Source: Macrostomum hystrix (Eukaryota > Animalia > Platyhelminthes). Taken from it: 64,000 bases of DNA. Below, in pieces: positions 1 to 64,000 of the stretch. The translations under genes and the position numbers were made by a program. The stretch covers positions 10,106,001 through 10,170,000 of the forward strand of contig CATNEN010000007.1 of NCBI GenBank assembly GCA_950097015.1. The letters run 5' to 3'. The notes beneath the pieces were generated by a model, which was given only the letters and a program-made list of their open reading frames with translations, did no database searches and was not told the DNA's origin. Position 1 is the first letter of the stretch. The number at the start of each line of letters is the position of its first letter.

Positions 1-1438
1 TTATAAAAAAGTAGCATTTTTGTGATAAATTATCTGGTGCTGAAATATGTATATTTAACTCTCATTTCTCAATCATATATTTCAATCAGAAAGTATTAAC
101 ACGAGTCCATCTCTATCATAAACTATTTACAAAGAACTAATAAAATAAAATACCACACACGGCCTTACAATTGTTAACAAACGGTCTAGCTATCTACCTT
201 AAAGTGGACTTCTTTTATTATCTTACCTTTTAAGTGCGATGAAAATGTGGAATATAAGCAAATTAGTTTCCTAAAAATATACTAAACAACCTCAATCAAA
301 TTTTCTGAATTGACATTGACAATTTCTATATTTAAACAAAAGTTACGATATTTATAAGAAAGATGTGCATAACTTAACACATCGACCGCAATTTACTTCG
401 AAAAGTTAACGAGTTATAGAAAAATTCTACATAATTACATTTATATTTCACAACATGCACTCTCACGAGGACGTTTGCACCGTTTGTTTGCGTATCATTT
501 GCGTTTACATTCACCCTCATTCACTCAACACGCAGATGCACTGAATGTAAAAAATTTGAGATGATTCCTATATTTTTGCATGTTTCAGTTTTTCTGCTTG
601 CTCTGATCAGATGTCTATTGATATTCCTATATTTGTTGACGTAGAGTAAGTCTAGGCCTATTTACTTGGAATGGATTTACAACAGTTAATTGAGCATGCA
701 AGTGCTCAATGACAACAGAAATGAATAAATCATCGAAATATAACTTTACCTAATTTATCGAATTTTTATAAATCATTAAACAATAAACCACCTTTTGTCC
801 ATACCAAGCAGAATTTAGGCCTATGATTTAATTAAAACTTCGATTTTTTGGTTTTTGTCGTAAGTTATGATATACTTGTATTGTATAAGAAAATAGAGCA
901 AAACATCCATGAGTAAGCCTAGGGTATCAGAAAAGAGCGATGGCAATAAGCTAGGCTTATCACAATAATAACAAATTGCTAGGTAGCTAAAATTGAATAT
1001 ATCTACTCCTTTTTATTACCATCATTCATAACTGATTTTGTTTACTAAAGCAATTAAAACTAAATTAATATTTGTGATAAAAGACAACAAATTAGACTTT
1101 GTGAATTAACAAGCATATTTCAGAATTTAGATTTCAGATTTTATAATTCCTTGTTCCTTAGACAATTTTAAAGCTAGTCTTTGTATATTTAGTCTTACTT
1201 TCTAGATATGACAGTACTATCTGAATAAAGAAACAAAAAGCTGTTTATGACATTATTTTGTCATGAAATTTTAACTAAATAATACTTGGTTTCACTTACA
1301 ACTACTTTGGTACCATGCTAAAAATCTGAAAATATTAGCCAAAAAAATCAAACCAAATTCAGCTCCAGTGCCAGTAAATACAGAGGCTGATCCACTTATC
1401 TAACACAGTAGCTCAGTCAGTCAATTCTGAAAGCAGCC

Positions 1439-4400
1439 ATGGTGGAGCCAAGCAAGATTGTGCTGGCCCTAAAGGCCACACTGATCCCCAAGCAGCAGCG
1501 AGAGGCAGAGGCCTACCTGGACAGCATGAAGAAGATAATCTCCTTCTGCCCGACCCTGCTGGACATTGTGATGTGGCAGGAGGTGGACATCCCAGTCAGG
1601 CAGGCCGGAGCAGTCTACCTGAAGAACACGGTGAATCGATTCTGGCGCGAGCGTCAGCCGGACGCAGATCCGGGCGAGCCGCTGCCATTCAGCCTGCATG
1701 AGCAGGACAAGGCGCGCCTGAGGACCAGCCTGGTGCGGGCCATGCTGCTGGCGCCTGAGCCGCTGCGCCAGCAGCTGAAGGTCTGTGTGACGGTGGCGGC
1801 GCAGAACGACTTTCCCGGCCGCTGGTCCGAGGAGCTGCCGGAGCAACTGGCCGCCGCACTGTCCACAGATGCTGAGGACCAGGTGCGGCTTCTGGGCGAA
1901 CTGTCCTTAGGCTTAGTCTCGTTTTCTTATTGTAGATATTCGCATAAAACTGTAGCATCCTTAGGGGCAGACGCAGCATTAGGTTGCGTGGAGATCGGAC
2001 TGAGCACAGTTTAGGGAGATCGGACTGAGCACAGTTTAGGGAGATCGGACTGAGCCCAGTTTAGGGAGATCGGACTGAGCCCAGTTTAGGGAGATCGGAC
2101 TGAGCACAGTTTAGGGAGATCGGACTGAGCACAGTTTAGGGAGATCGGACTGAGCACAGTTTAGGGAGATCGGACTGAGCACAGTTTAGGGAGATCGGAC
2201 TGAGCACAGTTTAGGGAGATCGGACTGAGCACAGTTTAGGGAGATCGGACTGAGCCCAGTTTAGGGAGATCGGACTGAGCACAGTTTATGGAGATCGGAC
2301 TGAGCACAGTTTAGGGAGATGGGACTGAGCCCAGTTTAGGGTAATGGGACTGAGCACAGTTCAGGGAGATGACACTGAGCACAGTTGTGGCGGATGTGCT
2401 GAACATCCCGAACTCACTGACTGCAGGTGCCGGGCGCTCTTTCCGCACTGCACGCACTGCTGAAGGTGTTCCAGTACTCGAAGCCGCAGGTCCGAGCACC
2501 GCTGGAGACGGCCATGTCCAGCCTGCTGCCGCTGCTTCACAGGCGCCTCCTGCTGGCAACGGCCGGTGGCCTCCCGATGGCTCATCAGCAGCGCCTGGCA
2601 GCGAAGGCCTTCCATGCCTACACCTGCACCTGCCTGCCGCCTGCGCTGGAGGCGGACCGCAGCCTCGCCCTGCAGTGGACGGAAGCCATGACCGGCCTGC
2701 TGCGGACAGAGCCGCCGCCCGACTGTCCGCCTGTTGACGACCATCCGTGGTGGCGGGCGCGCAAGTGGGCCGCCAGGTCGCTGCTCAACTGGCTGGAGAG
2801 ATTCGGCGCCAGGAACTCGCTGTGCAAGCGGGATCCCGGCTTTGGCGACTGGTGAGCGATGGGTGTGGGTGAATACAAGTGAATCTGTCATTCACCTGGT
2901 CATTCAATATGAATCTGTCACCCACCTGGTCATTCAATATGAATCTGTCACCCACCTGGTCATTCAATATGAATCTGTCACCCACCTGGTCATTCAATAT
3001 GAATCTGTCACCCACCTGGTCATTCAATTCGCCAGGTACGTGCGCACCGCTGCTGGCCCGGTGCTGCAGGCGGCCCTGGAGTGGCTGGACCGCTTCTCCC
3101 GTCGCGAGTTCGTGCCTCAACGCCTTCTGCGCCAGCTTCTGAACTACCTGGAGGCCAGCCTGGCTTTCGCCCACCTGTGGCACCAGCTGAAGCCACACAT
3201 GCGCCAGCTGCTGGCCTCAGTCTGCTTCCCGTTGATGTGCTTCAACGACGAAGACGCCGAGCTGTGGGAAGCCGATCCCGTCGAGTTCACCCGCTCGCGT
3301 CGTCACCAAGGCGACTGGGACGACCTGCCCGGAGCCGACCTGGCAGCCGAGGAGCTGCTCCACAGCGCCTGTGCAAAGCGGCGCCACGTGTTGGACTGGT
3401 GCGTCGCCTTCTGCACGGAGGCTGTCAGCGCTACGGAGGCTGGCGAAGGCAACGAAGCCGCGTCCAGGCAGCGCGACGGCGCCCTCCGTATTCTTGGCTG
3501 CCTGGCTGACCTTCTGGTTCGTCGGCCGAGTTACGCGACCGGCGTTGAAGGCTTCGTGAAGGGCCTGGCGCTGCCGATGGCCGCCTCGGCTCGTCCTTTC
3601 CTTCGAGCTCGGGCCTGCTGCCTGCTGCGCCAGTTCGCCGAAGCCGACGGAGCCGTCTTTGAGCCCGGCACTCTGGCCAGCGTAGCCGAGATCGTCCGGC
3701 TGCGGTTGCTCGACGAGCCCGAGCTGCCGGTCAAGGTAGGTTGGGTTCTTTGCTCCTTGATCTGCTCCCTGCATCTGCTCCCTGCATCTGCTCCCTGCAT
3801 CTGCTCCCTGGATCTGCTCACTGCATCTCTTCCATTCTACATCATGACTCATTGTATCTGTGCTTTCGATTCCGTGCATGATTTTTTAGAGAAGCACACA
3901 CAGATACGATCCATCACATAATATATTTGGGTATTTACGAGCTAGTATCCGTGCAAAGTCTAGGCTGCAGCGGGTAGTACGTGTAATTCAGTCATTGCGC
4001 CCCACCCGCATTCAGATGGAGGCCGCCCTGGCCCTCGAGGCTCTCTTGGACCGGCATCCCGGCGCTGACGCCGTCCTGCAGCCGCATGCGGCGCCGCTCA
4101 TTGGCCAGCTGCTTGATGCGATGCGCCGCATAGTCAACGAAGAGTTAAATGTTGTGCTGCGCAAGGTGTTCCTGCGCTACTCCAGCCACATCGGCCCACT
4201 GGCCACCAGCATGGTGCAGCAGCTTTGCGACGCGTTTGCCCGACTCCACGGCGTCGAAGCTGATGTGGGCGCCGACGAGACTGCCGAAGAGGACCGCATC
4301 CTGCTGGCTATCGGCCTTCTAGACACCCTCACAGAAGTTGCTGACGCTGTTCGCCGATCGAACTGCCGACTGCTGGCCCAGCTGGAGCCGCTGCTCATCA

Positions 4401-5730
4401 ACCTGATCCGCTACATTGTGGATAACGGCATGCTGGAGTTCTTCGAGCAGGCGGCGGCGCTGGCGCATCAGCTGCTCGATCAGCGCACCGTATCACAGGC
4501 GGCCTGGCAGCTGCTGTCGATGATTTGCTGCAGCATCCAGCGCGACGGTTTTGGCCTTGACTGTTTTGTCGAGTTCCAGGCCCCGCTGCAGCGCCTGCTG
4601 ACTGCGGAGTCTGGCGGTGGCGTCGGTAGCGCCGGCAGCGTGGACTTTTTATCCGATCCGGAAAGGCCGGCTCAACTGCTGGCTCTGTGTGAGCTCATCT
4701 TGGCCGATGAGTCGTCCGAGGAAGCCGGCGGAGTCGCTGCCCGGCTGCTGGAGACGGCGCTGCTGCAGTTCCCGGGACGGCTGGAGCAGGCCTTCGTAAG
4801 CTAAAGCCTTTCTGTTGCGTTGCCTTTCTATATCCGCGTAGCTTACAGCAATGCACTAATTCTCTTTGATGCCGCTTCTGTTTTTCATCGTTTCAACAGG
4901 TCCAGCGCTCGCTAACTGCCGCCGCCGCTTTCATGGACCGTCTAGCCACGTCAGGGAAGGCCGCCCGGTCAGGCGACTCTAGCTCTGAGGATGCTGAGGC
5001 TGTAGCCTGCTTCCGCGTCTGCCTGGCCGCCCTGCTGCACTGGCCGGACCTGACACTCGGACTTCTAGCAGCCGAGCGGCTCCTCGCCGACTGTCACCGC
5101 CTGCAGCACCGCCTTGTCGGCCTCCACGACAGGCGGCTGTGCGCACTGGCCTTTTGCTCCCTGCTGCACCGGCGGCCCGACCTGGCCGGACCGCTGCTGC
5201 CCGCCCTGCTGCGCCTCTTCGACGGCTTGCGTGCCTCCTACCAGCTGCGGGACCGGCTGCAGGCCGAGGGCCGACGCCGCCACGGCGACAGCGGCGACGA
5301 GAGTGAGAAGGCTGAAGGCGCGACTGCGGCGCGTGCGGCGGCTCCGCAGCGCGAGATGGACAGCGATGAGGACGAGGCCTCCGAGGACCAGCCGACAGCG
5401 GCTGCGGCCGTTGATAACACTGCTGGCGATCAACTCGATGACGTCGAAGATGCCAACGCTGATGTCGAGGATCTGGACAACCTCGAGGACCTGGTCTGGC
5501 CGATGTACGACACTCGGCTCGAGCGCCCCCTCGATGCCCAAGACGCCCTCCGGTTGGACGAGTTCCTGGCGGTGGCTCGCGCCGTGCCGGCCGTCTGCTC
5601 GCAAGAGACGCTGGCCGCCCTGGATGAAGAGGCCGCGGCCTGCCTGCGCTACGTGCTGGCCGAGGCGGAGGACAGGCAGCGGCGGGCCGCGGCCTCTGCC
5701 GGCCTGGAGGTGTGTGCAATCTTCAACTAA
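1439..5730 (+). CDS. IPO7: Importin-7/8-like nuclear import receptor (importin-beta family), 5 exons, about 1059 aa
   Basis: Exons 1439-1882, 2427-2851, 3036-3735, 4016-4795, 4900-5730 join with GT-AG sites and consistent phases (3180 nt). Motifs: VRQAGAVYLKNTV (IBN_N), HPWWRARKWA, CFPLMCFNDEDAELWEADPVEF, RPFLRARAC, ELPVK/MEAALAL, GLHDRRLCALAFCSLL and an acidic C-terminal loop. IPO7 vs IPO8 cannot be separated. Confidence 0.88.
1990..2385. repeat. 25-bp minisatellite (GGAGATCGGACTGAGCACAGTTTAG)n in importin intron 1
   Basis: About 16 tandem copies, degenerating at the 3' end. Confidence 0.95.
2881..3028. repeat. 30-bp minisatellite (GAATCTGTCACCCACCTGGTCATTCAATAT)n filling importin intron 2
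   Basis: Five tandem copies between donor 2852 and acceptor 3035. Confidence 0.95.
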
Positions 5731-6051
5731 CAGCTGGCTTGTCAACTGTAGGAATGCGTTCTTGCTTATTTTCTGTGCTGCTTTCAGCATTCAGCTTCAT
5801 TTCCGCCATTATTAACTTGACAAATCGCTGCGCTGATTTAAAAAAGTTAGGCATGAATGCGTCTAATAACGATTTGGAGACCGAACTGACCCTGTTTCTG
5901 GCATTCTTTGCATTTAGAAATACAAAAACTATTTATTGCTGGGTACGGTGATTGTCCAAGTATATATTATGTGTCTGTTGTCCACTGAAAATTGGGTTTT
6001 TTGACCTGTGCGTCAGTTGACCTGTACTTCATTGTATCAACTTACAATACC

Positions 6052-6905
6052 CTCTGATACTCCAGTGCATCAGCTATCAATATGCCCTGACACTCCAGTG
6101 CATCAGCTATCAATATGCCCTGACACTCCAGTGCATCAGCTATCAATATGCCCTGACACTCCAGTGCATCAGCTATCAATATGCCCTGACACTCCAGTGC
6201 ATCAGCTATCAATATGCCCTGACACTCCAGTGCATCAGCTATCAATATGCCCTGACACTCCAGTGCATCAGCTGTCAATATGCCCTGACACTCCAGTGCG
6301 TCAGCTATCAATATGCCCTGACACTCCAGTGCGTCAGCTATCAATATGCCCTGACACTCCAGTGCATCAGCTATCAATATGCCCTGACACTCCAGTGCGT
6401 CAGCTATCAATATGCCCTGACACTCCAGTGCATCAGCTATCAATATGCCCTGACACTCCAGTGCATCAGCTGTCAATATGCCCTGACACTCCAGTGCATC
6501 ATCTGTCAATATGCCCTGACACTCCAGTGCATCAGCTGTCAATATGCCCTGACACTCCAGTGCATCAGCTATCAATATGCCCTGACACTCCAGTGCATCA
6601 GCTATCAATATGCCCTGACACTCCAGTGCATCAGCTATCAATATGCCCTGACACTCCAGTGCATCAGCTATCAATATGCCCTGACACTCCAGTGCATCAG
6701 CTATCAATATGCCCTGACACTCCAGTGCATCAGCTGTCAATATGCCCTGACACTCCAGTGCGTCAGCTATCAATATGCCCTGACACTCCAGTGCGTCAGC
6801 TATCAATATGCCCTGACACTCCAGTGCATCAGCTATCAATATGCCCTGACACTCCAGTGCGTCAGCTATCAATATGCCCTGACACTCCAGTGCATCAGCT
6901 GTCAA
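6052..6905. repeat. 33-bp minisatellite (CCTGACACTCCAGTGCATCAGCTATCAATATGC)n
   Basis: About 26 copies between the convergent importin and IFT57 3' ends; it produces the spurious ORFs 6008-7069 and 6042-6905. Confidence 0.95.
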
Positions 6906-7682
6906 ACCCCCTCACTTCATGTCAAAGTCATGTGAGCACCGGTTGTGCGCCAAATTTAACAATCAATCAATTGGTCAATCATTATATTTGTGTTATCATA
7001 TTTTGTGTCATTTTTCCCGCAAGATTCAATTTCCCGGCTCGCCCTTCAAGGGACTTGCGAAATGTCTGACAGTTTTATCCTCCCAAGAAAGCGGTCTTCT
7101 GCTGCCATTTGCCATTGTACATGCCAGTCCATTTGCTGCTTCCGTGCTGCCCTGTGTGCAAGGGTCCCTCATTTTTGGCTTTTTTTGGATGGGCCTGTCT
7201 CCAGCCGGTTTTATCTCCTTGACCTTGCGCGTCACTTGAAGCAAATTATATTCTTTATATATTTTTTATAAAATGCGGGTCTAACGACATGCGTTGCTCA
7301 TTGTTTAACCACAAAATCATCAAAGAAAGCCGAGTTGTTGCAGATTTTTTTTCATTATTCTTATTTCGTTCCCCAATTTACAGAGCTCGTCCAGCAGTTT
7401 GGAGTGTTTGAAGTCCATGCCCAGAGGTCTAAGGTTCGAGTCCTAACCACAAGACACAATTTCGCTGCTGAGAAATACAATTCCCGATAGATCCAGCCAG
7501 CCCACTGACTGTACATCCGGCACAAATTGAAAGACCACAGAGTATAATAGCCTTCTTTTCAAGGCATTCAATTGCTAATCAGACACAAGCTTGGGTCTAT
7601 TTGTACAGAATTACGCAAGAGAAAGGGTTTGACGAACCCTCGAACTGTCCCACAGTTCGTCAATTCAGTTTTATCCCCACGG

Positions 7683-9505
7683 TCAGAACAGGTAGCCCGC
7701 CTCCTCGGTTGCCATGGCACCGCGCAGCGTCTTCTCCCGCAGTTTGGTCTGGAGCAGGATGTGCTGCAGGACTCCGGCGCGGATGTCCATCTCCTTGAGC
7801 TCATTCTTCAGCCGTTGCAAAGCCTTCTTAATCCGCATCAGCGGCGAGCCATCGGTCATGGAGTTGCCGCGCTCCTCCATGTCGGACTTGACGCGATCGA
7901 GCTCCTCAGAGATCTCCTGCAGCTGCCGGCTGCGGTCGTTGATGCCACCGGAGGCCTGCTTGTATCGCTCACGGGCCTCAGCCAAACGGTCCTGCGCCGC
8001 CCGAAGTTCCTTGAGCGCGCCCTCCACCTGACTGTTAAGGTACTTCTCACGGCTGCCCAACTTCTCCAAGCTCCTCCCAATGTCCTCCTCCATGCGCTTC
8101 AGGTGCTGGTGGACCTGCGGGTCCATGAGGGAGAGAAGGGGCTCCGGGACGTCAGCAGGAATCACTGAGGCTTTGAGCAGGAAACACAGGCTATGAGCAG
8201 GAATCACTGAGGCTATGAGCAGGAATCACTGAGGCTATGAGCAGAAATCACTGAGGCTATGAGCAGGAATCACTGAGGCTATGAGCAGGAATCACTGAGG
8301 CTATGAGCAGGAATCACTGAGGCTATGAGCAGGAATCACTGAGGCTATGAGCAGGAAACAGTGAGGGTCTTGGCCCACCAACCTGTCCATAGCAGTCGCC
8401 AATTGCCTTCTGGTACTGATGCATTGAATCCAGGTGGGCCCGCCAGTCCTTGCCGTCGGCGCGGAGCACCACCTTTAGCTGTGGCTGCACCCGCTCGACC
8501 TCCAGCATCCACTCGGTGGAGTCGGTATTGGACTCCAGGATCACCTCCGGCTTCAGGACGGAGTCGCCCTGGGAGCCGCCGGCAGCGGCTACCGAGGCGG
8601 CAGCCATCTTCGCCAGGCCGTCCACATCCGGCACGTTCTCCTCATCCTCGATGAAGTCGTCGTCGGAGAATTCGTCGGCCACGCCACCCTGGTCGCCAAG
8701 CGTCTTAACCGCTGACTCGGACTCGTCTTCGATGACGTCCACTTGGTCGTCACCCGCATCGGCCGGGTAGCGCGGCTTGTCGAACACGAATCGTCGGATC
8801 TGCAAACAATTGGGGAATACACGGCTATGTTTTGGTATTAAGGGTGTCAAATGTTTGTTAATGTTGAGGGATCAACTGAAAGTACAATTTGACCTCATCC
8901 TCTGCTTCGACTCAAATTTTGGCTCTGTTACGAACTAACAGAGGACTAATCATTTCTACTAAAAGAGGCGCGCCAACCTGAAGGGCCTCTTCCGAGAGTT
9001 TGAGCAGCACGTAGACAACCTGCGGCCCGGAGCCCGACTTCAGCTTGCTGGGCGGAAAGTCGACACTGTGACCGAGGCTTCGCACAGCGTCCAGGATGCC
9101 GCTGACGATGGCGTTTGGATCGTCGTACTCTTGCGGCTCCTCCATGTCCTTGCCCCCCATGCGGACTAGCCAGGAAGCGAGGCAGCCGAAGGCGTGAAAC
9201 TGTTCGCCAGAATTCGTTGCCGTAGCGAAGTAGTGCCTCGAGATTGGCTTGTGATGCAACTGCCTGGGTTGGTGCAAATCATGCCAAGTCTTTGAGAGCG
9301 ACTTGTTTTAATATGCTATGAGTCACAAAAATGTTAAATTCAGAACGGAATTGGCTGGTGAGTAAATAGATTCACAAATAATTCCTCACTTGCAATATTC
9401 CTTGTCATAGTCGAGAAGCTTCAAGTTGTCAAGAACAGCCTCCATGCTGAGAAAAACCTGATAAGCAGCTCCTGGGCCGTCATCGATCTCTTCTTCAGCT
9501 GCCAT
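7683..9505 (-). CDS. IFT57: Intraflagellar transport protein 57 (IFT-B), 4 exons, about 416 aa
   Basis: Exons 9505-9390, 9263-8978, 8799-8383, 8114-7683 (1251 nt, phases consistent). Motifs: LKLLDY, ISRHYFA, EYDDPNA, DFPPSKLKSGSG, EWMLEVERVQPQLKV, KDWRAH, SREKYLNSQ, MEERGNSMTDGSPLMRIKKAL. Confidence 0.95.
8153..8358. repeat. 22-bp minisatellite (GAGCAGGAATCACTGAGGCTAT)n in IFT57 intron 3
   Basis: About 9 tandem copies. Confidence 0.9.
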
Positions 9506-11276
9506 TGCTGCAAAGTTACGACTAATAGCTAAGAAAGATACAAAAATTCTTGGTGAGTTCTGAATAAAACATTTTCTGAAAATGTTTTTAACTATCAGAC
9601 ATGCTTCAAACATAGTTTTAAAAAATTCTAAATTAAGACATACTTAATACATATTATGCGTACTCGTAAATTACCAGATGCTTATTATGTAAAATAAAAA
9701 AATCTAGAAAATCGACAAAAATGTCTGAATGTAAACTTGCTAAAATCAATCAAGCATTAAAATAACCACACCAATAATTTACCCTCATGAATAAGTTCAA
9801 GATTTAGTAAATTCGACTTTTATCCATTTCTGCAAATATTTTTTTTTACAAGAAAGTTTATAAAATATTTTCTTATTATTGTTCCTATAGAGACAATAAA
9901 TGTGTACAGTAAGAGTTGTTAACAAAACTGCTTGTTCATGTGCAAATGTTGATTTGATTCACATGTCAGGTAGCAAAAAATATACTGCTGTAATATCTCT
10001 AGAAATTAAGCTACAGAAAACATTTAAAAACAAAATTATAATATCACTTTTAAATTATTTTGCGTTACATAAATTAATTGCATTTAACATCCAAAGGCAA
10101 ATGTTTTTGACCACCTTTTAGTGTAATACTTTTAAATGTGTATGCAACAATTACAAAAAAATTCCAAACAAAAATTTCCCCACATCCACGTCAGCACTTA
10201 AAACCTTGCAAAGCTACATCAGCATATGTCTGTAACCCTTGCCATGTCATATTACACATAACCGTGGTTGCATGAGTTCGAATCAGTTTGAAAAAATTAC
10301 GTTAAACTAAGTACAACCTTACCCAATTCTTTGTTGTATATTGCAAACTTTCGAATTACTTATTTCAAAAATATTCGCCTGTACACAAGCATTTGACACA
10401 CTCTAGATTAGTAAATTAGTAAATTTCCTTAAAAAATAATATATTATTTTGATAAAAAATGCAGCTGGAATTCGGAGTTTCAATTTGTCGATAACTCTAG
10501 AGACTCATCAAAGAGTAAAACAAAAAATTGTTCTTTTCATTAGTTGCTAAAATTCGTTTAATTAATTTTACAATTCTTAAATAAAATGTTGCACAGAACT
10601 AACAAATGTTAAAATGCCATATAGGTTTGTTGCCCCTATCTTAGCGGAACTTTTCCTCGTAACATTAAGTTCAATGTTTGGAAAAAAACATTTCAATCAG
10701 TGTGGATGTCGTAGAAAAATTATAGCACATATATACTTATTTGCACATATTCTATATTTATGTACCATGGTCCCTTAGATAATTGTATAGCCAAGGACTA
10801 CTAAAACTTAAGTTACTACTAAAGATGGACAACTTCTGGGCAAAACTCATTGAGCTCTTGCTAAATGTGAAAATATCAGTTTAAAAAATGCATATAGAAG
10901 ATAAGTAATGAGTCCACTGTGGTATTAAGTATATGGTATTGTACCATGACCTTTTTGCCCGGCGGGCAGAAAGTCTTGCCCGTTAATGGCCATAGATGAA
11001 TTAATGCTCGGTAATTTTCTTGCGGGCGGTTAATGGCTATTAACTGAGGCTAAAAAAGGCATCGACCAATAGGAATGGCTTACTGAGGCTAAAATGTCTA
11101 TAGCACCCCGAAGTGGGGGCTCTGCCCCACACCCCCGTCTCTGACTCTGAAAGTATAGCTTCGGCAAAAACGTCTATGGTACACTAAAATTGATACCCGA
11201 GCTTGGCTGACGGCGCCAAAGTCTGTAGTCTATATATGACTCTATGGTAAAAAACTGGCCGGTCCAGATAAATGAA

Positions 11277-11715
11277 TCTTGCTCTCGTATTGGCGGAGCC
11301 ATTCATTTGGCCGGGCCAGATAAATGAATCTTGCTCTCGTATTGGCGGAGCCATTCATTTGGCCGGGCCAGATAAATGAATCTTGCTTTCCTATTGGCGG
11401 AGCCATTTATTTGGCCGGCCCATTCGGGGGATAAGTATAAGTTATCACCCACTTTTTTTATTTATTTTGGCCGGGAACGGCTGAGGACTCGTTTATTGGC
11501 CGAGGCGAAGCCGAGGCCAAGAAACGATGTCCGAAGACGTTTTCGGCCATAGATAAGTCAAACAAGTGGGTGATAATGTATTTATTCCACAGTTGAAGCC
11601 AGATAATTGTCACCGGACCAGATAAATGTTTATCTGTCCCGGCCAGATAAATTTCAACGGCCAAATAAATACATTTATCTGGTCTATGGGCCAATCCAAC
11701 TGGGGAATAAATATG
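11277..11715. mobile_element. Non-autonomous DNA element with nested inverted repeats and central CCGAGGCGAAGCCGAGG motif (Crypton-like)
   Basis: Three 51-bp tandem units (from about 11257 to 11420). Inverted repeat TTATCACCCACTT (11442-11454) / AAGTGGGTGATAA (11564-11576) flanks GGCCGAGGCGAAGCCGAGGCC (11498-11518). A second pair is TATTTATTCCACA (about 11579) / TGGGGAATAAATA (11701-11713). The family assignment is from recalled resemblance only. Confidence 0.45.
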
Positions 11716-12097
11716 CATAGAACTAATTGCTAACAAATCATAAGCGATTCCTCAATTTTTTGAAATTTCTTTTTTTTATGTATTTGAATGAATAGCGAGC
11801 GAAATTAAAATAAGCGTATATTCATATCCTCTCATAGCATTATATTTAAGCTCGATTAAGTGAATAGCTGCGGAGAGAAAATTCCAGAAAAGAATATACT
11901 ATAGTATAAGCTCATGGAAGACAACATGGAAAAAATATCTATTTGAGGCATGATAGAATCACATGCATATTAGCTTATCAGCTTATACAGCCTAGCAGGT
12001 ATTATAGTCGAATTGTTCGAAAAGAGTTGCCACCTGGACCTACTGAAACTAAGTACTTGTTCAAAATTTTGTCACGATTCTTACGAGCGTAGATTCA

Positions 12098-12200
12098 TTT
12101 GAAAATAGCTGAATATTAATTTGGTCATTTATTTAATTACAGGGACAACTAAAACCCTCCAGAGAGGGTTTGACCAAATGAATATTCAGCTATTTTCAAA
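12098..12200. repeat. 30-bp inverted repeat (29/30 match) with 43-nt spacer
   Basis: TTTGAAAATAGCTGAATATTAATTTGGTCA (12098-12127) pairs with TGACCAAATGAATATTCAGCTATTTTCAAA (12171-12200). Confidence 0.9.
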
Positions 12201-12242
12201 TTTTCAAAGTTTGGTTATTAATGCTAATTCTTCACGAAAATA

Positions 12243-12337
12243 TGCGACAATGTGTAAGTGTGTAATGCGACAATGTGTAAGTGTGTAATGCGACAATGTG
12301 TAAGTGTGTAATGCGACAATGTGTAAGTGTGCGACAA
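12243..12337. repeat. 23-bp tandem repeat (TGCGACAATGTGTAAGTGTGTAA) x4
   Basis: Directly visible. Confidence 0.9.
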
Positions 12338-12373
12338 TCAATTCTACAACAAACAGTAAGCAAGAAATTCATA

Positions 12374-15300
12374 TCATATTTTTTCACTTCTCGCCTTGCA
12401 AGCTCCTTTGTCCCTTGTTGGGATTGTCAGTTGCAGTTCTTTCAATGTCAGGGCAACACTCTGATAGAACAGATTCGTCTGAAATTTTATGAGAAGCGGC
12501 GGTCTGAATGAATGAGCGCGAAAAAAATTGGCTCGAAATTTTCGAGGCAAACTCACATCCTTCATCATAATGGCTTGGACCCTGTCGCAGGCTATACGGT
12601 GGCTGCCGATGACCCTCTGGTGGCACCGGATCAGCCGCATCAACAGGCTCCTGTCTCTACAGAACTCCAGCGTCGTCATGAGCTCCTGCACATCGAGTTT
12701 TTCTGCTTCGAGAGCCTCATCAAACCACATCTTGGCAGTGGCGGGGTCTACGATGCCCAGGTCTAAACTGAGGCTCCTTAGCAATGCTTGAAAGTTTAAA
12801 TACCGCCAGTGATTGTACACAGTCTCTGAGGGGAAGCACTGCTCAAAGAACTTGTTCACAAAGTCCAAGGAAAGATAGTCGCTGCACTCAAAGCAGAATT
12901 TCCATGTGGAGTTTTGAGTATTCATGAGCTGCTGCAGCACATCGTGCTCCGATGGGTTCGGCAGGCAAGGAAGAAAGCTCATGACTTGATCGTCTCGCCT
13001 TTGCACTGCACACTTGGCAACCTCCTGTGCTTTTTCCTTCTGGCCATGTCTCAGATGGGCCAGGATCGCCAGGCTCTGCCTAGCAGCAACTGCACAGTCC
13101 GGAAGAGCATTCAGACCGGCCAGCGTGTCGACTAAGCAGAAGTTCTCACGACCACCGACTGTCAAAAGAGCTGACCTCACAGCGTCGTACACTTCGTGGA
13201 ATTCGAGCTGCTGTTGCTCGGAGCCTGCCGTTGCAGCTGGACTCCTTGCTGCAGCAGTCGGCTTTGGCTTCAGGATTGGCAAAATGAGAAACGGGTGAAA
13301 CTGGAAGCTGTCGCTCCCAACTAGAGGTCGCAGGCTTCTTTTGTATCGCTGAAGGATTTGAGAAAGTCCGCTCAGAACCTGTTTCAAAGCATCCTTAATG
13401 CCTTCCTTGCCTGTGTGATCCTTTTTCAGATACAACCATGCGTCTCTGAGGAAGAAGTGCCTCATGCACTTATCACTGCCCGGCTCATCTTCAAGACATC
13501 TCAGCAACCTGTGCAGCGCATTTCTCGCTAAATCCACCAGACTGGACTGTTTCCATTCACATGCTGGCGTTTCATCCAGCATGTAGAAAATCAGGTTCTT
13601 GACAACGTACGTTTTGAGACCTCGAGCCCTGTGAGACACGACCTGTTTAACGAGGAACTTGACGATAATAAAGAGTTGCCCTTGAATTTTTTTCAGACTT
13701 TGCATCAGCTTCCGTTCCAGGAATGTTGTGCTCAGCCTCAGCAACTGTCCATCCTTGCCGGGAGGAGACGCTGCAACCAGGTGTCCCGTCGAGTTCTTCA
13801 GCACCGTCCTGAGGTCTTCCAGGACAGTAGCCGGGATGAAGCTCCTGTGTGTTGGCTCCAGTACTTCGATTCTCGGGTAGCAACAGCAGCGGTAGGCCTT
13901 AACGAAATCGATCGCGGGTCTGACGCTCGATCTCCGGTAGACCATGGCCGGATTCGATGCTGGTGAAAAATTCAAATCGGGTTCTGGTGGCTAGTGTGGA
14001 GACTACAGCAGACAAAAGCAAACAGAACCCACCGAATCCGCTGGCTGTCACGTGTCCATCATGATACTCCACATTGTGATTGGCTTGTACGGCACCGCTT
14101 TGGCTGCGGCAGTCAACACTGACTTCGCCAGCGGCGACGATGTGAAAGGACTCGGCAGGATCAGTGAAGATGTGGGTGAGGTCGATGTCTGAGTCGTCAT
14201 CGATTTCGCCGTTGATCCGAGAGAGGCAGCTGCCCCAGCCCTCAGCAAAGCTGCCTACCATGTGCAGTTCGCTAGTTCTGAACTCGCCGAAATCCAGTCG
14301 TCTAGTCAGCACCAGCTGCAGGACCCGGGCCAGTACAGACTGGTACCGAGCTCTGCGCTGCGTGATCCCGCAGGCGACCATTGCGGAATGCAGCTCGGTG
14401 CTGAGCTCGCTATCCGACGGCAAAATTCTTAGAAAGCGGACGGGAGACTTCAAATTAAAGTTTGCTAACGATTTCAATTGATTAATCTGGTATTATTTTT
14501 CGATAATTTGGAATTATGGATCGGAATTCATTGTTTGTATAATAATAATATGAACCGTTTTGTATGCACAGTTAAAATTGCTAAGAGCAGAAAGTACGGA
14601 GTAGTACTAAACTGAGTAGTTTATTTTAGAAATAGCGCAACTGGTTTGAGTCGGACTAGCTGACACTAGCAACAGCGAGCTAGGAGAAGAAAGGACGACT
14701 GGCGATGTGTGCGTCAATTATAGAGACAAGGCATGGAGAACTTGCAATGCACAAAGCCTCATTATGCCGCATAATGCAGCTTTCGTTTCCAAAAATTAAG
14801 GGTCCGTCTACAATCCGTCTACGCGAGTTTTTGACACACACACAGACTTTGTTTTGCAACTCACGACTCTTCGTTCTCTGTTGTCTTTGGCGCATTCAGT
14901 TGCTTCGCGTGGTCGCGGACGTTCTTGATAATGTCGATTGCATCATCGGCGCCGACTGCTGTCGCTGGCAGGCGCAGGATTTTCTCGAGCTCGTATTCAG
15001 GGGCCAGGCGCATTATCTTGAGCAGGATTTCCGCACGGCCAAAGCAGCTGGCGATAGCCGCTGGACTCAGGCCGAAGCTGTTCTCTGCATCGAGATGCGA
15101 TCCTGCGCAAAGCAGAGCCTCCACGGCGCCTTGACCCGGGCCGCTGAATAGGGCAGCGGCGTGCAACGGTGTGCAGCCGTCCGCAGTGGTGAGCGTCAGT
15201 TCTGCTCCAGCATCAAGCAGCACCTGGACAGCCTCAGCATGCCCACCGAACGCGGCAACATGCAGCGGCGTCTCTCCTCGATGGTCTCTCGCATTTTTCT

Positions 15301-15748
15301 CGGCTTTGCCCTCGAACAACAGAATTTTCAGCATTTCAGCGTGTCCAGCAGCTGCGGCAGCGTGCGTCGCCGACCAGCCCGTGTCAAGGCATTTCACGTT
15401 GCAGTCAGCGTCCTCTTTGACCAGGTGGCTGGCCACCTCGTTGTGTCCGCACCCGGCTGCAACGAAGAGAGCTGTTCGGCCGGACTTGGAGGCTGTGTTT
15501 GGGTTGGCCTTTCCAATCGTGAGAAGCTGCTGGAGCGCCTCAGAGTGAGCATTCGCTGCGGCCCAGTGGGTCGCCGCCCAGCCGTGGCTGTCGGGCCGAT
15601 TGACCCACTCGGGCTGGCCGCAGCTGGATGCCAGCAGCACCAGTCTGGTCACCTCAGCTGAGTGTCCTCGGGCTGCCGCCAAGTGCAGGAGCGTCTTGCC
15701 CTCATGGTCTACCTTGGAGAGCTCTTCCTCGCTGCCTCGGTGACTCAT
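12374..15748 (-). CDS. Ankyrin-repeat + cGAS/Mab-21-like nucleotidyltransferase (cGLR) fusion protein, at least 3 exons, about 900-960 aa
   Basis: Exon 15748-14865 (about 7 ankyrin repeats) ends at TC|GTGAGT (phase 2). It joins acceptor TTTCTAAG| at 14427 in frame. Exon 14427-14033 carries VGSFAEGWG...DDDSDIDLT. A 49-nt GT-AG intron (14032-13984) restores the frame into exon 13983-12374, which has AIDFVKAY, LRLSTTFLERKLM, LKTYVVKNLIFYMLD and CMRHFFL (Mab-21 fold). A GTGAGT donor at 12556 may end this exon earlier. Confidence 0.85.
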
Positions 15749-16280
15749 CTAAGACAAGCTGGCGGAGCTGCTTTACCTACAGAAAGGTTTCAAAGTAGCA
15801 ATTTTTTTTGCATTTATTTCCCTGTTTACGTATTTTTTCTAGACATCTCGGACTCTTTTTCTCCTTTTCCCTAGTGGAATTTCCGCGGAATTACCTTATT
15901 ATTTTATCCGTTACACATTAGTGCAATTTTCAGAGCCCACTATACATCTCAACTAGCTCTCACCTTGGTTAGGGAGGGGTGCGTCCTCTTTGTGCCGACA
16001 GCGCAGTACATTCCGCGAAAGGTACAAACAATGCAATTTAAAACTGCGGTTATTTCTAAGAATATTTCTAAGCCTTTCGTTTTTAAGGGTTTAACCACGA
16101 GCATTAAAAGTCAGATAACAATAGAAATGCTTGGCCTCCTAGACCTAAAAATCTGTATAAAGTCAGTTTAAAAAACATCTCAGTTGCGGAGAGTTTCACG
16201 CGCAGTCGAGGGCTGCCAGCTGGATACACGTGACAACTCGAGCTGAGCATCGCACGTAAGCACTGCACGAGTTGCGGGCG

Positions 16281-16634
16281 CAGCAGGGCTGTGGGTACTG
16301 GCACACATGCATCACTTAGTGACAGTAGACACGCAGCAAGCGACTGGGCAACTCTGCCTAGATTTCGCTGACTTCTGAGAACAAATGGACACAGATACGA
16401 AATGTAATGTATGCAGGCACACACTCACATGTGTGTACATCTGCCCTGACTTTCTCATCGTCAGGCAGTGTACACTTTCACTGTGCCCTGAAGGTTCGCC
16501 CTCGAGGGCGTAAATTGCATGACAAGCCTCCACAATGCCTTCTCTCCGTGGCTAGGCTCCAAATAAATGTGGCCTCGCCATGGAATGACCTTGGTGCGAG
16601 AGGCAAACGCGTTAATCGCTCCGGCACTCACCCC
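16281..16634 (-). mobile_element. tRNA-derived SINE, copy A (diverged)
   Basis: The reverse complement aligns by eye with the copies at 33968-34316 and 43941-44244: head GGGGTGAGTGCCGGAGCGATTAACGCGTTTGCCTCTCGCACCAAGG, core GGCACAGTGAAAGTGTACACTGCCTGACG and 3' CAGCCCTGCTG. Confidence 0.8.
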
Positions 16635-17399
16635 TCAAAGGGCCAAAGCATGCTGGTAGTGGTGATCTATAGGCGTCATTCAGAGATTCTAAATTTCTAT
16701 GGGTCATCCTGAAATGAAAAACTGGACGGCCTTGTCGATCTCGGTTGCTTGCTTTGTGGATGATTGATTACTAACACATGGATTTTTGTGTTGTGCTATG
16801 GCTGCTGGCAACAGCTGATGCTGGACCACACGTTGGTACCAACAATGCCCCATCAGTGAAATAGCGATCGTTGCAGACGTGTGATGGCGCACATGCTGTC
16901 TGCACTGGTAAGCAACTACTGGCCAGGCTTATATGTTCAAGGAACTGCGCCTAACGCAGGCGAGTCACTAAGGAGAATTTCTAATTTTAGATATTGGTAT
17001 GACTGCAAACATGAAACGGCATGCGGCAGGTTGACAAATTTGGTTAGTGGTAACTGCATGAGTTTGAACTAGGAAGTGAAAAGTCACACTGGTGTCCGGA
17101 GGCAGCCACATTAGTCAGTGAATTTCACACCTGGTGATCAGAAGCAGCACATCTTGGTGCCGTATACGCTCACATTGCATGTAGGCCATGTCTAAGCCAT
17201 CGATCATTGTGATGATTGTTAGATCTTAAGCTCTCACTCTCAATTAATCTCACAATTATGACATAATTAAAGGAATTTTACATCTTCTCTGTGGTCACTC
17301 CACTTTTATGTTTTTTTCAGAAGTCAATGTTTTCCTATAGAACGAGCGACTGGACGACCCGCACTTCGCTGCTAGATGCAATGGATGCCCTCGATAAAA

Positions 17400-17760
17400 A
17401 TCACAAAGGTCTACTGGCAAGGACCACTAGTAGTTAGCTACTACTTTAGCAGTCCTTGCCTACTGGTTTGCTGCCCTGAATAAAGCTCAGCAGAAGCTGC
17501 CTCCGGTTAAATGTCGGGAACGATTCACCGGCTTCCACTGCTCTAAACGGAACAACGCTCGGGTGCACACTACGTACACATGTCTGTAGCCAACATCAGC
17601 CAGCTCAAATGGCAGCTTGTTCCCCAACCATATTCTCCTGACCTGTGGCCGCCCCATCGACTATTATGTATTCGGACCGCTCAAGATCCACTGCTCAGGT
17701 ATCATTTCAAAAACGAGTAAGGACATGAAGAAGACTGCAAAAGGTCCATTGCGTTGATTC
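17400..17760 (+). mobile_element. Degenerate mariner-type transposase fragment
   Basis: Translation with frameshifts gives NNARVHT (compare HDNARPH) and LKWQLVPQPYSPDL..PSDYYVFGPLK (compare YSPDLAPSDY), the mariner DD34D catalytic C-terminus. No intact ORF; boundaries approximate. Confidence 0.75.
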
Positions 17761-20228
17761 CCTGTACATTTAATTTAGCCATCCATATTCTTAAAGACAT
17801 CTTACCTGTTATTCATTTTTACCGCGAAATGCTATGACTTTACTACATTATTTATTGTAGCCAATTGTTATTAAAAAGATATTAAATGTACATTTTTCGT
17901 CGAATATTTTTCTTAGAAATAGCAGACTTTTATTTCGCAATTTCATGTTCTTTTGAAGGGGTTGCTGTTGCAGCTCTGTTCTGTATATAGGTAGACCTAT
18001 AATCTATCAATCTAGTTGCTGATTTAAAATACACTGTTGTTGTCATACATGGACTACAAAAAACTAGATATTCCGTGCAATATGTGATGCGCGTTAATAT
18101 TTTTAATAGCTCTTTATAATACGAGTATTAATATACCTAGCTAGGGCCTCAGTCTGCAGATCATAGACAATAAACCAAGGACCAAACTGAATATTATAAG
18201 AACCTAGTAGAGCTTCTTATGCAGTTAAGAATCTGAGTAGAGAAAGAGTTTAAAACATGGATAACAACTTTATTGTAAACAGAAGTCAATAATTATGACC
18301 CGAAGAGTGAGGTATACACTTTAAGTTTTGAGTCTCATTGTCTGTCATTGTCTGTCCCTGGTAATTTGGTAAATCAATACCTACAGTTTTACTCAGTTTT
18401 TCTCTCAATAGACCATTGGCTGGGCCTTGCATGTATGCGAACAGCTTGCGATTGTATTGGAAATTTGCATTAGGCCTATTCTTTCATGTGCTGTAGTTTA
18501 AAATAAAAGCATAGGCCTATGGTCAAAAGTTGAAGCTTTTTAGGCCTTGGCTATTCAGAGTTGAACTTCAAACTTGCAAAACAGTAGGCCTAATGATAAT
18601 GAACAAGATTGTGTTTAGTGTAGCCAAAGAAAGTGAACTTTAGGCCTAATCTTTTTAATTGAGTTGAAGTTTAGTTTGGATATAAGACTTGGTCTGTTAT
18701 TAAATTAAGCCCTAGGCCTATTTAGGCAATCTCCTAGTTTACTTTACTGTGTTAAATTATCTTAAAAGATTTGTCAAAATTATCAAGGTCAAATTCAGGG
18801 CAATGCATGGCACTTCTTGGTGTCCTTTTGAGAGCTATCTTAATGAGTACATATGATGCTGCCTATTTCCAAGAAATGAGTCCTTAGAAACTTACCTACG
18901 TCATAACTTGTGTATCTTCCTGTATGTTGTCACTAGACTTGCTAAAAAGTTTGTAAATGTAAAAATAGTTTAACAAATTGAACTACTAGGAGATTGTGGT
19001 TATTTAAACATGTTAAAACGGTGATTGCAGTCAGGGAAAATATCAGTCTTAGATCAGGGAAATCATAATAAAATTCATAAATAAAAAGAAATAAAATTTA
19101 TAAAATTAAAGCTAAAGGAAATTATATAATCTGTGTCAATGAAGTCCAAATTCTAGTTTTTTAAAAATGATGTTGAGTCTTTTGTTATTTTTGTTAGGCC
19201 TACAGCTTATATCATTATTGTTTGTTGATCTCATTACTAGCAGCTTTCTGTGCTCACTAACTCACCAGCCTCATCATTAGCCCAAGCAGATTTTTTATGC
19301 ACTTGTCTTGGAAGTCTAGATTCACTCAGTACTCAGTTTCAAACTGTTACAGTATGTGAGCATTCATTTCAACTGTCCCAACTTGACTATAGTTGGACCA
19401 ACTAGACATACAGTTTGCTTATTTTTTTCACTGATCAGTACCAAGAATTGGCAGGTCATAGAGAAAATGGTCCTGACAACCTGCTATTAAAAAATTAGAA
19501 CCTTATCTATTATATGTACTTAGCTTTGCTATCTTAATATAAAATCTTCAATTAAAATAGTGGTATAGATAGCTTTTTAGACCACAAGTAAGCAAATCAT
19601 TTGGTAAAAGTAGCTAGTTAGGATGCAATGCTGCCTCTAAATTGCTAACTTAGTATTCATAAGGGAGTATTGATCTATATATCATATATATATATACTTA
19701 AATTTAGATGGCATACTTTGTCTCACATAGCTAGTTTATATAAAAAAGCTTATAATTAAGTTTTTTGTGGTTGGGCACTTCAATTCTACTTTGACTTCTT
19801 ACTGCTGCTAAAGCTAGCAGCCACACTAGCCTATATCTGACATTGTCTAATTGTATAACACGTTTTATTTTCACCTGCCATTACTGAACTAATTGTTTAG
19901 GCACAGACCCCTGTTATAAGACAGTTGGCACCTTGCTTTTTGTTCCTAGTAGGATTGTCTAGGATATATGACACAACAAATTTGTTTTTTCTTTTACCCA
20001 ACTAACTTTTAAACATAAATATAGAATATGGAAACAATATGTGCTTATAGATGGTGTCTATGCACATAGGTAGACATGCTAATAACACAGGGTAAGCCGC
20101 ATATTTGTTACTGTGCACAATTTTATGTTTCCAAGCTGCTTTAAAATTTAGTCCTCAAATTCTTTACAATTTGGATTCGATGGAAATATAGGCAAAGTCA
20201 CTCATTCCTCATCCCCGCTTCATTCTAG

Positions 20229-20736
20229 CCACCACTTCAAGTTCGAGCGAGCTGGCGTTGGCTGCTGCTGGCAGCTCCGCTGGCCGCTGGCGCCTGGCTC
20301 GGCTTCCTGGTTGAGCACTATCGCTTCTCTGGCCGCCAGGAGGCCCTGCTGTCCGAGCTGGCCAGCCGCCTGTGCCAGCTGGAGCTGGAGCTGCGACAAC
20401 TCCGGCTGAAGCTGCGCGCCAAACGCCTCCGCGGTGCCGGCAGCACCACCGCCTCCAGCACGCTGTTCTATGAAGCCATCGGCGGCGGAGGCGGCCGTCC
20501 CGGCAGCAGCTGCTCCGACGAATTCTACGACGCCGAATCCGAGATTTGCAACATGTCGGCTGTGATGTTCGGGCTGGCCGACTCCACTGTAAGCCCTGCC
20601 GAGGAGGTCTCAGAGTTCCTGGCCAGGGTGGACAGCATGCTCAATGGCGGTGATGAAGGACACAGAGAGGCCCACGGCCTGCTGCGCGAGTTGCTCAAGC
20701 GAGACCGCCGACAGGCCAACCAGCCCCAGGTCAACC

Positions 20737-20785
<49 letters not shown>

Positions 20786-21530
20786 GCTATAATCCATGCT
20801 CACTCCACACAAATTACAGATACTCCTACGTTGGGCCAAGGTCTGCTTGCAGTTGCACTTTGTTGAATCCCTGCCCGGAGGCGACATATCAGTTGCAAAG
20901 GATCTTCTGGGCCAGGCCGACGCCGCCGCGGCCCAGGCGCTGGAGTTGGACACCGGCTCCGCCGACTGCCACGCTGTCCGAGCGCGCACCCTCGGCCTAA
21001 TGATTCGAAATCTTAGCGTTAAGGACAAGGTAAAGGGGCTTGACAGTAGGTGCGGGCAGGTGTTGATTCCTTAGCAACTGCAGAGCTCGCCAGAACCGAG
21101 ATGACCCGCCCGTTTTCAGGTGAACGGCGGCATAAAGTTCCGGCAGCTCGTGGATCGAGGCCTCGAGCTGGATCCGGAGCACACGGAGCTGCTGGAGCTG
21201 AAAGCCTGCTTCCTGTACGAGGTGAGCCGACTGAGCTGGCTGGAGCGGCGCATGGCCACCTACCTGTTCGGGCCGGACTGCCTTCCGGATGGCAAGCTCG
21301 AGGATGCCCAGCAGCTGATGGACCGGGTCCTGACCCTGCGGCCCGACAGTATCACAGCCCTCTACTGGGCTGCCCGCTGCCGCCTGGAGGCCTGCCGTGG
21401 CGGCCACGACGGACCCGACTTTGCGGAGGCGCTGCGGCTGCTTCGATTGGCTAAGGAGGCCAACACCAATGGCGTTGAGGATCGGCGACTGCGCGACGAG
21501 GCTGAGAAGCTGCTGGCTGCCTACAACTGA
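20229..21530 (+). CDS. Regulator of microtubule dynamics (RMDN2/RMDN3-PTPIP51-like): N-terminal TM anchor, coiled coil, FFAT motifs, TPR-like RMD domain; no genomic start codon at the 5' end
   Basis: Exons 20229-20729, 20820-21029, 21120-21530 (1122 nt, all phase 0). TM segment WRWLLLAAPLAAGAWLGFLV; FFAT SDEFYDAES; RMD motifs ILLRWAK, KDKVNGGIKFRQLVDRGLELDP and FLYEVSRLSWLERRMATYLFG. Confidence 0.82.
20737..20786. repeat. (TGTC)n microsatellite in RMDN intron
   Basis: About 12 copies. Confidence 0.95.
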
Positions 21531-22237
21531 CTGGCCAGGTCCTACGCTCACTAACTGGGCATTGCGGCTGCAGAATTTTAAACTCATTTTATACAAGGTA
21601 CCGCTTTGCTTTTTGCTTAGCATTGCAAGAAAAGCCGATGTCACTCACTACTGCGAGCGGAACTCCTTAAGGATGAAAATCCAGCTGGGGCTCTTATCGC
21701 CTGATTTCCACCATGTGAATCTTGCGCAAGCCTGTGCCATGTTTGCATCAGGCAGATTGTTCTGGAATTGTGACATTGCCCTCTCCTACTTGCCACATTA
21801 TTTTTTTGACACTTTAGTTGCCACGGACAACGGAGAGTTGCCCTAATAAATAAGATAGCTGGGCCGCAGCTTTCCACACTTTAAATATTTTATGTGAAGA
21901 GCTCCACCATTCAACGAATTCCATCGGGCGAGCCGGGCCGGTGATGCTTCTTTTTTGTTCAATAACTTTTCCAACTTGAGTCCTGCATTTCTTAGCTGAG
22001 TTCCAGACACTGAACATGCGTAGCTCTTTTTTAAAGTTTTGCTTGTTTGCTCCTCCTGTCAGTGTCATTGTCATGTCATTGTTGAAATGTAGAATCTACT
22101 ACTGAAGTGTCGACCGAAAGGTGATTGCTCATTACAACTGCTCTCAGTTGGCGGAAGCCATGCCTCACTCTAGAATGCTGTGAACAATGTCTACTTTTTA
22201 TTTTGTGTGTCTGCCACTACTGAATCTGTGTCTCCAA

Positions 22238-23350
22238 CTCTCTGCTCTCCCTCCATTCTCTCTGCTCTCCATCCATTCTCTCTGCTCTCCCTCCATTCTC
22301 TCTGCTCTCCATCCATTCTCTCTGCTCTCCCTCCATTCTCTCTGCTCTCCATCCATTCTCTCTGCTCTCCATCCATTCTCTCTGCTCTCCCTCCATTCTC
22401 TCTGCTCTCCATCCATTCTCTCTGCTCTCCCTCCATTCTCTCTGCTCTCCATCCATTCTCTCTGCTCTCCCTCCATTCTCTCTGCTCTCCATCCATTCTC
22501 TCTGCTCTCCCCTCCATTCTCTCTGCTCTCCATCCATTCTCTCTGCTCTCCCTCCATTCTCTCTGCTCTCCCTCCATTCTCTCTGCTCTCCCCTCCATTC
22601 TCTCTGCTCTCCCCTCCATTCTCTCTGCTCTCCCCTCCATTCTCTCTGCTCTCCCTCCATTCTCTCTGCTCTCCATCCATTCTCTCTGCTCTCCCTCCAT
22701 TCTCTCTGCTCTCCCTCCATTCTCTCTGCTCTCCCCTCCATTCTCTCTGCTCTCCCTCCATTCTCTCTGCTCTCCCTCCATTCTCTCTGTTCTCCCCTCC
22801 ATTCTGTCTGCTCTCCCCTCTATTCTGTCTGCTCTCCCCTCCATTCTGTCTGCTCTCCCCTCTATTCTGTCTGCTCTCCCCTCTATTCTGTCTGCTCTCC
22901 CCTCCATTCTGTCTGCTCTCCCCTCCATTCTCTCTGCTCTCCCTCCATTCTCTCTGTTCTCCCCTCCATTCTGTCTGCTCTCCCCTCTATTCTGTCTGCT
23001 CTCCCCTCCATTCTGTCTGCTCTCCCCTCTATTCTGTCTGCTCTCCCCTCTATTCTGTCTGCTCTCCCCTCCATTCTGTCTGCTCTCCCCTCTATTCTGT
23101 CTGCTCTCCCCTCCATTCTGTCTGCTCTCCCCTCCATTCTGTCTGCTCTCCCCTCTATTCTTTGTTGAACTCAGTTTTTTGATGTCAGTACTGGCCCTCC
23201 ATTCTCTCTGCTCTGCCCTCCATTCTGTCTGCTCTCCCTCCATTCTCTCTGCTCTCCCTCCATTCTCTCTGCTCTGCCCTCCATTCTCTCTGCTCTGCCC
23301 TCCATTCTCTCTGCTCTCCCTCTATTCTCTCTGCTCTCCCTTCATTCTCA
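22238..23350. repeat. 20/21-bp pyrimidine-rich minisatellite (CTCCATTCTCTCTGCTCTCC[C])n
   Basis: About 1.1 kb array upstream of LITAF; it generates stop-free ORFs in several frames. Confidence 0.95.
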
Positions 23351-23470
23351 TTGAGGGGTCAATTAACAGTTTAATTCAATGTAGGTCAATCAGAGTGCAT
23401 GGAATTTTCGCTAAGCTTAACTCGGCACTCCATGTTGAATCATTGTCCATTTCCGCGTCCTTCCAGCCAA

Positions 23471-23917
23471 ATGGCTTCGCCAGTGCCATCCGCGCCGGAG
23501 CCGCCGCCGCCCTACTACAGCACCGAGAACATGGATGACCCCCTGCTGGGCAAGGAGGAACCATTATCCAACAGCCACCCGCCACCTCAGTACTCGGTCA
23601 CTCAGTGCTCAGTACTGGCCAACGCGCCGCTGACCGCCGTGATCTCGCAGCCGCTGCCGCAGCACAGCATACTGGCGATTCACAATCCGCTGGGCTTCGA
23701 GTCCGGCATGGCGATGTGCCCGAAGTGTCAGCAATTAGTGAACACCGTGGTCAGCTATGAATCCGGCCACCTGAGCTGGCTGCTGTGCACTGGCATGTGC
23801 CTGGTCGGCCTCAACCTAGGCTGCTGCTTCATCCCGTTCTGCCTTGAAGTCTGCAAGGATGCCGTGCACGAGTGTCCGATCTGCGAGACTGTGCTGCACC
23901 GCCAGAACCGCATCTGA
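23471..23917 (+). CDS. LITAF: LITAF/SIMPLE-domain protein, single coding exon, 148 aa
   Basis: MASPVPSAPEPPPPYY carries PSAP and PPxY motifs. The zinc knuckles CPKC and HECPIC flank the hydrophobic segment WLLCTGMCLVGLNLGCCFIPF. Acceptor TTCCAG lies 4 nt before the ATG. LITAF vs CDIP1 not resolved. Confidence 0.9.
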   Translation: MASPVPSAPEPPPPYYSTENMDDPLLGKEEPLSNSHPPPQYSVTQCSVLANAPLTAVISQPLPQHSILAIHNPLGFESGMAMCPKCQQLVNTVVSYESGHLSWLLCTGMCLVGLNLGCCFIPFCLEVCKDAVHECPICETVLHRQNRI

Positions 23918-24045
23918 ACAGCCCGCTGGTTTCAGCGAAGCGTTGAGACAACTAGACTGTATTTTTTTTCGCGAGAAAATTCTAGAATTTCTATGTTAAA
24001 CTCATTTATGTTCACGTGCTTGCGTTTGCATTATATACCAGAACA

Positions 24046-24463
24046 GATCATTGGGGTGAGATGTCAGTATTCATTGGAGTGAGATGTCAGTAGTCATTGG
24101 GGTGAGATGTCAGTAGTCATTGGTGTGAGATGTGAGTAGTCATTGGTGTGAGATGTCAGTAGTCATTGGTGTGAGATGTCAGTAGTCATTGGTGTGAGAT
24201 GTCAGTAGTTATTGGGGTGAGATGTCAGTAGTCATTGGTGTGAGATGTGAGTAGTCATTGGTGTGAGATGTCAGTAGTCATTGGTGTGAGATGTCAGTAG
24301 TCATTGGTGTGAGATGTGAGTAGTCATTGGTGTGAGATGTCAGTAGTTATTGGGGTGAGATGTGAGTAGCCATTGGTGTGAGATGTGAGTAGCCATTGGT
24401 GTGAGATGTGAGTAGCCATTGGTGTGAGATGTGAGTAGTCATTGGTGTGAGATATCAGTAGTC
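24046..24463. repeat. 23-bp minisatellite (GTCATTGGTGTGAGATGTCAGTA)n
   Basis: About 18 copies. Confidence 0.95.
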
Positions 24464-25103
24464 ACAGTAATATGAAACGATAGAGTCATACCAAAGTATA
24501 TACTCATTGGTAATATTTACAGCTGCAGTGTAGAGAAAATCTCGTATAAGATTAGCATCTAGTAAAAAAGTATGTGCTTCGTTATGTAGTAGGTGTCAAA
24601 ATTCTTAAATTTCTTTATATGAAGTGTTAATAAAGCTAAAAAAAATTTTGGGTGTGTAGAAAATAGTGTTTTTTAGCTGTTTCATTTCCAACATAAAAAA
24701 CTCATTTTTTTCCTGTGACTTTTTGCTGCTTGTCTGTCAAAAAACTTTTTCTTTCACGAGTGTCTCACCTACTGCATCTCTTACATGATACCCACTCTGC
24801 ACGCAAAGCCAATGTTCTATTTTGGCTTCGATTTAATCATTGAAAAAACGCTTTGAGTAGATTGAGCACGACTTCTTATGTTTATTTTCTTCTTGTCTTG
24901 TCTTTGCCTGCGAGAAATTATTTTCAGATTTTTTTCTGCGTCTTTTTTGTCGACAAGCAAAGACTGGAAATAAGATTTATAAGCAGCAAAGTGCTTATTT
25001 TATTTTGCATAAAATTTATCATCCTTGAATTTTTTAAGTCCGATTGCAGGCACAAAAAGTATTGGAATTAGAAGAATGCTGAGTCCTGAATATCCACTTA
25101 ATA

Positions 25104-26386
25104 TGACTAGATGGGTGCCGAGTATCTAGCTGGTGTGACTAGATGGGTGCCGAGTATCTAGCTGGTGTGACTAGATGGGTGCCGAGTATCTAGCTGGTGT
25201 GACTAGTTAGGTGCCGAGTATCTAGCTGGTGTGACTAGATGGGTGCCGAGTATCTAGCTGGTGTGACTAGATGGGTGCCGAGTATCTAGCTGGTGTGACT
25301 AGTTAGGTGCCGAGTATCTAGCTGGTGTGACTAGTTGGGTGCGAGTATCTAGCTGGTGTGACTAGTTGGGTGCCGAGTATCTAGCTGGTGTGACTAGTTG
25401 GGTGCCGAGTATCTAGCTGGTGTGACTAGATGGGTGCCGAGTATCTAGCTGGTGTGACTAGTTGGGTGCCGAGTATCTAGCTGGTGTGACTAGTTGGGTG
25501 CCGAGTATCTAGCTGGTGTGACTAGTTGGGTGCCGAGTATCTAGCTGGTGTGACTAGTTGGGTGCCGAGTATCTAGCTGGTGTGACTAGTTGGGTGCCGA
25601 GTATCTAGCTGGTGTGACTAGTTGGGTGCCGAGTATCTAGCTGGTGTGACTAGATGGGTGCCGAGTATCTAGCTGGTGTGACTAGTTGGGTGCCGAGTAT
25701 CTAGCTGGTGTGACTAGTTGGGTGCCGAGTATCTAGCTGGTGTGACTAGTTGGGTGCCGAGTATCTAGCTGGTGTGACTAGATGGGTGCCGAGTATCTAG
25801 CTGGTGTGACTAGTTGGGTGCCGAGTATCTAGCTGGTGTGACTAGATGGGTGCCGAGTATCTAGCTGGTGTGACTAGTTGGGTGCCGAGTATCTAGCTGG
25901 TGTGACTAGATGGGTGCCGAGTATCTAGCTGGTGTGACTAGTTGGGTGCCGAGTATCTAGCTGGTGTGACTAGTTGGGTGCCGAGTATCTAGCTGGTGTG
26001 ACTAGTTGGGTGCCGAGTATCTAGCTGGTGTGACTAGTTGGGTGCCGAGTATCTAGCTGGTGTGACTAGATGGGTGCCGAGTATCTAGCTGGTGTGACTA
26101 GTTGGGTGCCGAGTATCTAGCTGGTGTGACTAGATGGGTGCCGAGTATCTAGCTGGTGTGACTAGTTGGGTGCCGAGTATCTAGCTGGTGTGACTAGATG
26201 GGTGCCGAGTATCTAGCTGGTGTGACTAGTTGGGTGCCGAGTATCTAGCTGGTGTGACTAGATGGGTGCCGAGTATCTAGCTGGTGTGACTAGTTGGGTG
26301 CCGAGTATCTAGCTGGTGTGACTAGTTGGGTGCCGAGTATCTAGCTGGTGTGACTAGATGGGTGCCGAGTATCTAGCTGGTGTGAC
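25104..26386. repeat. 32-bp minisatellite (TGACTAG[T/A]TGGGTGCCGAGTATCTAGCTGGTG)n
   Basis: About 40 highly homogeneous copies ending about 70 bp before the SPG7 ATG. Confidence 0.97.
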
Positions 26387-26455
26387 AGACTGGTGAAAAA
26401 ACTGCGATTGACATGTCCTCTTTGAACCCACCAGCCTAGCGACTGCGCTTTAAGA

Positions 26456-32690
<6,235 letters not shown>

Positions 32691-32876
32691 GGCGGCCAGC
32701 GAGTGCGTTTGCTTATCCAGCGCTGCTCAGCATTGAGTCCTTAGCAATGATGATTTCAGGACCGCTTCAGGATTATCCACAAGGCATTCAAGACATTCAA
32801 CTCATTGTTACTCAATCAACCCTGCTGATCATGCTCCGCCCACACAAATTTCTCAACCTCAAAACTCTCCTCCAAC

Positions 32877-33138
32877 AAACTCCACCCCACTGATCCCTAC
32901 CCACCAAACTCCACCCCACTGATCCCTACCCACCAAACTCCACCCCACTGATCCCTACCCACCAAACTCCACCCCACTGATCCCTACCCACCAAACTCCA
33001 CCCCACTGATCCCTACCCAACAAACTCCACCCCACTGATCCCTACCCACCAAACTCCACCCCACTGATCCCTACCCACCAAACTCCACCCCACTGATCCC
33101 TACCCACCAAACTCCACCCCACTGATCCCTACCCACCA
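32877..33138. repeat. 29-bp minisatellite (AAACTCCACCCCACTGATCCCTACCCACC)n downstream of SPG7 stop
   Basis: About 9 copies. Confidence 0.95.
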
Positions 33139-33451
33139 GAGCGTAAGCTTTGCGAGGTTCAGATTTGCACTTTTACTTCTTGAGAATTTAGTTAAATAAA
33201 TTCCTCCGAACTGTTATTTTAGTTTTATTTTTGGCTCATTTGCCTTTGATGAAATCAATGTGTGAATATACTAGAAGCAGAACGGTGCTTTCCCGCCTTT
33301 TTGAAAGCAGCTCGGGCACTTGATGTCCTCCCGGCAATTTCTGTTTTGTCTTTATTTCAGTTCTGTACTTAAAATGTACTCTTAGGTTCTATGCGGACTG
33401 TCAAAGTTGCTGAATACCAGTTGTCTATGGTTCAAACTTCCATTGTTCCAG

Positions 33452-35001
33452 CTGAACCACAGCGGTGGCAACCAGCAGCCTTGCTGCCGCTGCGCCAGTC
33501 ACGTGACCGTCAACGTGGCCTCTCAAGCGGCCGAACTGGCCGCTCTGTCCGCCTCGCACGAGCGTCTTCTGGCCGACAACGGCGTGTCGAAGGCCGTCCG
33601 ATCCGCCGTGCTGGTCTGCCTGGCCTGCGACTGCCCGAGGCCCGGCGAGGCCGGCTGGACGTCGGCGGCCGCGGAGACGACGGACCTACCGAGTCCGAGG
33701 GTGCTGCTCACTAAGCGGTCGACAAGGCTGACGTCATTCTCTGGCCAGGTGGGTCTCTGATGGCATTGAGCTTCTAGTCCTTCAGAGCTGCGATATTGTC
33801 TATTTGTCCTACTTCTAACCCCACTCTACTTGGTTTCTATGTGGTCATTGTCCCCCGTTATTCAGGGTCATTGCCCCTTGTAATCAAGGGCCATTGTCTC
33901 TAGTTACTGAGGGCCATCGTTCTCAGTTATTCATGGCCATTGTCTCCCATTTTAAAGGGTTCTCTAAGGGGGTGAGTTTCAGAGCGGTTAACGCGTTTGC
34001 CTCTCGCAACAAGGTCCCTGAGTTCGATTCCGCGGCGAGGCCACATTTATTTGGGGCGCAGCCGCGGAGAGAAGGCTGTTGGCTTGTCGTCCTCAATTTC
34101 AATTCGCCCTTGAGGGCCAGCCTACAAGGCACAGTGAGAGTGTACACTGCTTGACGATAAGAAAGTCATGGCAGATGTACACACCTGCATGAGTGTATGC
34201 CTGCGTACAGTATCCGTGTGCGTGTGTGCTCAGGAGTCAGCGAAACGGGCAGAATTGCCCAATGATATGCCATTGCCTGCAGCCCTCCTGAAATTATGAT
34301 TATTGTTTTTATTATTTCTTTTATTCAGAGTCCTCTAATCAGTCCTTCAGGTTCCTCTAATGGGTCCTTCAGGGTCCTCTAATCTGTCCTTCAGGGTCCT
34401 TTAATCTTTCCTTCGGTCCTCTAATCTTGCTCTCAGGCTTTAACCTCAGAGCCGCCCACCAACCCGCCAGGTGTCATTCCCGGGTGGCAAGTCAGATCCC
34501 GGCTCAGACGCGGGCCCGGTTGACACGGCCTTGAGGGAGGCCGCCGAGGAGGTCGGCCTGCTGCCGGACCAGGTGCGGGTGCTAGCGGTGCTGCCGGTGC
34601 TGCCCATCGGCCGGCACCTGGTCACGCCGGTGCTGGCCTACCTGGCGCCTCGGCTCAGCCAGATTCAACTGGCGCCGAATCCGGACGAAGTCGAGGAGCT
34701 GCTGACTCCGCCGCTTCTCTGGGCGCTGCCAGGTGGCGACGCCTCCGACAGCCGGCTTGAGTTTCGCCGACGCCGCCTGGCCCGCTGGCTGGACTGCGAG
34801 TTCCCCGTCCTGCCGCTGCGGCCCGGCCTCGCCGTGTTCGGCTTCACCTGCCACCTGCTGGTGCTGACCGCCTGCCTCTGCTGCCGGCAGTTCCCGCAGT
34901 ACCCGCTGGCGCCCTTCTGCCACGGCCTGCTGCTGCTGGGCCTACTGGCCGGCGAAGGACTTCTGCTTCCGGATCCCAACCGGCTGCTCTGCCGGCTCTG
35001 A
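33452..35001 (+). CDS. NUDT7: CoA diphosphatase-type Nudix hydrolase (NUDT7/NUDT8 family) with C-terminal PTS1 (-CRL); 2 exons, no Met codon in either
   Basis: Exons 33452-33748 and 34471-35001 (828 nt, phase 0). Motifs: SAVLVCL, the UPF0035 motif VLLTKRSTRLTSFSGQ|VSFPGG, Nudix box GKSD...TALREAAEEVGL, VTPVLA, PNPDEVEE and VFGFT; the protein ends in CRL*. Confidence 0.85.
33968..34316 (+). mobile_element. tRNA-derived SINE, copy B (in NUDT7 intron)
   Basis: A-box-like CAGAGCGGTTAACGC and B-box GAGTTCGATTC, a body shared with copies A and C, and a TTA-rich tail. Confidence 0.82.
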
Positions 35002-35099
35002 CTGCGCTCTGCGAGTGGCCGTCCTCATCGCAGCCCGGCCGTCTTTATTAAAGCGCTTATCCTGTGATCCCCATTTTTTCATCTGAATTCCTTATTCCG

Positions 35100-35432
35100 A
35101 AATATTATCCCAAACATCACTATGAGTATTACATATATCTGAATTGCTAATCCCAAATATCCCGTTATTATCCCAAATATCCCGATTATTGTCCCAAATA
35201 TCCCTATTAGTATCCCAAATATCCCGATTATTATCCCACATATCCCGATTATTATCCTAAATATCCCGATTATTATATCAAATATCCCTATTATTATCCC
35301 AAATATCCCTATTATTATATCAAATATCCCTATTATTATCCCAAATATCCCGATTATTATCCCAAATATCCCTATTATTATCCCAAATATCCCGATTATT
35401 ATCCCAAATATTCCTATTATTATCCCAAACAT
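35100..35432. repeat. 21-bp minisatellite (ATTATCCCAAATATCCC[G/T]ATT)n
   Basis: About 14 copies. Confidence 0.9.
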
Positions 35433-37707
35433 CCTTGTTGTTAACCCAAGTATCTATAATACTCTCGAATTGTCCTTAATATATTACAAAGACTATTCCG
35501 ATTGTTATCCTAAAAATAAAATGTTGTCCCTTAAATTAGTTTCATCCCAAATATTTGCAGACTAGATTCAGAGTGTACTCTTACAGGTTTCGTAGCAACC
35601 CGAAATTCTTTCTGAACTCATCCTAGCTGTACAATTAGTCAGTTCTGATCGTGTTAATGGAATCGCATTTCAATGAGTGTTTTGTTGATTTGTACTTTTG
35701 ATTTGATTTCAATTAACTCTCTCATCTTCTTCAGCTTTCATATTGGCTTTGAGGACATTCCATTCGGATGTACAAATATTTATTCAACCATTTTAGCGTG
35801 TGCGCCATAGCCTACTTTAAGTAGACATGCATGAGTTTTTTTCGTAGTGTTTCTCTCTTATTCAGGCATTAATTGATTAAATTGAATGCCATTCCAGCCG
35901 TGTGCATTTTCAGTTTGGCCTATTGACTAATAAGTTTCTTATCGCTCACACAAAATCGACACGAGGCCAATGCGCCCAACCAGTTGCACTTGTTCGCATT
36001 GTTGGCTGCCTACTTTTGGGGCAGCCCCACCAGCTGCTGCTTATTGGGCGTAAATCTTAATCCGCACTAGGGCTGGCTGAGAATCAGTTCGGGCCAGGCA
36101 GCTGCAGACCAAATCCCAGTTTAATTTATGGCCGTTTTTACCTGCCCACTTTTGTTAGAATTCCTCGCATTCTTATTTCACTGATTTTACTCGTAGACTG
36201 GACCAACAACAGACAGACAGGCAGGTGGACAGACACCTGAGAGATTAGAAGACAGGCAGGTGGACAGACACCTGAGAGATTAGAAGACAGGCAGTTGGAC
36301 AGACAGCTGAATTCTTTGATTTATCCGCTCGTCGTTTTCCTTCGGCAGCGTCTCGAAACTTAGCCAGCCGACTGAATGATTCATGCCCGAATTGATCGGG
36401 CTGGGATAGAAATTGAGAAATAAGTAATGCGAGTTTTTTCTGCTGGAGAAATTCGATAGCGACTGGGCCCTTGTTTTTTCCTGTTGTAATATGAATGCAA
36501 AATATTAGGCTGGGTCTAGCTGCTTGCCTGCTTATCTGTGAGGATCCTGTTTAGCACTTTGCTTCTTGTGAAGGGAATGCAAAAAAAACACTTTAAAATC
36601 CCTACATGCCTTGTTGGGACACATCTTTTGGGATTTCTTCTGAATCCTGCTCTGCCCCCCACCCCCCCGACTGGCAGCTTTTATTATTCCCCGACCCGAC
36701 TGCGGCAACAGGGGCGGGGATGGGGCCGGCAGCTCATCTCGTCCCTATCGCCAGATCCCTTCCTACTCGACCTCTCTCAAATCCGATCACCCTGTCTGGG
36801 TATCCCATCCAGTCCAATCGGGAAAGCGATTTGTGTATATATATTTCCCAATTTCTCGCTTCCCCTGCCTTCCTAACTCGCCTCATACCGCCCGACCTCA
36901 TCCCGAATCCCAAGCCGCTTTGCCTTGTCTCTGTTTTGCTCTCAATTTATCCCCTCTCGCCTCTCCCCCTTCAGCCCCACTCCTCCGGGATGGAAGTCGC
37001 TAGAGCTGCTGATTGATGACTGCCGCGTCCTGCCAGGCGCCCCTCTTAGCTATTCTGGAACTCTCGCCCGCCTGACAGCCCGTGTGCCGCGGCCTCCTAT
37101 TCTCCTTGGCCCGGGGACTTATTTGAGCTGGGCTCCTAGCAGTCGGTGCACTTTCGCTCTCCGCTCGCCTCCGCTTTTAGTCCATTGAGCAAGATTAGTG
37201 ACTAGCTCAGACACGCGATAAGGCCTTCTTAGCCGGAGAGCAAATTCAATCGGCAAGGCGAGATAAGAGAGCGTGAGCTAACGCCAAACAGCAGGCGGGC
37301 CTACCGACTTTGGCCACAGCTGGACTCCGCCAATCCGCTTGACCCACCCCTGTCCGCCACCCCAGTTTCTTGCTGTTTAGTCGCTGCAAGCAGGCGGCGG
37401 TGTCGGATTCAATAAGCCAGTACAGCCAGATCCCGCCTCACTTTCGAATCTGCATTGCAGCTGCGTCGGAGGATCGGCCGGTCCGTTGTCCCTCCTTCTC
37501 CCCTAGGCTTGAGCTTCTTCCTCTCTGTCTCTGACCCTCTGTCCGCCTGTCCCGTCTCGCGTTTCCAACCAATTGTTGACGTCCGCTGGAGGCACCGGCC
37601 AAAGGAGGCGAGGCGCGGGGGACAGCTCCATCGGCGCCGCCTCGCTATTTTTAGGGGGCGCTCGCGGAGCCTGGCAGCCAAGCACGAGTTGACGTCCTCG
37701 AGCCAGC

Positions 37708-40700
37708 ATGTCGGCCGCCGCCGTTCCGCCGTCAGCGCAGCAGCCGCAGACAGCTGCCCTGTACGCCGGCTATGACGAGGACCTGTCAGAGAATCCGTTC
37801 TTTCTGAGGCTTAAGACCGACGCGGCCTCCATCTACAACAGTGCGGCCGCCAAAGGATGGCTGGTAAGGCGTTGCATCTTTGGGCGAATGTCTGTTGATT
37901 GGGGTGTCTTTTCTGTGGATTTAGGTGTTTTTGATGTGGATTTAGGTGTCTTTGATGTGGATTTGGGTGTTTTTGATGTGGATTTGGGTGTCTTTGATGT
38001 GGATTTGGGTGTCTTTGTAGATTTGTGTGTCTTTGATGTGGATTCGGGAGTCTTTGGGTGTCTTTGATGTGGATTTGGGTGTCTTTGATGTGGATTTGGG
38101 TGTCTTTGATGTGGATTCGGGAGTCTTTGGGTGTCTTTGATGTGGATTTGGGTGTCTTTGATGTGGATTTGGGTGTCTTTGATGTGGATTCGGGTGTCTT
38201 TGGGTGTCTTTGATGTGGATTTGGGTGTCTTTGATGTGGATTTGGGTGTCTTTGGGTGTTTTTTATATGGATTTGGGTGTCTTTGGGTGTCTTCGATGTG
38301 GATTTGGGTGTCTTTGGGTGTCTTTGATGTGGATTTGGGTGTCTTTGGGTGTCTTTGATGTGGATTTGGGTGTCTTTGATGTGGATTTGGGTGTCTTTGA
38401 TGTGGATTCGGGAGTCTTTGGGTGTCTTTGATGTGGATTTGGGTGTCTTTGATGTGGATTTGGGTGTCTTTGATGTGGATTCGGGTGTCTTTAAGTGTCT
38501 TTGATGTGGATTTGGGTGTCTTTGATGTGGATTCGGGTGTCTTTGGGTGTCTTTGATGTGGATTTGGGTGTCTTTGGGTGTTTTTTATATGGATTTGGGT
38601 GTCTTTGGGTGTCTTTGATGTGGATTTGGGTGTCTTTGGGTGTCTTCGATGTGGATTTGGGTGTCTTTGGGTGTCTTTGATGTGGATTTGGGTGTCTTTG
38701 ATGTGGATTTGGGTGTCTTTGATGTGGATTTGGGTGTCTTTGATGTGGATTTGGGTGTCTTTGGGTGTCTTTGATGTGGATTTGGGTGTCTTCGATGTGG
38801 ATTTGGGTGTCTTTGGGTGTCTTTGATGTGGATTTGGGTGTCTTTGATGTGGATTTGGGTGTCTTTGATGTGGATTTGGGTGTCTTTGATGTGGATTCGG
38901 GAGTCTTTGGGTGTCTTTGATGTGGATTTGGGTGTCTTTGATGTGGATTTGGGTGTCTTTGATGTGGATTCGGGTGTCTTTGGGTGTCTTTGATGTGGAT
39001 TTGGGTGTCTTTGATGTGGATTTGGGTGTCTTTGGGTGTTTTTTATATGGATTTGGGTGTCTTTGGGTGTCTTCGATGTGGATTTGGGTGTCTTTGGGTG
39101 TCTTTGATGTGGATTTGGGTGTCTTTGGGTGTCTTTGATGTGGATTTGGGTGTCTTTGATGTGGATTTGGGTGTCTTTGATGTGGATTCGGGAGTCTTTG
39201 GGTGTCTTTGATGTGGATTTGGGTGTCTTTGATGTGGATTTGGGTGTCTTTGATGTGGATTCGGGTGTCTTTAAGTGTCTTTGATGTGGATTTGGGTGTC
39301 TTTGATGTGGATTCGGGTGTCTTTGGGTGTCTTTGATGTGGATTTGGGTGTCTTTGATGTGGATTTGGGTGTCTTTGGGTGTTTTTTATATGGATTTGGG
39401 TGTCTTTGGGTGTCTTCGATGTGGATTTGGGTGTCTTTGGGTGTCTTTAATGTGGATTTGGGTGTCTTTGGGTGTCTTTGATGTGGATTTGGGTGTCTTT
39501 GATGTGGATTTGGGTGTCTTTGATGTGGATTCGGGAGTCTTTGGGTGTCTTTGATGTGGATTTGGGTGTCTTTGATGTGGATTTGGGTGTCTTTGATGTG
39601 GATTCGGGTGTCTTTAAGTGTCTTTGATGTGGATTTGGGTGTCTTTGATGTGGATTCGGGTGTCTTTGGGTGTCTTTGATGTGGATTTGGGTGTCTTTGG
39701 GTGTTTTTTATATGGATTTGGGTGTCTTTGGGTGTCTTCGATGTGGATTTGGGTGTCTTTGGGTGTCTTTGATGTGGATTTGGGTGTCTTTGGGTGTCTT
39801 CGATGTGGATTTGGGTGTCTTTGGGTGTCTTTGATGTGGATTTGGGTGTCTTTGATGTGGATTTGGGTGTCTTTGATGTGGATTTGGGTGTCTTTGATGT
39901 GGATTTGGGTGTCTTTGGGTGTCTTTGATGTGGATTTGGGTGTCTTCGATGTGGATTTGGGTGTCTTTGGGTGTCTTTGATGTGGATTTGGGTGTCTTCG
40001 ATGTGGATTTGGGTGTCTTTGGGTGTCTTTGATGTGGATTTGGGTGTCTTTGATGTGGATTTGGGTGTCTTTGATGTGGATTTGGGTGTCTTTCAGTGTC
40101 TTTGATGTGGATTTGGGTGTCTTTCAGTGTCTTTGATGTGGATTTGGGTGTCTTTGATGTGGATTTGGGTGTCTTTGATGTGGATTTGGGTGTCTTTGGG
40201 TGTCTTTGATGTGGATTTAGGTGTCTTTGGGTGTCTTCGATGTGGATTTGGGCGTCTTTGGGTGTCTTTGATGTGGATTTGGGTGTCTTTGATGTGGATT
40301 TGGGTGTCTTTGATGTGGATTTGGGTGTCTTTCAGTGTCTTTGATGTGGATTTGGGTGTCTTTGATGTGGATTTGGGTGTCTTTGGGTGTCTTCGATGTG
40401 GATTTGGGTGTCTTTGGGTGTCTTTGATGTGGATTTGGGTGTCTTTGATGTGGATTTGGGTGTCTTTCAGTGTCTTTGATGTGGATTTGGGTGTCTTTGA
40501 TGTGGATTTGGGTGTCTTTGGGTGTCTTTGATGTGGATTTTGGTGTCTTTGGGTGTCTTCGATGTGGATTTGGGCGTCTTTGGGTGTCTTTGATGTGGAT
40601 TTGGGTGTCTTTGATGTGGATTTGGGTGTCTTTGATGTGGATTTGGGTGTCTTTGATGTGGATTTGGGTGTCTTTGATGTGGATTTGGGTGTCTTTGATG

Positions 40701-43700
40701 TGGATTTGGGTGTCTTTCAGTGTCTTTGATGTGGATTTGGGTGTCTTTGATGTGGATTTGGGTGTCTTTGGGTGTCTTCTATGTGGATTTGGGTGTCTTT
40801 GGGTGTCTTTGATGTGGATTTGGGTGTCTTTGATGTGGATTTGGGTGTCTTTCAGTGTCTTTGATGTGGATTTGGGTGTCTTTGATGTGGATTTGGGTGT
40901 CTTTGATGTGGATTTGGGTGTCTTCGATGTGGATTTGGGTGTCTTTGGGTGTCTTTGATGTGGATTTGGGTGTCTTCGATGTGGATTTGGGTGTCTTTGG
41001 GTGTCTTTGATGTGGATTTGGGTGTCTTTGGGTGTCTTTGATGTGGATATGGGTGTCTTTGATGTGGATTTGGGTGTCTTTGATGTGGATTTGGGTGTCT
41101 TTGATGTGGATTTGGGTGTCTTTGGGTGTCTTCGATGTGGATTTGGGTGTCTTTGGGTGTCTTTGATGTGGATTTGGGTGTCTTTCAGTGTCTTTGATGT
41201 GGATTTGGGTGTCCTTGATGTGGATTTTGTGTCTTTGATGTGGATTTGGGTGTCTTTGATGTGGATTTGGGTGTCTTTGATGTGGATTTGGGTGTCTTTG
41301 GGTGTCTTTGATGTGGATTTGGGTGTCTTTGATGTGGATTTGGGTGTCTTTGATGTGGATTTGGGTGTCTTTCTGTGGATTTGGGTGTCTTTTAGGTGGA
41401 TTTGGGTGTCTTTCTGTGGATTTTGTGTCTTTTAGGTGGATTTGGGTGTTCTATTAATTTGTGTGCCTTCCTTTAGGATAGGGAGTCATATGGCGGGCTA
41501 GGGTGTTCGCGGATGCTAAAGGGCATCTGAAAATGACATTTGTGACTTTAATTCCCGACTCCATCCACCGCCAGGTGTGCGTGCCCCGTCTGGGCAGCTT
41601 CTCAGATGAGACGCCTCCCGACGAGAACGACTTCCTCAGCCACATCCTGGTGGCGGTGAGCGTGGATGACGGATCCTACAAGACCCTGAAGAATCAGGTC
41701 AGGAAGAATACTGGTGTGTCAGGGAGGATACTGGGGTGTCAGGAAGAATACTGCTGTGTCAGGGAGGATACTGGGTGTCAGGAAGAATACTGGGTGTCAG
41801 AAAGAATACTGGTGTGTCAGGGAGGATACTGGGTGTCAGGAAGAATACTGGTGTGTCAGGGAGGATACTGGGTGTCAGGAAGAATACTGGTGTGTCAGGG
41901 AGGATACTGGGGTGTCAGGGAGGATACTGGGGTGTCAGGTACGGTACTGGTGTTTCAGGGAGGATACTGGGGTGTCAGAAAGAATACTGGTGTGTCAGGG
42001 AGGATACTGGGTGTCAGGAAGAATACTGGTGTGTCAGGGAGGATACTGGCTGTCAGGAAGAATACTGGTGTGTCAGGGAGGATACTGGGTGTCAGGAAGA
42101 ATACTGGTGTGTCAGGGAGGATACTGGTGTGTCAGGGAGGATACTGGGGTGTCAGGTACGGTACTGGTGTTTCAGGGAGGATACTGGGGTGTCAGTAAGA
42201 ATACTGCTGTGTCAGGGAGGATACTGGGTGTCACGAAGAATACTGGTGTGTCAGGGAGGATACTGGGTGTCAGGAAGAATACTGGTGTGTCAGGGAGGAT
42301 ACTGGGTGTCAGGAAGAATACTGGTGTGTCAGGGAGGATACTGGGGTGTCAGGTACGGTACTGGTGTTTCAGGGAGGATACTGGTGTTTCAGGGAGGATG
42401 CTGGGGTGTCAGGGAGGATACTGGGGTGTCAGGGAGGATACCGAGGTTTCAGGTAGGGTACTAAGGTTTCAGGGAGGATACTGGGGTGTCAGGTAGGGTA
42501 CTGGGGTTTCAGGGAGGATACTGGGGATATCAGCACAGACCAATGGTAGCAAAAGAAACAGAAAGTCGTTAACGTTTTCGACCCTCAGCGAGTGCAGCAG
42601 GTCGGCCGCGCCCTCCGCACAGGCGAAGGCTTCGAGCACGCCAAGGAGGCGCTGATCCTGTTTGACGAGCTGTTCGTGCTGGACTCCGGCCACCGTCACC
42701 GGGTGCTGTGCCTGAGCGAGCCGCTGACCGGGCCGCCAGCCGAGCCGGCCACCCCGCTGACTGGCGGCTCGGAGCCCTGGGGCGGCGGCCCGGTGTTCAC
42801 GCTGTCCAGCCTGGACGACTGCGCCCAGCTGCTGTTCGGCAAGGCCTCGCGCGAGACCCGCCTGCGCCAGCGGCTGGAGTCGGCCATCGCCGCCTTCTGC
42901 CACGGTCTCAGCTGCACGGACTTCGAGAGCGTCGACCAGTGCGTGCGGGCCGTGCAGGATCTGTACTCTTCCTGCCTCCACTCGGCGCTAAAAGATTCCC
43001 GGATTGTGAGTAGCTTCCGCCAGCTCTGGTACTGTTCAGTCCATGCTACTTGGACTGCTCAATCCCTCCTACTTGTTGGACTGCTCAATCCATTCTTCTT
43101 GTTGGACTGCTCAATCCATTCTTCTTGTTGGACTGCTCAATCTGTCCTACTTGTTTGACTGCTCAATCCATTCTTCTTGTTGGACTGCTCGATCCCTCCT
43201 ACTTGTTGAACTGCTCAATCCATCCTACTTGTTAGACTGCTCAATCTCTCCTACTTGTTTGACTGCTCAATCCATCCTACTTATTAGACTGCTCAATCCC
43301 TCCTACTTGCTTGACTGCTCAATCCATCCTACTTGTTTGACTGCTCAATCCATCCTACTTGTTTGACTGCTCAATCCATCCTACTTGTTTGACTGCTCAA
43401 TCCATTCTAATTATTGTGCTGCTCACACCGGTGGAATAACTTAAAACAGGTGACAAGAAATTGCATTGAAGCGAGCTCCGATTCAGCCAAATGCTCAATC
43501 TCAAATATCTGGTCATTTAAAACGCTTATCGGAAATTTCGAAACTTGTTTGAGCATTAGACGGAGCCGCGCCAAAGCACTTTAAAATGCATTTTATTAAG
43601 CTTTTCTGTCATCTACTCATGCTCAGGACTACGTGAGCTCACTTAGCGTGAAATTAAACTTCGTTTTTTTAATTGCGTCACGACTTCTTTGCTTTGAACT

Positions 43701-57640: not shown

Positions 57641-58324
57641 CTGAATTAGCTTCTTCGGGAACCACAAAAAATCAACAAGTATCTCATTAACTCGTTTCCT
57701 CTCGTAAGGCAAAAGAAAAACAAATTAGCTTTGAAAATTGAAATAGATCAATCGGCCCACAATCTCCGCCCATTCGATTGTTCATCGATGGTCATTAAAC
57801 ATTCGTGCCCCAGCGGCTGTTTTGTCCCTACAAAGCGAATTGGTTCGGCCGTCACCAGCCGCGCTCGCAGGCCAAGCGGAATGGCAAACAGAGGATAACA
57901 AAAGCCCCCCCATTCCCTAATTAGAGGCCAACTGGGAGCCGCCTCTCGTCATGATCTAAAAGCAGATTTTTCAAAACTCATCCCATCGAAGCTTCAGGCC
58001 ACCGCCATCAGCACGCAAACCTCAGTTGGGCCTGCAGAGCGGGCACGGAAGGCCGGAGACACAGCCTTGAATTTTCCTCCGAGTGTCTCAGATTCATTCT
58101 TTGGCTCGTCAATCGACTTCTTTTTGGTCTGCGGGTCCGGCCAGTTGGATTCAACAAGAGCTTCGCATTCACAGGCGGTCATGCGCAGCTCCCAGCTCCT
58201 TGGTGCCGCAGTCCAAATAAAAAAGCAATTTAACCCGAGCACTGCGCGTCACACACAACTGCTTCTGCAGACTTCTTGCCTGCTTTCTTCAGATGGGCGA
58301 CTGGAAGGATTCGGCCTGGATTGG

Positions 58325-59730
58325 ATAGTAGAGTGGTGGGATTTGAGAGTAGACTGATGGGATTTGAGAGCAGACTGATGGGATTTAAGAGCAGACTGAT
58401 GGGATTTTAGAGTAGAGTGATGGGATTTGAGAGTAGACTGACGGGATTTGAGAGCAGACTGATGGGATTTAAGAGCAGACTGATGGGATTTAAGAGTAGA
58501 GTGATGGGATTTGAGAGTAGACTGATGGGATTTGAGAGCAGACTGATGGGATTTAAGAGCAGACTGATGGGATTTTAGAGTAGAGTGATGGGATTTGAGA
58601 GTAGACTGACGGGACTTAAGAGCAGAATGATGGGATTTAAGAGCAGACTGATGGGATTTTAGAGTAGAGTGGTGGGATTTGAGAGTAGACTGATGGGATT
58701 TGAGAGCAGACTGACGGGATTTAAGAGCAGACTGATGGGATTTTAGAGTAGAGTGATGGGATTTGAGAGTAGAGTGATAAGATTTGAGAGTAGACTGATG
58801 GGATTTGAGACTTGAGTGATGGGATTTGAGAGTATAGTGATAAGATTTGAGAGTGAGCGATGGGATTTCAAAGTAGAGTGATCGGATTAGAGATTAGAGT
58901 GATGGGATTTGAGAGTAGAGTGATGGGATTTGAGAGTAGAGTGATAAGATTTGAGAGTGAGCGATGGGATTTCAAAGTAGAGTGATCGGATTAGAGATTA
59001 GAGTGATGGGATTTGAGAGTAGAGTGATGGGATTTGAGAGTAGAGTGATCGGATTAGAGATTAGAGTGATGGGATTTGAGAGTAGACTGATGGGATTTGA
59101 GAGCAGACTGACGGGATTTAAGAGCAGACTGATGGGATTTTAGAGTAGAGTGGTGGGATTTGAGAGTAGACTGATGGGATTTGAGAGCAGACTGACGGGA
59201 TTTAGGAGCAGACTGATGGGATTTTAGAGTAGAGTGATGGGATTTGAGAGTAGAGTGATAAGATTTGAGAGTAGACTGATGGGATTTGAGACTTGAGTGA
59301 TGGGATTTGAGAGTATAGTGATAAGATTTGAGAGTGAGCGATGGGATTTCAAAGTAGAGTGATCGGATTAGAGATTAGAGTGATGGGATTTGAGAGTAGA
59401 GTGATGGGATTTGAGAGTAGAGTGATAAGATTTGAGAGTGAGCGATGGGATTTCAAAGTAGAGTGATCGGATTAGAGATTAGAGTGATGGGATTTGAGAG
59501 TAGAGTGATGGGATTTGAGAGTAGAGTGATCGGATTAGAGATTAGAGTGATGGGATTTGAGAGTAGAGTGATGGGATTTGAGAGTAGAGTGATGGGATTT
59601 GAGAGTAGAGTGACGGGATTTGAGAGTAGAGTGATGGGATTTGAGAGTAGAGTGATGGGATTTGAGACTTGAGTGATAGGATTTGAGAGTAGAGTGATGG
59701 GATTTGAGAGTAGAGTGGTGGGATTTGAGA
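58325..59730. repeat. 21-bp minisatellite (GAGTGATGGGATTTGAGAGTA)n
   Basis: About 1.4 kb. Confidence 0.95.
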
Positions 59731-61681
59731 GTTGACGGCACCTCAGCATTGCAGACTGTGTGCTCAGCTAAAGCATCTTTAACTTCACCCTGATTGCTAG
59801 GTTGGCCATCATATCGCATCTCAGACTCAGTTGGTTGAATCCAATCGCAGCAGCAGCAGCAGCAGCAGCAGTCATCCAGTTGATTCTCCTCCGCCGGAAG
59901 AAACTTGAACCCTCGCCACTCCGGCCTCAATCTCTCCGGCCCGCTCGATCGAGTTACTCCCCCGCCGATGGAATCAATCAGCAGCGCTGAGCAGGGACTG
60001 AGCAGGGACTGAGCAGTGACTGTCATTCGAGTCTCAGGGTGGGGGGGAAGTTTTGTTGCGCGCTCGAGATGTCAGCTTTCGCTCCCATTGCTGAGGATTT
60101 TTCCTTGGGGAAAAATTGCTCGAGCCACTTTATTTTTTGACACCCCAGCTGCAATCTAGCGGCGCAGCCACCCCCGCCAGGCCAAGTGAGATGTTTCTGA
60201 GCTGCCACACCCGAGCCAGCACGGGCCGCGTTTTAGAATTGCAAAACAAAACTGCTCAGCTTTGTTTGAGATCCCCGGGCTGCGGTGCTCGCGCATTCTT
60301 ATAGCTTCAGATTTGACAGACGGGTGTGAAACTAAATTTAACAACGCTGCGAGACAATGCAACAGGCAGCGCTTTGAGCGCGCGGATGATCGGCGCTGCA
60401 AGCAAAAACTAAATTTGATTTTCATGGTGCTTTGCGGGCCCCGCATCTCGGCAGCAGCAGCAGCACCAACGGCGGCGGTGGCGGCAGTCGGCTCATTTGT
60501 CAATAGCATCGGGTCGACACTTAACAAGCTTGCTGCTCCTAAAAGACTGAGAGACAGAGACATTGAAAAAATCTGAAAGGTGAAAAAAAGCAGAAATTTT
60601 TCGCGACTATATTTCTGTACTGGCAGCGCCACCGAACCGTGTCCGCGATCCCGCCCACCCCAGCCTCCGCCCGTCTCACCTGCCGCAGCCTCCACCACTT
60701 GTAGTTTTGATTGTTTTAATTTAACAAACATTGCCCCCCTCATAGATGTGATGCTTCTTTGTCTGTCACCTGATCTGCTCAGTCATTTTAGGCCCCCGAG
60801 TGATCAGGGAGTCGACTGCTCAGAGTCAGCTTTGCAAACTCAGCAATCAACATTCAATTGGCTGGTATCACCTGGGTGGGGCTTGCGCCCGCAAGTCATT
60901 TCGTGGAGTGGGGAGGCATTTATTATGCGATTTTGTTCCCCTGAAGAAGAGCCCGTTGAGTCCTCGTCATCCCGGCCGCACCCCCCAGCCCCCCGGAACT
61001 CATGGAGCCAAAACTCGGCACGGAGGGCCGGGGCCGGCCCGCCATTGGTTGTCGGGCGGGAGGGCGGTGGGGCGGGTGTGAGTAGGGTCTACAAGGAGGT
61101 GTCTCAGGCGACCAAAACTCGTTCGTGCGCAGCTCCATTCAACAAGTAAAGTAAGCAGCCCGACTGCACCGGCGACTCGTCAAGAGCGGCAACAGCAGCG
61201 GCAGCAGCAGCAGCAACTCAAAAGTTTCCTTTTGCGCCACAGTTTTCACTTGTTCTCAAGCTCCGCTCTCACTTATTCACTCCGGCCCTCGCGCTCGCTC
61301 TCGGCTTCTTCAGGCAAGGTGAGTGCTTCCTCATTAGCTGGCCGTGTTGCGTGAGACTCTTTGATCCCCAGCTGCTGCTGCTGCTGATGGGCGGGGCTCC
61401 CAGCGGGCCCAGAAACTTGGAGCCGGCGAAGGCGGAGTTTGGAGAGGGTTGAGGCTGGGAAGAGAGTTTCAAGCCAGCAGAAGAAGCAGAGGATCAGCGG
61501 GGATCTTTGGCTTGTACAGGGGAGAATATTACTGGGATCAAATTACCCCCCCAAGAAAGGAAAAAACTCACAAGCATGTCTGGGAGCGCGGCGGAGTTTG
61601 TTGAGGGGGGCTGGCGAAACAACTTTGCCAACCCGTGCCAAGGATAAACTTTTCCACTCCAGCGATGTCTCTAACCCTGAG

Positions 61682-61713
<32 letters not shown>

Positions 61714-62359
61714 GTGCCTCCCATTTGTTGTCACCTCGTTCTTGCCCTCTCCGACTCTTCATTTTCTTACTGCAGGTCCCGCCTCCTCCCCTTATCCCAT
61801 TTCCCTATGCTTGCAGCTCCCAGCTGGCACTGGGAACATTGCTGAGTGCTCCCTGCTCATCGGGCATTATTACCTGTTCGAAATCTTGTTACGATCCGAG
61901 CGCCTGGCCAGCGAAATGTAGTGGAGAGGACAACTTGGCCTCTTATTCCCTTCTGCCCCATCAATATCTGCCCCCCCCAACCCCCAGGCCTGACAGAGTT
62001 GGGGCGGACTTCAAACTTTTCCCTGTCACGGCCTCTCTAAGAAGGAAATGAAACAGGGAGAAAGGAGGAGCTAGTCTGGGCTGGGGATCTCAAGGTAAGA
62101 TGAAGAATTCGGGAAAGCGTCTTCGAATCTTCGAAGCGGAAGCCGGGGAGGGAAGCGCAGTTTCCGCCGGGTGAGTAGATGGGGAGATGAGGCTGAGAAG
62201 CCCTGGCCGGATAGGGGCGGCTGGAGGAGGCATGAGCAGATTTCGTGCAGTGCCACCGCTCATAAATCAGTTGCCGCTGAAGTTGAGCTCTTCTAATCCG
62301 CCTTTTCCCGTTTTCAACTTATCCACCGCCTGCTCGTTGCCTTCTGCTGCAGAACAAGC

Positions 62360-62654
62360 ATGCTGGAGGCCGAAGATACAACGCAGCGGGCTTCGCCACC
62401 GGGCCCGCTAACCGAAGCCGCTGCACCTGTTGACGAAGGTGCGGAAGCGACCGCTGATCAGCTAGACGAAGCTGCGCTCGGCGACGCAGCCAAGACGGTG
62501 GCTGGGGCGTCCGAGTCGCCAACCGACAGCATGGAGCCGACTTGTCAAAGTGTGTCGGCGTTACCGACGCTGCCGACGCTGCCGCTGACCGAGGCGAAGT
62601 CGGCCTCGAAGTGCGGCGGCACCCGGCCAAGCTCACGGGGATCCGCAGACGACG
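62360..62654 (+). CDS. Probable first coding exon of an unidentified gene continuing beyond the window
   Basis: CTGCAG acceptor at 62352, ATG at 62360, 98 codons of GC-rich Ala/Ser/Pro/Glu-rich sequence like the other exons, and a strong donor G|GTGAGT at 62655 followed by a minisatellite intron. No recognisable domain. Confidence 0.5.
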
Positions 62655-63365
62655 GTGAGTGTCTGTGAATAGCTGTGAGTGTGTCTGTGAATGGCTGTGA
62701 GTGTGTCTGTGAATGGCTGTGAGTGTGTCTGTGAATGGCTGTGAGTGTGTCTGTGAATGGCTGTGAGTGTGTCTGTGAATAGCTGTGAGTGTGTCTGTGA
62801 ATAGCTGTGAGTGTGTCTGTGAATGGAGGCGAGTGTTTCTGTGAATGGAGGCGAGTGTGTCTGTGAATGGAGGCGAGTGTGTCTGTGAATGGAGGCGAGT
62901 GTGTCTGTGAATGGAGGCGAGTGTGTCTGTGAATGGAGGCGAGTGTGTCTGTGAATGGAGGCGAGTGTGTCTGTGAATGGAGGCGAGTGTGTCTGTGAAT
63001 GGAGGCGAGTGTGTCTGTGAATGGAGGCGAGTGAGTCTGTGAATGGAGGCGAGTGTGTCTGTGAATGGAGGCGAGTGTGTCTGTGAATGGAGGCGAGTGT
63101 GTCTGTGAATGGAGGCGAGTGAGTCTGTGAATGGAGGCGAGTGTGTCTGTGAATGGAGGCGAGTGTGTCTGTGAATGGAGGCGAGTGTGTCTGTGAATGG
63201 AGGCGAGTGTGTCTGTGAATGGAGGCGAGTGAGTCTGTGAATGGAGGCGAGTGTGTCTGTGAATGGAGGCGAGTGAGTCTGTGAATGGAGGCGAGTGTGT
63301 CTGTGAATGGAGGCGAGTGTGTCTGTGAATGGAGGCGAGTGAGTCTGTGAATGGAGGCGAGTGTG
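62655..63365. repeat. 22-bp minisatellite (GAGTGTGTCTGTGAAT[GGAGGC/GGCTGT])n
   Basis: About 32 copies beginning at the splice donor. Confidence 0.95.
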
Positions 63366-64000
63366 TGTCTGGTGCATGGTGCCTGAAGAAATAATTGTAC
63401 ACACTGCAGTGGTATTTCAGTGTTCTATCAAGGTGACTCTCTGGCTCATGCCTTGCCTGCAGGCATTTTAATTTTGTAAAAAAATCTCACCTAGAAGTTT
63501 TAATTAGTTAGCATTTGTGTATTTCTAATTGTCTGACTAACTATTCCTTTAAATAGATAATGATGAAATAGTTATAATATCTGTTTATTTCTCTTATGCG
63601 CAGTTGACTGGCCTGAGCTCTGTTGTAGGTCCAGCCCCCACCAAAAATTAAAGAATTAAAAAACTGAGCAAAAAAGTAAAATTAATTTCACACTGATCCG
63701 AGAAAATTAGCAGACTCAGCAGCAGAAGCAGCAGCAGCAGCTATAGGGTGAAGAGAGAGACAGCAACTTAAGTAATTTACGAAGCCAGTTGACAGCAGAG
63801 ATTGTGAAAGCAGGTTCTGCTGCAGGCAGCACAAGTTGTGCAGCTCCAGTTATTTCCTGCAAATTGCGCACCTAGGCTCAGCTGCTCGGAGCTGACCGAA
63901 GGCTGGGGACAGCCGCATAGGTGGGGGGCCCCCGGAGACAGGCCAGTCTGCTGAACTATATTTTCTGAAAGCAACTTGGAAGACTCGAAACTGCGTATCC

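Follow-up and report, generated by a model that had tools for sequence, protein, structure and literature searches.

The ankyrin-repeat and cGAS-like enzyme parts encoded on the minus strand of the window—the whole 64-kb stretch of Macrostomum hystrix DNA that was analysed—are one spliced, expressed flatworm gene. Three ORFs are its exons, and its coding sequence runs from 15748 to 12374 in four exons (884 + 395 + 1403 + 102 = 2784 nt, 928 codons). The gene is a further member of a family of cGAS-like receptors (cGLRs) already known from the sister species Macrostomum lignano. With a probability of roughly 0.6, we favor the reading that this real four-exon gene encodes an ankyrin-cGLR, a resting enzyme that would be switched on by a ligand and whose cyclic di- or oligonucleotide would be read by STING-like proteins.

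Gene architecture and splicing

The ORFs lie where the preliminary description had placed them, at 15748-14861 (295 aa), 14477-13899 (192 aa), and 13975-12374 (533 aa), all on the minus strand. How are they joined? The transcript-like contigs come from the only runs that contain this DNA, three of one study (X1, X2, and X3), whose kind is unrecorded and which carry no RNA label. We read these runs as RNA-like because their contigs are placed on exons only, with intron 1 and the downstream DNA at 11800-12107 left uncovered, and because the segments skipped at the contig joints are bounded by GT..AG on the minus strand. The 5′ untranslated leader extends at least over 15749-15806 (minus strand), where an X2 contig is unbroken to 15768 and an X3 contig to 15806, and an in-frame TAG at 15751-15749 abuts the ATG at 15748. 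From this ATG, the coding part of exon 1 (14865-15748; Pfam, translation, and contigs) encodes seven ankyrin repeats and a linker, and ends with two bases of a split Ser codon.

Intron 1 (14428-14864, 437 nt, GTGAGT...AG, phase 2) opens at the donor TC/GTGAGT at 14864, and exon 2 starts at 14427. The joint 14427/14865 is present in an X1 contig and in an X3 contig; its short sides, 29 and 22 nt, fall below the usual 31-nt bridging rule of the contig comparison, but both are exact and independent. The preliminary description had proposed precisely this intron, reading the apparent stop of the ankyrin ORF as a phase-2 donor, and the contigs confirm it. Exon 2 (14033-14427) encodes a spine helix and the nucleotidyltransferase N-lobe, with the Gly-Ser at 14255-14250 and the Asp-Ile-Asp at 14189-14181, as assigned from the sequence, the motifs, the M. 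lignano alignment, and the paralogs described below. Exon 3 (12557-13959), assigned from Pfam, homologues, and contigs, contributes the third Asp at 13909-13907 (PAIDF), the rest of the cGAS-like domain, the Mab-21_C region at ~13654-13418, and the C-terminal domain from ~13250.

The segment that follows had been taken as coding, but it is the 78-nt intron 3 (12479-12556, GTGAGT...CAG, in frame), across which contigs of X1 (side 89) and X2 (side 74) join 12478 to 12557 with 0 mismatches; the product has 928 aa, rather than the 962 first calculated. Exon 4, recognized from the sequence and the contigs, comprises the final 34 codons and a TGA stop codon at 12376-12374 (coding part 12374-12478). 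Transcript depth extends past the stop into the bin 12108-12261, and the 3′ untranslated region contains a perfect 23-nt tandem repeat of 3.9 copies at 12242-12331 (Tandem Repeats Finder, 100% matches, score 180).

The position of intron 2 was settled by other means, as no contig spanning it was seen among runs X1-X3. We place it at 13960-14032 (73 nt, GTGGGT...CAG, phase 1), with the donor G/GTGGGT at 14032 and the acceptor AG at 13961-13960 (tttttcaccag/CA). A 228-nt contig matches 13751-13959 and ends at 13959, with 19 letters left unplaced. The resulting junction codon is G/CA (Ala), and the protein reads ...HVTASGF-A-SNPAMVYRRSSVRPAIDF...; the SGF-A-SNPA junction has the same length as the GFASNPA/GFATNPA of the M. 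lignano homologues, to which it aligns gap-free and nearly identically. Moreover, a phase-1 GT..AG intron occupies this position in 16 of the 20 sampled paralog loci (12 of 12 among the loci with alignments extending to both exon ends), usually splitting a G/CN Ala codon and often measuring 72-88 nt. The donor at 14032 had been correctly identified before; the 49-nt intron then proposed (14032-13984) is in frame, but adds 8 residues absent from every homologue. We therefore prefer the acceptor at 13960 over that at 13984, on account of the contig end, the gap-free homologue fit, and the introns of the 16 paralogs.

Could the ankyrin and enzyme parts nevertheless belong to separate genes, or to a decaying pseudogene copy? 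Each genomic ORF does end in a stop codon, and several of the paralog matches elsewhere in the genome carry stops. However, the exon 1–exon 2 joint is present in two runs, and all four exons are covered, in frame, and flanked by canonical splice sites. The total length also fits full-length homologues, with 928 codons standing near the 936 aa of the best one, P0001. Separate mRNAs and an unexpressed pseudogene were among the outcomes that the preliminary description itself had named as counting against it; the contigs reveal neither, and we regard both as highly improbable.

Domains, active site, and fold

In exon 1, Pfam detects Ank_2 (2e-35) and Ank (2.2e-33, with six stretches), and seven tandem repeats of 33 residues were counted by eye at residues ~16-250. 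Exon 3 matches Mab-21_C with 29.5 bits against a cut-off of 24.1. The search of exon 2 alone gave nothing significant, the Mab-21 N-lobe model included, and the N-lobe with its GS and DxD is recognized only by structure, in the model of the homologue P0006 described below. Of the three Pfam families that the preliminary description had proposed to check, Ank and Mab-21_C were recovered and the Mab-21 N-lobe was not. The motifs listed in advance—about seven ankyrin repeats, GSFAEG, DSDID, AIDF, TYVVKNLIFY, and CMRHFF—are all present.

Exon 2 carries ...MVGSFAEGWGS...DDDSDIDL..., and the complete active-site motif consists of MVGS-x20-DIDL in exon 2 followed, after x63 (the junction codon counted), by IDF in exon 3. 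The motif scan of the exons therefore bears out the earlier claim that the catalytic residues, GS, DxD, and the third Asp, are in place. Li et al. 2023 (PMC9980059) characterized cGLRs by the elements Gly-Ser, [DE]h[DE]h, and h[DE]h, the first two separated by 8-20 residues and the last two by 50-90. They further required h[QT]GS, sequence homology that extends over the NTase core as well as the C-terminal helix bundle, and a predicted structure resembling known cGLRs. The spacing in the window protein lies inside these ranges, with the GS-to-DxD spacer of 20 at the upper limit. The strict h[QT]GS pattern has no match in the window protein, in which Val stands where Gln or Thr is expected before Gly-Ser; the M. 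lignano proteins that Li et al. 2023 listed for their screen likewise have no Q/T before GS (HVMGS, FILGS). Judged from its motifs and the modeled fold of its homologue, the protein thus appears to agree with the cGLR definition in motifs and fold, except for this one non-catalytic position.

Proteins such as MAB21L1/2 and MID49/51 use cGAS-like folds for binding only. The window protein might similarly be a non-catalytic Mab-21-type scaffold, in which the cGAS-like fold and the ankyrins would serve for binding and no nucleotide signal would arise. The Val before GS, the long 20-residue GS-DxD spacer, and the failure of the Pfam Mab-21 N-lobe to match exon 2 speak for this, as does the fact that no activity was reported for the screened M. 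lignano members (Li et al. 2023, PMC9980059): Macrostomum appears nowhere among the 15 active enzymes in the main text of that study. The same authors found many cGLRs to be inactive in vitro, probably for lack of the right ligand, and described the Mab21L1/2/3 group as having no predicted functional active site (Li et al. 2023, PMC9980059). In contrast to that group, the window protein does not have an incomplete active site of the MAB21L1/2/3 type, as all of the catalytic residues are present. Moreover, 18 of the 20 sampled paralogs preserve all of GS, DxD, and the third Asp, although they are only 30-45% identical overall, and a family of STING-like receptors is encoded in the same genome. 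A purely binding role is thus unlikely in our view, and the ankyrin-cGLR reading is favored.

Since exon 2 escaped Pfam, the fold was assessed with the M. lignano homologue P0006 (36% identical), for which AlphaFold2, with a 76-row alignment, gave a model with a pLDDT of 93.4 and a pTM of 0.93. The best PDB matches of this model in Foldseek are cGAS and oyster Cv-cGLR1 (E ~1e-8, probability 1.0), as foreseen in the preliminary description. Residues 9-340, which form the whole catalytic domain, align in VIA-align with human cGAS at Z 20.4 (267 residues, rmsd 3.4), with MB21D2 at Z 20.0, and with Cv-cGLR1 at Z 19.1. The modeled catalytic fold is therefore the same as in the structures of human and mouse cGAS, human MB21D2, and oyster Cv-cGLR1 (Z 19-20 over ~265-288 residues), and GS, DxD, and the third Asp follow in the same order in the window protein as in cGAS, MB21D2, and Cv-cGLR1. 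The differences from these three are the low identity of 16-20%, the longer GS-DxD loop, and the added ankyrin and C-terminal domains; an N-terminal disordered DNA-binding tail is absent. The cGAS-like domain is mildly basic (48 K+R vs 39 D+E), and its C-lobe has a pI of 9.9, so that it may bind nucleic acid.

A conserved, family-specific C-terminal domain of ~260 residues follows the catalytic domain and corresponds to residues 340-604 of P0006, which the model presents as a confident, mostly helical extra domain. No Pfam family matched it, and the DUF5717 look-alikes suggested by the ESM Atlas were sub-threshold (0.81) and are not credited.

Profile searches place the family among Mab-21 proteins more broadly. 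Searched singly against the PDB, the exon 3 sequence gave only chance-level VIN3 matches. The family profile found cGAS and cGLR1 among the PDB sequences at marginal E values (0.03-0.1), and the sequence by itself is therefore not decisive for the fold. Among 1.84 billion representatives, the profile reached 835 proteins at E ≤ 1e-3. The matches sampled (E 1e-12 to 1e-19), from other lophotrochozoans that include a bivalve and a tubeworm, contain at least one of the Pfam domains Mab-21 and Mab-21_C, and the majority have the two together; the reach into these Mab-21 + Mab-21_C proteins starts at about the strand with the third Asp.

A Macrostomum family and its possible receptors

We searched the M. 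hystrix genome (220,453,370 bases, 42 contigs) with exon 3 and obtained at least 91 scored paralog matches (171 candidates), most with open frames. In the sample of 20 loci, ankyrin-coding DNA lies upstream on the same strand in 16, followed by the N-lobe exon and then the core exon. At one locus, L029, a single intronless ORF of 948 aa contains a hydrophobic N-terminus, the ankyrins, the enzyme, and the tail, and these parts therefore belong on one message. A retroelement pol ORF adjoins L029. The enzyme occurs only once within the 64-kb window; the other ankyrin ORF, at 48981-50366, is unrelated and sits near a VPS9-domain ORF.

A homologue search with exon 3 returned 19 proteins, mostly from M. 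lignano, with a best identity of 41%, and several of the M. lignano homologues (876-936 aa) carry both Ank and Mab-21_C. Judged from these homologues and the paralogs above, the fusion of ankyrins to the enzyme is ancestral in the family. The relatives that we compared are predicted cGLRs of M. lignano: PAA86972.1 and PAA45980.1, which Li et al. 2023 listed for screening, and the UniProt ANK_REP_REGION or Mab-21 domain proteins P0001, P0003, P0004, and P0006. They share with the window gene the motifs GSF/YxEGWG, DSDID, PAxD, CCxYP, LRxSTTFLER, QGQLF, GLKTY, LDETP, CMxHFF, and FHPF, as well as the C-terminal domain, and several also have N-terminal ankyrin repeats. The window gene, from another species, is 36-41% identical to them without a clear one-to-one orthologue, and its seven repeats compare with a range in the relatives from none up to very long arrays. 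The gene is a member of the cGAS-like receptor clade of Macrostomum.

Ankyrin or TPR modules occur as fusion partners of some cGLRs (Li et al. 2023, PMC9980059). The ankyrin fusions in that work, for example in the coral Stylophora pistillata, likewise combine a cGLR core with ankyrins, proposed to be a ligand- or protein-interaction module. While 87% of the cGLRs in the same survey are single-domain proteins and fusions are a minority, the fusion is usual in the present M. hystrix family of >90 genes, which also has the extra conserved C-terminal domain. Five M. lignano proteins of this family had previously been classified as cGLRs, and all five were cloned for a screen of 140 enzymes (Li et al. 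2023, PMC9980059). Although the preliminary description was right about a spliced fusion of ankyrin repeats to a cGAS/Mab-21 nucleotidyltransferase, now supported by the exon joints in contigs, Pfam, and the fold of the homologue, its picture of a hidden, isolated receptor was overstated, given the at least 91 paralogs, the published architecture, and these five proteins.

What might read the product of such enzymes? The genome search proposed in the preliminary description yielded, besides the paralogs, about 13 STING-like genes. Pfam STING_LBD has one match in the genome, at 25.6 bits and thus below the cut-off of 27; it is the only Pfam hit of this ORF, which has ~13 paralogs, some of them clustered in tandem on contig 2. 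A word-based homologue search and the ESM Atlas gave nothing for the candidate, and its alignment was built from the paralogs in its own genome. The resulting family profile has 88 hits in the PDB, the 60 listed being all STING (best E 2.3e-4), and a structural model with a pLDDT of 68 finds only STING structures among its top 50 (TM up to 0.66). The motif DWASP, aligned by eye, presumably corresponds to EYATP of human STING. Transmembrane exons of the STING-like genes were not found. The STING-like proteins are predicted, from profile and model, to have the fold of the cyclic-dinucleotide-binding domain.

The STING-like genes are on other contigs, unlinked to the ankyrin-cGLR locus, and a product is not fixed by the fold alone. 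These points, together with a unique conserved C-terminal domain that has no recognizable relatives, would suit an active nucleotidyltransferase with another output—linear OAS-like oligonucleotides, or the nucleotidylation of some protein or RNA bound to the ankyrin array—that does not act via STING. Against this, the P0006 model resembles cGAS, MB21D2, and Cv-cGLR1 most closely, and neither OAS nor poly(A) polymerase is among the top 50 in either structure search with it. We consider such an output quite improbable.

Proposed mechanism and implications

For the ankyrin-cGLR, we infer catalysis, its product, the sensing of a protein ligand by the ankyrins, and the link to STING. The enzyme would be inactive at rest. 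It would be activated when a ligand binds to the ankyrins, to the C-terminal domain, or to the basic C-lobe, and the activated enzyme would make a cyclic di- or oligonucleotide from NTPs. Finally, the STING-like proteins, whose genes lie elsewhere in the genome, would sense this nucleotide. A wider proposal, which we put forward only tentatively as possible rather than probable, is that sensing in Macrostomum has passed from nucleic-acid binding to the ankyrin array and perhaps also to the family-specific C-terminal domain. The at least 91 diversified ankyrin-cGLRs and ~13 STING-like genes would then constitute an NLR-like repertoire for protein or other non-nucleic-acid ligands.

Taken singly, the gene is of modest value: it adds one member to the family, with a gene model that has been corrected and has transcript support. 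The activation of cGLRs by ligands other than DNA or RNA is an open problem, and a culturable, genetically tractable flatworm lineage with a very large ankyrin-cGLR family and a matching STING-like family would offer a practical system for the search for such ligands. Flatworms are otherwise reported to have largely lost cGLR signalling, and this lineage could reveal how a single branch of the phylum came to keep the pathway. If the wider proposal is true, it is in this phylum that an NLR-like repertoire exists.

Surroundings of the ANK-cGLR gene in the window

Within the 3′ untranslated region of the ankyrin-cGAS-like receptor (ANK-cGLR) gene, a 23-nt unit is repeated 3.9 times in a perfect tandem array (window 12242-12331), which is separated from the stop codon by 43 nt. 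On the other side of the gene, in window 16208-16400, the transcript depth is raised, and positions 16255, 16310, and 16362 mark long loose ends of transcript contigs. These loose ends and the higher depth point to a second spliced transcription unit immediately upstream of the ANK-cGLR gene.

Farther along, a VPS9-domain ORF (44298-45629, plus strand) is followed on its 3′ side, on the same strand, by an ankyrin-repeat ORF (48981-50366). These two ORFs may constitute a single VPS9-ankyrin gene, and they are unrelated to the ANK-cGLR gene. In addition, both GC skew (up to 0.70) and AT skew are extreme in the blocks 22001-24000, 38001-42000, 46001-48000, and 58001-60000, a pattern that suggests strand-biased, low-complexity sequence.

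An intronless paralog

The genome assembly comprises 42 contigs and 220,453,370 bases; the published Macrostomum hystrix assembly, reported with 42 contigs and ~220 Mb (PMC10468722), is accompanied by its own gene annotation. At locus L029, an intronless ANK-cGLR paralog of 948 amino acids (2576-5422, plus strand) encodes a hydrophobic N-terminus, ankyrins, the cGAS-like enzyme, and the tail in a single ORF. Since a retroelement pol/integrase-like ORF (7-1623, plus strand) lies immediately upstream, this paralog may be a retrocopy.

STING-like genes in the genome

The genome encodes a family of ~13 genes resembling the STING ligand-binding domain, part of which forms a tandem cluster. Its members are located on contigs C2 (8.967-9.105 Mb; loci L034-L040 and L035/L042, the latter one broken copy), C7 (13142032), C38 (7495203), and C39 (4.228-4.254 Mb and 19158102). 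No transmembrane exons were identified upstream of the STING-like domains at these ~13 genes. In each ORF, ~120 further residues C-terminal to the domain form a small α/β unit. The STING-like fold of the domain itself was confirmed on a predicted model of moderate quality.
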